A DNA stretch of 64,000 nt from Planctomycetota bacterium (GTDB lineage: Bacteria; Planctomycetota; MHYJ01; WSZJ01): positions 64,001 through 128,000 of the forward strand of contig JBBTCT010000001.1 of NCBI GenBank assembly GCA_038060895.1, written 5' to 3'. Below the pieces are notes generated by a model, which saw only the letters and a list, made by a program, of their open reading frames with translations, was not told the DNA's origin and ran no database searches. The position numbers were made by a program, and so were the translations under genes. Within the stretch, counting starts at the first letter, position 1. Each line of letters starts with the position of its first letter. Of this stretch, positions 1 through 64,000 are shown one piece after another.

Positions 1-410
1 TGGAGTTCCGCTCGTGGCAACCCGGCGACGGCGAGCACGGCGGCTACGCGACGAAACTCAATGACGCCGGCTGGGCGAAACTGATGGAGGAGCGCCCCGC
101 CGTCAACGCGAAGCTCACCTCGCTCCGCACTCCCTGGGCCGCCCAGCCGATCCCGCACGACCACTTCGCCACGCGCGCCCGCACGACGATGACGTTCCCC
201 GCAGGGAAATGGCGCTTCACTACGACCAGCGACGACGGCGTGCGCGTCCTCATCGACGGAAAGAGGGTCATCGACAACTGGACGTGGCACGCGCCGGCGC
301 CGGACGAAGCCGTGGTCGAGCTCACGGCAGGCGCGCACGAAATCCTCGTCGAGCATTTCGAGATCGACGGGGCGGAAGCGCTTGACTTCGGGATCGAGCC
401 TGCGAAGTAA
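1..410 (+). CDS. PA14 domain-containing protein, C-terminal part (5' end outside window)
   Basis: Frame is open from position 3 to TAA at 410. PA14-like motifs: DHFATRARTTMTFPAGKWRFTTTSDDGVRVLIDGKRVIDNW...H, then GAHEILVEHFE. Confidence 0.8.
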   Translation, partial: EFRSWQPGDGEHGGYATKLNDAGWAKLMEERPAVNAKLTSLRTPWAAQPIPHDHFATRARTTMTFPAGKWRFTTTSDDGVRVLIDGKRVIDNWTWHAPAPDEAVVELTAGAHEILVEHFEIDGAEALDFGIEPAK

Positions 411-419
411 GCGACCGCG

Positions 420-3400
420 CTAGTACTTGTCCACGTACTTGAGAAGCTCGCCCAGGATTCCGAGCAACAGGGCCTTCTCCGCGTCGGCGAGGGCGGGCCA
501 GGACTGCGACGCCAGCCACGCCGTGCTGCCGGGCTCCGCGGCCTTCGCCGCTTCGAGATCGGCGCGCCCCTCGGCGTCGCGCCCCGCGCGCAGGCGCATG
601 AGGCCGCGGTGAAACAGCGCCCGGGCGCGAGCGGCCGCTTCCTTCTCGCCGCACAGGTCCAGCGCCCGTGCGTACAGCGCTTCGGCTCTCGCGCCGTCGC
701 CGAGAAGAAATGCGCCGCCCGCGGCCGCGAGGAGTTCGGGGAGAGTCTCGTCGCGGGGCTTGAGCAGCCTCGGGGCGGCCTCGCCGCTGAAAACGCGGAG
801 CTTGCGGACGCGGACGGCGGAGTAGAAGGGCGTCACGGCGGGGGGGGCCCGGGAGGACAACCGCCCGAAGACTCCCTGCCCGCGAGGGATGGGCGTACCG
901 AGCGGGATCGCAATGTCGGGCGGAGGATTGTCGCCGTCGAAGTGGAGGCGCGCGCGCTCATCTCCGGGCACGACCTCGAGCGAAACGCGGTACCACGTAT
1001 CCGGGGAGGGCTTCCACGAATCCGGCGGCGGGCCCATGCGATCGGTCGGTGCATCGCCGCCCTCGCGCGCGAGGCGAATGGAGAAGACGGGGAGATTGGT
1101 CGAGCCGTCGGGCTTCAATTGAATCGCAAGCTGGTGGCTTCCGACCGCGAGGCCGAAATGGAAACGGCTCTCCCATTCGATCCGCGGGATCTGCATTTCC
1201 CATTCGAAGCGGATCGGCCCGCCGGCGTACTCGAACGCGAGGCCGGCGTTGAAGGCGTCGGAGCGGTGGGCACGGATCTCGAGCGCGTCGCCGGAGGGCG
1301 CGCAGGTGAGCGGCATCTCCGTCGCGAACGATTTCCCGTCGAGGAAGCGATCGAGGCGGATGCGCTCGGTCAGCGCGGACGCGGCGGAGGACCACGCAAG
1401 GCGGTGTTCCTCACGGCGCCGCTCGACCGGGTCGAGCCCCGGCATCGCCAGCAATTCGGAAGAGATCCTCGCGAGCGCCGCCCAGTCCCCCGCTTCCTGA
1501 AGGCAGTTCGCCAGCGCGCGCACGACTTCCTCCGCGCGGTCCTTCACGGAATCCAGCGCCTGCGCCGCTTCCGACCACCGCTTCTGCTCCATCAACGCGA
1601 GGGCCAGGCCGTGGAAATCACCGGCCTCGCGGGAAGCGACTTCGGCTTCGCTCACCAGTCCGAGGGCGAGGAGCTCGCGACCGGCGGGAAGGGCCGGGCC
1701 CGCAGCGGCAGCGGGAGCGAGGGCGGGCGGTGCGGGTTCGCGCTTTCCGGCGCCGAGGATGCGCAGCATCCGGGACCCCGAGACCTGTTCGTTGAGGAGG
1801 ATCTCGTCGTCCCCGTCGCCGTCGACGTCGGCGATGCCCGCGACGCGGACGCGCCCGCGGGCGAGCGTGCGGGGCGAAGAGGCGGGGGCGTCGAGCGAGA
1901 GAAGACTCACGAGGAAATCGTCGTGCTCGCCCGAAATGCTCCTGGCCTGCGTGACGAGCCAGGTCCGGCCGCCGATCTTCGCCTTGTCCAGGTAGACGTA
2001 GCGGTACGGAAGCTGTGCCGGGGGCGCAAAGAGGACGGGCTGCCCGATTTTCCCGGCGGCTTCGATGCGCAGTTCGTGAATTCCGTCGTCGATGACGGGA
2101 AAATCCCGGTCAACGCCGGCCTCGCGCAGCACCTTGCGGTCGGCCTCCGGGCAGAAGCTGACGAACAGGACCCTTCCGTCCTCGAGCCTCAGGAACCGCA
2201 GCGCCAGGCAGTGCGCGAACGCTTCGAGGCGCTTCCACTCCCGCGCCTCCCCGTCCCAGCGCACCAGCCAGATCTGCCAGTGGTTCCACGCTCCCAGGCT
2301 GACGAGCACTTCGGGGCCCGGCTCCGGGTGGAAATCGCCGGCGAGAAGCGCGTCGATCTGGCTGATGCCTCCGTTCGACTTCGAGAGCTTCGTGTCGCTC
2401 ACGACCTCGATCGATCCGCCCGGCGCGAGGCGCACGACCATGAAGCTGCGCGTGAAGTAATGGATGCCGGCCAGGAGCTCGACGCGCCCGTCTCCGTCGA
2501 TGTCGGCCACATGAAGAGCCGAGATTCCCGCGGTGAGGTCCACGCGGCCGCGGGGCAGGAAGCGGCTGCCGTCGAAAGTCCAGGCCGCGAGGTAGCCGGT
2601 GTGTTCGTTCGCGTTGCCACAGCCGATGACGACTTCGGGGCGCATGTCGCCGTCGAGATCGGAAACGAGCAGGCCCGACTCCCGTGCGTTGGCGAGCGGC
2701 GGAAGTTCCAGCGACGCCGCACGCCGGAACGCCGCCCCGGTCCCCCGGTAGTACGCCAGCTCCCCGCCGTCCATGACCAGCATGTCCACGCGCCCATCCC
2801 CGTCGAGGTCCTTCAGCGCAAACTTCTCTCCCGGCGACCGCTGCTCCGTGACGGGAAGCAACCCGGCCAGCACCCCCGCCGCGGCCCGGGCTTCCGCCAC
2901 CGTCTCCGCCCGGGACCGCGCGTCCGCCATGACCGCTTCGTACGCCGCCAGCGCGTTCGCGTGCTCACCCCGGTCGTCGAGAATCCGTGCGATCCGGAAG
3001 CGCGCCTCGGGTGCGCGCGGCGATTCGGGAAAACGGTCGAGCAGGGCGCGAAACGCGCCGCTCGCGCTGGCCGCGACCGATTTCTCCTCGTAGGCGGCGC
3101 CCATCTCAAAGAGCGCTTCCGCCGCGACGTCCCGGTCGGGCGCGGTGTCGATCGCGGCGCGCCAGGCGCGGGCGAATTCGAGTTGCGCGGCGGCGCGTGC
3201 CTTCGCGTCGCCTCCCGCCGCGAATGCGCGCCCGGCTACGAGGCGCGCGCGGGCGAGAGCGTGCTTCTCCCCCTTCGAAGCGGCCTCGCCGTATTTCGCC
3301 ACGTGCGCCAGCGCAAGGTCGCGCGCTTTCGACGCGTCGCCGGCTGCCAGCGCGGCTTCGGCTTCCTTGAGCAGCAGCGCGGAAGCGGTCTCGCGGCCGG

Positions 3401-4565
3401 CCCGCTCTTCGCGCGCCCTCCGCTCGTCGAGATTTCGCCGAAAGGAGGGCCACGCCGCGGCGGCCACGATGGCGAGAAGCGCCACGAACGCGACGGAGGC
3501 GACGGCGCGGTGGCGCCGCAGCGACTTCATCGCGAGGTAGGCGAAGCTCGGCGGGCGCGCGCTGATCGGCTCGCCATCGAGCCAGTGCGTCAGGTCCTCG
3601 ACCAGCGCCGCGGCCGTCGCGTACCGGCGCTCGCGGTCCTTCTCCAGGCATTTCAGCACGACAGTCTCGAGGTCCGCGTCGATCCGCCGGTCGATTTTCC
3701 GCGGGGCCGGCGGCTCAGCCGTCAGCACGGCATTCAGCAGCTCGCCGAGGTTCGCGCCATCGAACGGCGGCCGCCCCGTCAGCAGTTCGTACAACGTGGC
3801 GCCGAGCGCGTAGATGTCCGCACGCGCGTCCACCGCTTCCCCTCGCGCCTGCTCCGGCGGCATGTACGCGGGCGTGCCAACGAGGACGCCGGTGATGGTG
3901 AAGTGGCTTGCGGACTCGATCGGCCGGGCGAGGCCGAAGTCCATGACGTAGACGTGCCACGCCGGCGTCGCGCCGGATTCCGGACGACCCGCGGCCGATT
4001 GCGCGCGCCGCGCGACCATCACGTTGTCCGGTTTCAGGTCGCGATGCACCACGCCCTGCTCGTGCGCGTACGCCACCGCCCGCGCCGCGTCCCGCACGAG
4101 CATCGCCGCCAGCCGCTGGTCGCCGCGCGGCGTCTTCCGAAGCGTCTCCCCGTCCACGAACTGCATCGCGATGTACTGCCGTTCCCGGTCTTCGCCGACC
4201 TCGTGAATCGCCGCGATGTTCGGGTGCGACAGCGCCCCGGCCGTCTGCGCTTCGCGCCGGAACCGGGCCACGTCTTCCTCGCCGAATCCTTTGAGAAATT
4301 TCAGAGCCACCCACCGCCCGATCTGCGTGTCCCACGCCTTCCAGACCTCGCCCATCCCCCCCGACCCCAGCAGCTTCACGCGCACGAATTTCCCGAAGCG
4401 CGCATCGGCGCCAGCCGCCTCGACTTCGGCAGGCGCCGGGAGCGAGGGGCCGGGGCGTGAAGCGGCCCCCGCGGTGCCGCGGAGGACGGTGGGCAAGTTC
4501 GCGGCGGAGCCCGGGACCAGGGTCCTCGCGTCAGAAACGGGCTCGCCGGAAGGGGGGTCAGTCAC
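420..4565 (-). CDS. Membrane-anchored Hanks-type Ser/Thr protein kinase with TPR and FG-GAP/VCBS repeats
   Basis: Kinase motifs LGSGGMGEV, VALK, HRDLKPDN, DFG, YMPPEQ; TM segment AVASVAFVALLAIVAAAAW; TPR-like helices; repeats DLDGDGRVD, DLDGDMRPE, DIDGDGRVE, DVDGDGDDE. GTG start. Confidence 0.9.
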   Translation of the reverse strand: MTDPPSGEPVSDARTLVPGSAANLPTVLRGTAGAASRPGPSLPAPAEVEAAGADARFGKFVRVKLLGSGGMGEVWKAWDTQIGRWVALKFLKGFGEEDVARFRREAQTAGALSHPNIAAIHEVGEDRERQYIAMQFVDGETLRKTPRGDQRLAAMLVRDAARAVAYAHEQGVVHRDLKPDNVMVARRAQSAAGRPESGATPAWHVYVMDFGLARPIESASHFTITGVLVGTPAYMPPEQARGEAVDARADIYALGATLYELLTGRPPFDGANLGELLNAVLTAEPPAPRKIDRRIDADLETVVLKCLEKDRERRYATAAALVEDLTHWLDGEPISARPPSFAYLAMKSLRRHRAVASVAFVALLAIVAAAAWPSFRRNLDERRAREERAGRETASALLLKEAEAALAAGDASKARDLALAHVAKYGEAASKGEKHALARARLVAGRAFAAGGDAKARAAAQLEFARAWRAAIDTAPDRDVAAEALFEMGAAYEEKSVAASASGAFRALLDRFPESPRAPEARFRIARILDDRGEHANALAAYEAVMADARSRAETVAEARAAAGVLAGLLPVTEQRSPGEKFALKDLDGDGRVDMLVMDGGELAYYRGTGAAFRRAASLELPPLANARESGLLVSDLDGDMRPEVVIGCGNANEHTGYLAAWTFDGSRFLPRGRVDLTAGISALHVADIDGDGRVELLAGIHYFTRSFMVVRLAPGGSIEVVSDTKLSKSNGGISQIDALLAGDFHPEPGPEVLVSLGAWNHWQIWLVRWDGEAREWKRLEAFAHCLALRFLRLEDGRVLFVSFCPEADRKVLREAGVDRDFPVIDDGIHELRIEAAGKIGQPVLFAPPAQLPYRYVYLDKAKIGGRTWLVTQARSISGEHDDFLVSLLSLDAPASSPRTLARGRVRVAGIADVDGDGDDEILLNEQVSGSRMLRILGAGKREPAPPALAPAAAAGPALPAGRELLALGLVSEAEVASREAGDFHGLALALMEQKRWSEAAQALDSVKDRAEEVVRALANCLQEAGDWAALARISSELLAMPGLDPVERRREEHRLAWSSAASALTERIRLDRFLDGKSFATEMPLTCAPSGDALEIRAHRSDAFNAGLAFEYAGGPIRFEWEMQIPRIEWESRFHFGLAVGSHQLAIQLKPDGSTNLPVFSIRLAREGGDAPTDRMGPPPDSWKPSPDTWYRVSLEVVPGDERARLHFDGDNPPPDIAIPLGTPIPRGQGVFGRLSSRAPPAVTPFYSAVRVRKLRVFSGEAAPRLLKPRDETLPELLAAAGGAFLLGDGARAEALYARALDLCGEKEAAARARALFHRGLMRLRAGRDAEGRADLEAAKAAEPGSTAWLASQSWPALADAEKALLLGILGELLKYVDKY

Positions 4566-4574
4566 AATGAGATC

Positions 4575-5348
4575 CTACTCCCCAACCTCCGCTTCCAGCG
4601 ACTCCACCCACTTCTCGACGTCCTCCCTCTTCACCCAATCCCGCGGCGCGACTTCGAGCGCCTTCCGGCAATCGGCCAGCGCGCCTTTCGCGTCTCCCAG
4701 CGCCCTCGTCGCGCTCGCGCGCAGGAACCATGCTTCCGGGTCCGTGCCGTTCCTCGAGATCGCTTCGCCCGCGTCCGTCTTCGCGCCTTCGTGATTCCCG
4801 GTGCGGAAGCGGACCTCGCTGCGTCCCCGCCAGGCGCGCGGCGGCTTCGGGTCGAGCTCGATCGCTCTGTCGTACGCCGGGAGCGCCGAGGCGAAATCGC
4901 CCTTGAGCCGGAGCGCGTCCGCGCGGCAGGCCCACGCGGCGCCGTCCGCCGGGTTGAGTTTGATCGCCTCCGCGTAGTCCGCGAGCGCGCCGTCCAGGTC
5001 CCCGCGCATCGCCTTCACCGCGCCCCGCGTCGCCCACGCACCGCGCGACCCGCCCGCGATCGCCGCTTCGCAGTCCGCCTGCGCCCCGGCGAGATCGCCG
5101 GCCGCGTATTTCAGCGTCGCGCGGACCTCGAGCAGCGCAACGTTCCCAGGCCGGTCCGCCAGCGCTTCATCGTAGTCCGTGATGGCCCGCCCGTAGTTCC
5201 CGAGCAGCACCATCTCAGCTGCATGTTTTGTTTTCGCCGCGACGCGCGCATCGCGCGACCGCGCGCGCATCATGAGGGCAAGAGCGACGATGACTCCCGC
5301 GCAAGCCAGCGCCAGCGCGGTGGTCAGCCAGGGAATTCGTCTGGGCAC
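4575..5348 (-). CDS. Membrane-anchored tetratricopeptide repeat protein
   Basis: GTG start at 5348 after a GGAGAG RBS; N-terminal TM (WLTTALALACAGVIVALALMM); TPR units such as GDLDGALADYAEAIKLNP and GDFASALPAYDRAIELDP. Confidence 0.8.
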   Translation of the reverse strand: MPRRIPWLTTALALACAGVIVALALMMRARSRDARVAAKTKHAAEMVLLGNYGRAITDYDEALADRPGNVALLEVRATLKYAAGDLAGAQADCEAAIAGGSRGAWATRGAVKAMRGDLDGALADYAEAIKLNPADGAAWACRADALRLKGDFASALPAYDRAIELDPKPPRAWRGRSEVRFRTGNHEGAKTDAGEAISRNGTDPEAWFLRASATRALGDAKGALADCRKALEVAPRDWVKREDVEKWVESLEAEVGE

Positions 5349-5371
5349 GCTCAGCTCTCCCGACTGCCCTT

Positions 5372-5797
5372 TCACTTCCCTACGCCACAGCACTTCTTGA
5401 ACTTCTTCCCGCTCCCACACTTGCACGGATCGTTCCGCCCCGGCTCCGCCGCCGCGATCTTCACCGGCAGCCTCTTCGCCTGGTCCTCCCGCGCCAGCGA
5501 CTCGCCGCGCTTCACGGCTTCCTTCGCCATCGCGTTCGCGTTCGGCAGCAGAAGCGCCTTCCCGGCCCACTCGAGGAAACCGCCGATCATTTTCGGCGCG
5601 TCGTCGAGCCGCGCTTTTTTCATGCGCGGGATGACGCTCTGAAGCGCCTTGTCCACCGCAGGACCGTTGAGCTCGGAAGCCTTGCAGCCGGTGGCTTCGA
5701 GGAACGCGTTGAGGATGTCGGGCATGTCGCGGCCCATGTAGGACCACGGTGACGAGAGAGTGTGCGCGATGAAGTCGCCGACGATCTTGTCGTTCAT
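5372..5797 (-). CDS. SEC-C metal-binding motif protein
   Basis: ATG at 5797 (MNDKIVGDF); C-terminal EPGRNDPCKCGSGKKFKKCC is a SEC-C motif. Confidence 0.85.
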   Translation of the reverse strand: MNDKIVGDFIAHTLSSPWSYMGRDMPDILNAFLEATGCKASELNGPAVDKALQSVIPRMKKARLDDAPKMIGGFLEWAGKALLLPNANAMAKEAVKRGESLAREDQAKRLPVKIAAAEPGRNDPCKCGSGKKFKKCCGVGK

Positions 5798-5868
5798 GGT
5801 GAAGATGGCTCCACGAAGTAAGAACGGCCTCCGCGATCGGAGGCCGGTGTTGCTCGACAAAGTCCGGT

Positions 5869-5908
5869 GCCCTTCGACTCGCCCGCCTGCGGCGGGCTCG
5901 CTCAGGGC
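5869..5908. repeat. REP-like hairpin, copy 1 (CCCTGAGCGAG...CGAGTCGAAGGG family)
   Basis: Minus strand reads GCCCTGAGCGAGCCCGCC-GCA-GGCGGGCGAGTCGAAGGGC; same end motifs as 12920-12944 and 56735-56785. Confidence 0.75.
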
Positions 5909-5938
5909 TTTTTGAGGCTCGCGGAGCGAGCCCCTAAA

Positions 5939-6010
5939 AGCTGGCCATGGGGATCGAACCCACAACCTGCGCTTTACGAAAGCGCTGCTCTACCATTGAG
6001 CTAGGCCAGC
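5939..6010 (-). tRNA. tRNA-Thr(CGT)
   Basis: Minus strand GCTGGCC-TAGCTCAATGGTAGAGC-A-GCGCT-TTCGTAA-AGCGC-AGGTT-GTGGG-TTCGATC-CCCAT-GGCCAGC-T folds as a cloverleaf; anticodon CGT; CCA not encoded. Confidence 0.95.
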
Positions 6011-6022
6011 AATTGTCTCGGA

Positions 6023-6050
6023 ATCTTAGAGGGAAATCGGTGCGAGTCAA
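6023..6050 (-). promoter_or_regulatory. Sigma70-type promoter for tRNA-Thr
   Basis: TTGACT-16nt-TAAGAT, ending 12 nt upstream of the tRNA 5' end. Confidence 0.55.
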
Positions 6051-6089
6051 GGGCGCCGTGACGTCCGGCGGCAGTACCATTCCTCGCGC

Positions 6090-7631
6090 ATGCACGCCGA
6101 GACCGCTTACCTTTTCCGCCACGCTCTCCTGCGCGACGCCGCGTACCAGCTCCAGCTCCCCGGCGACCGAGCGCGGATGCACGAGATCGCATTTGAGGTG
6201 CTCGAAGATTTCGCCGGCGGCCGGCCGCCGGAGCCGCCGGGCGCGGCCGAGGAAAACTCGGCCGTCACTCCCCACGCAGCCGATCCCTTTGCGTTCGAGC
6301 TCGCCACCCATGCCCGCCTGGCGCGCACAGCCGCGTCCGCGGACAGGACGGCGATGGACGCCGCGCTTCGCCTCTACCTCCGGCGCGGCGCCGAGCATTC
6401 AGAACGGGTTTTTCAGTCAGAAGCGGCCGTCAGCCTCTGGCAGCAGCTCGCGGAAGTTCAGCAGGGCGTGGAATGCGCCGAGGCGCTTCGAAGGGCCGCA
6501 GCCGCCGCCCACCAGGCCGGATGGACCCGGCTCGCGGAGCCGCTCTATCGCCGGGCGGCGGCGATGTTCCGGGACTTTTGCGCGCGGCGGAACGAGGGAC
6601 ATGCCCTGATCGGCGTCTCCGACCTGTGCCGCATGACGGCCCGGGTACCCGAGGCCGAGAGGGTGCTGGAAGAGGCGCTCGGGATATTCCGGGAGATCGG
6701 CGACAAGCGCCTGAAAGGTGTCGTTCTCGGAAGTCTCGGGAGCATTTTCCGGGCGACCGGGCGACCCGGGCGGGCGCTCGCGAATTACGAGCAGGCGCTG
6801 TCGCTCCATGTCGAGACGCGCGACCGCCACAGCGAGGGCGTCTGCCGCGCGAGCCTGGCCCGGGCGTGGCAGGATGCGGGACGCCTTCTGGAGGCGGAGG
6901 AGGGGCTCGAGCGGGCCCTTGCGATTCACCGCGAGCTGGGAGAGAAACGCTTTGAAGGCATCGTCCTGGGCAGCCTTGGGGTGCTCCGCCAGAAGACGCG
7001 ACACTTCGAGGAAGCAGAACGGACTTACCGTCACGCGCTGGCGCTGCTCGGGGAAACCGGTGACCGGTTCTTTGAAGGCGTTGCGCTCGGGAATCTCGCG
7101 GGGCTCCTCGTGTTCCTGGGCCGTTTCGAAGAATCGGAGGCGCTGCTTGTGCGCGTGCTTCCTTTCCACCGGGAATACGGCGACCGGCGCGGCGAGGGCA
7201 TTGCGCTGGGGCGTCTGGCCAGCGTGTCCCAGGGGATGGGTCGGCTCGAGCATGCGGAGAAACTCGCGCAGGAAGCGGTCGCCATTCATCGTGAAGTCGG
7301 GAATCGGGCGCACGAAGCGTCGGACCTCGAGGTGCTGGCCTTCATCGTCGAGGAATCGGGCCGGCATGAGGAAGCTCTGTCCTGCCTGAGGCAAGCGGCG
7401 GAGATCTACCGGCGGATCGGCGACCGCGATGGCGAAGGCGGCAATTCCTGCGACTTCGCCACGCTGCTCGTGGCGTCGGGTCGTGTGGACGAAGCACGCG
7501 CGGCGTGGTCCCGGGGCGTCGCGATTCTGCTGGAACTGGGCGACCGGGGCCAGGTCGAGCGGAAGTCCGCGCGCCTGCGCGATGTGTGCGCCGGGGCGGG
7601 AGTTCCTCCCTTTCAAGCGCCGGACGCATGA
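6090..7631 (+). CDS. TPR protein (STAND/adenylate-cyclase-type sensor region without NTPase), paralog 1
   Basis: Starts MHAETAYLFRHALLRDAAYQLQLPGDRARMH, followed by ~40-aa TPR_12/MalT-like repeats (ALAIHRELGEKRFEGIVLGSLG). Confidence 0.85.
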   Translation: MHAETAYLFRHALLRDAAYQLQLPGDRARMHEIAFEVLEDFAGGRPPEPPGAAEENSAVTPHAADPFAFELATHARLARTAASADRTAMDAALRLYLRRGAEHSERVFQSEAAVSLWQQLAEVQQGVECAEALRRAAAAAHQAGWTRLAEPLYRRAAAMFRDFCARRNEGHALIGVSDLCRMTARVPEAERVLEEALGIFREIGDKRLKGVVLGSLGSIFRATGRPGRALANYEQALSLHVETRDRHSEGVCRASLARAWQDAGRLLEAEEGLERALAIHRELGEKRFEGIVLGSLGVLRQKTRHFEEAERTYRHALALLGETGDRFFEGVALGNLAGLLVFLGRFEESEALLVRVLPFHREYGDRRGEGIALGRLASVSQGMGRLEHAEKLAQEAVAIHREVGNRAHEASDLEVLAFIVEESGRHEEALSCLRQAAEIYRRIGDRDGEGGNSCDFATLLVASGRVDEARAAWSRGVAILLELGDRGQVERKSARLRDVCAGAGVPPFQAPDA

Positions 7632-9040
7632 CCTCAGCAGAAATCGCCTATTTGTTCAGACACGCCCTCCTGCGCGACGCCGCGTACCAACTCCAGCTCC
7701 CCGGCGACCGCGCGCGACTGCACGGGCTGGCGTTTGCGGCGATCGAGGACGCCTGCGGCGGCCGGCCGGCGCCGCTGCCGCCCCTGGACTACGTCCGTGC
7801 CGCCGCGTTCGCGGGCCACTCGACCGACGCGGTCGCCGCAGAACTCGCCGGGCACGCCCGCCGCGCCGCGTCGCCGGGCCTCCTCCCCGCCGAACGCCTC
7901 TACCTCCGGCGCGCCGGCGAGGTCGCGGAGGCCGCATACCGGCACGGCGCCGCGGCCGAAGCCTGGCTCGCGTTCGCCGGGGTTTCCGGAGGAATGGAAC
8001 AGGCGGAGGCGATCCGCCGTGCGTCCATTGCCGCCAACAGCGACGGCCGCGCGAAAGACGCGGAAGCCCTTCTCCTCCGCGCGATCGACGCCTTCCGGCG
8101 CGCCGGCGCCGCGCTCCAGGAAGGCGTCGCGCACAACAACCTCGCCGCGACCTTGTATGAGACCGGCCGGGGAGCGGAAGCCGAAGCGGAGTACCGGCTG
8201 GCGATCGGCCTCCTGCGCGCCTCCGGGGAAAAGTCGGTGGAGGCAGTGTGCCTGAACGGACTGGCCAGCCTGTGCGCCGGGCTCGGCCGCATCGAGGAAG
8301 CGGAGCGGCTGTACCGGGAGGCTCTGGACCTCGCGCGCGCCATCGGGAACTCCAGGGTGGAGGGAATCATCCTCGGAAATCTCGCGAACCACCTCGGCGC
8401 AACCGGGCGTCCCTCCGAGGGCGAAGCCGTCATCCAGGAAGCGATGGTGCTGCACAAACGCACCGGCAACCGGCGCTTCGAGGGCCTCGCCCTCCTGAAC
8501 ATCGGCACGTTCCGCCAGGAGGGCGGCCGGTCGCAGGAGGCGATCGAAATCTTCGAGAGCGCCCTCGCCGTCTTTCGCGAGACCGGCGACCGCCGGAGCG
8601 CCGGCGCCACCCTCGCGAATTTCGCGGCCGCTCTCTTCAGTTGCGGCGACCGCGACGGCGCGCGGCGGCACCTGGAGCAGGCACTGGCCATCCATCGCGA
8701 GGTCGGCAACCGCCGATCCGAAGCGCTCACCCTCGGCAATCTCGCAATCCTCGATGGCCTCGCGGGACGACCCGCCGCCGCCGAAGATCTCTTCCGCCGC
8801 GCCCTCGCCCTCCATCGCGACCTCGGCAACCGCCGCTACGAGGGCTTCACGTGGTGCGACTACGCGGTCTTCCTCACCTCCCCCCGCCGCATCCCACAGG
8901 CGCGCGCCGCCTGGGCCTCAGGGGTCGCGCTTCTTCGTGAAGTCCGGGACTCGGGGACCCTCGAGCGGAAGACTGAGGAGATGCGGAAGAAGTGCGAGCA
9001 GGAGGGTATCGAGCGGCTGGACGCGGAGGTGGAGTCATGA
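7628..9040 (+). CDS. TPR protein, paralog 2
   Basis: ATGA overlap with the paralog 1 stop; starts MTSAEIAYLFRHALLRDAAYQLQLPGDRARLH; repeats such as ALAIHREVGNRRSEALTLGNLA. Confidence 0.85.
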   Translation: MTSAEIAYLFRHALLRDAAYQLQLPGDRARLHGLAFAAIEDACGGRPAPLPPLDYVRAAAFAGHSTDAVAAELAGHARRAASPGLLPAERLYLRRAGEVAEAAYRHGAAAEAWLAFAGVSGGMEQAEAIRRASIAANSDGRAKDAEALLLRAIDAFRRAGAALQEGVAHNNLAATLYETGRGAEAEAEYRLAIGLLRASGEKSVEAVCLNGLASLCAGLGRIEEAERLYREALDLARAIGNSRVEGIILGNLANHLGATGRPSEGEAVIQEAMVLHKRTGNRRFEGLALLNIGTFRQEGGRSQEAIEIFESALAVFRETGDRRSAGATLANFAAALFSCGDRDGARRHLEQALAIHREVGNRRSEALTLGNLAILDGLAGRPAAAEDLFRRALALHRDLGNRRYEGFTWCDYAVFLTSPRRIPQARAAWASGVALLREVRDSGTLERKTEEMRKKCEQEGIERLDAEVES

Positions 9041-9247
9041 GCCGCTCGCGAAGCTGCGTTTGTTGCCGGGCCCGGGCGCGTACGTGCTGAATCCCGGACA
9101 GAGATCACATTCGATTCAGGCCTCGAATCGCAACTTCGGATAGGCAGAAGCGCCCGCGGAGGCAATCCGTCGCGGCGTCCGTGTCCGGCGGCATGATGCA
9201 TTCGGGTGTGACGTGAGACTCAGCCACGCGCCGCTTATCATCCTCTC

Positions 9248-10756
9248 TTGAATTCAGAAACCGCTTACCTGTTCCGTCACGCCATCGTGCGCGACGCCGC
9301 CTATCAACTTCAGCTCCCGGGCGTCCGCGCGCGGCTGCATGGGCTCGCGTTCGCGGCAATCGAAGAGCTGGCCGGCGGCCGGCGCCCGGCGCCGGCTCCC
9401 GTCGGCTCGGGGGAGGGTGGCCGGCTGGCGCCGCACCCGAGTGACGCCTTCGCCGAAGAACTCGCGGAGCACGCCGCAAACGCCGGGGGTGAGGGCATGC
9501 TCGCGGCGCAGCGGCAGTACCTGCGCCGCGCCGCGGAGGCCGCCGACCGAAGGTCGCGCAACGACGCCGCCGAACGACTCTGGCGCCGGCTTGCAGAGCT
9601 GTCAACGGGGACGGAAAAGGGCGCCTCGCTCTGCCGCGGCGCCGCGGCCGCGCGGGTCGCCGGCCGGACGCGAATCGCGGAGCCGATGATCCTGGAGGCG
9701 CTCGCCCTCGCGCGGGCAACGCGTGACCACGCGCTGGAGGCCGTCGCGCGCTCCAGCCTCGGAAACCTCTTCGCGGAAACGGGCCGGACGCGCGAAGCGA
9801 TCCACGCCGCCCGCCGGGCGCTGGTCATGCAGCGGAAGTCCGCCGACCTGCTGGCGGCGGGCGCCACCCTGGGCAACCTCGCGACGCTTTTCCAGGGCGT
9901 GGGCCGCGTGCGCGACGCGGAGCGGCTGTTCGAGGAATCGCTCGAGCTCCTGAAGAGCGACCCGGAGCGGCGGGCCTTCCCGCTTCTGAACCTGGCCGGC
10001 CTCTACAAGCAGACGGGGCGGCTGCGCGAAGCGGAGTCCCTCCTGGACGAGGCGCTGGCGCTTCATCGCCGGCACGGAAACCGCCGCCGCGAAGGAATCG
10101 TGCTGGCGAGCCTCGCGAACCTCTACGGGGAAACCGGCCGGCCCGAGCTGGCCGAGCGCGTGTACCGGGAATCGCTGTCGATCCATCGCGAAACCGGCAG
10201 CCGCCGCTCCGAGGGCGTCGCGCTCGCAAACCTCGCGGGCCACCTGCGGGAAACCCGCCGCTACGCCGAGGCGGAACCCGCCTACGAGCAGGGGCTCGCC
10301 ATCCTCCGCGAAGTCGGCGACCGCCGGCAGGAAGGCATGGTCCTCGCCAATTTCGCCAACCTCCTCCAGGAGTCCCTGCGCTTACCGGAGGCCCGCGCCG
10401 CCTACGAAAAAGCGCTCGCGATTCACCGGGAGCTCGGCAACCGCCCCTTCGAGGGCATCACGCTCGGCAACATGGCCGGGTTGCTTCACGACACGGGCCG
10501 GGACGTTGAGGCCGAGGAGGCCTACCTCCAGGCGATCTCGATTCATCGCGATGTCGGGAGCCGGAGATTCGAAGGGGTGCACCTCGTGGAGTACGGCGTG
10601 TTCCTGCTGAAGCGCGGGCGGGTGCCCGAGGCGAGGGCGAACTGGATCGAGGGATCGGCCATCTTGAAGTCGATCGGGGACACCACGACGCTGGAGGAAG
10701 AAACCGGCGCGATGAGAGAGGAATGTGCCAGGGCCGGGATTTCCGCGTTTGAGTAG
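9248..10756 (+). CDS. TPR protein, paralog 3 (TTG start)
   Basis: Starts MNSETAYLFRHAIVRDAAYQLQLPGVRARLH; in-frame TGA upstream at 9209 limits the start; repeats such as ALAIHRELGNRPFEGITLGNMA. Confidence 0.85.
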   Translation: MNSETAYLFRHAIVRDAAYQLQLPGVRARLHGLAFAAIEELAGGRRPAPAPVGSGEGGRLAPHPSDAFAEELAEHAANAGGEGMLAAQRQYLRRAAEAADRRSRNDAAERLWRRLAELSTGTEKGASLCRGAAAARVAGRTRIAEPMILEALALARATRDHALEAVARSSLGNLFAETGRTREAIHAARRALVMQRKSADLLAAGATLGNLATLFQGVGRVRDAERLFEESLELLKSDPERRAFPLLNLAGLYKQTGRLREAESLLDEALALHRRHGNRRREGIVLASLANLYGETGRPELAERVYRESLSIHRETGSRRSEGVALANLAGHLRETRRYAEAEPAYEQGLAILREVGDRRQEGMVLANFANLLQESLRLPEARAAYEKALAIHRELGNRPFEGITLGNMAGLLHDTGRDVEAEEAYLQAISIHRDVGSRRFEGVHLVEYGVFLLKRGRVPEARANWIEGSAILKSIGDTTTLEEETGAMREECARAGISAFE

Positions 10757-10819
10757 GAACGGCCAGCACGGAGAAGAATGAGTACGATGTCGGCATGCGC
10801 GAGTCCGGGGAAGTAGAGA

Positions 10820-11206
10820 CTACCGGGCCGGGGCCAGCATCCGGGCTTCGCGGGAGAGCAACCACTTCCCTTCCGAGTCTTTTCTGAAGAGCCAAAGCGT
10901 GTGTCCCTCCACGCGGACTTCCGGCGCGCCGTCGGCGGCCGGGATGGTCAGCGCGACCTCTCCCCACGCGTGGCCGGCGCCGCCGTAGGCGGCGACCGCC
11001 TGGAGTTCGCAGCGGAACAGGACGCCGCCGGGACGCGGTTCGCGCGTCGCCGCCCAGGCTTCGCGTCCCTCGGCCGGAGACCGGCCGGGAGCGAGAAAGA
11101 CGGCATTCGGGGCGACGAGCGCGAAGAGCTTCTCCGCATCGTCCGCTTCCATGGCGCGAATCCAGGCATCGACGGCCTCACGGAGGCCCTTCTCGTCGGG
11201 CATCAT
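10820..11206 (-). CDS. NTF2-like (SgcJ/EcaC, DUF4440) protein
   Basis: DEKGLREAVDAWIRAMEADDAEKLFALVAPNAVFL...GHTLWLFRKDSEGKWLLSREA; GGAGG RBS. Confidence 0.8.
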   Translation of the reverse strand: MMPDEKGLREAVDAWIRAMEADDAEKLFALVAPNAVFLAPGRSPAEGREAWAATREPRPGGVLFRCELQAVAAYGGAGHAWGEVALTIPAADGAPEVRVEGHTLWLFRKDSEGKWLLSREARMLAPAR

Positions 11207-11207
11207 G

Positions 11208-11603
11208 TCAGACCTCCATCGCCATCATGTTCGCGGCGAGCGCGATACGCCAGCCGCCGCCGCGGAGACGGCGCAGGACGTTGAGCGAGTCGCCGTACGC
11301 CCGGAACGGCGCCGCACCCGGCTCGCGGACGACCTCGGAGCGCTCGCGCGTCCAGACGTGCGCCCAGTCGCCAAAGACCGAAATGTCGCGGATGTCGAAG
11401 GTGGCCTTGAAGCTGCGGCCCGGTTTCACTGCGCCGAGCACGAACGCGGCGTACTCCTTGCGGCTCCGGAACGCCGGGAGCCCCGCGATGAGAAGGACCC
11501 CGTCCTCCGCGATCAGCGCAAACACCGCGTCATAGTCAGACGCCTCCGCCGCGCGGGCCCAGGAGGCGATCACTTCACGGACGGCAGTCTCGTCGGCGGT
11601 CAT
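11208..11603 (-). CDS. NTF2-like (SgcJ/EcaC, DUF4440) protein
   Basis: MTADETAVREVIASWARAAEASDYDAVFALIAEDGVLL...GDSLNVLRRLRGGGWRIALAAN; tandem paralog of 10820-11206. Confidence 0.8.
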   Translation of the reverse strand: MTADETAVREVIASWARAAEASDYDAVFALIAEDGVLLIAGLPAFRSRKEYAAFVLGAVKPGRSFKATFDIRDISVFGDWAHVWTRERSEVVREPGAAPFRAYGDSLNVLRRLRGGGWRIALAANMMAMEV

Positions 11604-11687
11604 GCCGGGGATTCTATCCTCCGGCGCAGCGCCGGAAGGACTGAAAGGGCTTCGGCAGAAACGACCGCCGGGCGACAATCCCCCCTT

Positions 11688-12812
11688 ATGACCTCGACGC
11701 GCCTCGTCGCCGCTGCAGCCGCTGGAGCACTTGCCGGCGCCGTCCTCACTTCCCTCGTTCTCCGGTACCGGCAGGACATGCGCTCGCGCGACGAAGCGGA
11801 GCAGCATAAAGCCCAGGCTGCGGACGTCGCGGCAGCCGAGGAGGCAAAGCGTGCGGCGCTCAAGGCGGAACTGGCGAAGAAGGCCGAGGAGCTCGACGAC
11901 GCGATGCACGCCATAGGGTCGCTTCAGGCCCGCGAGCGCAAGCTCCACGAGCAGCTCGATGCGACCGGGAAAGGCGGCAACCCTGGCGGACCGCAGCCGA
12001 AGAAACCGGCGCGCAAGAGCTGGAAGGAAATCGCGGGGAATCTGGCGAAGGTGCGCGGGCTCGTGGCGGGTTTCAAGCTGCAGGACTGGCCGGAAGAAGC
12101 GTGGCCCCTGTCCGCGGAGCTGCGCGAAGCGCTGATGGCGCTCGCGACGGAGCTGGGGCTTTCGATGGACGAGGTGCTGGCCTCGCCGGACGGAATCCAG
12201 GCGCTGTTCCTTGAGTTGCTGGCGCAATGCGAGCCGCCGCCGGACGCCATGCAGATGGCGGCGTTGCGGGACGCGCTGAAAGGATCCGAGGCAGACTGGG
12301 CGAAGTATCTCGCGGAGCGTGGGACGATGTCCGCCCTGGAACAGCGTGCTGCGCTCGTGGCGATGTCCGACGGCGAACTCGCGGCGCTGAGGGCGGGCCT
12401 CACTCCCGGGCAGGTCCAATGGATGGACGCCTTTCAGGTCTTCGACGACGTCGGCAAGGGCGGCCCACAGTCGTGGTTCGACGGCAACCGCGCAACCGTC
12501 GCGGACCGCCTGGCCACCAACTGGTCCCAGACGCTCAAGCTCGACGACGCCCAGAAGGCCGCGATCGCGCCGATCGTCGCCGAGTTCGTGGAAAAGTCCG
12601 CGATGAACAGCTACGAAATCTGGAAGCGGGAAAACGCGGGAGAAATCCTGTCCGGCCAGGACCGCTTCAAGGCCCAGCTCGCCCTCATGCTGGAGACGCA
12701 GAAGAAAATCGCGGCCGCCGGGCAACTCTCGGCGGACCAGGTGAAAGCAATGAAAGGCTGGGCGACCGTGTACGGCTGCAACGTCGCCGATTGGGAGCCG
12801 CCGAACAAATGA
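11688..12812 (+). CDS. Hypothetical membrane-anchored coiled-coil/helical protein
   Basis: ATG at 11688; N-terminal hydrophobic anchor, Ala/Glu/Lys coiled coil and helical C-terminus; typical GC3 codon bias. Confidence 0.7.
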   Translation: MTSTRLVAAAAAGALAGAVLTSLVLRYRQDMRSRDEAEQHKAQAADVAAAEEAKRAALKAELAKKAEELDDAMHAIGSLQARERKLHEQLDATGKGGNPGGPQPKKPARKSWKEIAGNLAKVRGLVAGFKLQDWPEEAWPLSAELREALMALATELGLSMDEVLASPDGIQALFLELLAQCEPPPDAMQMAALRDALKGSEADWAKYLAERGTMSALEQRAALVAMSDGELAALRAGLTPGQVQWMDAFQVFDDVGKGGPQSWFDGNRATVADRLATNWSQTLKLDDAQKAAIAPIVAEFVEKSAMNSYEIWKRENAGEILSGQDRFKAQLALMLETQKKIAAAGQLSADQVKAMKGWATVYGCNVADWEPPNK

Positions 12813-12872
12813 GGCTGCGTGACTTGTGAGGAAGAGGTTTGGAACCTCACGCGTTGTTCGTGTGAGGTCGTT

Positions 12873-12917
12873 AGCCTTCGCCAGCCTTCGCCAGCCTTCG
12901 CCAGCCTTCGCCAGCCT
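12873..12917. repeat. Tandem 10-bp repeat (AGCCTTCGCC) x4.5
   Basis: Read directly from the sequence; intergenic and adjacent to REP-like copy 2. Confidence 0.9.
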
Positions 12918-12919
12918 GA

Positions 12920-12944
12920 CCTGAGCGAGCGAAGCGAGTCGAAG
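12920..12944. repeat. REP-like hairpin, copy 2
   Basis: CCTGAGCGAGC-GAA-GCGAGTCGAAG. Confidence 0.75.
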
Positions 12945-13027
12945 TGCCTCCCCTCCCCACGCCGCATGCCTTTCACCAATCCTCCCCGACCTATAGAATC
13001 CCCGCCGGGATCACTTCGAGGGAATTC

Positions 13028-13963
13028 ATGTTCGATCGCGACACCGGCACGCGCGTCGGCCGCCGCCTTTACCTCGGCTGGGACGTCGGCGGATGGCTCG
13101 GCAAGACGGACGGACTCGCCGCCTACGTCTTCGGGCACAGCGGGGCGCTTCTCCGCGCCATCCCCGGAAGAACCGTTTCGCTCTGGAAGGAATTCGACGG
13201 GCGCAAATGGACGCTCGAGAAGTTTATCCGGCTCCTCGATCCGCAACTCAACCTGGACCGTTTCGACCGCGTCGTCCTCGCCATCAACGCACCCCTCGGC
13301 ATGCCTCAACGATTCCTCCGCGCCGTCACCTCAGAGATTTCGAAAGTGCCCGAGCCCGAGTACAACGTCGAGAAACTCGCCGAATCGCGGCTGGCCTTCC
13401 GCGTGACCGACAGGCTGGTCGCGAAGCGGTTCGACGTAAAAGTACTGTCGCCGAGCCTGGACCGCGCGACGAACAACGGCTCAAAGGCCCGGTCGGCTTG
13501 CGCAGAGTTCATCCGCGAGCTGCCAAAGATGGCCGTGCCGCCGTTCCGCAAGGACGAGCCGGGCGTAACGCGCTTCGTGGCCATCGAAGTGCTGCCGGAC
13601 GTCTGGTGGTCGGAAAAATGGATCAACTTCACGAGCGCGTGCATCCCGGAAAGCGAGCGGCGAGGGGAAGCGCGCGACTCGGCGACGTGCGCCCTGAACG
13701 CGCTCTGGTACGACATCGCCGTCTCCGGGATTCCCACCAGGAGGTTTCCTCTCCTGCCGCCCGTCGACCCTGTGGCGACTCCCGCCCCCGAGGTCGTGGC
13801 AAAGGTCCTGCGACCGGAGAATCTCGGGGAGTACGAGCCGGAGGAAACGCCGGGTGATCGCGACGCGATCCTGCAGGAAGGCTGGATCTATGCGCCGGAC
13901 CTCGAGCGGGTCGCGACGCCCCTTCCCGGAAACGCCACGGATGGCGCGATCGTGACGCCGTAG
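13028..13963 (+). CDS. DUF429-like predicted nuclease (RNase H-like fold)
   Basis: Motifs YLGWDVGGW, VVLAINAPLG, FRVTDR, LSPSLDRATNN, IEVLP, DSATCAL; ATG at 13028 after GAGGGA. Confidence 0.6.
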   Translation: MFDRDTGTRVGRRLYLGWDVGGWLGKTDGLAAYVFGHSGALLRAIPGRTVSLWKEFDGRKWTLEKFIRLLDPQLNLDRFDRVVLAINAPLGMPQRFLRAVTSEISKVPEPEYNVEKLAESRLAFRVTDRLVAKRFDVKVLSPSLDRATNNGSKARSACAEFIRELPKMAVPPFRKDEPGVTRFVAIEVLPDVWWSEKWINFTSACIPESERRGEARDSATCALNALWYDIAVSGIPTRRFPLLPPVDPVATPAPEVVAKVLRPENLGEYEPEETPGDRDAILQEGWIYAPDLERVATPLPGNATDGAIVTP

Positions 13964-14059
13964 CACTTCAAGGGCCCCCGAATTCTGCCGTCAAGCTTGG
14001 CTCGAGGTCCCTTCCCTGCTACATTTCCCCCCACGACCGCCCCTCAAGAAGGAGATCCC

Positions 14060-15352
14060 ATGCGCCGCTTCGCCGTGATCGCTTCCGCCGCCCTTTTCGC
14101 CGGCCTCATGCTCGCGCCCTCCACGGCGCTTGCGCAGGGCATGCCTGCCGAACTTCCCGAGAAGATCAACAAGGCGATCGACAACGGCGTCGTCTGGTTG
14201 AAGGCGCGCCAGAAGAAGGACGGGGTGGAGAGGAATTCGTGGGGGACGGGGAACAACCCGCTCTATCCCGGCATGGCGGGAAAGGGGCACCCGATCTACA
14301 TCGGGACCACGGCGTTCGCGCTTTACACGCTTCTTGAGTGCGACGTCGATCCCGAGGATCCGGTGATCGTCAACGGCCTGGACTTCATCACGAAGAACCT
14401 CGACAAGAGCTTCAGCGTGGCCGGCGCCAAGGCCGGCGGCGCCGGGAACATGCAGTGCACGTGCTACGAGTGTGGCGTGCTGCTAATGATGGTCGAGTCG
14501 TATTACGACGCGAAGTGGGAGAAAACGATCCGGGCGCAGAAGAAGGATCCCAAGAAGGAAAAGAGGCCGCCGGTGAAGCTGGACGGCGAGCACGAGACGT
14601 GGTGCAAGGGCGCGGTGTCGTTCCTGGCGGGGACGCAGTCACGCCCCGGCGGATGGCGTTACGGACCGCCGGCATTTCCATCTCCGGTCGGGATCGACCA
14701 GGACACGTCTTCAACGCAGATCGCTCTCCTCGGCCTCGTCTCGGCCGTGCGCATGGGGCTCACCGTTGACTCGAAGATTTTCCACACCGCGGTGATCACC
14801 ACGCTCGAGAACCAGGCGAAGACCGGGCCGCCCGCGAAGGCGAAACCCGCGGGAGTCGGCGGGACGATGGTGCTCGAAACCGACATGTGCCGGGGCTGGG
14901 CCTATACGCCGAACGCCGGGGACTCGAAGGACCAGGTTTGCTCGGGCGGCATGACGGCCTCGGGCGTGTGCAGCCTGATCATCATCAAGAGCCAGATGAA
15001 GGGACACGCACTCTTCAATAAGGACCTGGCAGCGCGGGTCGAGAAAGGCATCTTTGACGGTCTCGCTTGGATCGACGCGAACTGGACGGTGAGTTCGAAC
15101 CCGGGCGGTCACCGGAGCCACTACTACTACCTGTACGGTCTCGAACGCGTCGGGATTCTTGGCGGCATCGAGACTATCGGCGGCAACGCCTGGTACGTGC
15201 AGGGCGCCCAGTACCTGGTGGACAAGCAGATCCAGGACGGGCACTGGGACAGCGGGACGGAGCTGGAGCCGAGGGACGTGTTCGATTCGTGCTTCGCGCT
15301 GCTGTTCCTGAAAAAGGCGACGATGCCTGTCGGGGTGACGCTGACAAGGTAG
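14060..15352 (+). CDS. Secreted prenyltransferase/squalene-cyclase repeat (alpha/alpha toroid) protein
   Basis: AAGGAG RBS; signal peptide; motifs AIDNGVVWLKARQ, QSRPGGWRY, GWAY, YYYLYGLERVG, LVDKQIQDGHW, SCFALLFL. Confidence 0.8.
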   Translation: MRRFAVIASAALFAGLMLAPSTALAQGMPAELPEKINKAIDNGVVWLKARQKKDGVERNSWGTGNNPLYPGMAGKGHPIYIGTTAFALYTLLECDVDPEDPVIVNGLDFITKNLDKSFSVAGAKAGGAGNMQCTCYECGVLLMMVESYYDAKWEKTIRAQKKDPKKEKRPPVKLDGEHETWCKGAVSFLAGTQSRPGGWRYGPPAFPSPVGIDQDTSSTQIALLGLVSAVRMGLTVDSKIFHTAVITTLENQAKTGPPAKAKPAGVGGTMVLETDMCRGWAYTPNAGDSKDQVCSGGMTASGVCSLIIIKSQMKGHALFNKDLAARVEKGIFDGLAWIDANWTVSSNPGGHRSHYYYLYGLERVGILGGIETIGGNAWYVQGAQYLVDKQIQDGHWDSGTELEPRDVFDSCFALLFLKKATMPVGVTLTR

Positions 15353-15530
15353 GGAGTTGGGAGCATTGAGTGTTGAGTAGTGAGCAGCAGGGAGTGGGTA
15401 GCTGGCTTTGCGAACGCGAGTTCGGCATTCAACAGAAACGGCCCCGGGTGAACCCCGGGGCCGATTTTTTGCCATGACTACTCACTACGCACTCACCCCT
15501 GCTCCCTACTCAACACTCAAAACCCAACAC
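15353..15530. repeat. Mirror-arranged ~7-nt tandem repeats (TGAGTRN ... NYACTCA) flanking a terminator
   Basis: Left arm: ttgggagcattgagtgttgagtagtgagcagcagggagtgggtag. Right arm: ctactcactacgcactcacccctgctccctactcaacactcaaaacccaac. Confidence 0.7.
15439..15470 (+). terminator. Rho-independent terminator between convergent genes
   Basis: CGGCCCCGGG-TGAAC-CCCGGGGCCG followed by ATTTTTT. Confidence 0.75.
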
Positions 15531-15537
15531 TGGCCGA

Positions 15538-16344
15538 TTACTTGTACTTCGCTTCGTTCGCTCTCCACCACGGGTTCCACAGCGACATCTGCTGCGGTTG
15601 CGTCTTGCCACTGAGACCTTTCGGCGGATCGTCAACCAGCTTCTCAAGTGCCTGCGACATCGCGATGAACGCTTCGAACGACCCTTCCGGACGCGCCACC
15701 TGCTGCGACGGGCCCAGCCATTTGTTCAGGCCAGCCCATAGTTCCCGGATGATCTCCTTGTTTCCCTTGAAGGGCCCCGTAGCGTCCGCGGCCGCTTTCG
15801 CGACGAAAGGAGAGGTATCCGTGAGGTCTTCGACAAACGGTCCAGCCGCCGCCGGGTCCTTCACGACGCCCAGCGTGTCGTACATCGCAGTCAGGAGCTT
15901 GAGATTCGATTCCCACGCCGGAAGCTCTTTTTCCTTCTTCGGCTTCGTCGTCCCGATCAGCTTCTTGTAGTACGCCGTCTGGGATTTCAACCCCTGCACC
16001 GCCACCACCGGGTCTCCCAACGTCGAAATCTTCTCCGCCGCCAGCATCTTCACGTCCACGTCCGAGTCCGCCAGCGCCTTCGCCAGCGACATCGTGATCT
16101 TCTTCGACCGCACGTTCATGTGCTTCAACTGCGCAGCCTCAAGGCTGTGGATCGCTTCTCGCTTCCCCATCATGTCCTTCGTCTTGAACTTGATGTCGGC
16201 TTCCTTGATCGCAATGTCGTCGCCCGCCTCGTGCGAGAGGCAGACCTTGCCATCCTTGCAGTTGGCGCAGTCTTCGGCGATCGAGACGGAATCCAGCGCG
16301 ACGGTGAACGCGGCGGCCGTAAGCCATCGTGAGAACATTTTCAT
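15538..16344 (-). CDS. Secreted HEAT-repeat protein
   Basis: Signal peptide; N-terminal CxxCxxxxxCxxH; HEAT-like LAKALADSDVDVKMLAA; C-terminal WNPWW motif. Confidence 0.7.
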   Translation of the reverse strand: MKMFSRWLTAAAFTVALDSVSIAEDCANCKDGKVCLSHEAGDDIAIKEADIKFKTKDMMGKREAIHSLEAAQLKHMNVRSKKITMSLAKALADSDVDVKMLAAEKISTLGDPVVAVQGLKSQTAYYKKLIGTTKPKKEKELPAWESNLKLLTAMYDTLGVVKDPAAAGPFVEDLTDTSPFVAKAAADATGPFKGNKEIIRELWAGLNKWLGPSQQVARPEGSFEAFIAMSQALEKLVDDPPKGLSGKTQPQQMSLWNPWWRANEAKYK

Positions 16345-16508
16345 CTCCCGGCAGAGGAATGTGTGGTCGCAGGACAGAGTGCAGTTTTTGGCGGGCGGAG
16401 TCAACGACGGAGGATGCCGGATTCGTGGAAAAGAAGGCACGCCGATTGCTTTCATTGAAGACGTACACTCGAAGCGGCGTTCCGGGGCATCCCAAGGGAG
16501 AAGTGTCC

Positions 16509-17609
16509 ATGAAACCGATCACGACTGTCCTCCTTGCAGGACTTCTCGTCTCCGGGTGCGTGCACCGCAGGATCACCGTCGTCGAGTCCTCTTCCCAGCC
16601 GGAAGTCTATGACGAGGAAGAGGTTTACGTCGACGAAGAGGCCTACGTAGAGGAATACGAGCCGGTCTGGGACGGCCACACGCTCGTCGTCGTCGAATCC
16701 CATCACCACGGCAACGGTTGCGGCCACTGGTACCACCACGGTTGCTGGCACCTGTTCCCCGAACACCACGTTTATGCCGACTTTGGCTACTCCTGGTACG
16801 GCGACACCGGCGGCTTCTACTACGCCGGCGAGCCCTGCGCTCGCATCTGGGATGGCCTGGCCTTCCTCTTCCTGCGCGGCCACGTCCACGGCCACGGCTG
16901 CGGCCATCACTACCATCACGGCTGCTGGAATTCCTTCTCGAAGGATTACGTCCATGTCGAACACGGCCGCAGGCACTTCAGCTCTTCCCCGCCCCTTCTC
17001 CGTGTCACGGTCTCGCCGTCGCGAATCGAGGATGGCGGTGGCGAGCGAAAAGCTGCGAGGTCGGCCGCGGCTCCGGCTCGGGTTGAGCGAAGCTCTTCGG
17101 GTAGAAAGTCTGAAGCGCCGGTTGTCCGGCAGCAGCAGGGACAGGCCGGGCGGAGCTCGCAGCCCCAGCGGATCGAACAGCCCAAGCGTCAGGACGCGCC
17201 CCGGCGGATCGAGCAGCCCGGGCGCCAGGAAGCGCCCCGGCAGATTGAACAGCCCAGGCGTCAGGACGCGCCGAAGCGGGTCGAGCAGCCGAGGCGTCAG
17301 GACGCGCCCCAGCAGATCGAACAGCCCAGGCGTCAGGACGCGCCGAAGCGGATCGAGCAGCCGAAGCGTCAGGACGCTCCCCAGCGGATCGAGCAGCCGA
17401 AGCGTCAGGACGCCCCGAAGCGGATCGAACAGCCCAAGCGTCAGGAAGAGCCGAGGCGGATCGAGCAGCCCAAGCGTCAGGAAGCGCCGAAGCGGATCGA
17501 ACAGCCCAAACGGCAGGAAGAGCCGAAGCGGATCGAACAGCCCAAACGGCAGGAAGAGCCGAAGCGGATCGAGCAGCCGAAGCGTCAGGACCCGCCGAAG
17601 CGCCGCTAA
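16509..17609 (+). CDS. His/Cys-rich lipoprotein with 12 x 12-aa C-terminal repeat
   Basis: GGGAG RBS; lipobox LLVSG-C; two HxHGxGCGHxYHHGCW motifs; (IEQPKRQDAPKR)12-like tail. Confidence 0.75.
   Translation: MKPITTVLLAGLLVSGCVHRRITVVESSSQPEVYDEEEVYVDEEAYVEEYEPVWDGHTLVVVESHHHGNGCGHWYHHGCWHLFPEHHVYADFGYSWYGDTGGFYYAGEPCARIWDGLAFLFLRGHVHGHGCGHHYHHGCWNSFSKDYVHVEHGRRHFSSSPPLLRVTVSPSRIEDGGGERKAARSAAAPARVERSSSGRKSEAPVVRQQQGQAGRSSQPQRIEQPKRQDAPRRIEQPGRQEAPRQIEQPRRQDAPKRVEQPRRQDAPQQIEQPRRQDAPKRIEQPKRQDAPQRIEQPKRQDAPKRIEQPKRQEEPRRIEQPKRQEAPKRIEQPKRQEEPKRIEQPKRQEEPKRIEQPKRQDPPKRR
17172..17603 (+). repeat. Coding tandem repeat, 12 x 36 bp
   Basis: Contiguous units like atcgaacagcccaagcgtcaggacgcgccgaagcgg with no spacers. 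Confidence 0.9.
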
Positions 17610-17616
17610 GCCGGCG

Positions 17617-18471
17617 CTACTTCTTCATGTCCTTCGGCGCCATCCCGAACTCGTAGTGCTCGTTACCGGGGTAATAGATGCTGCCCTCGCGCCAGTAAGA
17701 GTCGCGAAACAGCGCGAGCTGCTCGGGCGTGAGTGAAGACGCAAGGGCCTCGTAGGTTTTCAGCCGCTCGGCGTGAACGGCCGCCGCGAGCTTGGAGGCA
17801 ACCTTGTCGGGGCCGAGGAGTTCCTCGAGCGAGGTCTCCCCGGTGTGAATCCCCATCGCCTTCTCGGGCGGCAGCTTGCTCAACTCCATCACTTCGCCCA
17901 TGACTTTCCCGAGCATGAGACGCATCACTTCGTTTCCAGGCTTTTCGTAGAGGCCCGCTTCGTCCGCGCTGAAGTACTGCGCATAAAAGGCCTGCAGCGA
18001 TTCAGTGAGCCGTTTCGCTTCATCCTTCGTCGCCAGGTTGACGGCCGTAATCTGCCCGGGCTCGAGTCCCAGTTCCTTTGCGGCCTCTTCCGAAATCTCC
18101 TCTCCGAGCGGCAGGACCTTGCCCAGCTTCTTCATGATTTCCATCATGCGGGCGTTCGCGGCGTTTTCCTTCTCCTTGTCGGGATCCTTGGCGGCCTTGT
18201 CAGGATCCTTCTTCTTGTTCCCGGCATCCTTTTTCGCCGCCAGAAGCGCAACCTCCAGGTCGCCGACCTTCTTCTCGAGGTCGTCCGCCCTTTGTTTTTC
18301 CTTCAGCAGGCCGGGATCCGCCGCCGGCGGCGCGCCCGCGACCGGCGCGGGAATCTCAGCGCGGGCAACGACCAACTGGGCGCGAAGCGCCCGGTTCTGC
18401 AGGAACAGGACCAGGGAGAAGGCTCCGAACGCGAGGGCGAGGACAGCCAGCACTGCGGCAACGCGGTTCAT
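17617..18471 (-). CDS. Hypothetical membrane-anchored coiled-coil protein
   Basis: MNRVAAVLAVLALAFGAFSLVLFLQN anchor; coiled coil; helical C-terminus. Confidence 0.7.
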   Translation of the reverse strand: MNRVAAVLAVLALAFGAFSLVLFLQNRALRAQLVVARAEIPAPVAGAPPAADPGLLKEKQRADDLEKKVGDLEVALLAAKKDAGNKKKDPDKAAKDPDKEKENAANARMMEIMKKLGKVLPLGEEISEEAAKELGLEPGQITAVNLATKDEAKRLTESLQAFYAQYFSADEAGLYEKPGNEVMRLMLGKVMGEVMELSKLPPEKAMGIHTGETSLEELLGPDKVASKLAAAVHAERLKTYEALASSLTPEQLALFRDSYWREGSIYYPGNEHYEFGMAPKDMKK

Positions 18472-18597
18472 CGTGTTCCCTTTGGATGGTCGAGTTCGCG
18501 AATCGTTCCCGGGAAGTATACGCGAGCCAGAGAACCGGTGATGGACCCAGCCCCCGCGTTGGACGTTGCAGCAGGAGTCGCTACACTGCGCTTCCCC

Positions 18598-19506
18598 ATG
18601 ACCGCCGACACTCCCGAAGACAAGGGCTCGGTGGCGGAGGCTCGCCCTTCGCCGCCGCCGGTTCCGCCTTCCCCGGCGCCTGGCAATCCTGCGCCCGAGG
18701 CCCCCGCCCCGCGATTCGACCTGGAAACGGCCCTCGCTGAAGTCGAACGCCTGTCGCTCGACGCAAAACAGCACGCCGCCACCAAATCGACCGCCGAGCG
18801 CCAGGCAGCCGACCTGTCGACGCTTCGAAAATTCCACGAGAAGGCCCACTCCGAGATCGAACGGCTCAAGAATGACAAGGCCATCCTCGCCGCAGAGAAG
18901 GAGAACATGCTCAAGCAGGTCGCCGAGGCGGTGACGGACCGCCGGCGGCGAGAGCAGGCGGAAGCGGACGCCGAGCGGATGAAGCACGAGACGCGGAGGT
19001 ACGAGGGGGAGAAGCTTTCGCTGGAAAAAAAAGTTGCGGAGTCGGACGCGCTCAGGGCCTCGCTTGAGAAGGCGACGGCCGAGGTCGAACGACTGAAACG
19101 GCGCGTGGGCGAGTTGGAAGCTGCGGGCCCCGGCGCCAAAGACGGGGCCGGCGAGCACTCCGGGGAGTTGTTTCCCCAGCCTCCGACGCCGCGCCTGCCG
19201 TTCAAGGCGGCGCTCCCTGAAACGCAGGTCATGCCTCCCTATCTGCCCGAAACGTCTCGCGCCCCTGACTTCGTCCCGGAACCGCCTCCCGCGGCGCCTC
19301 CACCGCCCGTGCGAAAAAGCAATCCGCCGGCCACGGCCAAGTCCGGCACGCACGCGAGCGGCGCTTCGGAAGTGCCGGGGCGGATCCGCTATAGCTGCGT
19401 CGGTTGCAGCCGGAAGCTGGGAGCGCCGGCGGACTTCGCGGGAACTTACGGGACTTGCAAGTTCTGCGGGCACCGGATGAAAGTGCCGCTGGCGTCAACG
19501 AGGTAG
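18598..19506 (+). CDS. Coiled-coil protein with C-terminal zinc ribbon
   Basis: Long Glu/Lys/Arg coiled coil, Pro-rich linker, then IRYSCVGCSRKL...GTCKFCGHRMKVP; TTGGAC-17-TACACT upstream. Confidence 0.7.
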   Translation: MTADTPEDKGSVAEARPSPPPVPPSPAPGNPAPEAPAPRFDLETALAEVERLSLDAKQHAATKSTAERQAADLSTLRKFHEKAHSEIERLKNDKAILAAEKENMLKQVAEAVTDRRRREQAEADAERMKHETRRYEGEKLSLEKKVAESDALRASLEKATAEVERLKRRVGELEAAGPGAKDGAGEHSGELFPQPPTPRLPFKAALPETQVMPPYLPETSRAPDFVPEPPPAAPPPPVRKSNPPATAKSGTHASGASEVPGRIRYSCVGCSRKLGAPADFAGTYGTCKFCGHRMKVPLASTR

Positions 19507-19552
19507 TCCGGGCCGTTCATTTCCGCCTCCTCCTTCGATTATGCTACGGCTC

Positions 19553-20269
19553 ATGGTCATCAGCGTCGCGTGCCCCGCATGCCGGAGGCCGCTTCAGTTC
19601 CCCGACAACGCCGCCGGTCGCGTCGCTGCGTGCCATTGCGGGCAGCAGATGATGCTGCCGTCTACTCCCGTGGCCCCGCCCGCCGGCCCGCCCGGGCGCA
19701 TGAGCAGCCAGGCGGCGCCGCGCCCGCGAAGCCCTGTCCCGGCCCCGCGAAGACCAGGCGGAGGCTCGGGAGCGGCGCCGATCGTGGTCGCGATCCTGCT
19801 GCTCCTGGGCGGCGTCGCGGGGTTCGTGTTCTTCAGGCGCGGAAAGGCGCTGGAATTTGCTAAGCAGAAGGAAAACGAGATCGCCGCGCGCGAGGCTGAA
19901 AAAGCGAGAGCCGACGCCGCCGAAAAGACCTACGTCCTGCTCCGCGTCTCGATCGAAGACTCGGTGCTGCCGGCGGAGAATCGCGGCGAGGGCCCCTCTC
20001 AGTACATCGGACTGCGCGTCGAGGTCGTGAACCACGGTTACGCGTCCGTCACGATCGACCCCGTCTTCTTCACGCTCACGGCCGACGGCGCGCGCTATGG
20101 CCGGGACTCCGGAGTCGCGGAGAAATTCGAAACGATGGACCTGAAGGACGGAGAGAAGATCTCGGTGCCTCTCGCGTTCGAGGTTCCCGACAGGCACAAG
20201 CCGTTCATCGTGGAATTCAAGCCGGCCCGGCCCGAGAAGTGCAACGTGAGGTACGGCGACGCGAGGTAG
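19553..20269 (+). CDS. Zinc-ribbon + TM + DUF4352-like Ig-fold protein
   Basis: N-terminal ISVACPACRR...ACHCGQ; TM IVVAILLLLGGVAGFVFF; then YIGLRVEVVNHG...FTLTADGARY...LAFEVP. Confidence 0.7.
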   Translation: MVISVACPACRRPLQFPDNAAGRVAACHCGQQMMLPSTPVAPPAGPPGRMSSQAAPRPRSPVPAPRRPGGGSGAAPIVVAILLLLGGVAGFVFFRRGKALEFAKQKENEIAAREAEKARADAAEKTYVLLRVSIEDSVLPAENRGEGPSQYIGLRVEVVNHGYASVTIDPVFFTLTADGARYGRDSGVAEKFETMDLKDGEKISVPLAFEVPDRHKPFIVEFKPARPEKCNVRYGDAR

Positions 20270-20275
20270 GCGCGA

Positions 20276-21076
20276 CTACTTCGAAATCCGCGACGCTTCT
20301 GAAGTCATTCGCTTCACACCGCCCGCCGAGTCCGGGTCGGGAATGAGCGCGGTCGAGCGCAGCTTCCGCGGAAGAGCGCGCGGCTTCTCTCCGGCCCCGA
20401 CCGGCATCGACGACTGCGGGAACGCCTTCGACGCTTCCAGGTCGAAATAAAAACCCAGGAAGGGGTCCGCCCTGTCCGGGTCGTAAACCTCGAGGTTCCA
20501 TTCGTAGAGGGCCGTGGCCATCGTCCTGTCCCAGAGCAGCGACAGCGGCGGACGCTGGTCGCCCGCATCGACCTTCGCCTGGTCGCCTTCGCGTACCCCG
20601 AGCGGGAGCCCGGCCTTGAGCCGCTCGTCCACCTCCCGGGTCGCGCGCTCGTCGCTGCCCACGCGCCAGACACGGCGCTTCAGGGCAAACAGCGGTTTCC
20701 CTGCCCGCTGCGCCGCGCGGCCCGGTTCCGCGTCCACAGCCTTTTCCGCTGCTTCGTCGCGCACGAGGTACCACTCGACCAGCTCCCGCTCCGGCCGCGC
20801 GCCGGACTCCGGTGGCATGAAGGCAAGCCACGCGGCAACGTCGAGCCGTCCGGAATTCTTCAGCCAGAGCCGCTGCCCGCCGCCCTCCGTCGCCACCGCT
20901 TCCTGCCAGTCCTCCGTGAAGCGCTTCATGGCCGCATCGACGTTGCGGGCCGCACGCTCGGAACTGTAGGCACGCTGTCCGTCTTCGCCGGGGGTAGTCG
21001 GAGGCTTTGAAGGTTCGGGATCCGGGTTTCCGGTGGTGCAGCCGGCGAGGAGCAGGACGAGGGGGAGGAGTCGCAT
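20276..21076 (-). CDS. Hypothetical lipoprotein
   Basis: MRLLPLVLLLAG-C lipobox. Confidence 0.7.
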   Translation of the reverse strand: MRLLPLVLLLAGCTTGNPDPEPSKPPTTPGEDGQRAYSSERAARNVDAAMKRFTEDWQEAVATEGGGQRLWLKNSGRLDVAAWLAFMPPESGARPERELVEWYLVRDEAAEKAVDAEPGRAAQRAGKPLFALKRRVWRVGSDERATREVDERLKAGLPLGVREGDQAKVDAGDQRPPLSLLWDRTMATALYEWNLEVYDPDRADPFLGFYFDLEASKAFPQSSMPVGAGEKPRALPRKLRSTALIPDPDSAGGVKRMTSEASRISK

Positions 21077-21132
21077 GGGTGGAAGAGGATAGCGCGGGGA
21101 CGGGCCAAATTGAACCGGGGAAGTTCGAAGCG

Positions 21133-22899
21133 TCAGCCGCTGCCCCGGATTTCCCTCAGGAACACGTCCCCGTACTCCTCCAGTTTCCGCTGCCCCACGC
21201 CGTGCACTTCGAGAAATTCCTCGCGGCTCTGCGGCCGGCGCGCGGCCATGTCGAGAAGTGCCTTGTCGCTGAAGACGACGAATGCGGGGACTCTCTTTTC
21301 ATCCGCGAGTTTTTTGCGAAGTGCGCGCAGGCGCTCGAACAGCCCGGGGTCGGGCATCGCGTCGGTGGGCTCGGGCGCCGGGCGCTCAGGCTCATACGGC
21401 TCGGGGTCGAATTCGGCGCGGCGCTTCCGAACTTTTTGTTTCGGCGGCTCGTACGTCCCGTGCGCCGCCGCCTCCGCTGCTCCCACGATGTCCCGTTTCA
21501 GGCAGCTCCCGCACGACGTTTCGCACACCGGGATCACCTCCGCGAAGTACGCCGCCAGACGCTTCCAGAGGCAGGAACGGCCGTCGGCGAGGTCCATCAT
21601 GCGGCGGACGGCGAGGCGCTGCTGCTCGGCGACCTCGGGATCCTGGACGTCGGAATTTTCGAGGAGCCGGTCGAGGGAAAGAACGTCCGCCCACGAATAG
21701 AACAGGACGCAGTCGGCGGGGGCGCCGTCGCGCCCCGCACGGCCGATTTCCTGGTAGTACCCCTCGATCGAGCGCGGCATGTCGCGGTGCAGGACGAAGC
21801 GGACGTTCGACTTGTCGATCCCCATCCCGAACGCGATCGTCGCGCAGACGACGTCGAGGTCGTCCCGGCTGAATTTCTCCTGCGTCTTCGCGCGCTTTTC
21901 CGGCGTCAGCCCCGCGTGGTAGGGCGCGGCGCGGACGCCTTTCGATTCCAGAAACTCCGCGGTCGATTCGGCCGCCTTTCGCGAGAGGCAGTACACGATC
22001 CCGGACTCGCCGCGCCGCGATCGGATCAATTTCAGGATCATGTCGCGGACGCCGTCGCCCCCGCCCTTCTTGACGGCATACAGGTGCAGGTTCGGACGGA
22101 AGAACGAGCCGCGGATTTCGAGGGGGTCCTGAAGCGCGAGCTGCTCGATGATGTCGTTCTTCACGCGCGGGGTCGCCGTGGCGGTGAGAGCGAGCACGGG
22201 GATTCCCTTGAAGCGCTTCTTCAGTCCGGCCAGATTCCGGTACGACGGCCGGAAATCGTGCCCCCACTCGCTGATGCAGTGCGCCTCGTCCACGGCGACG
22301 AGCTTGAGGTCGAGTGAATCCAGAAGGCGCCCGACCGAAGCGTCGATCCCTTCTGGCGCGGCGTACAGCATCTCGAACTCCCCTGCGCGGAGCTGCGCCG
22401 TGCGCCGGGAGCGTTCGGCGGGGTCGAGCGAAGAATTCAGGAACGTCGCGCGGATTCCGACTTCGCCCATCGCGTCCACCTGGTCTTTCATGAGCGAAAT
22501 CAGCGGCGACACCACCAGCGACACGCCGCCCAGGAGGCGCGCGGGGATCTGGTACGTCACCGATTTTCCGGCCCCGGTCGGCATGACCCCGAGGCAGTCG
22601 CGCCCGGAGAGCGCAGCCCGGATGATCTCCAGCTGGCCCGGGCGAAACGTCGGATAGCCGAAGATTTCCTTCAGCGCCCCGAGCGCCCCGTCGTCTCCTG
22701 GTTCCTCCCGCTCTTTCTTCGCGCGATCGCCTGCTTCGCGCAGCAGCGAAAGAGCCTCCGCGGAGAACAGGAGGGGCGCTTCGCGATACAAAGACCGGAG
22801 CGACGCGAGGCGCTCGGAGACCCGCGTCGCCCCGCCGGTGGAGAGTGCGCGGGCTTCGGCGAGAACTTCGGCGACCGATCGGGGCGGGGCTTCCGGCAT
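21133..22899 (-). CDS. recQ: ATP-dependent DNA helicase RecQ
   Basis: [69 protein letters not shown], Zn-binding Cys cluster, C-terminal HRDC. Confidence 0.9.
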
Positions 22900-22964
22900 C
22901 CCGGGTATCTTGGCGGGCTCTCGCCGCGAACGCAAGTCACCCGCCCCGATGCTATTGTGCGCGC

Positions 22965-24770
22965 ATGAACAGCCGCCTCTCCTTCACGATCCTGATGCTG
23001 GCCGCTTCCATCGCCCACGCCGACCCCTGGTTCACCAACGCCGCGAAAGCCGCGGGACTGGACGGCGTGGCTTCAAAAGACTGCGTCCTCACCGATCTCG
23101 ACGGCGACGGCTGGTGGGACCTGTGCGTCGACCGGGAGCGGCTCTTCCTCAATCGAAAGGGCAGATTCGAAGAGCTGAAGGACAGCGGGATCGAGTTCCC
23201 CGAAGTCAACGTTGTCCCCCTGAAGGACGGCGCGGCGGACAAGGCCAACGCGAAGAAGCAGAAGTTCGTGCCGGCCTACCTGTACTTTGCGGACGTAAAC
23301 AACGACGGCGCGACCGACGCGATCTGGGGCGTGCACTCGAACTGGGAGTCGTTCGAGGAGGCGAGCCGCGAGTGGGTCACGGTGAAGGAATGCGACCACG
23401 GGTTGCGAAGTCGCGTGTACCTCAATGACGGGAAGGGGCATTTCGCGCTCGCCGGCGCGTCCGGGTTCTCCGGGCCGGAGTCGTACGGCCCGGCGTCATC
23501 GCTCGCGATCTGCGACATCGATCGCGATGGAAACCTCGATCTCTTCGAAGGACGCGAATATCGCCAGTACGGCGTGCTGTACGGCTGCGGGCCGGACCGG
23601 CTCTGGAAGGGCGACGGCCGGGCCGGTTTCGAAGACATCACGAATAAAGCGGGGATGTGGCTCGAAGCGGCGCCCGGGACGGAGAAGAGCGCGCGGCCGA
23701 GTTACGGCGTGACGCACGCGGACTGGAACAACGACGGCGCGATGGACCTGATGGAGCTGGCTTATGGGCGGCAATGGAACGTGCTCTGGAAGAACCTCGG
23801 CGACGGGACGTTTGAAGACGTCGGGATCGCGACGCGCTTCGCAGGCGACGACATCACCCACGGCAAGTACCCGCCACAGGCGAAACGCCCGCCCGAGCAG
23901 CCATTCCGCTCCAACGGCAACACCTTCGACTGCGCCGTCGGCGATTACGACAACGACGGCGACCTGGATTGCTTCCTCGGCGAAATCGCACACGCATGGG
24001 CCGGCGAAGCGAGCGATCCGCCGAGCCTGCTGATCAACGAAGGAGCGAAGGGCGACTGGGCGTTCAGGCGGGTGCCGGTCTGGGACGCGCTTCCGAAGCG
24101 CGAATTCCGCGACAAGCAGAACTACCAGTACGCGGACCTGCACGTCGCCTGGGGTGACGTCGACAACGACGGGTGGCTCGACCTCCTGCTCGGGGGAAGC
24201 GACTACCCCGACGGGCAGTTTCTGCGGCTGTACCGCAACCTGGGCGACGGCAGGTTCGAGGAAGTCACCGAGAGGGCCGGCTTCAATTGGGAAGGGTGCG
24301 GCGACCTGTCGCTGGGCGACGTGGACCGCGACGGCGACCTCGACATCGTCGCGGGCCGCTCCTTCATGCGACTCAGCCAGGAGCACCGCGACAAGTTCAT
24401 GGGCGGGCTGAAGACGAACGACATCGGCCTGTTTCTCAACGCAGAGGCCGGGCGCAACGGGAACCACTGGCTCAACGTCCGCCTCGTCGGCAAGACCGCC
24501 AACCGGGCCGGAATCGGTGCGCGCGTCACGGTCGTCGCCGGAGGCGTCACCATGACGCGCGAGATCCGGTGCGGCAGCGGCCTCGGGAACCACGAGGACC
24601 CGCCCGAGGCGCATTTTGGTTTGGGCGAGGCAGCGAAAGTTGATTCGCTCACGGTGCGCTGGCCCGACGGGAAGCTCAGCGTTCAGAAATTCGAAGGGAT
24701 ACCGGCGGATCGATTCGTGACCGTACGGCAGGGCGAGGAGAAGCCGGATCTGCAGGAGCGCCGGAAGTAG
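22965..24770 (+). CDS. Secreted CRTAC1-family FG-GAP/VCBS repeat protein with ASPIC/UnbV domain
   Basis: Signal peptide; many DxDxDGxxD repeats; C-terminal [10 protein letters not shown]...[11 protein letters not shown]...AHFGLG...VRWPDG. Confidence 0.88.
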
Positions 24771-24815
24771 ATGGACTGAGAAGTCCGTCACCACTTCGAA
24801 CCTGCACTCCACCCA

Positions 24816-26090
24816 TTACTTCCCGCCCGGCAATTTGATCCGCTTCACCATCTTCGGCGTGTCGTTCGCCTTGATCTTCACGTCGGCCGTGTTCACGAAC
24901 CAGTTGTTCTTTGCCTTGCCGGCGGCCTCGATGCCGCCCAACGCAAGAATCGTGCAGTCCTCGAGCGTCGTTCCGATCTTCACGTGGCCACCGGCGTGCA
25001 CCACGCAGGCCATCGCGTCTTTCGCGATCGTCACCGCGCCCTTCGCGAGAATCACCGACTTCGAGATCTTGTTCGCCTTGAAGTCTCCCGAGCAGATGAC
25101 CACGCTCTCGTCGATCACGTCGAATTCCGCGCTGTCGCAGAGAACCATCGAACCTGCCTCGACCTTCTTCCCCTTCGCCGCGGCCACCAGCGAGATCTGT
25201 CCCTTCAGCCCGCCCTTGATCGCCGTCACGGTCGGGACCGCATCCTTCAGCGCCATGGCGAGCGCGCCTTCGGCCGCCTTGGCGCCACCGGGCGACATCT
25301 CGACGCCGTACATCCCGAAATACTGCTTCACCGCGCTGCGCAGCTTCGGCCGGTGCTCCGTGTCCTTCCCGGCATCGGCCAGCCACGACGCCGCTTCCAC
25401 CCACACGGAATCCGCGGTCGCCGGCACCAGCGCCGCCGCCCACTCGTAGAGCTTCGACATCTCCTTCACCGGCCAGCCGTCCTTGTTCGAAGGGTCGTCC
25501 GTCATGATCAGCCTGGCTTCGTAACCAAGGGAAATGAACTTGTCGCGCAGCGCCTCCGCCTGGAACGGCGGCGAGTAGGAGCACCCTTTGTCGTTCAGGA
25601 TCAGCACGGGGACGCTGTTCCCGGCCGCCTTCGGCTCCTGGTTCGAAGTGGACGGCTGCAGGATGACGAACCCGCTCAGCAGGTCCGGGTTTTCCGCGAC
25701 GAATTTGAACCCCTTGATCGCCCCTTCGCTGTACGCCACGCAATAGACGCGGCTGGTGTCATACCCGTATTCGGCCGTCACTTTTTCGAGAAGCGACGGC
25801 ACATCCGCGGCGCCCATGCTTCCGTCCAGGCACAGCGCCATCTGCGGCGTCGGGCCTTTCGAGCTCTGCCAGAGGTGTCCGTAGTCTTTCGCCTGGTGCG
25901 GCCCGGGCGGAAAGGTGATGTAGAGCGCGTACTTGCCCGCCTCCGCTTTTTTGAACCCGGAGGGCACCACGAGCTGGTACCTGCGTCCCTTGTGGTCGCC
26001 GTCGACGAGGCCGATTTTCACGTCCTGGGCTGAAGCGGGGATTGCGAGGATCGCCAGAAAGAAGATGCTGAGCGGCCGTGGGATTCGCAT
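24816..26090 (-). CDS. Secreted alpha/beta-hydrolase-like protein with C-terminal beta-repeat domain
   Basis: Signal peptide; YQLVVPSGF...YALYITF; DTSRVYCVAYSEGA nucleophile-elbow-like motif; C-terminal repeats SVVICSG, SVILAKG, CVVHAGG, CTILALG. Confidence 0.6.
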   Translation of the reverse strand: MRIPRPLSIFFLAILAIPASAQDVKIGLVDGDHKGRRYQLVVPSGFKKAEAGKYALYITFPPGPHQAKDYGHLWQSSKGPTPQMALCLDGSMGAADVPSLLEKVTAEYGYDTSRVYCVAYSEGAIKGFKFVAENPDLLSGFVILQPSTSNQEPKAAGNSVPVLILNDKGCSYSPPFQAEALRDKFISLGYEARLIMTDDPSNKDGWPVKEMSKLYEWAAALVPATADSVWVEAASWLADAGKDTEHRPKLRSAVKQYFGMYGVEMSPGGAKAAEGALAMALKDAVPTVTAIKGGLKGQISLVAAAKGKKVEAGSMVLCDSAEFDVIDESVVICSGDFKANKISKSVILAKGAVTIAKDAMACVVHAGGHVKIGTTLEDCTILALGGIEAAGKAKNNWFVNTADVKIKANDTPKMVKRIKLPGGK

Positions 26091-26305
26091 GATCGTCTCC
26101 GTGGGCGTTTCGGTAGAATGACGCGTTCGAACGGGCGGGAATAAAGGGTAGCATCCCGGCGTCAGGCTGTCGGGGGGACATTCAATCTCCCCCGAATTTG
26201 TAAAACGTCCCGCTTTGCACGCACCTTCTGAACAAGCAAAGTGTTCATAATAGTCCGGAACGAAACGCCTCCGGCGGCGTCCTATGCGCCAGAGGGACAA
26301 ACTTC

Positions 26306-27664
26306 ATGACTGGGGGTTCTGCCGTGAAATCCTGGATCGCTGCTGCGTTCGTCGCCGCACTGTCCGTCGCCGCTTCCGCCGACGCCGTTCTCATGAAGAC
26401 GGGCGAGCGGTACATCGGGGATGTCACCGAGGAAGGAGACTCTCTGCGCGTGAAGAACACCGCGTTCCCCGACGGCGTCGTCGTCAAGAAGGCGGATGTG
26501 AAAGTGGTTTACCCGAAGCCGGAAGTGATGCTTGAAAAGCTGGAAGCGTCGCTGGCGGCCGCGATGGCGAAGTACGAGGAGGGCAAAAAGGCGTCCGACC
26601 CGAATCCCTTCATGAAGTCCGCCATGGAACTCCTGTTCGATCCCGAGCTTGAGGCGCAGGAAGCGTCGGAGGTCTACCCCGCGGAGAAGAAGAAATTCGA
26701 CGGGCTGACGACGCGGATTCACGAGCTGCGGAAGATGTGCCGGGACGGCCAGCGGATGGATGGGCCGCCCCCGGTGGAGAAGAAGCCGGACCCGCCCCCG
26801 ACCAAGAAGCCCGATCCCGCGAAGAAACCGGACCCCGCGAAGCCACCGGATCCTCCGAAGAAGCCGGATCCGGTGAAGCCTGAGCCGAAGCCGCAGGGAC
26901 CTCCCGGCGATCCCGCGACGATCCTGGAAACGATCCGCTCCGGCGGCGCGGTGGAACTTTCAGGGACGCTCTCGGGGCTGGACATCCCGAAGGAAGAACG
27001 CCTCGCGACGCCGATGATGGAACGGCTGAAGACAGAGGCGGACCCGCAGGCGAAGGCAGCGCTGAAGGATGCGCTCGGCAAGTATCCCGGTTACATCGTC
27101 GTGCGCAGCGCCGACAATGTGCTGAAGTCCAAGGGCGTGACGGACGCGTTCCGTCGCGACTGCGTCGACATCCTTTCGACCAAGAAGGAAGACAAGGCGA
27201 TCTCCATGATCTCCGATTTCGCATTCGCCGCGGAGATGCGCGAAATGCGCGAATACGCCCGCGGCCCGCTCGCCGCCTACGGCAACGCATGCCTGAAGCC
27301 CACGAGCCGCTACATTCACGCCTCGGACGCACGCACCCGCACGGACGCGGTCGATTTCATCGCTTCGATCGATACTCCCGAAGCCTACGGCGCGCTTACC
27401 TGCTGCCTGCTCATCGGGACGTCGAAAGAACTCCTCGCGGCCGGCGGGTTCGACGTCCCGCTCCGCGACCACGCCTGCGAGCTGATGGTCAAGGGTGGCG
27501 ACAAGGCCTGCCCGGCGCTCATCGGCGCGCTCTCCAACGGGAACCTCCGCAAGTGGGCCTGCTTCTGCCTCCTCAAGATCAGCGGCGAGGGCTACGCGGA
27601 GAGCGACCTGAAGAGCTGGACGGCGTGGTGGAAGAAACGGGCGTCGGAGAGCAGCGGGAAGTAA
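26306..27664 (+). CDS. Secreted HEAT-repeat protein with Pro/Lys-rich linker (start may be GTG at 26324)
   Basis: Signal peptide; DAVLMKTGERYIGDV N-terminal domain; (KKPDP)n linker; HEAT-like helices; C-terminal WTAWW. Confidence 0.75.
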   Translation: MTGGSAVKSWIAAAFVAALSVAASADAVLMKTGERYIGDVTEEGDSLRVKNTAFPDGVVVKKADVKVVYPKPEVMLEKLEASLAAAMAKYEEGKKASDPNPFMKSAMELLFDPELEAQEASEVYPAEKKKFDGLTTRIHELRKMCRDGQRMDGPPPVEKKPDPPPTKKPDPAKKPDPAKPPDPPKKPDPVKPEPKPQGPPGDPATILETIRSGGAVELSGTLSGLDIPKEERLATPMMERLKTEADPQAKAALKDALGKYPGYIVVRSADNVLKSKGVTDAFRRDCVDILSTKKEDKAISMISDFAFAAEMREMREYARGPLAAYGNACLKPTSRYIHASDARTRTDAVDFIASIDTPEAYGALTCCLLIGTSKELLAAGGFDVPLRDHACELMVKGGDKACPALIGALSNGNLRKWACFCLLKISGEGYAESDLKSWTAWWKKRASESSGK

Positions 27665-27748
27665 GGACAACGACAACCCCAAATCCCAACCCCAACTTCA
27701 AAACGGCCGATTTGGGGTTGGAGTTGGGGTTGGGACTTGGAGTTGCCC
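27665..27748. repeat. Mirror-arranged hexamer repeats (CCAACC ... GGTTGG) between convergent genes
   Basis: caaccccaaatcccaaccccaacttcaaa-acggccga-tttggggttggagttggggttgggacttggagttg. Confidence 0.75.
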
Positions 27749-29347
27749 TTAGCTCTTCCCCACCACCTCATCCGCCCAATCTTTCGCCCCAAGCGGCTTC
27801 CCCGTCGCCCGCTTCACCAGCTCATCCCACTTCCACCGCGCGCCGGGCGCGAACACCGCTTTCCTTAACCACTCCCCCGCCCGCTTGTTCCCGATCAGTC
27901 TCTTCCCCGCCACGCTTTTGCGGATCGCTCCCTCAAGCTGGCTCGCCATCAGGTCGCCTAGCAGGTAGTTGTGGTAGTAGACGGGGGCGCACGCAATGTG
28001 CATCTTCGACGCCCAGTCGGGCGCGCTCCTTCCTTCCGGTTTCGGGACGCGCTGGAGGCGGCCCACGAGCTCCCACCAGAGCGAATCCAGGTCGCGTTCA
28101 GGGTCCTCGTATAGCGCGCGTTCGAAGCGGCACATGACGAGCGCCCAGCGGGCGAAAACCAGCAGCGCACGCCGGCGGTCGCGGGCGATGAGGGCGGTGA
28201 GGCGCTTGACCTCGGCCGCCGGCAGATCCCGCACCTTTCCGAGCCAGTCGGCGGACTGCACCTGGCGGCCCATGAGAAGAGCGATCGATTCCGTGGTGAG
28301 CGTGTGCGATGGCGTCCGGAGCGCCCACGGCAGCTTCTGGTCGATGTACTTGTCGTAGACGGCGTGGCCCAGTTCGTGAAGAAGCGTCTCCATCCACCGC
28401 GCCGAAGGAGTCAGGTTGCAGAGGATGCGCACGTCCTGCTTCTGGTCGATGTTCGTGCAGAACGCGTGCTGGCTCTTCCCCTTCGCGGGCCAGAGCGAGC
28501 TGCGCTTCAGGATGTCCCGGACTTCCATCCCGAGTCCGTCATACGTGGTAAGCGCGAGATCGACGAGGTCGCTCTTCTCGAAGAGTGCGTTGAGGTTGAG
28601 TTCGCGGGAGCGCGGGACCTGCTGGAAGAAGGGGTCCGAGTAAAACCAGGGCGGGGGATTCGCCTCCGTCACTCCGAAGCGAGCGCAGAGCTCCGCGTCG
28701 ATCCCGGCCTTCTCAAGGATCCAGGGCTGCTCCGTGCGCGCTTCGAGGTCGTCGAGAATCCGGTACAGGTCGTCGATGTCGATTTCCTGCGCGGCGAGCT
28801 GGAGCCGGTAGAAGTCCGGAAATCCGCCGGCCTTCGCGTTTCGATTGCGGATCCGCGCCAGCTCGCGGACGTCCTCGTGCACCTGGGCGCCAATCTGCTT
28901 CGAGGCCTCCCATGCGTCGCGTCGAAGCGCGAGGTCCGTCGAGTCCGAAAGAATCTCGGCGATCCGGTTGTCGCCGACTTCTTCGCCGCGCAGGTTTGCG
29001 CGGAAGTTGTTGTACACCGACTCGATCTCGACCTGGAGCCCGATGATCCGCTTCATCAGGGCCGGCTCTTTGCGCTCGCGGAAAAATGCGAGCCAGGTCA
29101 TCTCGAGATGGCGCGCCGTCAGCGCGTCCTTCGGCGGCGCCGTGCGCCAGGACTCCAGTTGCTTGCGCGCCCTGGCGTCCGCATAAATCCTGGCGGACTT
29201 CCGCTCGAGCGATTCGACCTGCCGGCTCCACTTCTTGAGCCCCGTCGTCTGGTGCTTCCAGCTCGCCAGCCCGGCCTGCTTATGAAGCGGCTCGACCTTG
29301 CGGCGGTGAGCTTCGAGAAATTGCGTGAGGTCGGCCGTGGGGGGCAT
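27749..29347 (-). CDS. Zinc metallopeptidase, M2/M3 (gluzincin) family
   Basis: TLLHELGHAVY with third ligand in TTESIAL; HIACAPVYYHNYLLG; LVKRATGKPL. Confidence 0.85.
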   Translation of the reverse strand: MPPTADLTQFLEAHRRKVEPLHKQAGLASWKHQTTGLKKWSRQVESLERKSARIYADARARKQLESWRTAPPKDALTARHLEMTWLAFFRERKEPALMKRIIGLQVEIESVYNNFRANLRGEEVGDNRIAEILSDSTDLALRRDAWEASKQIGAQVHEDVRELARIRNRNAKAGGFPDFYRLQLAAQEIDIDDLYRILDDLEARTEQPWILEKAGIDAELCARFGVTEANPPPWFYSDPFFQQVPRSRELNLNALFEKSDLVDLALTTYDGLGMEVRDILKRSSLWPAKGKSQHAFCTNIDQKQDVRILCNLTPSARWMETLLHELGHAVYDKYIDQKLPWALRTPSHTLTTESIALLMGRQVQSADWLGKVRDLPAAEVKRLTALIARDRRRALLVFARWALVMCRFERALYEDPERDLDSLWWELVGRLQRVPKPEGRSAPDWASKMHIACAPVYYHNYLLGDLMASQLEGAIRKSVAGKRLIGNKRAGEWLRKAVFAPGARWKWDELVKRATGKPLGAKDWADEVVGKS

Positions 29348-29351
29348 ACCC

Positions 29352-30464
29352 TTACTTCTTCTTCGTAATCCGCCCCGCGATCTTCGCCTTCACGAACTTC
29401 TCGAGAATTCTCTCCGCTTCCTTCATCGGGACGTCCTTCACGACCGGGATCACCATGCGCGCCGCCAGCTCCTTGGCTTCCTTCGCCGGGCAGCCGCGCA
29501 CCTCGGCGATGATCTTCGCCGCGACCTCCTGGTCCTTCGCCCCGGGGATGCGGTTCAGGAAGACGCTTGCGAGCTCCTCGTCTCCGCCGCCGACCTCCTC
29601 CACCTCGTCGAGATCCGCCGAGGGCTTGATCATGCCTCCCGGTTTCACGGGACTCGGTCCCTTGGGCGCCGGGCCCTTCATCGGATACCCCTTCTTCACG
29701 GGCGCCGGCTCCGCAATCTCCTCGATGTCGTCGAGCGGGGCGATGTCATCCAGAGGCTGGACGTCGTCGATGGGCGAGACGTCGTCCAGGTCGAGCGTCG
29801 GCACTTCGTCAAGCAGGTCAACGGTGCCGAGATCCTCGTCGTCGCCGCCCTTCTTGGCCGCCACCGGCGCCGGCTTCTGGGCCGGTTTCGGGGGAGGCGC
29901 CGCGGGCCTCGCGGGCGCGGCCATCGGCTTCGCTGCGGCCGGTGCGGGCTTCGCCGGAGCAGGCGCCGCGAATGACCTCGTCGGAGCCGGCGCTGACGCC
30001 GCGGCCGCAGCCGCTTCAACCCCGGCAGGCGCGGGCTTGGGCTTCCCCACCCTCCGGAACACGAAGGTCTCGCCGCACGCCGGGCACACGAACGCGTTGT
30101 TGTCCCAGATGAACGACACCGCCGTGACCAGGTTTCCACCGTCCGCCGTTCCGAAACTCGGCTTGATCGGCCAGTTCACCTTCGGAATCCGGTCCTGCGG
30201 CCTCGCCGTGATCCGGAATTCGATCCCGGCATTCGACAGGTCCATCATCTTCGGCTTCAGGATGCGCACGTCCTGCTTCGTCAGCCGCGACAGGAAAATG
30301 ATCGGCGCAGATTTCAGGATCTGTTCCGCCACCTTCGTCTCCAGCGTGAACATCTTCGCAAATCCCGACGTCGCTTCCGCGATCTTCGAATCCTTGGACG
30401 CCTCGATCACGATGCTGAACTCCGCGTCCTGTTTCGACAGGTCGGCGGTCTTCTGCTGCGACAT
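29352..30464 (-). CDS. Hypothetical protein with L7/L12-CTD (ClpS-like) domains, CPAC motif and acidic linker
   Basis: C-terminal KIIAEVRGCPAKEAKELA...VVKDVPMKEAERILEKF resembles the L7/L12 CTD; the N-terminal segment is similar; CAGGAG RBS. Confidence 0.65.
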   Translation of the reverse strand: MSQQKTADLSKQDAEFSIVIEASKDSKIAEATSGFAKMFTLETKVAEQILKSAPIIFLSRLTKQDVRILKPKMMDLSNAGIEFRITARPQDRIPKVNWPIKPSFGTADGGNLVTAVSFIWDNNAFVCPACGETFVFRRVGKPKPAPAGVEAAAAAASAPAPTRSFAAPAPAKPAPAAAKPMAAPARPAAPPPKPAQKPAPVAAKKGGDDEDLGTVDLLDEVPTLDLDDVSPIDDVQPLDDIAPLDDIEEIAEPAPVKKGYPMKGPAPKGPSPVKPGGMIKPSADLDEVEEVGGGDEELASVFLNRIPGAKDQEVAAKIIAEVRGCPAKEAKELAARMVIPVVKDVPMKEAERILEKFVKAKIAGRITKKK

Positions 30465-30509
30465 GGAGGGCTCCTGATCCTTGGGACGGGAATAAGTGGA
30501 AGAGGGAAA

Positions 30510-30538
30510 AGGCTAGCAATGGGTCAAGGGGGGGTCAA
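30510..30538 (-). promoter_or_regulatory. Sigma70-type promoter
   Basis: TTGACC-17nt-TAGCCT upstream of the gene starting at 30464. Confidence 0.5.
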
Positions 30539-30585
30539 GAAAGGGGAAGGTGAGGTGATTGGCATAAGTTCGGGGGAAAAACGGC

Positions 30586-30718
30586 CAGGACAAATCCCAA
30601 ATCCCAACTCCAACTCCAACCCCAATTCTCTCCCGGCATTGTGAGTTGGGAATTGGGGTTGGAGTCCACCTACGCGCTTCGCGCTTCGGCGGACAAGTTG
30701 GAGTTGGAATTTGTCCTG
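30586..30718. repeat. Mirror-arranged hexamer repeats (CCAACT ... AGTTGG) with an embedded hairpin
   Basis: caggacaaatcccaaatcccaactccaactccaacccc ... gagttgggaattggggttggag ... aagttggagttggaatttgtcctg. Confidence 0.75.
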
Positions 30719-30723
30719 CACCC

Positions 30724-31689
30724 TCAAATCCAGCCCTGCTTCCGGTACCACCGCGCCGTTTCAAGCAGCCCATCCACGTGCCCGATTTTCGCCGCCCACC
30801 CGAGTTCCCTCTCCGCCGCCCCCACCTCGCACGCCCATCCCTCCGCCAGCATCTCCGCTGCCTTGTCGCGGTTGAAGATCGACCTCCCCCCCGTCAGCGT
30901 TTCTGAGATCGCCGCCCCGATCCGCACCGCCGCCGGCGGAATTCCCAGCGCCAGCGCAGGCGCCCCCACCGCTTCCTCCACCCGGTCCGCCAGGCCCCTT
31001 GCCGTGATGACCTCCGCGTGCGCCAGGTGGTACTTCTGCCCCCCCTTCCCCCGGTCCGCCGCCGCCAGCAGCCCCGCCGCCAGATCGCGAACATGCACCA
31101 GCGAGAGGCGCTGGGCGGGATTGGGAAGCGGCTTGAGCCGCCACGAAACGACGCGGAAGATCTCGAGCACCGCTTCGTCCCTCGGCCCGTACACGATCGG
31201 CGGACGCGCGACGATGACCGGCAGGCTCTGCGCGTATTCCGCGCAGATCGACTCCGCCGCGGCCTTGCTTCGTCCGTAGGCGGAGACCGGGAGGCAGGGA
31301 TCGCCGGCCGACGACGTCCGGCCGCCCGCGCACGGACCGACCGCCGCGAGCGACGTCACCGCCACGATGGACTTCAGCGGACGCTTCGACTTCCCGCACG
31401 CCATCAGCAGCTTCCGCGTCGCCCCCGCATTCCCCTCCGTGAATTCCGCTTCGGTCCGCGCCTTGATCACGCCCGCGATGTGAATCACCGCGTCCGCGTC
31501 GTCCAGCGCCGCTTCCAGCCCCAACCCCCTCACGACATCGCCGGGAGCCAGCTTCACGTCACGGTCCTGGAGCCAGCGCAGCTTGTTCGGGTCGCGCACC
31601 AGCGCGGTCACGGCGTCGCCGCGGGCGAGGAGCGCGTCCACGACGTGCGAGCCGACGAAACCCGTGCCGCCGGTAACGAGGAAGCGCAT
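30724..31689 (-). CDS. NAD-dependent epimerase/dehydratase (extended SDR); putative ceramide reductase (CerR-like)
   Basis: FLVTGGTGFVG, IHIAG, TSLAA, YGRSK, RPPIVYGPRD; divergent from spt. Confidence 0.8.
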   Translation of the reverse strand: MRFLVTGGTGFVGSHVVDALLARGDAVTALVRDPNKLRWLQDRDVKLAPGDVVRGLGLEAALDDADAVIHIAGVIKARTEAEFTEGNAGATRKLLMACGKSKRPLKSIVAVTSLAAVGPCAGGRTSSAGDPCLPVSAYGRSKAAAESICAEYAQSLPVIVARPPIVYGPRDEAVLEIFRVVSWRLKPLPNPAQRLSLVHVRDLAAGLLAAADRGKGGQKYHLAHAEVITARGLADRVEEAVGAPALALGIPPAAVRIGAAISETLTGGRSIFNRDKAAEMLAEGWACEVGAAERELGWAAKIGHVDGLLETARWYRKQGWI

Positions 31690-31747
31690 CGGCCCATCCT
31701 AGCGGCGCGCGCGCTGTACACTCAAGGGACTCATCGGAGACCTCCTC

Positions 31748-31897
31748 ATGCCGGAACCGTCAGGATTCGAAAAGGAACCAAAACGGGCCAGCGTCCGGCG
31801 CGACAGCAGCCGGGCGGCGCGGGCCAAGCGCGACCTGCTTCGGACGCGTCGAATCGCCGGGAAGAAACGCACGAAGTCCCGGCATCCGAACCCCTGA
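31748..31897 (+). CDS. Putative small basic protein (49 aa)
   Basis: TACACT at 31717, GGAGA RBS at 31736-31740, ATG at 31748; MPEPSGFEKEPKRASVRRDSSRAARAKRDLLRTRRIAGKKRTKSRHPNP. Confidence 0.4.
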   Translation: MPEPSGFEKEPKRASVRRDSSRAARAKRDLLRTRRIAGKKRTKSRHPNP

Positions 31898-31953
31898 GCG
31901 CCGCGCCCCCCTTCCTTGCGCCCCCTCGGCCAATCGGTTACAACGCGCGGGCC

Positions 31954-33138
31954 GTGGACATCTTCAAAAAGGCCCTGGACTGGCAGGACGCCCGCGTCGC
32001 GCTGCGCGAAGGCTGGCATCCGTACTTCCGGGCGCTGGACAAGGCGATGGGGCCCAAGGCGATGTACAAGGGCCGCGAGATCATCATGTGCGGCTCGAAC
32101 AACTACCTCGGGCTGACGCACCACCCGAAGGTGAAAGAAGCGGCGATCAAGGCCGTCCAGGACTACGGGACGAGCTGCTCGGGCTCGCGCTTCCTGAACG
32201 GTACGCTCACCCTCCACGAGGAAGTCGAGCGGCGGCTGGCGAAATTCATGAAGCGGGAGGCCGCGCTCGTGTTCTCGACGGGCTTCCAGACGAATCTCGG
32301 GACGATCACGCCGCTGGTCGGGCGCGGCGACACGGTGGTGATCGACAAGACGGACCATGCTTCGATTGTCGACGGGTGTTACCTCTCGTTCGGGGAGACG
32401 AAACGCTTCCGGCATAACGAAGTCGAGGATCTGGACCGGGTCATGAAGGAAGTCAAGGACCCGCAGCGGTGCCTGGTGATCGTGGACGGGGTCTTCTCGA
32501 TGGAAGGGGACCTGTGCGATCTGCCGGGGATCGTGGCGCTGAAGAAGAAGTACGGGTTCCGGCTGATGGTGGACGACGCGCACGGGATCGGCGTGATGGG
32601 CGAGCACGGGCGCGGGACGTGCGAGCATTTCGGGCTGGAAAAGGAAGTCGACCTGGTGATGGGGACGTTCTCGAAGTCATTCGCTTCGCTCGGCGGGTTC
32701 ATCGCGGGCGACGACCAGATCATCCACTACATCAAGCACCATTCGCGGGCGCTGATCTTCAGCGCGGCGATCCCTGCGGCCAATGCGGCGGCGGTGCTGG
32801 CGTGCTGCGACATCATTGAAGCGGAGTTCCCGCGGTTGCGGGAGCAGCTCTGGCACAACACGAGGAAGATGCAGACCTCGCTGAAAGGGATGGGGTTCCA
32901 GACGGGGCACACGCAGTCGCCGATCATCCCGATCATCGTGGGGGACATGCGGAAGACGTTCGACTTCTACCTGGGGCTGTTGGAAGCCGGGGTGTTTGTG
33001 AACCCGGTGATCCCGCCGGCGGTGGAGCCGAACCGGACGATGATCCGGACGAGCTACATGGCGACGCACACGGACGAGATTCTGGACCAGGCGCTGGGGA
33101 TGTTCCAGGCGGTGGGGAAGGCGACCGGGGTGATTTAA
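31954..33138 (+). CDS. spt: Serine palmitoyltransferase (alpha-oxoamine synthase family, PLP-dependent)
   Basis: GTG start MDIFKK; GSNNYLGL, GSRFLNGT, HASIVDG, DGVFSMEGD, DDAHG; SPT-type PLP-lysine motif GTFSKSFASLGG; SRALIFSA. Confidence 0.85.
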   Translation: MDIFKKALDWQDARVALREGWHPYFRALDKAMGPKAMYKGREIIMCGSNNYLGLTHHPKVKEAAIKAVQDYGTSCSGSRFLNGTLTLHEEVERRLAKFMKREAALVFSTGFQTNLGTITPLVGRGDTVVIDKTDHASIVDGCYLSFGETKRFRHNEVEDLDRVMKEVKDPQRCLVIVDGVFSMEGDLCDLPGIVALKKKYGFRLMVDDAHGIGVMGEHGRGTCEHFGLEKEVDLVMGTFSKSFASLGGFIAGDDQIIHYIKHHSRALIFSAAIPAANAAAVLACCDIIEAEFPRLREQLWHNTRKMQTSLKGMGFQTGHTQSPIIPIIVGDMRKTFDFYLGLLEAGVFVNPVIPPAVEPNRTMIRTSYMATHTDEILDQALGMFQAVGKATGVI

Positions 33139-33243
33139 GAAAAGGAAACAAGGAAACGAAAAACGAAAAACGAAAAACGAAAAGACCTCCGCTGCAGCGG
33201 CTTTTCGCTTTTTGTTTTTCGTTTTTTGTTTTTCGTTTCGTTT
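33139..33243. repeat. Mirror-arranged heptamer repeats (AAAAACG ... CGTTTTT) around palindrome CCGCTGCAGCGG; terminator-like
   Basis: Read directly; lies between the spt stop and the GNAT gene start. Confidence 0.8.
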
Positions 33244-33249
33244 GCCGTG

Positions 33250-34362
33250 ATGACCACAGTCGCTACTGTTTCAACTTCCTCGGACCTGAAGGCGTTCCTC
33301 CGCCTCCCGTGGTCTCTCTACCGCGGCGACCCGAACTGGGTCCCTCCCCTTCTCGGCGAAGTCAAGAAGCTCCTCTCGAAGGAGCATCCCTTTCACCAGC
33401 ACGCCGAAACGAGACTCTTTCTTGCGAGGAGCGACGGCCGCGTCGTCGGGCGCATCGCGGCGTGCGTCAATCGCGCTCACCTGGAAGCCTGGAAAGACGG
33501 GGCCGGGTTCTGGGGCTTCTTCGAGTGCGAAGACTCGCACGAAACCGCAGCGGCGCTCTTCGATGCCGCCGCGGCCTGGCTCCGCGAACGCGGCATGAAA
33601 GTCCTTCGCGGTCCCTGCTCATTCTCAACCAACGAAGAGTGCGGGTTGCTTGTCGAGGGCTTCCGGGAGCCCCCGGCGTTCATGATGGCGTACAACCCGA
33701 AGTACTACGCGCCGCTGGTCGAAGGCTGCGGGTTCGCCAAGGCGAAGGACCTCTGGGCGTGGTCCGTTTACAAACCGTCGTTCACCCCCCCGGACAAAAT
33801 GTACCGCGTGGCCCAGCGACAGAAGGAGCGCGAGGGGATCGTTGTCCGGCCGGTGAACATGACGAAGGTCGACCAGGAACTCGCGCTCCTCCGCGAGGTC
33901 TATAACAAGGCCTGGGCGAACAACTGGGGAGCCGTGCCGATGACCCCGGCGGAATTCGAGGTCGTCGCCGATGACTTCCGCAAGATCGTCCGCCCCGAGT
34001 TCCTCCTCTTCGCGGAAATCAATGGCCGGCCCGCGGGCTTTTCCCTCGCACTCCCCGACTACAACTTCGTCCTCCGAAAGATGAACGGCTCCCTGTTCCC
34101 TTTCGGCTGGCTCACCTGGCTCCTGAACGTGAACAAGATCCGCCGCCTCCGCTACATCACCATGGGAATCGTGCCCGAGTTCCAGCGCCGCGGCCTCGAT
34201 GCAATCTTCTACATCGAACTGATGCAGGAAGGGCTGAAAGGAGGCTACGAGGAATGCGAGATGTCCTGGATCCTCGAGGACAACACCGTCATGAACAACA
34301 CGATCGAGGCGTTCGGGGGGAAGAGGACGAAGGTCTACAGGATCTACGACCGGGCTATCTGA
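33250..34362 (+). CDS. Tandem GNAT N-acyltransferase, bacterial ceramide synthase (bCerS)-like
   Basis: FLRLPWSLYRGDPNWVPPL, VVGRIAA, FWGFFEC, GLLVEGF..PP.FMM.YNP.YY, AWANNWG.VP, LPDYN, LFPFGW, EMSWILEDN; directly downstream of spt. Confidence 0.8.
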   Translation: MTTVATVSTSSDLKAFLRLPWSLYRGDPNWVPPLLGEVKKLLSKEHPFHQHAETRLFLARSDGRVVGRIAACVNRAHLEAWKDGAGFWGFFECEDSHETAAALFDAAAAWLRERGMKVLRGPCSFSTNEECGLLVEGFREPPAFMMAYNPKYYAPLVEGCGFAKAKDLWAWSVYKPSFTPPDKMYRVAQRQKEREGIVVRPVNMTKVDQELALLREVYNKAWANNWGAVPMTPAEFEVVADDFRKIVRPEFLLFAEINGRPAGFSLALPDYNFVLRKMNGSLFPFGWLTWLLNVNKIRRLRYITMGIVPEFQRRGLDAIFYIELMQEGLKGGYEECEMSWILEDNTVMNNTIEAFGGKRTKVYRIYDRAI

Positions 34363-34382
34363 CCGTCGGATAGCATGGCGCC

Positions 34383-36434
34383 ATGCGCGCTCTCGCCGCC
34401 ATCCTCGCGCTCGTTACGGCATCGATCGTCCATGCCGAAACGATGGACGAACTCCTCGAGCGCGACCGCTACGACCGCAAGGCCTGGAGAGCGCTGAAGA
34501 TCTCGCTCACCGGCCGCGTCGTCGATGAAGACGGTTTCGGCGTCCCGGCAACGGTCGCCGTCCCGGGACACACCGTCACGGCGGACCTTCGCGGCTGGTT
34601 CCGATTCGACGGCCTCGACCGCAACAACGCGCTGCTTGGAGTCGCCTCCCCCGGCTATTTCGTCGAATTGCGGTTGGCCGACCTGGAGCTTCCCGCCGAT
34701 GGCGCGGGAGTCGATATTGGCACGATCCGGCTCCGCGCCCGCCGTCCCGGCCGCGCCCGAATGGTGTTCGGCGGCGATGCGATGATGGGCCGGCGATTCC
34801 TGAAGCCGGACAATATCGAGGCCCCGGCGAGCCCTCTTTTGCGCGGCAAAACGGTCGCGGGAGACGCGGCGCGGGTCCTCGAGCAGATCGCGCCCATTCT
34901 CGGGGCCGCGGACCTCGCCGTCGTCAACCTGGAGTCGGTCGTCACCGACGGAAGCGGCGATCCGATACCGAAGTCCTACTCCTATTGGACCCCTCCAGGC
35001 GCGCTGGATGCGCTGAAGGGCGCGGGGATCGACGCGGTAACGCTGGGAAACAACCACACCTGGGATTTTGGTCCAGACGGTCTTCGACAGACCATGGAGG
35101 AATTGCGCTCTCGCGGCCTGGGTTGGTGCGGCGCCGGCCTGACTGAGGCCGCCGCCCGGAAGGCCCTCTCCCTGAAGGCAGGCCGTGAGAAATTTCGCCT
35201 GCTCTCCTACAGCGGCATTGCCGGCAAGGAAGGCTCGCTGCACGCGTTTGGCGACCGCGGCGGCGCCGCCCCGATGGATCCTGAGCGGATCACGGCGGAC
35301 GTCCTCCTCTCGGCGAAGGAAGCTCCGACGATCGTCGCGCTTCACTCCGGAACCGAGTACTCCGACCGGCCGACGAAACGCGCGAAAGCCGCGGCGACGG
35401 CGGCGATCAAGGGAGGCGCCGTGCTCGTCGTCGGCCACCACGCTCACGCGCCCCAGGGACTCGCGCTGGAAGACGGCGTGCTCATCGCCCGCTGCCTGGG
35501 CAACCTGGTCTTCGACCAGTCGCGGTACGAAGCGCTTCCAGGCCTTCTGCTCATCGTCGACTTCGAGGACGGACGGCTCGCTTCAGCCCGATTGCTGCCC
35601 ATCGTCAACGACGACTACCGGCCGAGGCCGGCCGCAGGGCCGGTCTCACGCTGGACGGCGCGGCACGTCGGCCGGCTTTCGCGCGACGTCGATGTGTTCT
35701 GGGACGCCGGCGGCATCGAAGTGGCCCTGGAAGGGGCGCACCGCGCGCCGTCGACGCGGAACGCCCTGCTCAACGGCCGCCAGCCGCTTCACGTCGCTCC
35801 TGACGACTCAGCGGCGTTCGTGGTGGAGGCGAAAGCGGAGTCAACGCTCGAGGCGGGGAGCGACGTTCTCCGCGTCGGTGGATTCGAGGACGGCGATGCC
35901 GACCGGTCGGTGCTGGAGGGAGACGTCTGGAGGCTGTCTACCGAGGCGCGGATTTCAACCGTGGAACCACGTACGGGCGCAGCTTGCCTGCGGCTCTTCT
36001 GCGCGCCGGGCGCCGAGGCCGCCGCTTCGACAAAGCTCCGAATCCCCGTGCCGCTGAAATTCACGATTGCCGGCTGGGCGAGGATTCCCAACGGCGGTTC
36101 CGCATCGGTGGAGTGCGATTTCTGCTCGCATGCGGGGATGGAGCCCCTGAAGCGCGTCGCCGCCGGCAAGCTGGCAGCGGGCGCGCCGGGCTGGACCTTC
36201 TTCTCTTTCGAGGTCGAGCGACCCGACAAGGCGTTCTCGATGCGCCTGAGGCTTTCGGCGAGGGGACCGGATGAAATGGTTGCCCAGGCCGCCTTCGACG
36301 ACGTCGCGGTCATCGCGTGGGAGCCCGTGAAGGGGCCTCGCCCGGCGCCCAACGAGTGGGACTGGCTACGGGCGACGGGGCCGAAGGCGACGACCGCGGT
36401 GACGCTGGAGCTGGAGCGGCTCACGAAGGAATGA
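34383..36434 (+). CDS. capA: CapA/PgsA-family (PGA_cap metallophosphatase-like) protein with N-terminal Ig-like and C-terminal CBM-like domains
   Basis: Signal peptide; GGDAMMGR, VVNLES, LGNNHTWDFG, LHSGTEY, GHHAHAPQ, LGNLVFDQ; C-terminal VGGFEDGD...W jelly-roll-like segment. Confidence 0.85.
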   Translation: MRALAAILALVTASIVHAETMDELLERDRYDRKAWRALKISLTGRVVDEDGFGVPATVAVPGHTVTADLRGWFRFDGLDRNNALLGVASPGYFVELRLADLELPADGAGVDIGTIRLRARRPGRARMVFGGDAMMGRRFLKPDNIEAPASPLLRGKTVAGDAARVLEQIAPILGAADLAVVNLESVVTDGSGDPIPKSYSYWTPPGALDALKGAGIDAVTLGNNHTWDFGPDGLRQTMEELRSRGLGWCGAGLTEAAARKALSLKAGREKFRLLSYSGIAGKEGSLHAFGDRGGAAPMDPERITADVLLSAKEAPTIVALHSGTEYSDRPTKRAKAAATAAIKGGAVLVVGHHAHAPQGLALEDGVLIARCLGNLVFDQSRYEALPGLLLIVDFEDGRLASARLLPIVNDDYRPRPAAGPVSRWTARHVGRLSRDVDVFWDAGGIEVALEGAHRAPSTRNALLNGRQPLHVAPDDSAAFVVEAKAESTLEAGSDVLRVGGFEDGDADRSVLEGDVWRLSTEARISTVEPRTGAACLRLFCAPGAEAAASTKLRIPVPLKFTIAGWARIPNGGSASVECDFCSHAGMEPLKRVAAGKLAAGAPGWTFFSFEVERPDKAFSMRLRLSARGPDEMVAQAAFDDVAVIAWEPVKGPRPAPNEWDWLRATGPKATTAVTLELERLTKE

Positions 36435-36496
36435 GGTTGACGGCGATGCCGCAGTCTCTACCCTGATCGCCCCGAACTTCTCCTGAGGAACCCTTG

Positions 36497-38077
36497 ATGA
36501 TCCGACGGTGCCGCTTCGTCCTCCCTCTCGCCCTCCTGGCTGCCGCCTTTGCGCAAGCGGAGACGCCGCTTCCCGAGCCGGCTCCGAAAGAGGGAGATCC
36601 CCGGCCGGGCCAACGGTGGGTCGATGCGAGGCCGGAAATCGGCCTGCGCGAAATCCGGGTGCTCGAGGGGGGGCGCGAGCTCAAGGCCTGGATTCTGCCG
36701 CCCGGAGAAGAGATCAAGTTCCTGATCAGCGGGGAGAACCGTCTCCTGGTACAGGCGCGGCTGCAGATGGAAAGCCGCACGTCGCCGGAAGCGTCGTACT
36801 CGATCGGATGGACGGTCGATGGCGGGGCGGAACAACGGAAGGAATTCCGGACGAAGCCGCACAAGACGGCGACTTTCGAGAGCGGCATGGAGGGCGTTCC
36901 AGGGATCCCGGGCGCCGGCGTGCCGGGAATCAAGCGAGAAGCCGTGGTCGAGATTCCCACCGATGGTTCCCACGCGGTGATTTTCCGGTTGCCGGAAGGC
37001 GCGACCGCTTCCGTCGTCGTGCGCGTCCGGTACGAACAGCCGGAGCGCGCCGGCAAGAGCTATGGCTCGACGATCGGCCCGAAATCGCACAAGGAAACGT
37101 GGTGGATGGGGACCGTCTCGCGCCTGACGATCGGCTACGACGACAACGTGTTCCGCTTTTCCGACGAGGATTCCCACCAGTGGGAGGAACTCGACGGGAA
37201 CGACGCCCAGGACAAGTACGACCGCGTGACGTCCGTGGGAGACGTGTACATCGACTCCGACCTCGACGCCCACATCATCAGCCCGGAGTTCGCGCTGGGG
37301 CGTTTCTACGTCGGCGGTACGCTCAAGAACCGCTGGTACCTCGGGAACCACCACAAGACTCGCGACGAGTACGGCCTTTTCTTCCGGCACCTCATCAGCA
37401 ATTCGCTTTCGTACAAGGTGTTCGGCACGTGGGGGCCGGACAAGTACTACCGCGACCTGAACCCGAGCCAGTCGCCGGGCCCCTCCCGGGCGCATGCCCA
37501 TCACGACGACTACGAGATCGGGGGGCTGGTGAGGATGAAGTGGGCACCGCAGATCACGACCGGGCTGAAGTACACGTGGGAACTCAGGGACTGGAATACG
37601 AACTTCAACGAGAAGGATGCGAAGATTCACCACCTGGACTTTGACCTGGTGGTGTCGCCTGCGAAGTGGATTTCGTTCGAGCTTGATCTCGACGGGTCTA
37701 TCGCGCACGCGCTTGCCGGGGGAGGCGAACGCGATGCCTCGTACCGCCAGTTTTCGCCGAAGCTGGCAGTGGATTTCCGGGTGAAACGCCTGCTCTTCGG
37801 GGCGTCGTACGGGTTCGATTCCCGGGTGTACACGACGGACAATTCGCGGCAGGTCGATCCGGCCCACGCGCACCGCCGGGACAAGCGGCACACGTTCGGG
37901 ATCTACGCCGGGTACCAGCTCGGGGAGTCCTCCGAAATCACGCTGGCGTATTCAAGAACCAAGCGGACGGTCCAGCTGCCGGGGCGCGAGTCCTCGACGG
38001 ATCCGTCGGACTTCGACGACGACTTCGAGTACACCTCGAATTCGCTGGAACTCACGCTTCTCTTCAAATGGCCCTGA
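36497..38077 (+). CDS. Predicted outer-membrane beta-barrel protein with N-terminal soluble beta domain
   Basis: Signal peptide; alternating aromatic/polar strands (IGYDDNVF, GLKYTWELRDW, GASYGFDSRVY, GIYAGYQL); C-terminus LELTLLFKWP. Confidence 0.75.
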   Translation: MIRRCRFVLPLALLAAAFAQAETPLPEPAPKEGDPRPGQRWVDARPEIGLREIRVLEGGRELKAWILPPGEEIKFLISGENRLLVQARLQMESRTSPEASYSIGWTVDGGAEQRKEFRTKPHKTATFESGMEGVPGIPGAGVPGIKREAVVEIPTDGSHAVIFRLPEGATASVVVRVRYEQPERAGKSYGSTIGPKSHKETWWMGTVSRLTIGYDDNVFRFSDEDSHQWEELDGNDAQDKYDRVTSVGDVYIDSDLDAHIISPEFALGRFYVGGTLKNRWYLGNHHKTRDEYGLFFRHLISNSLSYKVFGTWGPDKYYRDLNPSQSPGPSRAHAHHDDYEIGGLVRMKWAPQITTGLKYTWELRDWNTNFNEKDAKIHHLDFDLVVSPAKWISFELDLDGSIAHALAGGGERDASYRQFSPKLAVDFRVKRLLFGASYGFDSRVYTTDNSRQVDPAHAHRRDKRHTFGIYAGYQLGESSEITLAYSRTKRTVQLPGRESSTDPSDFDDDFEYTSNSLELTLLFKWP

Positions 38078-38185
38078 TTTCGTGGTGAGGGGTGGGTGTG
38101 GGAGTCGCGAAGCGGGGGTCGCACCGGGTGCGGATCGGCGCGCGCACCCCTGTCCGGGAAATCCCCCCTCGGGTAGGCTGCACCC

Positions 38186-39388
38186 ATGAGCATTCTTGCC
38201 GCTTCACTTGCCGGCGCGCTGGCGGCCGGCGGCTGGTGGGAGTACCACCGCCACCTGAAGCACGTGCGGGCGATCCCGTCGCGGATTCACGTGAACGGGA
38301 CGCGCGGGAAGTCGAGCGTGACGAGGCTCATCGCGGGCGGTCTGCGGGCGGGCGGCATACGGACGTTCGCGAAAACGACCGGGACCGAGCCTCGGATGAT
38401 CTTCCCCGACGGGCGCGAAGAGCACATTCCCCGTCCCGGGCGCGCGAACATCATCGAACAGCTCAAGGTCTTCCGCCGCGCCGCGCAGGAGGAATCCCAG
38501 GCGATCGTCGTGGAGTGCATGGCGCTTCAGCCGCACATCCAGTGGCTCGCGGAGCACCGGATCGTCAATTCTACCGTCGGCGTGATTACGAACGTCCGCG
38601 CCGACCACCTCGACGTCATGGGGCCGACCGTCGCCGACGTCGCGCGGTTCCTTTCGGCGACCATACCGCGTCAAGGGACGCTCTTCACGGCCGAGCGGGA
38701 GTTGCTTCCCGTGCTCCAGGAAAAGGCGGCGGCCCTCGGCACGAGGGTCATTGCTTCGATGGAATCCGAGGTCTCCGAAGCGGAAATCCGGTCCTTCGGC
38801 TACGTCGAGCACCGCGAAAACGTGGCGCTGGCGCTCCGCGTCGCCGAGCACTTTGGAGTCGCGCGAGCGGCGGCGTTGGAGGGGATGAAGAGGTGCACGC
38901 CGGACGCCGGGGTGCTGCGCGTACACCGGATCCGGTATTTCCAGAAAGAGATCGAGTTCGCCAACGCCTTCGCCGCGAACGACCGCGACTCGACGCTGAT
39001 GATCTTCAAGCGGCTCGGGCTGGGCTCGGTCCCCGGCCGGCGCAGCATCGTGATTTTCAATTCGCGCGGCGACCGGATCCAGCGCGCGGAACAGTTCGCG
39101 GACATGATCGCCGGGGACATGGGACTCGTGGACGCCGTGATCCTTACGGGCGACCTGACCGGAGCGGTCGTGAACCGCGCGGTCCGTCACGGCGCTTCTG
39201 AAGAGAGAATCGTGGACCTTGGCGACTTGCGCGAAGAGCAGGTCAACCTGGTGTTCGAGGCCGTCCTCGACGCGACGCCCGAGCGGGCGCTCGTCATCGG
39301 GGTGGGCAACATCGGCGGCCTCGGTCACGCCATCGTTCACTTCTTCCAGAACCGCGGGGAGGACCGCCATGGCTCCGCGGCCTGTTGA
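38186..39388 (+). CDS. pgsB: Poly-gamma-glutamate synthase PgsB/CapB
   Basis: IHVNGTRGKSSVTRLI, AKTTGT, ANIIEQ, VECMALQP, ITNVRADHLDVMG, FAANDRDS, GVGNIGG. Confidence 0.93.
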   Translation: MSILAASLAGALAAGGWWEYHRHLKHVRAIPSRIHVNGTRGKSSVTRLIAGGLRAGGIRTFAKTTGTEPRMIFPDGREEHIPRPGRANIIEQLKVFRRAAQEESQAIVVECMALQPHIQWLAEHRIVNSTVGVITNVRADHLDVMGPTVADVARFLSATIPRQGTLFTAERELLPVLQEKAAALGTRVIASMESEVSEAEIRSFGYVEHRENVALALRVAEHFGVARAAALEGMKRCTPDAGVLRVHRIRYFQKEIEFANAFAANDRDSTLMIFKRLGLGSVPGRRSIVIFNSRGDRIQRAEQFADMIAGDMGLVDAVILTGDLTGAVVNRAVRHGASEERIVDLGDLREEQVNLVFEAVLDATPERALVIGVGNIGGLGHAIVHFFQNRGEDRHGSAAC

Positions 39389-39974
39389 ACCTCCTGTGAA
39401 GCGCTTCCGCCCCGGGCCGATGGCATGGTCGCGGGCGGTCGTGGTTTCGCTCCTCATGGCTTCGGCCGCCTGGGCCGCCGGCGCTTCCCCGTCTGCCGCT
39501 GCGGAAGCAGAGCCCTTGATCGAGGCGATTGCGCTGGGGCTGGTGGTGTCGCTCGCGTTTTCAGAGACGCTCGGTCTGGCGACGGGCGGGATGATTGTGC
39601 CGGGGTATTTTGCGCTGTCGCTGGGGCAACCCCCGGTAGCCGCCGGCAGAACCGTTGCGGTCACGCTGGTGGTGGCGCTCGCGACGTACGGCGTCATCCG
39701 GATCCTGTCCCGCTACATGCTGATCTACGGACGCAGGCGGACCGTCATCATCATCCTTGTCGCCTTCGCCCTCGGCGCCCTGGTGCGCTCCATGCACTGG
39801 AACGTGGACGAAAAGACCTCCATCGTCCTGATCCCGATCGGCTTCATCGTCCCCGGCCTCATCGCCGACTGGATGGAACGCCAGGGACTCGTCCAGACCA
39901 TCTCTTCGCTCATCATGGCGAGCGTGATCGTGCGCCTCATCATGATCGCCATGGGCGGAAAGGCGGTCCTGTGA
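39369..39974 (+). CDS. pgsC: Poly-gamma-glutamate biosynthesis protein PgsC/CapC (start uncertain: ATG 39369, ATG 39420 or TTG 39516)
   Basis: IALGLVVSLAFSETLGLATGGMIVPGY, LIYGRRR, IGFIVPGLIA.W..RQG; GGAGG before 39369. Confidence 0.9.
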   Translation: MAPRPVEPPVKRFRPGPMAWSRAVVVSLLMASAAWAAGASPSAAAEAEPLIEAIALGLVVSLAFSETLGLATGGMIVPGYFALSLGQPPVAAGRTVAVTLVVALATYGVIRILSRYMLIYGRRRTVIIILVAFALGALVRSMHWNVDEKTSIVLIPIGFIVPGLIADWMERQGLVQTISSLIMASVIVRLIMIAMGGKAVL

Positions 39975-41164
39975 GGTATCGCGAAGGGAAAGTCCCGCCC
40001 GCGACGCTCGCCGGCCTCGCGCTGCTCTCCGCCCTGGTCTACATCGCCGTCGAGCGCTTCCAGGTCGACGTGCGCGAAAGCGGGTACCGGGAGAAGAAGG
40101 CCGCGGCGGTCGCGGCGCGGAAAGGGCAGGACGCGATCCGCGCGGCGCGCAAGCGCGGCTCGCCGACGATCCAGATGAACCACGACCAGGACCCGGCGCA
40201 AACGGGCCTGATCGGGACGGACGACCAGGCCGGCGAGCTGACGACCGACAAGGGGTACCTCCGCGCGAAACAGATCGCCACGCAACCCAATCTCGCGGCC
40301 GTGATCGTCGGATTCCTGAAGAAGGCGAAAATCCAGAAGGGCGACATTGTTGCCGTCGGCCTCACCGGCTCCTTCCCCGGCGCCAACCTGGCGACGATCT
40401 GCGCGATCGAGGCCATGGAAGCGCGCCCGCTGGTCATCACCTCGATCGGTTCTTCCACGTTCGGCGCGAACCAGGCCGAGTTCACCTGGCTGGACATGGA
40501 GAAGGCCGCGTTCGACGCGGGCTGCATCCGCACGCGATCCATCGCCGCTTCCATCGGCGGCGACAAGGACAAGGGAATCGGCCTGAACAAGTCCGCCATC
40601 GACCAGATCCGCGCCGCCATCGCACGCAACGGGATCGAGAAGATCGAGGAGAAGACGCTCGTGGATTCCATCGCGCGCCGCATGGAGATCTACGCGAAGG
40701 CGGCGGGCGGGATCGACAACGTGAAGTGCTACGTGAACATCGGCGGCGGTCTCGCTTCGGTCGGCTCGAATCTCGTCGGCGACAAGCTGATCGCCACCGG
40801 GGTCACCGAATCATGGGTCCAGAAGAACTATCCGACGCACGGCGTGCTGGTGAAGATGCTCAAGGCGGGCAAGCCGGTCGTTCACCTCATGGACTTCCGC
40901 AAGATTGCCGAGGAACACGGGCTTTCCCTGGTCCCTGCCTCCCCCGGGGAGGCAGGCGAAGGTCCGCTCTTCATCTCACGGAAATACAACCTGGTGCTCG
41001 TGCTGGGCGCGCTTCTGGGACTGATTGCGACGATCGTCGCCGTGGGTCTGCTCGACCTGCGCCACGCGCTCTTCGGCCGTCCGCCGCCATCGCCGGCGCA
41101 GCCGAAGGTGGAGTTGCCGGCCGGAGGTGGGACGCCACCCTCATCGGGGGAGACTGTCCTTTGA
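39971..41164 (+). CDS. pgsW: Poly-gamma-glutamate system protein (PgsW-type)
   Basis: GTGA overlap with pgsC; N- and C-terminal TM; GLIG...LTT, GDIVAVGLTGSFPGANLA, TSIGSSTFGAN, ASIGGDKDKG, YVNIGGG. Confidence 0.85.
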   Translation: MRYREGKVPPATLAGLALLSALVYIAVERFQVDVRESGYREKKAAAVAARKGQDAIRAARKRGSPTIQMNHDQDPAQTGLIGTDDQAGELTTDKGYLRAKQIATQPNLAAVIVGFLKKAKIQKGDIVAVGLTGSFPGANLATICAIEAMEARPLVITSIGSSTFGANQAEFTWLDMEKAAFDAGCIRTRSIAASIGGDKDKGIGLNKSAIDQIRAAIARNGIEKIEEKTLVDSIARRMEIYAKAAGGIDNVKCYVNIGGGLASVGSNLVGDKLIATGVTESWVQKNYPTHGVLVKMLKAGKPVVHLMDFRKIAEEHGLSLVPASPGEAGEGPLFISRKYNLVLVLGALLGLIATIVAVGLLDLRHALFGRPPPSPAQPKVELPAGGGTPPSSGETVL

Positions 41165-41250
41165 AGAGCGACGGCGGCGCGTTCTTGGAACGTGGCCTGA
41201 GTTCCGATAGAATCCAATGCGACCCCAGGGGAACTCCTTTCAGCCCTTCC

Positions 41251-42144
41251 ATGAAAAAAACCGCCACCATCGTTCTCGCACTGTCGGCGCTCGTCCTCGC
41301 GTCGCCTCCCGACCGGACGGTCTGGAACACGATCAAACCATCCGGCTCGCCGAAGGCCGTGAAACTGGTGGTCGCCGGCAAGCCGCTGACCTACTACGCG
41401 CTGGACGGCGAAGGAATCAGCGCCCGCGTGAAGGGCCCCTCGCGCCTGCGGATTTCGCTGCGGGGTCACTTCGGCCAGGGCGACGCCAGCCCGCGGGACA
41501 TCACTTTGAGCGTCGCGATGGATGGCGGAGACGCGAAGACGACAAAGAAGGCGTGCTCCCGCTCGAAGACGGCGTCCTACGCGGAGGGGGCGGAGGGGGA
41601 ATCGCCGGGGGGCCGCGAGGAACTGATCCTGGACGTGCCGGAGGGGGAACACACGTTTGTCGCGAAGACCGACGCGCGAGCGTGCGGCGCCTTCGCCATC
41701 CCTTCGAAGAAGAAGAAAATCCTCCGCACCGAAATGACGCCGACGGGATTCGACAAGGCGGCGGAAGAAGTCTTCGAAGAGCGAGAGCGCACCTGGTATT
41801 TCGCGAAGCAGGACAAGCCTGTCGCGCTCGAGGTCACGGGTCCGACCACGCTGAAGATCTACACGGCGCTGAATTTCGATTCCTCGATGCGCACGGCGAC
41901 GGAATGGAAACTGGAAGCGACCGTGGACGGGGCCGCGGTGGCGGAGAAAACATGGAAGAGCAGCCGGAGCCACACGCGCAGCTACCCGGACGAGAAGAGC
42001 GTGGTTCCGGGACAGATGGAGACGTTTGACCTCGCGATCCCGGAGGGCCGGCACAAGATCGAGATTCGCCCGCGCGGAAGCGTTTCGGCTGCCATCCGGG
42101 TCCAGATCCCGACGGGCGACCTCGACAAAGGCGGCAAGAAGTAG
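41251..42144 (+). CDS. Secreted hypothetical protein made of two internal beta-rich domain repeats
   Basis: Signal peptide MKKTATIVLALSALVLA; two similar halves ending LDVPEGEH and LAIPEGRH; TTGGAA-17-TAGAAT upstream. Confidence 0.75.
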   Translation: MKKTATIVLALSALVLASPPDRTVWNTIKPSGSPKAVKLVVAGKPLTYYALDGEGISARVKGPSRLRISLRGHFGQGDASPRDITLSVAMDGGDAKTTKKACSRSKTASYAEGAEGESPGGREELILDVPEGEHTFVAKTDARACGAFAIPSKKKKILRTEMTPTGFDKAAEEVFEERERTWYFAKQDKPVALEVTGPTTLKIYTALNFDSSMRTATEWKLEATVDGAAVAEKTWKSSRSHTRSYPDEKSVVPGQMETFDLAIPEGRHKIEIRPRGSVSAAIRVQIPTGDLDKGGKK

Positions 42145-42209
42145 CTCAGAGCGCCGAAATTTGACCAGCAGAGATCCGCAGCCGGCGGATAGAGCCGCCG
42201 CGAACGTTT

Positions 42210-43139
42210 TCAGGTCTTTACAGGTTCCGCTTCCCCGGCCTGTGGCGCTTCCTTTGCGCGCGAAGTCGTGATCAGCGCGACGGCCCCGATGACGAGGGCC
42301 CCGGCTGCGACGGTCCAGGCCGACGGAGTTTCGTGGTTGAAGGCCCAGCCGAGCAGAACGGCGACGAACGGGTTGACGTAGGCGTAGGACGTCGCGACGA
42401 CCGGCGAGGTCTCCCGGAGGAGCCAGACGAACGCCGTGAACCCGACGATCGAGCCGAACACGGCCAGGTAAGCCATCGCGAGCACGGATTTCGTCGTGAC
42501 GGCGCCGGGGTCGAAGCGCCCCCACTCCCCTGCCGCCGCGCCGACGGCGACCAGGAGCGCGCCCCCCGCGATCATTTCCATCGCCGTTGCGAGCAGCATC
42601 GATTCCGGCAGGCGGACCCGCTTCGAGAGGACGGAGCCCAGCGCCCACGAAGCGGCTGCGAAGAGGAGAGCGCCTGCGCCGGCAGGGTCGACGGCGCCGG
42701 ATTGCCACGGGCGGACGAGCAGGGCTACGCCTGCGAGGCCGATGACGATTCCCGCGACGACGCGGAATCCCGGGAGCCGGCCACCCGGCAGAAGCGCTCC
42801 TATGGCGACGGCCCAGAGAGGCACTGTCGCGATGATGAGCGAAGCGAGCCCGGACGGAACGGTCTTTTCGGCCCAGCACACGGCTCCATTCCCGCCGAGC
42901 AGCATCAGCCCGCCGACGAGCGACGCGCCGGGCCAGTGCGCGGCCTGGACGCGCACGCCGGTGCGAACTTTCACGAACGCCATCATCGCGGCGCCCGCGA
43001 TGAAAAACCGGACGCCGGCCATCGAAAACGGGGGGAGGCTGTCGATGGCGAAACGGATCGCGAGGTAGGTGGAGCCCCAGATGAGGTAGACGGAGGAGAG
43101 GGCGAGGGCGATGCGGGAGGCGGGGGCGCGCGGGGGCAT
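42210..43139 (-). CDS. EamA/DMT-family transporter (YedA-like)
   Basis: VYLIWGSTYLAIR, PPFSMAGVRF, GGNG.V.WAE..VPSGLA, YLAVFGSIVGFTA, SYAYVNP; multiple TM helices. Confidence 0.9.
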   Translation of the reverse strand: MPPRAPASRIALALSSVYLIWGSTYLAIRFAIDSLPPFSMAGVRFFIAGAAMMAFVKVRTGVRVQAAHWPGASLVGGLMLLGGNGAVCWAEKTVPSGLASLIIATVPLWAVAIGALLPGGRLPGFRVVAGIVIGLAGVALLVRPWQSGAVDPAGAGALLFAAASWALGSVLSKRVRLPESMLLATAMEMIAGGALLVAVGAAAGEWGRFDPGAVTTKSVLAMAYLAVFGSIVGFTAFVWLLRETSPVVATSYAYVNPFVAVLLGWAFNHETPSAWTVAAGALVIGAVALITTSRAKEAPQAGEAEPVKT

Positions 43140-43190
43140 GGGTGGGCGAAGGAATACGATGGGAGGGGGGAAAGTGCAAGGGGAACGGAA

Positions 43191-43336
43191 GGGGATGGGG
43201 AATGACGGGATCGGGATTGGAGGGGATGGGGATCGGGATGGGGATGGGGAAACGACATCCTCGAAAGTGCGTCGCTGCCCCATCCCCATCCCAATCCCTA
43301 GCCCCCCCCAGCCCCAGCCCGTCCTCCCCCATCCCC
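43191..43336. repeat. Mirror-arranged hexamer repeats (GGGGAT ... ATCCCC)
   Basis: ggggatgggg...gatcgggatggggatgggga ... ccccatccccatcccaatccc...; the right arm overlaps the 3' end of 43298-44569. Confidence 0.8.
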
Positions 43337-44569
43337 TGCCGTTTTCCCCGCCGCACACTCCCCCGCCAGCCATCCCGTACTGAACGCCCCCTGAAAGTTG
43401 TATCCCCCGATCCACCCGTCGAGGTCCAGGATCTCGCCGGCGAAGTAGAGGCCAGCATTCTTCCGGCTCTCGCAGGTGCGCGGATCGACTTCCTCGAGCG
43501 CGACGCCGCCGGCCGTGACCTCCGCCTTCTCGAATCCAAGCGTCCCTGAAAGCGGCGCCGGCAGCCGCTTCAGTAGTTTCACGACGGTTGTGCGCTCTGC
43601 GCGTGACAGCTCGGACGCGCGCCGGTCCGCGGGAATACCCGCGACGGACAACACGACGTCCGCAATGCTGCGCGGCACGCGCTCTCCGAGAATCGTTGCG
43701 ACCAGCCGCTTCCCGCCGAGAGACGCCTCGCCGACGAGCCACTGATCGAGCTCGGGGGATTTCACGTCGGGGAGGAGATCGATGCCCAGGAACAGTTCCT
43801 GCGGCCTCGGATGGCCGCTGACTTCGCGCGAGAGATCCATCGGGACGGGGCCCGTCGCGCCGAAATGCGCGAAAAGCAGCGGGCCGCGGCGGCGGGCAAG
43901 GACGCCGGGGCCGAGGATGACGCCCTCCACGTCGGGAAGCGTCACACCGGCCAGCGCGCGGACCCACGCCGCCGGGGACGCGATCGGCGTCAGCGCGGGG
44001 CGCGGAGTCACGATCCGGTGGCCGAGCCGCTCCGCCCAGCGGTAGCCGTCCCCCGTCGTGCCCACCGCCGCATAAGATTTCCCGCCCGTCGTCACGATGA
44101 CTTTCGGAGCGCGCACTTCGCCTTCGCCCGTACGGAGGAGGAATTCGCCGGGAAGCGCTTCCAGGTCCTTGAGCGGGCGGCCGCACTCGAGCGTCGCGCC
44201 GCTGCGCTCGAAGCGCTGCATGAGCGCGCCGAGGACGTCGCGCGACTGGCCGGAGACGGGGAAGATCTTGCCCCGGTCCTCGACCTGCGTCGGCACGCCT
44301 TCGTCCTCGATCATCTTGACGACGTCGCGCGGCCCGAGCCCGCGAAGGGCGTCGCGGAGCCACCGGCCGTTGGCGCCGAAGGCCTCCATGATCCCGGCTG
44401 AGCCGCAATCGTGCGTCACGTTGCAACGCGTCCCGCCGGAGATCAGAATCTTTACCCCGGGGCGGCGGTTCTTTTCGAGAAGGACCACCTTCTTTCCCAG
44501 TTCAGCAGCCCGCGTCGCGGCGAGAATCCCCGCGGCGCCGGCCCCCACGACAGCGACGTCCCATGTCAT
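43298..44569 (-). CDS. HI0933/BaiN (YhiN) family NAD(P)/FAD-dependent oxidoreductase
   Basis: VVGAGAAG, GVKILISGGTRCNVT, GKIFP, TTGGKSY...GTTGDGY, AEVTAGGV, GLYFAGEILDLDG.IGGYNFQ.A.STG. Confidence 0.92.
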   Translation of the reverse strand: MTWDVAVVGAGAAGILAATRAAELGKKVVLLEKNRRPGVKILISGGTRCNVTHDCGSAGIMEAFGANGRWLRDALRGLGPRDVVKMIEDEGVPTQVEDRGKIFPVSGQSRDVLGALMQRFERSGATLECGRPLKDLEALPGEFLLRTGEGEVRAPKVIVTTGGKSYAAVGTTGDGYRWAERLGHRIVTPRPALTPIASPAAWVRALAGVTLPDVEGVILGPGVLARRRGPLLFAHFGATGPVPMDLSREVSGHPRPQELFLGIDLLPDVKSPELDQWLVGEASLGGKRLVATILGERVPRSIADVVLSVAGIPADRRASELSRAERTTVVKLLKRLPAPLSGTLGFEKAEVTAGGVALEEVDPRTCESRKNAGLYFAGEILDLDGWIGGYNFQGAFSTGWLAGECAAGKTAGDGGGRAGAGGG

Positions 44570-44645
44570 GGGGAGGAATGTTCGCACAGCGGCGAATCCT
44601 TCCTAGCCCCTTTCCCCGGGGTTAGCATTAAAAGTTTGTGAACCC

Positions 44646-47600
44646 ATGACGACCAACACCTCCCTTCTGAACGGCCGGTACCAGGTCATCCGCACGCTTG
44701 GCCGCGGCGGGATGGGGGTCGTTTTCGAAGTGATGGACCAGGTTCGCAAAGAGGTGCTGGCGCTGAAGACCGTGCGCGCCGATCGCTTGCCGAACGTCGA
44801 GCTGTTCCGTCACGAGTTCCTGCTGCTGTCGCGGTTCCGCCACCCGAACATCGAGCGCGTTTACGACTTCGGGAAGCTGGAGCCCGAAAACGACTATTTC
44901 TTCACGGCCGAGAGAGTGGACGGGAAAAACCTGTTCGAGGCGACGGAAAACGTCGACCTCGCGCGCTGCCTCGACCTCGCGGCGCAGGTCGCGCGCGCGC
45001 TGTCTTTCATGCACGAGCGCGGGCTGGTCCACCGCGACGTGAAGCCCGCGAACATCCTCGTGCCGGACTTCGGGCCGACGCGCGTCATCGACTTCGGCAT
45101 CGCGAAACCGCTCGACGACCTCGGCGAGGTCGCCGGCACGCTCGGGTACCTCGCCCCCGAGGCCCTCCGCGGCCAGCCCTTCGACCACCGCGTCGACCTG
45201 TATGCCCTCGGCGTCACGCTCTACGTCATTCTCGGCCGCATGCCGCCCTTCGAAGGCGTCACGACCACCGAAATCATCAGCTGCCACCTCCAAGAACAGC
45301 CCCGCCCGCTGCGCGAGATCAACCCATCGATCCCCACGCGCGTCGAAGCGATCGTCATGCGCCTCCTGCAGAAAGATCCCGGCGACCGCTTCCAGAGCGC
45401 CGATGAAGTCGCCAACGAGCTCGCCATGGCCGCGGGGCAGTCGCCGTCGCTCGAGATGCGCAAGACGGTGGACGGGTTTCTGGGAAGCGGCACGCTGGTG
45501 GGGCGAGATCACGTGCTGAAGAAGATGATGGACGCGATGGCGGCGCGCGCGCGGATGCTGCTGCGGCACGGCGAGGTGACGCGCGAGTTCGGGCGGCGGT
45601 CCGGGAACGCGCCGGTCCCGTGCGCGTACGCGGTTGTCGGCGAATCCGGGTGCGGCAAGACGCGCTTCCTCAGGGAATTCCGCATCCAGTGCCAGGTGCG
45701 CGGCGTGGCCTGCTACGAGGGGGAGCCGGACGGGACGCGGCTGGGGGCGTGGTCACGCGTGCTGGCGGCGATGGCCGCGATGCGCGGGGGCGGGCCGCCC
45801 GAGGGGGACCCGTTGCCGTTCATCCTCGACACGGCGCGCATGAAGGCGTGCGCGATCCTGATCGACAACTTTGAAGAGGCGGACGAGGACTCGCGCGACC
45901 TGCTGTCGCGGCTGGTGAACATGATGAAGCTGGCGCCCGCGGACGACCCGGTGCCGGCGCTGGTGGTGACGGCGTCGAAGCCGGGGATGCCGATTCCCGG
46001 CGACCCGGTCACGCTGGACCCGATCGACGCGAAGGGCGCGACGTCGATGGTGAAGTCGATGTTCGGCGTGACGATCCCGCCGGTGGTCTCCGAGCGTCTG
46101 GCGAGCGAGACGGGCGGAAATCCGGCGTTCATCGAGGAAACCGTGAGGTGGTGGGTCTCGACGCGGAAATTCCGGCGCACCAACCGCGGATGGATCCTCG
46201 GCGACGTCGCGCGCGAGGACGTCGTCCCCGCTTCGCTCCACGAAGCGCTCAGCGCCCGCCTCGACAAGATGCAGCCCGCCGAGAAGGAAGCTGCGCTCAC
46301 GCTTGCCGTTCTCGGCCGCCCGATCTCCGTCGCCCACCTCGGCACCCTGTTCGGCCTCCCCGAGGCCGACGCCGCCGCCATCGGCCTCTCGCTGACCGCA
46401 TCCGGCGTAGCCGTCACCGACGCCTCCCGCGTCAACATCCGGTCGCGCTTCCCCGACGCCGGCCTTCGAATCGCCGAGGGATCCGGATGGAAAGGCTTCA
46501 CCGCGGCGCACGGGCGCGCCGCCGCAGTTCTCGAGAAAGACGGCCACGGCGGCACCCCCGCTTACGCGCTTCACCTCCTCCAGTCCGGCGACACCCTGGG
46601 CATTCCCGCGGCTCTTCGGCTCGTCGATTCCTCGCACGTGCCGCCGTCCGAGGTGGCGCGGTTGGCCGAAGCCGTGCTGGCGTGGCCGATGCCGACCGCC
46701 CTGGAATCGTTCGCGCGGCGGCGGTGGGCGATGGCGGAGGTCCGGCGCGGACGGCCGGAAGCGGCGAGGACGATCCTGACGCGGGCGATCGACACGGCGG
46801 GATCGGCGGCAGGAGTCGCGCACGGACGGCTGCTGCTGGCGCTGACGCTGATGCGGCTCGGGAAAGCCGCGGAGGCGCGTGTCGAGTATGAAGCGGTCGC
46901 CGGCGCGGCCAGCGCGACGCCGGACGCGAGGCTGCGCGGTCTCGCGGCGCGCGTCGCCGGGGAACTCGCGCTGGCGGACGGACGGCCCGAAGAAGCCGCG
47001 CAGCGGCTCGCCGACGCGGCGACCTCCGGCGGCGACGACGACGATTCAACGGGCGAAATCCTCGAACGGCAGGCGAACGCGCTCGAGGCCTGCGGCCGCA
47101 CGCAGGAAGCACTTCATGCGATCGAGGACGCCATCGCGCTCTGCTCGCTCTCAGGCGACCGCGACCTCGTCGTGAACTGCGAGCGCACGCGCGGCCGCGT
47201 CCTTCGCCGCGTCGGCCGCCACGCGGACGCGCTGGCCGCCTTCGAGCGCGCCCTCGAGATCCGCCAGCGCATGTCCGAGCAGGGAGACCTGCAGCACCTC
47301 CACACGGAAATCGCCCTCATCCACCTCCAGTGCGGCCGCGCCTCGCTCGCGCTCGCCTCCTCGGAACGCGCCGTCTCCGCTTCCAGGAAGGCCGGCGATC
47401 CTCGCGCCGAGGCCCGCGCCCTCTTCGCCCTCGAGGCCGCCTGCCTCCGGCTCGGGCACGCCACACGCGCCGAGGAACTGCTGGGGCAGGCCGAAGCGCT
47501 TCAGGGAGCCGGGGCCGAGGGACGCGTGCTGCTGCGCCGAGCGGAGCTGGCGCTGTTCCGCGGGAGGATCGGGGAAGCGCGGCAGCTGCTGGACCGGTCG

Positions 47601-48716
47601 GATCTCCTGCTGCCGCGCACGGACACGGAGCGGTGCTCGCTGGGCGTCCGGCTGCAGATTGCAGAGGGGAAGACCGGGCAGGCGCAGGCCTCCGCCGACT
47701 CGCTGGTGGACATGCTCGACAGGACGCACGCTTCGCCGGACGACCGCGCCGCGGCGCGGGCGCTGGCGGGCGAAGCGTTTTTTGCCGCGGGGTGGATCGC
47801 ACGGGCGCACGAGCGCTGGTCGCGGGCGTTCCAGGAAGCGTCGGCGCCGCCGCCGCGGGTGGCCGCGGCGCTGGGGCTCGCGCGCACGGCGCACGAGTGC
47901 GGCCGGCCGGCGCTCGGACTGGAGTGCCTGGCGTGGGCGCGTGAAGCGGCGGAGGGGATGGACGATCCGGCGATGCTCGCGGAATTCGCGCTCGCGGAAG
48001 CGTCGCTCTGCTCTTTCGAAGGACGTCACGCCGACGCGCTCGCGGCCGCCGAGCGGGCGATCGTCTTCGCCCGGCAGGTCGGCATCCCGCTCGCCGAGGC
48101 GCGCGCCCTCATCGCCCGGATCGGCATCTACGAAACCCTCGGCGCCTTCTCGCGCGCCGCCGAGGACGCAACCCACCTCCCCAAGGTCGATCAGCCCACC
48201 ACCCGCGCTTCCGCCCGCGCCGCCCTCGTCCGCCTCGGCCGCTGGACGACCATTCCGCTGCCGCCGCAGGAGACGCGCGCGCTCATCGACCAGGAGGCCA
48301 CGGACTTCTGGGGACGGCTCGATCTGCTTGCCGCCCGCGCGGGGACGGATGCCGCGGCTGCACGCGAAGGTCTCGCCCTCTGCCGCCATGCCGGGGCCGG
48401 GGGGCGCGGCGCCTGGTTCCACCTGATCATCGCCCAGCACGACGCAAGCCACGCCCTCCGCCACACGCGCGCCGCCTTCGCCCGGGGCGCCGAGGAAGTC
48501 AAATGGCGAAGCTTCGCCGTCCAGGCGCGGCTGGCTTCGAAGCGAGGGGCCGCGGGAGAAGCGCAGGATTGGCTTCGCCAGGCGGGCGAGCGCGTCGCGA
48601 TGATCGCGCCGCGATGCGGGCCGTTCGGGACCCAATACCTGTCCCACCCGGAGCGGGCGCTTCTGCCCCGCCCCGGCGGGCTGACGCAGGTCCTCGGGAA
48701 CATCGTCGACGAGTAA
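44646..48716 (+). CDS. Ser/Thr protein kinase fused to STAND/AAA ATPase and TPR region
   Basis: LGRGGMG, HRDVKPAN, DFG, YLAPE; Walker A VGESGCGKT; Walker B-like ILIDNFEEAD; TGGNPAFIEE; TPR tail. Confidence 0.88.
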   Translation: MTTNTSLLNGRYQVIRTLGRGGMGVVFEVMDQVRKEVLALKTVRADRLPNVELFRHEFLLLSRFRHPNIERVYDFGKLEPENDYFFTAERVDGKNLFEATENVDLARCLDLAAQVARALSFMHERGLVHRDVKPANILVPDFGPTRVIDFGIAKPLDDLGEVAGTLGYLAPEALRGQPFDHRVDLYALGVTLYVILGRMPPFEGVTTTEIISCHLQEQPRPLREINPSIPTRVEAIVMRLLQKDPGDRFQSADEVANELAMAAGQSPSLEMRKTVDGFLGSGTLVGRDHVLKKMMDAMAARARMLLRHGEVTREFGRRSGNAPVPCAYAVVGESGCGKTRFLREFRIQCQVRGVACYEGEPDGTRLGAWSRVLAAMAAMRGGGPPEGDPLPFILDTARMKACAILIDNFEEADEDSRDLLSRLVNMMKLAPADDPVPALVVTASKPGMPIPGDPVTLDPIDAKGATSMVKSMFGVTIPPVVSERLASETGGNPAFIEETVRWWVSTRKFRRTNRGWILGDVAREDVVPASLHEALSARLDKMQPAEKEAALTLAVLGRPISVAHLGTLFGLPEADAAAIGLSLTASGVAVTDASRVNIRSRFPDAGLRIAEGSGWKGFTAAHGRAAAVLEKDGHGGTPAYALHLLQSGDTLGIPAALRLVDSSHVPPSEVARLAEAVLAWPMPTALESFARRRWAMAEVRRGRPEAARTILTRAIDTAGSAAGVAHGRLLLALTLMRLGKAAEARVEYEAVAGAASATPDARLRGLAARVAGELALADGRPEEAAQRLADAATSGGDDDDSTGEILERQANALEACGRTQEALHAIEDAIALCSLSGDRDLVVNCERTRGRVLRRVGRHADALAAFERALEIRQRMSEQGDLQHLHTEIALIHLQCGRASLALASSERAVSASRKAGDPRAEARALFALEAACLRLGHATRAEELLGQAEALQGAGAEGRVLLRRAELALFRGRIGEARQLLDRSDLLLPRTDTERCSLGVRLQIAEGKTGQAQASADSLVDMLDRTHASPDDRAAARALAGEAFFAAGWIARAHERWSRAFQEASAPPPRVAAALGLARTAHECGRPALGLECLAWAREAAEGMDDPAMLAEFALAEASLCSFEGRHADALAAAERAIVFARQVGIPLAEARALIARIGIYETLGAFSRAAEDATHLPKVDQPTTRASARAALVRLGRWTTIPLPPQETRALIDQEATDFWGRLDLLAARAGTDAAAAREGLALCRHAGAGGRGAWFHLIIAQHDASHALRHTRAAFARGAEEVKWRSFAVQARLASKRGAAGEAQDWLRQAGERVAMIAPRCGPFGTQYLSHPERALLPRPGGLTQVLGNIVDE

Positions 48717-48720
48717 ATCC

Positions 48721-49137
48721 ATGCCACCGCTCAAATCCGCCGGATATTCGACTGTCATCCCGTTCCTCGCTGCGAGTGACGTCGAGAAGGCGCTGTCGTT
48801 CTACGAAGCGGTGTTCGGGCTTCGCCGCACGAACGTCAACATTCAGGACGGGAGAATCGTCCACTCGGAAATGGAAAGCGGCGGCGACATCGTGCTGATG
48901 GTCGCCCCCGATGCGATCCACTCCGAGCTGAACCGGTCCCCGGCGTCCCGCGGCGCCGTCTCGCCTTCGGAGATCTTCGTTTTCGTGGCCGACGCCGACC
49001 GTGCGCACGAACAGGCCCTGCTCCATGGCGGCAAGAGCCTGGCCGCGCCCCGCGATGTCCCCTGGGGCGAGCGGCACGCGCTGATCCAGGATCCCGACGG
49101 GTATCGCTGGCTTGTTTCGCAGAATCTCGGCGCCTGA
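48721..49137 (+). CDS. VOC/glyoxalase (PhnB-like) family protein
   Basis: TVIPFL...ALSFYEAVFG, GRIVHSEM, FVADADRA, PWGER...IQDPDGYRW. Confidence 0.88.
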   Translation: MPPLKSAGYSTVIPFLAASDVEKALSFYEAVFGLRRTNVNIQDGRIVHSEMESGGDIVLMVAPDAIHSELNRSPASRGAVSPSEIFVFVADADRAHEQALLHGGKSLAAPRDVPWGERHALIQDPDGYRWLVSQNLGA

Positions 49138-49156
49138 CCCTCTTCAGGAGTTCGCG

Positions 49157-51232
49157 ATGCGCCTCATCTTCGTCACGCTTCTCCTCGCCGCCGTTGCTTC
49201 TGCCGATGCCCTCGACGACACCCTCGCGAAGGTCGGCCTCGAACGCAAAGACCTCGGGTGGCGGCCGCGCGGATACTGGAACCGGTACCCGCAGGACATC
49301 CCGTACAAGCTCCGCCACTTCGACGATTGCCTCGCGGAGCCGCTTTCGGTCGTCAACGTCGCGAGGACGCTCGGCAACTCGGAGAAGCTCTTCCTCGACC
49401 CCGTCGCGCTCGCGAAGCCCGCGGAGAAGTCCGACGGCGCCCTTTACAAGGCCGCGTTCGCCCTCGGCGTCGAGCGCAGGATCGGAAGCTTCCGCGCGTA
49501 CTCGGCGAATCTCGTCGCGAAGGACACCGACATCGTCGAAGCGCTTCTTGAAGTCCTGCGCGACTCAGGCCGTCCGGACAAGCTGGTGACGTTTGGCAGC
49601 GAGTCACCGTACCCGGCCATCCGCAAGGACCTCGAGACCGCGGCCGCCGCCATTCCCGCCGCCGCCCGCCCGATCCTCGGCCGCCTCGTTCTCAACGCGC
49701 TCGACGCGCACCGCTGGACGAAGCTGGCCCTTCGAAACGTCCCCCTCGAGAAGCGCGTCGCGGCCTGTGCCCGCCTCGAGCTGGGCGTCGAGAACACCGA
49801 CGCGCTCGACTTCGAGCCCGCCGTCGACGACGTCGCGAAGGCATGGGACGAACCGTCGATGTGGTACGCGGGGCTCAAGTGCGTCGCGGCGCTCGACGAA
49901 GCGCGCCTGGCGCTGGGGAAGATAGCGGAAGCGCCGGGGCCGTTCGTGTTCGACTGGAAGTCGCCATACGGCTGGGTGCGCTTCCGCGGCACGGGAGACG
50001 ACGCGATCGACGCCGCCGACTCGTTCCTGATCGTGGATTTCGGGGGGAAGGACTCGTGGAAGGGGCCCGCGGGCGCGAATGACGCACTGCGTCACATTGC
50101 CCTGGCGCTGGATCTCGCCGGAAACGACACGTACAAGTCGGACGGCCCGGCGCAGGGCGCGGGGCTGTGCGGAATCGGCGTGCTCGTCGACGTGGCGGGC
50201 GACGACGACTACGCGGCGGAATGCTGCGCGCAGGGATTCGGCCAGCTCGGGATGGGCGTCCTCGCCGACCTGGACGGGAAGGATTCGTACTTCGTGAAAT
50301 TCCAGGGGCAGGGGGCCGCGTTCCTCGGCGTTGGAGAACTCCTCGAAATCGCCGGAGACGACACCTACGACCTCTGGTGCCACGGGCAGGGCTACGGCGC
50401 CGTGGGCGGCGTCGGCGTGCTGGCCGACCGCGCGGGGAACGACAGGTACGTCGCCGAGCGCGACCCCAACATCACCGGGCGGCCTTCCTACCACAGCGAG
50501 CTCAAGATCTCCGTCTCCGAGGCCCAGGGGTGCGGCATGGGTCGCCGCGGCGACGGCGCCGACGGACACTCGTGGGCCGGCGGGCTTGGCGCTCTCCTCG
50601 ACGCTTCCGGCGACGACAGCTACACGGCCGGCAACTGGTGCATGGGCACCGGCTACTGGTTCGGGACCGGCGTCCTCTGGGACGGCGGCGGCAACGACCA
50701 CTTCCGAGGCAGCGTCTGGTCCCAGGCCACCGGCGCGCACTTCTGTATCGGCGCGCTCGTCGACGAGGCCGGGAACGACTGGCACGTCGCGATGGACGGC
50801 GCCGTGAACTCGGTCGGCTTTGCCCACGACTTCACCGTCGCCCTGCTGGTCGACGCCGCCGGCGACGACACCTATGAGTCCGCGAACGGCCCCGCCACTT
50901 CCATCAATCGCTCCGTCGCCATGCTGCTCGACCTCGCCGGCGACGACACCTACGTCATGGCCGCCGGCAACCGCCCCGGCACCGCCGTGTTCGACGAGAA
51001 GTTCCGCGACCGCTCCGGCGGCGCTACGTACTTCGCCGACGCTTCCTCCATAGGCCTCTTCCTCGATGTCGGCGGCAGCGATAAGTACAACTCCCGCGAA
51101 GAGAGCAACTTCTCCTGGCTCGATCCTCCCGACTCTCCCAACCCCTCCGTGCGCAACTGGTCCGTCGGGGTCGACCGGGCGGATGGCACGGTTTCGCTCG
51201 ATCCAATCCCGGAGAAAACGCCGCGCAAATGA
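49157..51232 (+). CDS. Secreted protein with multiple GxGxxGxGxLxDxxG(D/N)DxY repeats
   Basis: CAGGAG RBS; signal peptide; about 10 repeats such as QGAGLCGIGVLVDVAGDDDY and QGYGAVGGVGVLADRAGNDRY. Confidence 0.78.
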   Translation: MRLIFVTLLLAAVASADALDDTLAKVGLERKDLGWRPRGYWNRYPQDIPYKLRHFDDCLAEPLSVVNVARTLGNSEKLFLDPVALAKPAEKSDGALYKAAFALGVERRIGSFRAYSANLVAKDTDIVEALLEVLRDSGRPDKLVTFGSESPYPAIRKDLETAAAAIPAAARPILGRLVLNALDAHRWTKLALRNVPLEKRVAACARLELGVENTDALDFEPAVDDVAKAWDEPSMWYAGLKCVAALDEARLALGKIAEAPGPFVFDWKSPYGWVRFRGTGDDAIDAADSFLIVDFGGKDSWKGPAGANDALRHIALALDLAGNDTYKSDGPAQGAGLCGIGVLVDVAGDDDYAAECCAQGFGQLGMGVLADLDGKDSYFVKFQGQGAAFLGVGELLEIAGDDTYDLWCHGQGYGAVGGVGVLADRAGNDRYVAERDPNITGRPSYHSELKISVSEAQGCGMGRRGDGADGHSWAGGLGALLDASGDDSYTAGNWCMGTGYWFGTGVLWDGGGNDHFRGSVWSQATGAHFCIGALVDEAGNDWHVAMDGAVNSVGFAHDFTVALLVDAAGDDTYESANGPATSINRSVAMLLDLAGDDTYVMAAGNRPGTAVFDEKFRDRSGGATYFADASSIGLFLDVGGSDKYNSREESNFSWLDPPDSPNPSVRNWSVGVDRADGTVSLDPIPEKTPRK

Positions 51233-51348
51233 GATGTCGAAGTTGGCGTTCCAGGCCCGTTCGCGTTGTAAGATTGCTTTCCTCAGATGTAACACCAAGG
51301 GCGTCCGTCCGTCCCTCCTTCATACCCCTCCTCTGCCCGGAGCCTCCC

Positions 51349-52377
51349 ATGCGCTTCGCACTCCCCGTCGCACTTCTCCTCGCGCTTCCCGCCCTCGCCC
51401 AGACGCCGAAGCAGGTGCCCATCAAGAAGGGCGTCAACGAAGTGGACACGGCCGAGGGGAAGTACTGGCTGGACATTCCGAACAACTACGACCCGAAGAA
51501 GCCGATGCCGGTGATCTGTTTCCTGCACGGGAAGACTGTTGACCTGAAGGCGGACAACGCGCGCGGGCAGCTGGACAACGCGTTCGTCATCCAGATGAAG
51601 AAGCGCGGCTACATTGCGGTGGCGCCGGTGATGCCTCCGGCGCACCGGCCGCACTGGTTTGAGAACGGGAACTCTTATCCGTTCATGGAGACGTGGCTGA
51701 CGGACCTGCACTCGAAGGTGAACGTGCAGTACATCGTCTGCAGCGGGTTCAGCGCCGGCGCGAACTACACGATGCACTACGGTCAGCACCGTACTTACCA
51801 CGCGTGGTTCTCGGGATACCTCGTGATGGCGGGCGGGTGTCCTGTCGACAAAGGAGCGCCGGAGCTGATCCGGAAGAAGCCGATCTGGCTCGGATGCGGC
51901 GACCAGGACAACGACATGTACGACGACAAGATGAACACGACCGGCGGCGCGCGGCTGACCTCGGCCGACCTCAAGGCCAACGGGTTCGACAGCTACTACG
52001 ACGAGTTCCCGAAGGTCGGGCACACGATGGACCAGAAAATGGTCGAGAAGGCGCTCGTTTTCCACGACGCCAACCAGGGGAACTTCGCCGCGATCGGCGC
52101 GTGCATGAGGGCCAGCCAGATCAAGGACAAGGAGCCGGCGAAAGCGCTCGTGCTCCTTGAGATGTCTGCGGCCGGAAAGCTGAAAGCGAACGAGTACTGG
52201 GCGAAGAAGGTCGCCGAAACCACGACGGCCATCGTCGATGCCGCGAAGAAGGCCATTGCCGCTGCGGTCGCGATGACGGACGAAGCGAAGAAGAAAGAGG
52301 AGCTGGGGAAGCTCGGGCAGGCATGGGTCGGGACGAGCGTTGAGAAGCTCGTGAAGGATGCGATGGCCAAGAAGTAG
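51349..52377 (+). CDS. Secreted alpha/beta hydrolase (esterase/peptidase-like)
   Basis: Signal peptide; YWLDIPNNYDPKKPMPVICFLHG; nucleophile motif GFSAG; GDQD; VGH. Confidence 0.8.
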   Translation: MRFALPVALLLALPALAQTPKQVPIKKGVNEVDTAEGKYWLDIPNNYDPKKPMPVICFLHGKTVDLKADNARGQLDNAFVIQMKKRGYIAVAPVMPPAHRPHWFENGNSYPFMETWLTDLHSKVNVQYIVCSGFSAGANYTMHYGQHRTYHAWFSGYLVMAGGCPVDKGAPELIRKKPIWLGCGDQDNDMYDDKMNTTGGARLTSADLKANGFDSYYDEFPKVGHTMDQKMVEKALVFHDANQGNFAAIGACMRASQIKDKEPAKALVLLEMSAAGKLKANEYWAKKVAETTTAIVDAAKKAIAAAVAMTDEAKKKEELGKLGQAWVGTSVEKLVKDAMAKK

Positions 52378-52403
52378 GTAGTTGGTAGTGGGTAGGAGGT
52401 AGG
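52374..52403. repeat. Degenerate heptamer tandem repeat (GxxGGTA) starting at a stop codon
   Basis: gtaggta-gttggta-gtgggta-ggaggta. Confidence 0.55.
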
Positions 52404-52436
52404 AACAGCCTCCCGGTGGGAAGTTTCTGGCCTGAC

Positions 52437-53567
52437 CTACTTGATCTTCCGGAATTCGGCGTTGCCGCCCTGTTCCCAGACGACCCCGACCGATTTCCCG
52501 GCCGAAAGGCTCGGGTACGTCGCTTCGGCGCCGTCGGCGCTCATCCGCTCCGGTTTGGCTCCCGCCGCGGACGTCTGCATCCATATCCCGGGCTTCCCGC
52601 CTCGCGCGTCTTCCCAGGCGATGTAGAAGACGCCGGTGCTGTCAGCGCCTGCGCTGGGATGGCCCTGCACGCCCTCGGGCTTCTCGGGCAGGAGCGCCTC
52701 GGGTGGAAGCTGGCCGCCTGCCGATGACACCGCCCACATCACGTCGCGGTCCTTGCCGCCCGGATTCCCCATCCAGCCCACCGCAAACCTCTTTCCATCG
52801 TCGCTCACGGCGACCGTGGGGGCGTCCATGGGTCAGTCGGGTATCTTTGTGTCCTTCTTGTTCACGCGCGCCGGCGGCGCGAACGACTTTCCTCCGTCAC
52901 GCGACATCGTCAGGAAGATCTCGCGGCTCGAGTCGTCCGCCATCTCCCGGTAGGCAACGAACGGGTTTCCTTTGCCGTCAATCGCAATGCCCGGCGCACA
53001 GCAGGGACAAACGGGCGGTGAAATCTTCACGTTCTTCCCCACCTTGCCGCCCGACACCTTCGCATACCAGAGGCTGTTCCCCTTCCCCGCCCGGTCGTCG
53101 AGCCAGACGACGTGCGCGTCCCCGGCGTCCGATACAGCGAGCTGGTGAAGCGATTCGGCGGCGGAACCCGGCGTGTCGTTGACCTGCACGGGCTTCTCGA
53201 ACGTCTTGCCGCCGTCCTTCGAGATCGCAAGCCAGAGCTCGCACTTCGGATACTTCTCCTTCTGTTTCTCCGGGTCAAAGCAAAGCGGCGCGGTGATGAA
53301 GACGTCCTTCTTCCCATCGACCCCGATACGCGGCCCGCGCTGCTTCCCGCCCTGGGCCTTACCCTTCACGTCGATCGCGACCGCGGGGGCGCTCCAGGTC
53401 TTGCCGCCGTCCGTGGAGATCGACAGCTCGATATTCCCGTTGCGCACGAACGTGCAGTAGAACGCGCCGTCGGAATCCTGCGCGAGCTGGGGCTGGGTTG
53501 CGCCGGAGGCGACAGTTTCTGCCACGGCTGCGCTGGCGAGCAACAGGACGGCGAAGAGGCTTCTCAT
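52437..53567 (-). CDS. Secreted BNR/Asp-box (sialidase-like) beta-propeller protein; candidate selenoprotein (in-frame TGA at 52833-52835 = U245)
   Basis: ORFs 52833-53579 and 52437-52829 share one frame, joined by TGA-CCC-ATG (KIPD-U-PMDAP); Asp boxes STDGGKTW, SKDGGKTF, SRDGGKSF; CPCC motif; signal peptide from ATG 53567. Confidence 0.75.
52795..52832 (-). promoter_or_regulatory. Putative bacterial SECIS element
   Basis: After UGA: C-CCAU-GGA-CGC-CCC-CACG-[GUCGC]-CGUG-A-GCG-ACG-AUGG; the apical loop starts with GU, 19 nt after the UGA. Confidence 0.6.
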
Positions 53568-53575
53568 GCCCGAAA

Positions 53576-55084
53576 TCATACCCCGGAAGCCGCCTGGATG
53601 GCACCCGAGGAAATGAGATCGCGGACGCGTTCGATGTCGGCCGACATCGCCCGGTCGCGATCCAGCCGCCTTGACTTCGAGCGGATCAGCCGGTGCACGC
53701 GCTCGAGGGCGGCGCTGGACCGGAGCGGACGGTGAAACTCGATTCCCTGCGCCGCGGCGATCAGTTCGATCGCGACGACACGCTCGACGTTGTCGAGGAT
53801 CCGGCGGAGCTTCAACACCGCCGTCACCCCCATGGAGACATGGTCTTCCTTGTTCGCGGACGTCGGGATCGAATCGACGGAGGCAGGGTGGGCGAACACC
53901 TTGTTCTCGCTGACCAGCGCGGCCGCAACGACCTGCAGGATCATCATCCCGCTGTTCAGGCCGCTCTCGCGGGAGAGGAAGGGCGGGAGGCCGCTCAGGT
54001 CCGGATTGACGAGGTTCTCCGTGCGTCGCTCGCTGATCGCGCCGAACTCGCAGATGCCGAGCGCGACGAAGTCGGCGGCCTGCGCGACCGGCTGGCCGTG
54101 AAAGTTGCCGCCGGAGAGAATCGCGCCGTCGTCCGGGAAGACAAGCGGGTTGTCGGTCGCGGAGTTCATCTCAATTTCGACCACGCGCTCCGCGAACGCC
54201 ATCGCGTCCCGCGCGGCGCCGTGCACCTGGGGCACGCACCGGAGCGAGTACTGGTCCTGCACCTTGCCGCAGTTCTTGTGCGACACGCGGATCGCGCTGC
54301 CTCTCATGAGATCCCGAACCCGCTTCGCCACCAGCCCCTGCCCCGGGTGAGGACGCACCTCCTGGATCCGCGCGTCGAACGCCGACGTCGTCCCCTTCAG
54401 CGCGTCCAGCGTCAGCGCCGCCGCGATGTCCGAAGCGTCGGCCAGCCGGCGGGCGCGCAGGAGGCTGATGGCGAGAAGCGACGACATGATCTGCGTCCCG
54501 TTGATGAGCGAGATTCCCTCTTTCGCGCCGAGCTGCAGCGGTTTCAGTCCCGCGAACTTCAAGGCCACCAGGCCGGGGACTCTCCTTCCGGACGGAAGGA
54601 ACGCCTCGCCTTCCCCGATGAGGACCAGCGCCAGGTGCGCCAGCGGCGCCAGGTCGCCCGACGCCCCGACGCTTCCCTGCTCCGGAATCACCGGGACGAC
54701 GCCCGAATTGGCGAGGTGAACGAGCTGGGCGACAACCCGGCGACGGACGCCCGAGTGACCGCGCACCAGCGTGTTCGCGCGAAGAAGGACGGCCACCCGC
54801 GCTTCGGCGGACGACAGCGGCGCGCCCACCCCCACGGCATGGCTACGCAGCAGGTTGAGCTGCAGGTCGCGGATCTGGGCGTCCGGAATCCGGACATTCG
54901 CAAGCCGCCCGAACCCCGTGTTCACCCCGTAGATCGCTTTCCCGGACGCCAGCAGCTTCTCGACCACTTTCCTCGCCGCGTCCACTCGCTTCCATGCCGC
55001 CGGAGCCACCCGCGCGGCATCGCCCCCGAGGAAGCGCGCGACGTCGTCCAGCGAGACTGACCGACCGTCGAGGCGAATGGGCAT
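53576..55084 (-). CDS. hutH: Histidine ammonia-lyase
   Basis: YGVNTGFG, NLLRSHAVG, MIO-forming GSVGASGDLAPLAH, KEGISLINGTQ, VQDQYSLRC, GGNFHGQP, SANKEDHVSMG. Confidence 0.95.
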   Translation of the reverse strand: MPIRLDGRSVSLDDVARFLGGDAARVAPAAWKRVDAARKVVEKLLASGKAIYGVNTGFGRLANVRIPDAQIRDLQLNLLRSHAVGVGAPLSSAEARVAVLLRANTLVRGHSGVRRRVVAQLVHLANSGVVPVIPEQGSVGASGDLAPLAHLALVLIGEGEAFLPSGRRVPGLVALKFAGLKPLQLGAKEGISLINGTQIMSSLLAISLLRARRLADASDIAAALTLDALKGTTSAFDARIQEVRPHPGQGLVAKRVRDLMRGSAIRVSHKNCGKVQDQYSLRCVPQVHGAARDAMAFAERVVEIEMNSATDNPLVFPDDGAILSGGNFHGQPVAQAADFVALGICEFGAISERRTENLVNPDLSGLPPFLSRESGLNSGMMILQVVAAALVSENKVFAHPASVDSIPTSANKEDHVSMGVTAVLKLRRILDNVERVVAIELIAAAQGIEFHRPLRSSAALERVHRLIRSKSRRLDRDRAMSADIERVRDLISSGAIQAASGV

Positions 55085-55090
55085 GCGGCG

Positions 55091-55119
55091 TGTGTAAACG
55101 TGGCAGAAGCCTGAGTCAA
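55091..55119 (-). promoter_or_regulatory. Sigma70 promoter positioned for a leaderless hutH mRNA
   Basis: TTGACT-17nt-TACACA-6nt-ATG. Confidence 0.5.
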
Positions 55120-55176
55120 GGAATGCAGAGCCTCACCCGCGCGATTTCTCCACAGCCTCAGTAGAATCCTTCAGCG

Positions 55177-55464
55177 ATGCCCCCCCTGAACGAGATCCTC
55201 TGCTCGCGCTGCCGCGCCCGGATTCCCGAAGCGGGCCCCCAGCGGCTATGCAGCAGATGCGTCGCCGAGCTCATGAAGTCCGACCACCGGGAGGAAGCGA
55301 AGGGCTTCCTGCCGGGCGACCACGTGCAGATCATTCAGGGGGTCTTTGCCGGCCAGTCGGCCGTCGTGGTGTCGGCGGACGAGGACGGCGTCGTGAGGGC
55401 GAGATCGGTGATCATGAAGATCCCGCTGGAAGTGGAATTCCTCCCGTGGCAGCTGGCGCGGTGA
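55177..55464 (+). CDS. Small zinc-finger + KOW (NusG C-terminal-like) protein
   Basis: CSRC-x11-CSRC, then FLPGDHVQIIQGVFAGQSAVV...IPLEVEFLPWQL; TAGAAT 9 nt upstream. Confidence 0.7.
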   Translation: MPPLNEILCSRCRARIPEAGPQRLCSRCVAELMKSDHREEAKGFLPGDHVQIIQGVFAGQSAVVVSADEDGVVRARSVIMKIPLEVEFLPWQLAR

Positions 55465-55488
55465 CGGGGGTCGACCGGCGGGGCGCCT

Positions 55489-56685
55489 CTACTCGTCCGC
55501 GACGCGCGGGATGCTGTCGCCCAGGATCTTGACGGCCGCTTCCATCTTTTTCTCCAGCTCTTCCCACTCCGCGCCGGGCTTGCGCCCCGCCGCGAGTTCC
55601 CGAACGTGGTCGAGCATCCGCATCGCCACCTTCTGGACCGATTCGGCCCTTGCGAAATAGGCTTCGGGCAGCTCGCCCGAGAGGTTGAGAGCCGCCTCCA
55701 TCAGCCGCCCTGAAATGTCGGTGGAGGCATCCGCCCAGCCTTCAGCGTCCGCCGCCGCCTTTTCGCGCCACCCCTTCACTTCCCCGGCAAGTTTCTGAAC
55801 TGTATCGAGGGCCGAATCGACTTTCGCGGCATCGATGATCTGCCCGATCCCGAGGAAATCGAGGTAGTGCTGGAAGTCCTCTTCCGCATCCGCCATCGCG
55901 AGGTCGAACTCCTTGGCATCGGGGCGCTTTGCGGCGGCCTTGCTGAAGTGGATCGTCGCCTGGTCGAGCAGCGGACAGACCTTCTGGAGAATCCAGTCAA
56001 TGCGCTGTTTGCCGCGGCACTCCATCCAGTAGAGCTCGGCTTTGCGGCGGCGGCCGTTGCGTTCCTTGACGGCATTGATCCGGCGGTCGGCGTCGCCGCG
56101 GAAATCCGGCCATCCGGCGTCGGCGGCGGCGCCCAGTTTCGCCCACTTGCGGCGGAGGGCGTCCAGGACGCGCCCGATGCGCGCCATGTCCTCGTACACC
56201 TCGCGGTCGGCCCTCGCGCGCATCGCAGGCAGGTCTTTCGCGGTGCCGACGTGAACGTCCGCACTGGCATGGGCCTGCCCGTCATCTCCCGGCGCATTCT
56301 CGTCGGGCCACGAAACGACCACGCGGTATTGACCCGGCCACGTCGCAAGCTCCGAGGACCCCATTTTGGCGCTGATCGAGCCGTCGCTGGAACGGACGTC
56401 GTCTTTGTCCACGTCGATCAGTTCCTCTTCGAAATCCGGATCCCCGGGAGCGACCAGGGCGGGCGGGATCTTGTACTGCCGGACGTAATAGAGGCGCAGG
56501 TCGAATCGCGTCCCCTCGGGCTTCGATGTCCTGGCGGCGAAAACGAAGGCCGACTGCCCCCGGGACTCCTCGAGCCGGACCTCCGCGCCCGTCACGGCGG
56601 AGGGCGACTCCTCCGCGAAGCCGCGAGAGGCGTACCCCGCCACGACCACGGCCACCAGCATCAGAACTCTCTGCATCAGTCTCAT
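55489..56685 (-). CDS. Secreted hypothetical protein
   Basis: GGGAGG RBS; signal peptide; beta-rich N-terminal half and helical C-terminal half. Confidence 0.7.
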   Translation of the reverse strand: MRLMQRVLMLVAVVVAGYASRGFAEESPSAVTGAEVRLEESRGQSAFVFAARTSKPEGTRFDLRLYYVRQYKIPPALVAPGDPDFEEELIDVDKDDVRSSDGSISAKMGSSELATWPGQYRVVVSWPDENAPGDDGQAHASADVHVGTAKDLPAMRARADREVYEDMARIGRVLDALRRKWAKLGAAADAGWPDFRGDADRRINAVKERNGRRRKAELYWMECRGKQRIDWILQKVCPLLDQATIHFSKAAAKRPDAKEFDLAMADAEEDFQHYLDFLGIGQIIDAAKVDSALDTVQKLAGEVKGWREKAAADAEGWADASTDISGRLMEAALNLSGELPEAYFARAESVQKVAMRMLDHVRELAAGRKPGAEWEELEKKMEAAVKILGDSIPRVADE

Positions 56686-56734
56686 GCTACACCCTCCCGG
56701 AATCCGTCGAGCCGGCAATCCAGCGGGGGCTCCG

Positions 56735-56785
56735 CCCTGAGCGAGCCCCCTGAGCGCCATCGGCGCGAAGGGGCGAGTCGAAGGG
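56735..56785. repeat. REP-like hairpin, copy 3 (nested)
   Basis: CCCTGAGCGAGC-[CCCCTGAGCGCC-ATC-GGCGCGAAGGGG]-CGAGTCGAAGGG. Confidence 0.75.
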
Positions 56786-56869
56786 AATTTCGCTTGTTGC
56801 ACCTCAGGAGCCTCCCTAGACTTTCCCCCCCTACCAACGAATTCGCCCGCGAAAGGGTCGGTTCTTCCC

Positions 56870-58198
56870 ATGATCGTCATGAAATTCGGCGGCACCTCGG
56901 TCGGCTCGGCCGACCGCATCATGAGCTGCGCCGAGATCGTCAAAAAGAACCTGCCGCGATCGCCGATCGTCGTGGTCAGCGCGCACTCGAAAGTGACCGA
57001 CATGCTGATCGCCGTGGCCCGGAAGGCCGTCAAGGGTCAGCCTGAGATCGACGAGATCCGGGAACGCCACCTGAAGATCATCGCAGACCTGGGACTGAAG
57101 CCGTCCCTGGTGGAGAAACTGCTCAACGAACTGGAAGTGCTTCTCAAGGGAATCTCCCTGGTCAAAGAGCTGACCCCGCGCACGCTCGACTACGTCCTCA
57201 GCTTCGGCGAGCGCATGAGCGTCCGGACCGTCACCGCAGCCTTCGAAAAAGCCGGTCTCCCCGCCACCGCGGTGGACGCCTTCGATCTCGGGCTCATCAC
57301 CGATTCGAATTTCGGAAGCGCCGTCCCGCTCGCCGAGGCGGACAACATCATCGCGTGGAACGTGAAGCGCTTCGAGAAGCTCCCCGTCGTCACGGGGTAC
57401 ATCGGCAAGAACAAGGAAGGTGACATCACGACGCTCGGCCGCAACGGGAGCGATTACACGGCGGCGATCCTCGGCGCGGCGTGCGCCGCGGAGGAGATCC
57501 AGATCTGGAGCGACGTCGACGGCGTCTGCAGCGCGGACCCGCAGATCGTGAAGGGCTCGCACTCGATCGACGAGATGTCGTTCGACGAGGCCAGCGAACT
57601 CGCGTACTACGGCGGGCGGATCCACCCGGCGACGCTCGTGCCGGCGGTGAAGAAGGACATCCCGATCCGCCTGAAGAACACCTACAAACCTGAAAACCCC
57701 GGCACCCTGATCCGGCGCAAAGTCGTGGTGAAAGGGATCGTGAAGAGCGTGGTCTACAAGGAGGACCTCTTCATGATCGACCTCATGAGCACGCGCATGC
57801 TCCAGCACCACGGATTCATGTCCCGGATCTTCGAGATCTTCGGCAAGTACGGGATCGTCGTGGACATGATCGCGACGAGCGAAGTGTCGGTCTCGCTGAC
57901 GGTAGACAGCGATCGAAACCTGGAACCCGCGATCAAGGAGCTGCAGGAGTTCGCGGACGTCCAGGTCGAGGGAGGCAAGGCGATCATCTGCGTCGTCGGC
58001 GAGGGGATCCGCAACCACATGGGCGTCCCGGGCCAGGTCTTCGGCGCGCTGGCGGGGGCGGGGATCGGCGTCCAGATGATCAGCCAGTCCGCAATGAACA
58101 TCAATATCGCGTTCCTGGTGAACAACGACCAGGTCGCCCTCGCCGTGGGGACGCTCCACGAGACGTTTTTCGGGAAGGGCGAAGCGACAGGCGGCTAG
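56870..58198 (+). CDS. lysC: Aspartate kinase
   Basis: MKFGGTSVG, VVVSA, SFGERMS, TTLGRNGSDYTA, IWSDVDG..SADP; two C-terminal ACT domains. Confidence 0.95.
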   Translation: MIVMKFGGTSVGSADRIMSCAEIVKKNLPRSPIVVVSAHSKVTDMLIAVARKAVKGQPEIDEIRERHLKIIADLGLKPSLVEKLLNELEVLLKGISLVKELTPRTLDYVLSFGERMSVRTVTAAFEKAGLPATAVDAFDLGLITDSNFGSAVPLAEADNIIAWNVKRFEKLPVVTGYIGKNKEGDITTLGRNGSDYTAAILGAACAAEEIQIWSDVDGVCSADPQIVKGSHSIDEMSFDEASELAYYGGRIHPATLVPAVKKDIPIRLKNTYKPENPGTLIRRKVVVKGIVKSVVYKEDLFMIDLMSTRMLQHHGFMSRIFEIFGKYGIVVDMIATSEVSVSLTVDSDRNLEPAIKELQEFADVQVEGGKAIICVVGEGIRNHMGVPGQVFGALAGAGIGVQMISQSAMNINIAFLVNNDQVALAVGTLHETFFGKGEATGG

Positions 58199-58233
58199 AA
58201 TCAACCCGCGCGCACTTTCCCGCCGCGCACACG

Positions 58234-58635
58234 ATGACCCTTCCCTACGAGCAGGAACGTCGCGAATTCGTCCGGGTCCGCCTCCAGATCCCGGTGCGCT
58301 ACAAGTTTCTCTCGAAGGTGCGAACCGGCGAGGCGATGGACGACGTGTACGAGGGCGCGACGACGAACCTGGGCGGTGGCGGGCTGCTGCTCCTGGGGAA
58401 AATCCCGGTCGTCGACTGGATTCCCGAACTGCTCATGCAGAAAATCGTGATCGGCGTGAACCTGCTTCTGCCGCACGACGAGGCGCCGATCAAGGCGCTG
58501 ACGCGGGTGGCCTGGGTGGAGACGTTTGACGAGACGACGATGAAGTGCAACCTGGGGCTGAAGTTCAAGGAGATCACCCAGGCGGACAAGGACCGGATAT
58601 TCAAGTTCGTGATCAAAGTCCAGATGCCGTCATAG
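58234..58635 (+). CDS. PilZ domain protein
   Basis: ERREFVR (RxxxR), TTNLGGGG, RVAW, GLKF. Confidence 0.85.
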   Translation: MTLPYEQERREFVRVRLQIPVRYKFLSKVRTGEAMDDVYEGATTNLGGGGLLLLGKIPVVDWIPELLMQKIVIGVNLLLPHDEAPIKALTRVAWVETFDETTMKCNLGLKFKEITQADKDRIFKFVIKVQMPS

Positions 58636-58650
58636 TCGTTCGACACGCTT

Positions 58651-58690
58651 GATTCCCGGGGTCGCGCCTTTCGGCCGCGCCCCCGGAATC
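58651..58690. terminator. Intergenic hairpin (possible terminator or mRNA stabiliser)
   Basis: GATTCCCGGGG...CCCCGGAATC inverted repeat without a U-tract. Confidence 0.35.
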
Positions 58691-58727
58691 AGTGCTGACT
58701 GACCACCAGCCGGACACAGGGAGAGCG

Positions 58728-59126
58728 ATGCCTCTCGAACCCGAACGACGGGATTTCGTTCGCGTGGCCGCGGACATCATCGTCCGCTACCGCTTCAGGT
58801 CCGTCCCGCGCAAAGACGCGGACGCGACCGACAAGGTGTTGTCCGGGGCGACGACGAACCTGTCAGGGGGCGGGCTTCTCCTGCGCGGGCCCATCCCGGA
58901 GATTTCCATTGTGACGCAGCTCGTCACCGGCAAGGCGACGCTCGACGTCGAGCTGACGCTTCCGTCCGACCCCCGACCGATCATGGCGAAAGCGCGGTGC
59001 GCGTGGGTAGAAACGGTGGAAGAAGAGACGCTGAGGTGCCACCTCGGCCTGCGCTTCACCGAAATCACGGCGGAGGACAAGGAGCGGATTTTCCGCTACG
59101 TCATCCGCGTGCAGATGCCGGTCTGA
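58728..59126 (+). CDS. PilZ domain protein (paralog)
   Basis: ERRDFVR, TTNLSGGG, RCAW, GLRF; GGGAG RBS. Confidence 0.85.
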   Translation: MPLEPERRDFVRVAADIIVRYRFRSVPRKDADATDKVLSGATTNLSGGGLLLRGPIPEISIVTQLVTGKATLDVELTLPSDPRPIMAKARCAWVETVEEETLRCHLGLRFTEITAEDKERIFRYVIRVQMPV

Positions 59127-59223
59127 GGGCTGCGGAGGGAGAGGCAGGCGGATGGTCGGCGAAATGCTGCCGCCCGCCCGCCTGCCTCTCCCTCCTTCGC
59201 CCTCAGACCGGCATCTGCACGCG
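59106..59223. repeat. 46-bp near-perfect inverted repeat overlapping the PilZ gene 3' end
   Basis: Arms 59106-59151 and 59178-59223, with one 3-nt internal mismatch. Confidence 0.85.
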
Positions 59224-59234
59224 CACCTAAAAAC

Positions 59235-60737
59235 ATGAAAGAATCCGACACCGTCGAGGAAGTCTCACCGGGCGCCTCCGTGGATTTCTGGCGAGCGCGG
59301 ATCACCGTGATCCTCGGGCCGATTCTGTTTGTGCTGATCTGGTTCCTGCCGCTGCCGCTTCCGGAGCAGGCTCACCGTCTGGCGGCGGTCATGGCGCTCG
59401 TGGTCACCTGGTGGATCGGCGAGCCGGTGCCCGTCGCCGTCACGGCGCTGCTCGGTCCTACACTGGCGCTGCTGGTGGGCGCGGTTCCCGGGAAGTCGGC
59501 CAGGGAGGCGGTGGAATTCGCCTACAAGGGTTTTGGGAACCCGATCCTGATGCTGTTTGTCGGGGGTTTCTTCATCGCCGAGGCCATGACCGTGCACGGC
59601 CTGGACCGCCGGATGGCGATGAGGATTCTCTCGTTCCGGGCATTCTCGGCCTCTCCGGCGCGGATGGTGGCAGGGCTGGGGCTTTGCTCGTGGCTTCTCT
59701 CTATGTGGATGTCGAACACGGCGACGACCGCGCTTCTCATCCCCATCGCGGCGGGGATGCTCTCGGTCTGCCGGGAAGGCCGGCCGATCGGGCGGCTGGA
59801 CGCCGCGGTCATGCTCATGCTCCCCTTCGCGGCGACGGTCGGCGGCCTCGGGACTCCTGTCGGCACGGCGCCGAACATGATCGGAATCGCGCAGATGACG
59901 AAAGAAGCGGGGCACACGTTCGGATTCGTGTCCTGGATGAAGTACGGCGTCGTGGTGGGCGGAATCATGATGGTCGCGCTGGCGCTGCTGTTGACGCGCG
60001 GCCTCGGCACGACGGGCGCGGACCTCCGGGGCCACGCGCTGGAAGAACGCAAGAAGCTCGGGCCGATGAAGCGCGGGGAGTGGATCACCCTGGCGTCCTT
60101 CGCGCTCGCCGTCTCCCTCTGGATCGCGACCGGACTCGTCCAGGCGATCGACTGGAAGCGGGCGTCGAACTGGCTCGAGGGGCATCTGCCCGAAGGCGCG
60201 ATCGCGCTGGTGGCCTCTTCCCTTCTGTTCGTCCTGCCTGCGGCCCGCGGCCGCCCTGCCCTGACGTGGAAGGAGGCGTCGCGCATCGACTGGGGGACGC
60301 TCCTCCTCCTCGGAGGCGGCCTGTGCCTCGGGGACCTGATGAAAGACACCGGCCTGTCCAAGGCGATCGGGGAAGGCGTCGTCGGTCACCTCCAGGTCAG
60401 GACCGCCTTCGGCCTGATGGCCGCTTCGGCCGGCCTCGCGATCGTGCTGTCCGAAGTGACGTCGAATACTGCCACGGCGACGATGCTCGTGCCGGTCGTG
60501 ATCAACATCGCGAAGTCGGCGGGCATCGATCCGATTCCGCCCGCGCTCGCGGCCACGTTCGGCTGCTCGTTCGGGTTCATGCTCCCGGTGTCGACGCCGC
60601 CCAACGCGCTGGCTTACGGCACAGGGATGGTCCCGATCGCGACGATGGTGAAGCGCGGGGCGATCTTCGACGTCATCGGCTTCGTGCTCATCGTGGTCGG
60701 AATTGCCACGCTGGTGCCCCTGTTCGGGCTGAAATAG
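59235..60737 (+). CDS. SLC13/DASS-family sodium:dicarboxylate/sulfate symporter
   Basis: WWIGEPVP, LSMWMSNTAT, GGLGTPVGTAPN, IDWGTLLLLGGG, SEVTSNTA, FMLPVSTPPNA. Confidence 0.92.
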   Translation: MKESDTVEEVSPGASVDFWRARITVILGPILFVLIWFLPLPLPEQAHRLAAVMALVVTWWIGEPVPVAVTALLGPTLALLVGAVPGKSAREAVEFAYKGFGNPILMLFVGGFFIAEAMTVHGLDRRMAMRILSFRAFSASPARMVAGLGLCSWLLSMWMSNTATTALLIPIAAGMLSVCREGRPIGRLDAAVMLMLPFAATVGGLGTPVGTAPNMIGIAQMTKEAGHTFGFVSWMKYGVVVGGIMMVALALLLTRGLGTTGADLRGHALEERKKLGPMKRGEWITLASFALAVSLWIATGLVQAIDWKRASNWLEGHLPEGAIALVASSLLFVLPAARGRPALTWKEASRIDWGTLLLLGGGLCLGDLMKDTGLSKAIGEGVVGHLQVRTAFGLMAASAGLAIVLSEVTSNTATATMLVPVVINIAKSAGIDPIPPALAATFGCSFGFMLPVSTPPNALAYGTGMVPIATMVKRGAIFDVIGFVLIVVGIATLVPLFGLK

Positions 60738-60741
60738 GCGC

Positions 60742-63700
60742 TTAGCGGAAAAGCAGCAGCCGGCCGTTGTACTGGATCCAGACCGTTCCGCCCTGTTCCC
60801 CGGCGCCACGCAATGGGCCGCCGGCCGCATCCGGGGCCGGCTCGACCTCCCAGAGAAGTTTGCCAGACCGCGGCTGCCAGCACCGGATGGTCGCCGCAAG
60901 GGAGTCTTTCGAGTTCCCCGCCCAGGTCATCACGAATCCTTCGCCCGAAGCCATCAGGCCCTCGGCCGCATCGCCAGACGCAAGCGTCACCTTCCAGGCC
61001 TGCTTCAGGTCCGCGCCATCGACCGCGTACTTGCGAAGCGTCGCGGCCGGCCGATCCCCCGCCTGCCCACGGCGTGTCGCAACGTAGAGCACGCCGTCCC
61101 CTCCGAATCCGAGCCCGTAAGGATCGGGGAGACCGTCGGGTAGCGGGGCGATGAGGGGTTTCTGCACCGGATTGGGTGAAGCGAGGATGACGCGCCGAGT
61201 GGCGCCGTACGCCAGCGCCGCCCGGCCGCCGCCGGCAGCGAACGCGTCCGGAACACCTTTCTGGCCACCAAGGTCCCTGGAAATCTCGACGTTTGTGAAG
61301 AGGTCGTAGGAGGCGAGCATGTTCGCTTCGCGGAGGTAGACCAGCCTTCCCCCGTCCAGCGCCGCAGCGAGGCGGGGCGAATTCGGGATCGTCGAGGCGT
61401 TCAGGTCGCGCTTCTCGACTCCCGTCGCCACATCCATGAGCCTGAGATGGCCTCCGACTCCGCGGCGTTCGCACTTCACGAGCAACCCGCACCCGGAAAC
61501 CGCAAAGAGGTCGGTCACGTCGCTGTTGCTTTCGCGGTAGAGCCAGAGGGGGCGGCCCGCGGCTGCGTCGATGGCCTCGAGGGAGACGTCGCGCTCGTTG
61601 GGATTGGGCTGGCCTGCGGTGGCGACGGGGGTCCAGGAGAGGAAGAGACGGCCATCGGCGGCGGCGGCGTGGGTGATGCGGGCGGCGCGGGGGTGCACGG
61701 GGCAATGGATCCAGACCGTCTCGCCGGACGCGGGGAGTACGGCCTGGACGGTCGCAGCACGGATGATCATGAGGAGGCCGCCGTCGGCGAAGAGCAGGCG
61801 TTCGACGGGTTCTGCCGGCTCGGTGTCCGCATCGCGACGGCCGTTGGTGAACGTCAATGTCATGGCCTTGCCCTTCCGGCGCACCGTCAGCCTGATTTCC
61901 TTCCCGGGGGAAGCGGAAATCAGGCGGCGCAGCTGGTCCTGGTTTCGCAGAACTTCGCCGTTCCACTGCTCCGCGATGTCGGCCGCGACAATGCCGCCGC
62001 GATCCGCGGCTCCGCCAGGGACGACCGCTCCGAATTGCGTGGAGCCGTCCGACATCGGTTCGAAGGTGACGCCGAGGTAGCCGCGCGGATCGGTCGAGGT
62101 CCAGAGGGTCGCGTCCGTTTCTGCGTCGCGGGCCTCCAGCACAGCGGCGCGCTGGACGAAGACCACGCGCGCGGGGTCCAGCCCGGCCCAGGAACCTTCA
62201 GGGACGATCAGGACCGGCCCCGGATCGCGCGCCACGGTGTTCTGTCGAGCGACGCGCACCTTGTCGGCGTCGGCGACACGCCACTCGCGCCACAGAACGG
62301 GACCCGGACGCTCCGCGGCCGAAGCCGTGCCGGGGCGAAGCGCCCGCAGGGCGGCCGCCGCTTCCGGTCCGGTCATGTCCTTGCCGGCCACCTTGACGGT
62401 TTCGGTCGCGTGGCAGCGTTCCAGTCGCGCGGCGGCTCCCTCGAGGCGCTCCCAGGCGCCGGCGCGGGCGAAGAGCTCGCCGGCTCGCGCGACGTACAGG
62501 CCGCTTCCCGCGGCGGCTTCGGGACGGCGGGCGACCTCGAGCAGGGCGAGTCCGGCCTCGGACGTGCGCCCCTCCACCTCGAGGCGGTCCGCGAGCAGGC
62601 TGGCGGCGGCGCCGGCGCTGGAGCTGTTGGGGAAATTCTCCCACAACTTGCGAAGCTCGTCCGAAGAGCCTTTCTCCTTCAGCTTCTCCAGGAGATCTTT
62701 CGCCTTTTTCTCGACGTCCTCGTACAGGTCGAGCCCGTGTTCGAGCACGATCTCCCGGATCTTGTCCTCTGCAAACTGGCGCACCGGCCGCGCGAGCCCG
62801 GCATCCGTCACGAGCAGCTTCTCGCCGTATTTCTCGATGACTTCCTGGTACACGGCGACGGCCGCTTTCCACTGCCCCTGCTTTTCCAGGCATTCGCCCA
62901 GGTCGCGGAAGACATCTCCGAGCGGAGCTTCCGCGGGCGCCGAGGCCACGGCCTTGGCGAAGTGCTCGATCGCGTCGGCGAATTTTCCAGAGCGCTTGGC
63001 GGCCTCGCCGAGCGTCAGGTGCAGCTCCATGATCCTCGTCTTCGCGCGGCTCGCCCGAACGGGGTCGCTGGTGGCGGCGGCGACGGCGATTTTCTCGTAG
63101 TCCGCAATCGCGCCGGCGTAGGTCGTTGGATTCCGGGCGAGAACCTCGGCGTGGCGCTCGAGTTTCACCAGGTCGGGATTCGCCGCGCTGAGCACGTCCG
63201 CGTAGCCCTTGTCGAACGTCTCGCGGTCCGTGAAGCAGGTGATGCCCGCGGGGCTGAGCGTCAGCATCCGGTCGCCGACGAGCAGGATCGTCCCCGCATC
63301 GACCGTCTTCGTGTCGTCCTGCCACTTCGCGTCGAAGGACAGCTTGTAACTCTTCGAGTCGTACACGCAGATCGCCGAGTCGAGAGGAAGGTAGAACTTG
63401 TCGGCGGAGAGGAAGCCCCTGCCGGACACACGGACCTGAAGGGTGCCGGTCGTGAGCTGATTCGTGCTGATTTCTGCAGGATTGGAGCGGTCGATTTTCG
63501 AGAGGTCGATCGCGAACGCAAACGCCGTCCCCTGGAACCAGGCGCGCTCTTCCCGGATTCCGATGAACCACCGCACGGAGTCAGTGCCGGTGGCCCCGGC
63601 CTTTTCCTTGAGGCGGGCGGGAATCGACAGGATTTTCTTCCCGGTCCGCGCGTCGTACTCCATGTAATTGTCGCCGTCGCCGGCAACGAAGCACACGCGC

Positions 63701-64000
63701 CGGTCGATGACGACGATCGGGCTCAAACCGCGGCCGTTGCGGTCGTTCACCTGCTGCTGCCACCGGCGGTTGTTCGGCTGCGGCTTCGCGCCGCCGGCCT
63801 CGTACTCCGTCAGCCACAGCACCTCGGCCGTCGCCGCCTGCACCGCCGCGAGCGCGCCGATGTTGGTATTGACGAAGAGAATCCCGCCCGACTCCGAGAT
63901 GACGGGCGCTTCGGTGGGCAGGAAGCCGCCCCATCCGGGATTGGCGCGGCGCAGTTCGCAGAGGAACACCTTGCGCAGCAATTTTCCGGTGTCTGCGTCG
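60742..64000 (-). CDS. Large PQQ-type beta-propeller / TPR / PDZ protein, C-terminal part (5' end outside window)
   Basis: Frame open to the window edge (DADTGKLL); PQQ repeats YDARTGKK, IDAAAGRPLW; TPR WKAAVAVYQEVIEKYG; PDZ GYLGV...VVPGGAADRGGI..DI...NG. Confidence 0.8.
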   Translation of the reverse strand, partial: DADTGKLLRKVFLCELRRANPGWGGFLPTEAPVISESGGILFVNTNIGALAAVQAATAEVLWLTEYEAGGAKPQPNNRRWQQQVNDRNGRGLSPIVVIDRRVCFVAGDGDNYMEYDARTGKKILSIPARLKEKAGATGTDSVRWFIGIREERAWFQGTAFAFAIDLSKIDRSNPAEISTNQLTTGTLQVRVSGRGFLSADKFYLPLDSAICVYDSKSYKLSFDAKWQDDTKTVDAGTILLVGDRMLTLSPAGITCFTDRETFDKGYADVLSAANPDLVKLERHAEVLARNPTTYAGAIADYEKIAVAAATSDPVRASRAKTRIMELHLTLGEAAKRSGKFADAIEHFAKAVASAPAEAPLGDVFRDLGECLEKQGQWKAAVAVYQEVIEKYGEKLLVTDAGLARPVRQFAEDKIREIVLEHGLDLYEDVEKKAKDLLEKLKEKGSSDELRKLWENFPNSSSAGAAASLLADRLEVEGRTSEAGLALLEVARRPEAAAGSGLYVARAGELFARAGAWERLEGAAARLERCHATETVKVAGKDMTGPEAAAALRALRPGTASAAERPGPVLWREWRVADADKVRVARQNTVARDPGPVLIVPEGSWAGLDPARVVFVQRAAVLEARDAETDATLWTSTDPRGYLGVTFEPMSDGSTQFGAVVPGGAADRGGIVAADIAEQWNGEVLRNQDQLRRLISASPGKEIRLTVRRKGKAMTLTFTNGRRDADTEPAEPVERLLFADGGLLMIIRAATVQAVLPASGETVWIHCPVHPRAARITHAAAADGRLFLSWTPVATAGQPNPNERDVSLEAIDAAAGRPLWLYRESNSDVTDLFAVSGCGLLVKCERRGVGGHLRLMDVATGVEKRDLNASTIPNSPRLAAALDGGRLVYLREANMLASYDLFTNVEISRDLGGQKGVPDAFAAGGGRAALAYGATRRVILASPNPVQKPLIAPLPDGLPDPYGLGFGGDGVLYVATRRGQAGDRPAATLRKYAVDGADLKQAWKVTLASGDAAEGLMASGEGFVMTWAGNSKDSLAATIRCWQPRSGKLLWEVEPAPDAAGGPLRGAGEQGGTVWIQYNGRLLLFR

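Follow-up and report, generated by a model that had tools for sequence, protein, structure and literature searches.

An in-frame TGA that very probably encodes selenocysteine in an exported beta-propeller of Planctomycetota labelled as a sialidase

The window analysed here, a stretch of 64,000 nucleotides from a Planctomycetota bacterium, carries on its minus strand a gene at positions 52437..53579. The gene runs from an ATG at 53579 (alternative ATG at 53567) to a TAG at 52439-52437 and comprises 380 (376) codons, one of which is TGA. Between 53579 (or 53567) and 52437 the TGA at 52835-52833 is the sole interruption of the frame, and the plus-strand translation of 52437-53567 is meaningless. 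An earlier sequence-only reading had described two open reading frames as a single frame broken by this one TGA, and this description is borne out, on the minus strand. The context of the codon is NKKDTKIPD-TGA-PMDAPTVAV. On the basis of the frame, the relatives and an independent contig we assign the TGA (52833..52835, minus strand) as a selenocysteine codon, U249 when counted from the first ATG; the U245 of the earlier reading is the count from the second ATG. Cysteine-containing homologues of full length (366-402 aa) align end to end with the read-through protein. The propeller-blade motifs that had been seen before and after the TGA are recovered on both sides of it in the alignment with homologues as well as in a structural model. 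Judged from the sequence, the two called reading frames are one minus-strand gene, whose exported product would have about 360 residues once the signal peptide is removed.

The protein begins with a predicted Sec-type signal peptide (53520..53579, minus strand; MISGMRSLFAVLLLASAAVA, no twin arginine), which was judged by eye. Residues 3-15 form an N-terminal helix of low pLDDT in the predicted model, and the N-terminus of homologues is of the same kind. The first Asp-box, S-x-D-x-G-x-T-W at residues 55-62, is encoded at 53394..53417 and is matched by Pfam BNR (PF02012); further Asp-boxes are found at residues 120-127 and 226-233. The two motifs pointed out earlier, CPCC and U-P-M-D, are both present. 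Cys191-Pro-Cys193-Cys194 (52998..53009, minus strand) lies in the loop preceding the innermost strand of blade 4, and U249-Pro-Met-Asp (52824..52835, minus strand) in the loop preceding the innermost strand of blade 5. The upstream neighbour at 53576..55084, also on the minus strand, is an aromatic amino-acid (histidine-type) ammonia-lyase gene; its TGA stop codon and the initial ATG of the selenoprotein gene share bases (ATGA). Of the relatives, only the closest (L020) has this neighbour too, and an all-against-all comparison of the flanking ORFs identified no conserved neighbour. A contig from an RNA library (X9) covers 52486-52697; as this library may contain DNA, the coverage is no demonstration of transcription.

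The predicted model (pLDDT 90.1, pTM 0.90) has seven four-stranded blades, with the N-terminal strand 21-25 completing blade 7, and the protein is thus predicted to be an exported seven-bladed Asp-box beta-propeller. The sequence-only reading had proposed a sialidase-like BNR propeller. Its Asp-box part holds, since Pfam BNR (PF02012) scores 31.8 bits at residues 54-63 (cut-off 27) and BNR_2 (PF13088) scores 38.1 bits (cut-off 31.4), but the predicted scaffold has seven blades, unlike the six of sialidases. The six-bladed scaffold of GH33 sialidases was rejected, as the model aligns best to seven-bladed propellers. All of its best structural matches are of this kind: CylK (7ron, Z 33.3), GH145 (5mum, Z 29.0), BP39L (6gxr) and hydrazine synthase (5c2v_B) align over 289-335 residues with Z 25.6-33.3 and rmsd 2.9-3.2 Å. 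In contrast to the shared fold, the identity to these propellers is 9-11% and no common active-site motif is evident, so the likeness does not show function. A Foldseek search of the PDB reached a TM of about 0.6 with nothing more specific than lectins, sialidases and generic propellers; neither this nor the wider structural search points to a function.

Similarity to the GH33/BNR propellers includes the Asp-box repeats, the two Pfam models and the label 'sialidase family protein' carried by relatives. It is confined to the Asp-box region, and profile matches to solved sialidases are weak (residues 49-138, best E 9.8e-8). The exo-alpha-sialidase site of GH33 comprises an arginine triad, a Tyr/Glu nucleophile pair and an Asp acid/base. 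The conserved hub of the present protein is instead built of Cys, Sec, His and Met, and among these conserved residues nothing recognisable as a glycosidase site was noticed. A protein-atlas search with a natural Cys homologue (P0003) retrieved only 'sialidase family protein' clusters. The superfamily counts 867 representatives at E<=1e-30, every one of them labelled sialidase or hypothetical. The NCBIfam model NF053835 (PDIAV motif-containing lipoprotein) gives 33.6 bits over residues 125-216, below its 90-bit cut-off. In NCBIfam release 20.0 as a whole, only three models match at E up to 1, all weakly, and no selenoprotein model is among them. The propeller family is also absent from the 2026 catalogue of 119 selenoprotein families and subfamilies (PMC13188914, Table 1), in agreement with the earlier impression that it belongs to no recognised selenoprotein family. 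It occurs in none of the selenoprotein catalogues compared, a set that may not include Table S2 of BSepDB (PMC13326102).

The residue at the TGA column is highly conserved. Among the 120 best database clusters, the 27 relatives that pass the column have Cys there in every case (27/27), and the shorter ones all end in register, at the residue just before it (93/93). A set of 20 relatives with 26-42% identity has Cys there throughout (20/20), and only six columns, this one included, are invariant in the set. The CxCC and C-P-x-x-G-P patterns that had been attributed to related proteins are confirmed at the corresponding positions. At the level of genome contigs, 22 of 28 species-representative loci have TGA in the same column and the other six have TGC or TGT; TGA-bearing loci reach down to 37% identity. 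In a sample of the phylum, exactly one internal TGA is found in 11 of 14 matches. A tree of 45 rows requires at least nine Sec/Cys changes. These alignments strongly support that Sec249 stands in place of the family's most conserved cysteine.

In 16/16 loci no stop interrupts the 125-136 codons that follow the TGA. In ten pairs dN/dS is 0.08-0.59 downstream of the TGA and 0.07-0.39 upstream, and by this measure purifying selection acts alike on the two parts. A contig from an independent study (X5, 530 nt, 52760-53289) covers the TGA with no differences; the TGA is therefore not an assembly error.

The genome (G000, 86.5% complete) contains the whole selenocysteine machinery that the earlier reading had named as a check: selA (541 bits), selB (344 bits, with neighbouring pieces), selD (364 bits), in which a TGA likewise occupies the canonical position, and a tRNA-Sec (selC; 71.7 bits) with anticodon TCA. 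All 11 TGA-bearing genomes of the phylum sample have selA, but so do 285 of the 401 genomes sampled overall, and the association is therefore uninformative. The earlier proposal that a single exported selenoprotein of 376 aa (380 aa from the first ATG) carries selenocysteine in place of the TGA is supported by these comparisons, and the UGA at 52835-52833 is very probably decoded as selenocysteine, the gene being that of a selenoprotein.

Downstream of the UGA we identified a candidate bacterial SECIS hairpin (52795..52819, minus strand). It consists of outer CCA/UGG pairs and an upper stem GUCGC/GCGAC, in which nucleotides 22-26 after the U of UGA pair with nucleotides 32-36. The apical loop CGUGA begins 23 nt after the UGA and has G at its second position. 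In relatives the hairpin is retained with a 5' arm at nucleotides 20-26, a loop starting C-G-U-G and a 3' arm at nucleotides 32-41. The bSECIS consensus, as given in PMC13188914, requires a loop of 3-9 nt, a stem of at least 4 bp, a G in the first two loop positions, a spacing of 16-37 nt and a minimum free energy of -7.5 kcal/mol or lower (Fig. 2 legend). The geometry of the window's hairpin matches (loop CGUGA, 5-bp stem, spacing 23). The 30-nt segment including the outer pairs has -12.4 kcal/mol and the contiguous 5-bp hairpin alone -5.7 kcal/mol, so the energy limit is reached only if the outer pairs are counted. The hairpin drawn in the sequence-only reading (CCAU/AUGG, CGC/GCG, CACG/CGUG) can form but is not kept in relatives, where 64% of cells are paired, no improvement on shuffles. 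In a further register, B, pairing is good (78.3%) but covariation is absent, and this register was rejected.

Statistical support for the candidate hairpin is only moderate. A contiguous, model-compliant hairpin at or below -7.5 kcal/mol occurs in 13 of 26 TGA loci and in none of five Cys loci, against a background of 10.4% for the same criterion at 9,415 other in-frame positions of the same genes. Stem pair 24:34 is U-A in seven sequences, C-G in six and G-C in two; covariation is seen in only this one pair, and the sequences compared are related. Against synonymous-codon shuffles, the local 30-nt hairpin gives a weak signal (mean z -0.48, 3/25 at or below 0.05), and the 57 nt after the UGA have no excess stability (mean z +0.51, 0/25 below -1.64). 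RNAfold on 71 nt around the TGA gives a non-significant z of -0.36, and Rfam has no relevant match at the locus. The hairpin is largely a by-product of encoding the amino-acid motif A-V-A-V-S-x-D-G with GC-rich codons. The structure would fit the bacterial SECIS model at the right distance, and we propose that the UGA is decoded by the organism's own SelA, SelB, SelD and tRNA-Sec, probably helped by the hairpin with loop C-G-U-G 23 nt downstream. In these respects the gene resembles bacterial Sec/Cys genes with an in-ORF SECIS, of which E. coli fdhF is the paradigm (PMC13188914): an in-frame UGA with Cys homologues, a candidate hairpin directly downstream whose second loop nucleotide is G and whose spacing is 23 nt, selA/selB/selD/tRNA-Sec in the genome, and frequent Sec/Cys switching. 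It differs from the 119 catalogued families, which according to the same source mostly have thioredoxin-like folds, in being an exported beta-propeller with no UxxC/CxxU.

Residues invariant in 28/28 orthologues are Q80, R81, G82, P83, R84, E142, H145, C191, C193, C194, C/U249, P250 and M251; the conservation of H145 and M251 does not extend to distant relatives. Sec249 and Cys191-Pro-Cys193-Cys194 occupy equivalent loops of adjacent blades and are therefore expected on the same face at the hub. In the proposed arrangement, Sec249 and the Cys191-x-Cys193-Cys194 loop would lie on one hub face, each just before the innermost strand of its blade, and Gln80, Arg81, Arg84, Glu142, His145 and Met251 would lie on the same face as Sec249. 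Together these residues may form one selenium- and sulfur-rich active site. The earlier suggestion that the selenocysteine and CPCC constitute one redox or soft-metal site is plausible, given the propeller topology and the conservation.

As for chemistry, we tentatively favour an extracytoplasmic role in which the site binds a thiophilic metal, copper for example, or handles it by redox chemistry. Relatives that have no C193 also have no M251 (6/6), and M251 is kept in 9 of 13 with C193. A parallel is provided by periplasmic CopG (DUF411), which according to PMC7558416 binds a four-copper cluster via CxCC plus two Met. Both proteins are extracytoplasmic, and CPCC with U-P-M here would correspond to CxCC and Met in CopG. 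Unlike the thioredoxin-like domain described for CopG in that source, the present protein is a propeller with no DUF411 Pfam match at E up to 1. A Pfam scan of 79 neighbour ORFs from about 20 close loci detected no copper-related or sulfur-carrier (ThiS/MoaD) domains (0/79) and no other recurrent partner; the gene neighbourhoods of this subfamily thus give no hint of a specific metal. A heavy-metal P-type ATPase adjoins the locus of one distant relative (L113). Selenocysteine as a metal ligand among cysteines, as proposed here, is found in formate dehydrogenase (Mo/W-Se) and [NiFeSe] hydrogenase (Ni-Se), as described in PMC13188914. In contrast to the present case, the cofactors of these unrelated families are assembled in the cytoplasm; with a Sec-type signal peptide (judged by eye), the propeller would be able to take up a metal only once exported.

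Nearly as likely is that the same selenoprotein has a metal-free selenol/thiol redox centre at its hub. Here a selenenylsulfide would link Sec249 to Cys194 or Cys191, and the enzyme, recycled by periplasmic thioredoxin-like proteins, would turn over a small substrate, for example a peroxide, a disulfide, a polysulfide or an oxyanion bound by Arg81/Arg84/Gln80. This chemistry is consistent with the two invariant Arg plus Gln on the same face and with the predominance of thiol-type oxidoreductases among selenoproteins (PMC13188914). It also agrees with thioredoxin-fold neighbours at four loci, namely AhpC/TSA-domain proteins adjoining L035 and L056 and thioredoxin-domain proteins adjoining L045 and L108, but these are only four of about 38 loci examined. 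Against it stand the absence of a UxxC/CxxU motif from the protein and the joint variation of C193 and M251, a pattern typical of ligand sets.

Explanations of the TGA without selenocysteine fare much worse. UGA read-through is known in bacteria, and with the SECIS statistics being only moderate, a variant code or near-cognate decoding might place one of the standard amino acids Trp, Cys or Gly at the codon. This is highly improbable: TGA is an ordinary stop in the same genome, where it ends the upstream lyase gene, selA and selB have no internal stops, the genome has the full set of Sec genes and uses it, as the TGA of selD indicates, and the exclusive alternation of TGA with Cys codons is the signature of Sec. 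The probability is lower still that the TGA is a true stop, producing an exported 248-aa N-terminal part, either alone or with a 130-aa C-terminal part restarted one codon later. Such a split would agree with the ATG of Met251 located 3 nt after the TGA and with the separate annotation of the pieces by gene callers, which gave rise to 93 truncated database entries. However, Met251 is equally conserved in the Cys forms (CPMDAP), where a restart is needless, and a split point would not require a column that alternates between TGA and Cys codons only. The downstream piece has no signal peptide and so could not join an exported partner; moreover, closure of the propeller would need blades 5-7, because in the model the N-terminal strand 21-25 completes blade 7. 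A pseudogene, its TGA produced by recent nonsense mutation or by a mistake in sequencing or assembly, for which the bare in-frame stop is the sole argument, has a negligible probability and is ruled out, as far as sequence data can do so, by the TGA in 22/28 species loci down to 37% identity, by downstream dN/dS equal to upstream, and by identical bases in two assemblies from different studies.

The selenocysteine reading has consequences for annotation. Gene callers end the family's proteins at the TGA; such truncated entries, named 'hypothetical' or 'sialidase', make up 93 of the 120 nearest database clusters, and the selenoprotein reading corrects hundreds of database records. It adds an exported, non-thioredoxin fold to the list of bacterial selenoproteins, and the phylum sample (selA in 285/401 genomes) suggests wide selenium use in Planctomycetota. 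Selenocysteine is almost always located in the reactive centre of a protein, and the single invariant cysteine would therefore be the working residue of a large uncharacterised family. The Sec position likely marks the active site of a widespread secreted family labelled sialidases. A broader and doubtful extension is that Sec marks the catalytic position throughout a very large superfamily whose members, exported seven-bladed propellers, would be no glycosidases but a new class of extracytoplasmic enzymes or metal handlers with a Cys/Sec hub, linked in some lineages with TonB-dependent outer-membrane receptors; if true, this would be the first beta-propeller selenoenzyme. The invariant Cys/Sec position offers a direct experimental handle on this large uncharacterised family.

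The propeller gene runs on the minus strand from an ATG at 53579 (a second ATG lies at 53567) to a TAG at 52439-52437, and its sole interruption is a TGA at 52835-52833 in the context ...KKDTKIPD-TGA-PMDAPTVAV.... Translated on the plus strand, the range yields no sensible protein. This TGA is codon 249 counted from the first ATG, the numbering used here for all residues, and codon 245 from the second. The single frame with one TGA proposed in the sequence-only reading is thus present, and its U245 corresponds to the second ATG. Judged by eye, the N-terminus (MISGMRSLFAVLLLASAAVA/ETV) resembles a signal peptide of the Sec type with no twin arginine, in agreement with the proposed export. The upstream gene on the same strand (53576-55084) encodes an ammonia-lyase (Pfam Lyase_aromatic, 642 bits), and its stop overlaps the first ATG of the propeller gene as ATGA. 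Two large plus-strand ORFs of 706 and 382 aa (49112-51232 and 51229-52377) have signal-peptide-like N-termini and no Pfam matches at E<=1e-5; the former is full of G-x-D-x-Y-type repeats, and its stop overlaps the start of the latter, which converges on the propeller gene.

The window very probably holds a genuine selenoprotein gene, one whose family is uncatalogued. The case for a selenocysteine at residue 249, made from comparison of sequences, rests mainly on the Sec/Cys pattern in relatives and less on the SECIS. A homologue search covered 5.8 billion proteins; among the 120 best clusters, all 27 that extend past the TGA column have a cysteine there, as had been anticipated, and all 93 shorter ones (234-286 aa) stop in register at the preceding residue (by exact local alignment for 14, by register for 79). 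When 20 relatives at a greater distance (26-42% identity) are aligned, just six columns are invariant (G59, P83, S120, D122, C249, W269), and the TGA column is among them. At the DNA level, the TGA is kept in 22 of 28 species-representative loci and replaced by TGC or TGT in six; all distinct loci passing the motif filter comprise 27 with TGA, four with TGC and one with TGT. The carriers of TGA include metagenome-assembled genomes labelled Gemmataceae, Mariniblastus, Planctomycetaceae, Gemmatimonadales and Armatimonas. Among 401 genomes sampled evenly across the phylum, 13 hold a total of 14 matches at E<=1e-30, of which 11 contain exactly one internal TGA and three contain none. The maximum-likelihood tree requires at least nine Sec/Cys changes on well-supported branches; its 45 rows (23 Sec, 22 Cys) reflect the choice of rows, not a natural frequency.

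The frame 3' of the TGA is open for 125-136 codons in 16/16 loci. The two halves of the gene are equally constrained, since dN/dS in 10 pairs is similar downstream (0.08-0.59) and upstream (0.07-0.39) of the TGA. An assembly error at this codon is excluded because a 530-nt contig from an independent study, spanning 52760-53289 including the TGA, has no differences from the window.

The genome of the window (completeness 86.5%) contains all four of selA (541 bits), selB (310.7 bits, or 344.3 with a second piece), selC (tRNA-Sec, 71.7 bits, anticodon TCA by ARAGORN) and selD (364 bits). The selB gene is located on the same contig as the propeller gene (C1:134888-136777), ~7 kb beyond the window end and ~17 kb from the propeller gene. 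The selD gene, on another contig (C2:48628-49548, locus L010), is itself a selenoprotein gene with its own TGA in ...SSCAG-U-ASKLGP...; its hairpin (6 bp, loop GGC, ~17 nt after the UGA) is unlike that of the propeller gene. The presence of selA above cut-off in 11 of 11 TGA-bearing genomes of the phylum sample is consistent with selenocysteine use and not discriminating, because 285 of the 401 genomes in that sample have selA in any case.

The consensus bSECIS, as described in PMC13188914 (Fig. 2), has an apical loop of 3-9 nt with G among the first two positions, a stem of >=4 bp, a UGA-to-loop distance of 16-37 nt and an MFE <=-7.5 kcal/mol. In the window, a stem GUCGC/GCGAC pairs nt 22-26 with 32-36 (numbered from the U of the UGA) and carries the apical loop CGUGA at a spacing of 23 nt from the UGA; outer CCA/UGG pairs lengthen this stem. 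The folding energy is -12.4 kcal/mol for the 30-nt segment versus -5.7 kcal/mol for the bare 5-bp hairpin. In the 26 TGA loci compared, Ala-Val-Ala codons supply the 5' arm (nt 20-26), which pairs with nt 32-37 in 70.7% of cells, compared with 22-47% when slid; an alternative register with nt 35-41 reaches 78.3%. The pair 24:34 occurs as U-A (7), C-G (6) and G-C (2), and as many double changes appeared in only 6/500 shuffles. A contiguous model-compliant hairpin at <=-7.5 kcal/mol was found in 13/26 TGA loci versus 0/5 Cys loci; elsewhere in these genes, 10.4% of 9,415 in-frame positions have one. Against a SECIS, synonymous-codon shuffles of the sequence following the UGA fold as well overall as the sequence itself (mean z +0.51), and the local hairpin does only slightly better (mean z -0.48, with 3/25 at or below 0.05; mean z for Cys forms +0.41, n=5). 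The relatedness of the sequences also means that these counts are not independent. A SECIS downstream of the propeller-gene UGA is plausible. The hairpin drawn directly 3' of the UGA in the sequence-only reading did not hold up, being 64% paired and no better than shuffles. In the P-M-S-A-P clade (loci L030, L034, L036, L038, L039, L042, L043), a stem of 4 bp, CGGC/GCCG, closes a GGUC loop at nt 17-28, 17 nt past the codon, and this hairpin could be an alternative SECIS. It is found in Sec and Cys forms alike.

The proposed sialidase-like scaffold stands in part. The read-through protein scores 38.1 bits against Pfam BNR_2 (cut-off 31.4) and 31.8 bits against Pfam BNR (cut-off 27), but profile similarity to solved sialidases is confined to residues 49-138 (best E 9.8e-8), and whereas GH33 sialidases have six blades, the AlphaFold2 model (25-row alignment; pLDDT 90.1, pTM 0.90) has seven four-stranded ones, with N-terminal strand 21-25 completing blade 7. 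The best VIA-align matches are seven-bladed propellers throughout: CylK 7ron (Z 33.3, rmsd 3.2 Å, 328 residues aligned), GH145 5mum (Z 29.0), BP39L lectin 6gxr (Z 27.0), integrin alpha subunits and hydrazine synthase 5c2v_B. Foldseek matches are lectins, GH145 and sialidases with TM ~0.6.

In the alignment and the model, each blade opens with a conserved motif immediately before its innermost strand: ..QP.. (blade 1), QRGPR (2), E..H (3), CPCCAPG (4), UPMDAP (5), Q.HP (6) and YP (7). In beta-propellers, the loops before the innermost strands ring one face at the central axis, the usual location of the active site. Because of this geometry, Cys191/193/194 and Sec249 would lie on adjacent blades at the hub. 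Residues invariant in 28 orthologues include Q80, R81, G82, P83, R84, E142, H145, C191, C193, C194, C/U249, P250 and M251. Distant relatives retain C191, C194 and C249, and not H145 and M251; M251 is missing in 6/6 relatives without C193 and kept in 9/13 with it, a co-variation that could stem from a single clade. Relatives at yet greater distance have CxCC and C-P-[VHM]-x-G-P, bearing out the CxCC and C-P-x-x-G-P named in the sequence-only reading.

No conserved gene context was found around the propeller gene, and no copper, ThiS/MoaD or other recurrent partner among 79 neighbour ORFs at ~20 close loci. In the metagenome loci L052 and L056, genes for an ECF sigma factor (Sigma70_r4_2) and a FecR anti-sigma factor are directly upstream of the Sec-form gene (L052:1-2985, L056:191-1684), which hints at envelope-signal regulation in this clade. 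Among 18 distant CxCC...CP loci (43 of 58 neighbour ORFs scanned), there are six, with relatives at 23-33% identity (L063, L065, L072, L096, L097, L108), in which the propeller gene adjoins a gene of the TonB-dependent-receptor type (PF00593, PF07715 or PF25183). In L063, L065 and L072 this receptor-type gene is the next one upstream and has the same orientation. The pairing in the six loci suggests a two-gene envelope unit. The only copper-type neighbour among all loci scanned is a P-type ATPase for heavy metals that carries YHS and HMBD domains (L113:192-2465, minus strand); its gene adjoins that of a distant Cys-form relative and points away from it.

In periplasmic CopG, CxCC and two Met bind a four-copper cluster (PMC7558416), and both formate dehydrogenase and [NiFeSe] hydrogenase use Sec as a metal ligand (PMC13188914). 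By analogy with these precedents, we tentatively favour a thiophilic-metal (copper-type) site at the hub. In two of the close loci (L035:5126-7210, L056:4864-7101), the Sec-form gene is followed on its own strand by a gene for a large protein (694 and 746 aa) with an AhpC/TSA (thioredoxin-fold) C-terminal domain, and thioredoxin-domain neighbours occur in 2/18 distant loci (L045, L108). A metal-free selenol/thiol redox centre is nearly as likely as the metal site. Other chemistry or a structural role are the remaining possibilities.

The family was not recognised in the sequence-only reading, and none of the selenoprotein models in NCBIfam release 20.0 matches it. Table 1 of a May 2026 review cataloguing 119 families or subfamilies (PMC13188914), in the portion covered, has no BNR, sialidase or propeller entry. 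The main text of that review does not mention sialidase, BNR, propeller, glycoside hydrolase, Planctomycet or neuraminidase, nor do the main texts of the deep-Sep and BSepDB (PMC13326102) papers mention the first five of these terms. The covered portion of the BSepDB supplement, outside which its family table possibly lies, contains no sialidase, BNR, propeller or glycos, and a full-text literature search found no paper on such a propeller selenoprotein. In databases the relatives go by the names 'hypothetical', 'glycoside hydrolase' or 'sialidase family protein'. Given the frequency of selA among the sampled genomes, selenocysteine use seems very common in the phylum; the Sec decoding of the propeller gene is of the standard kind, and its fold is unusual for a selenoprotein.
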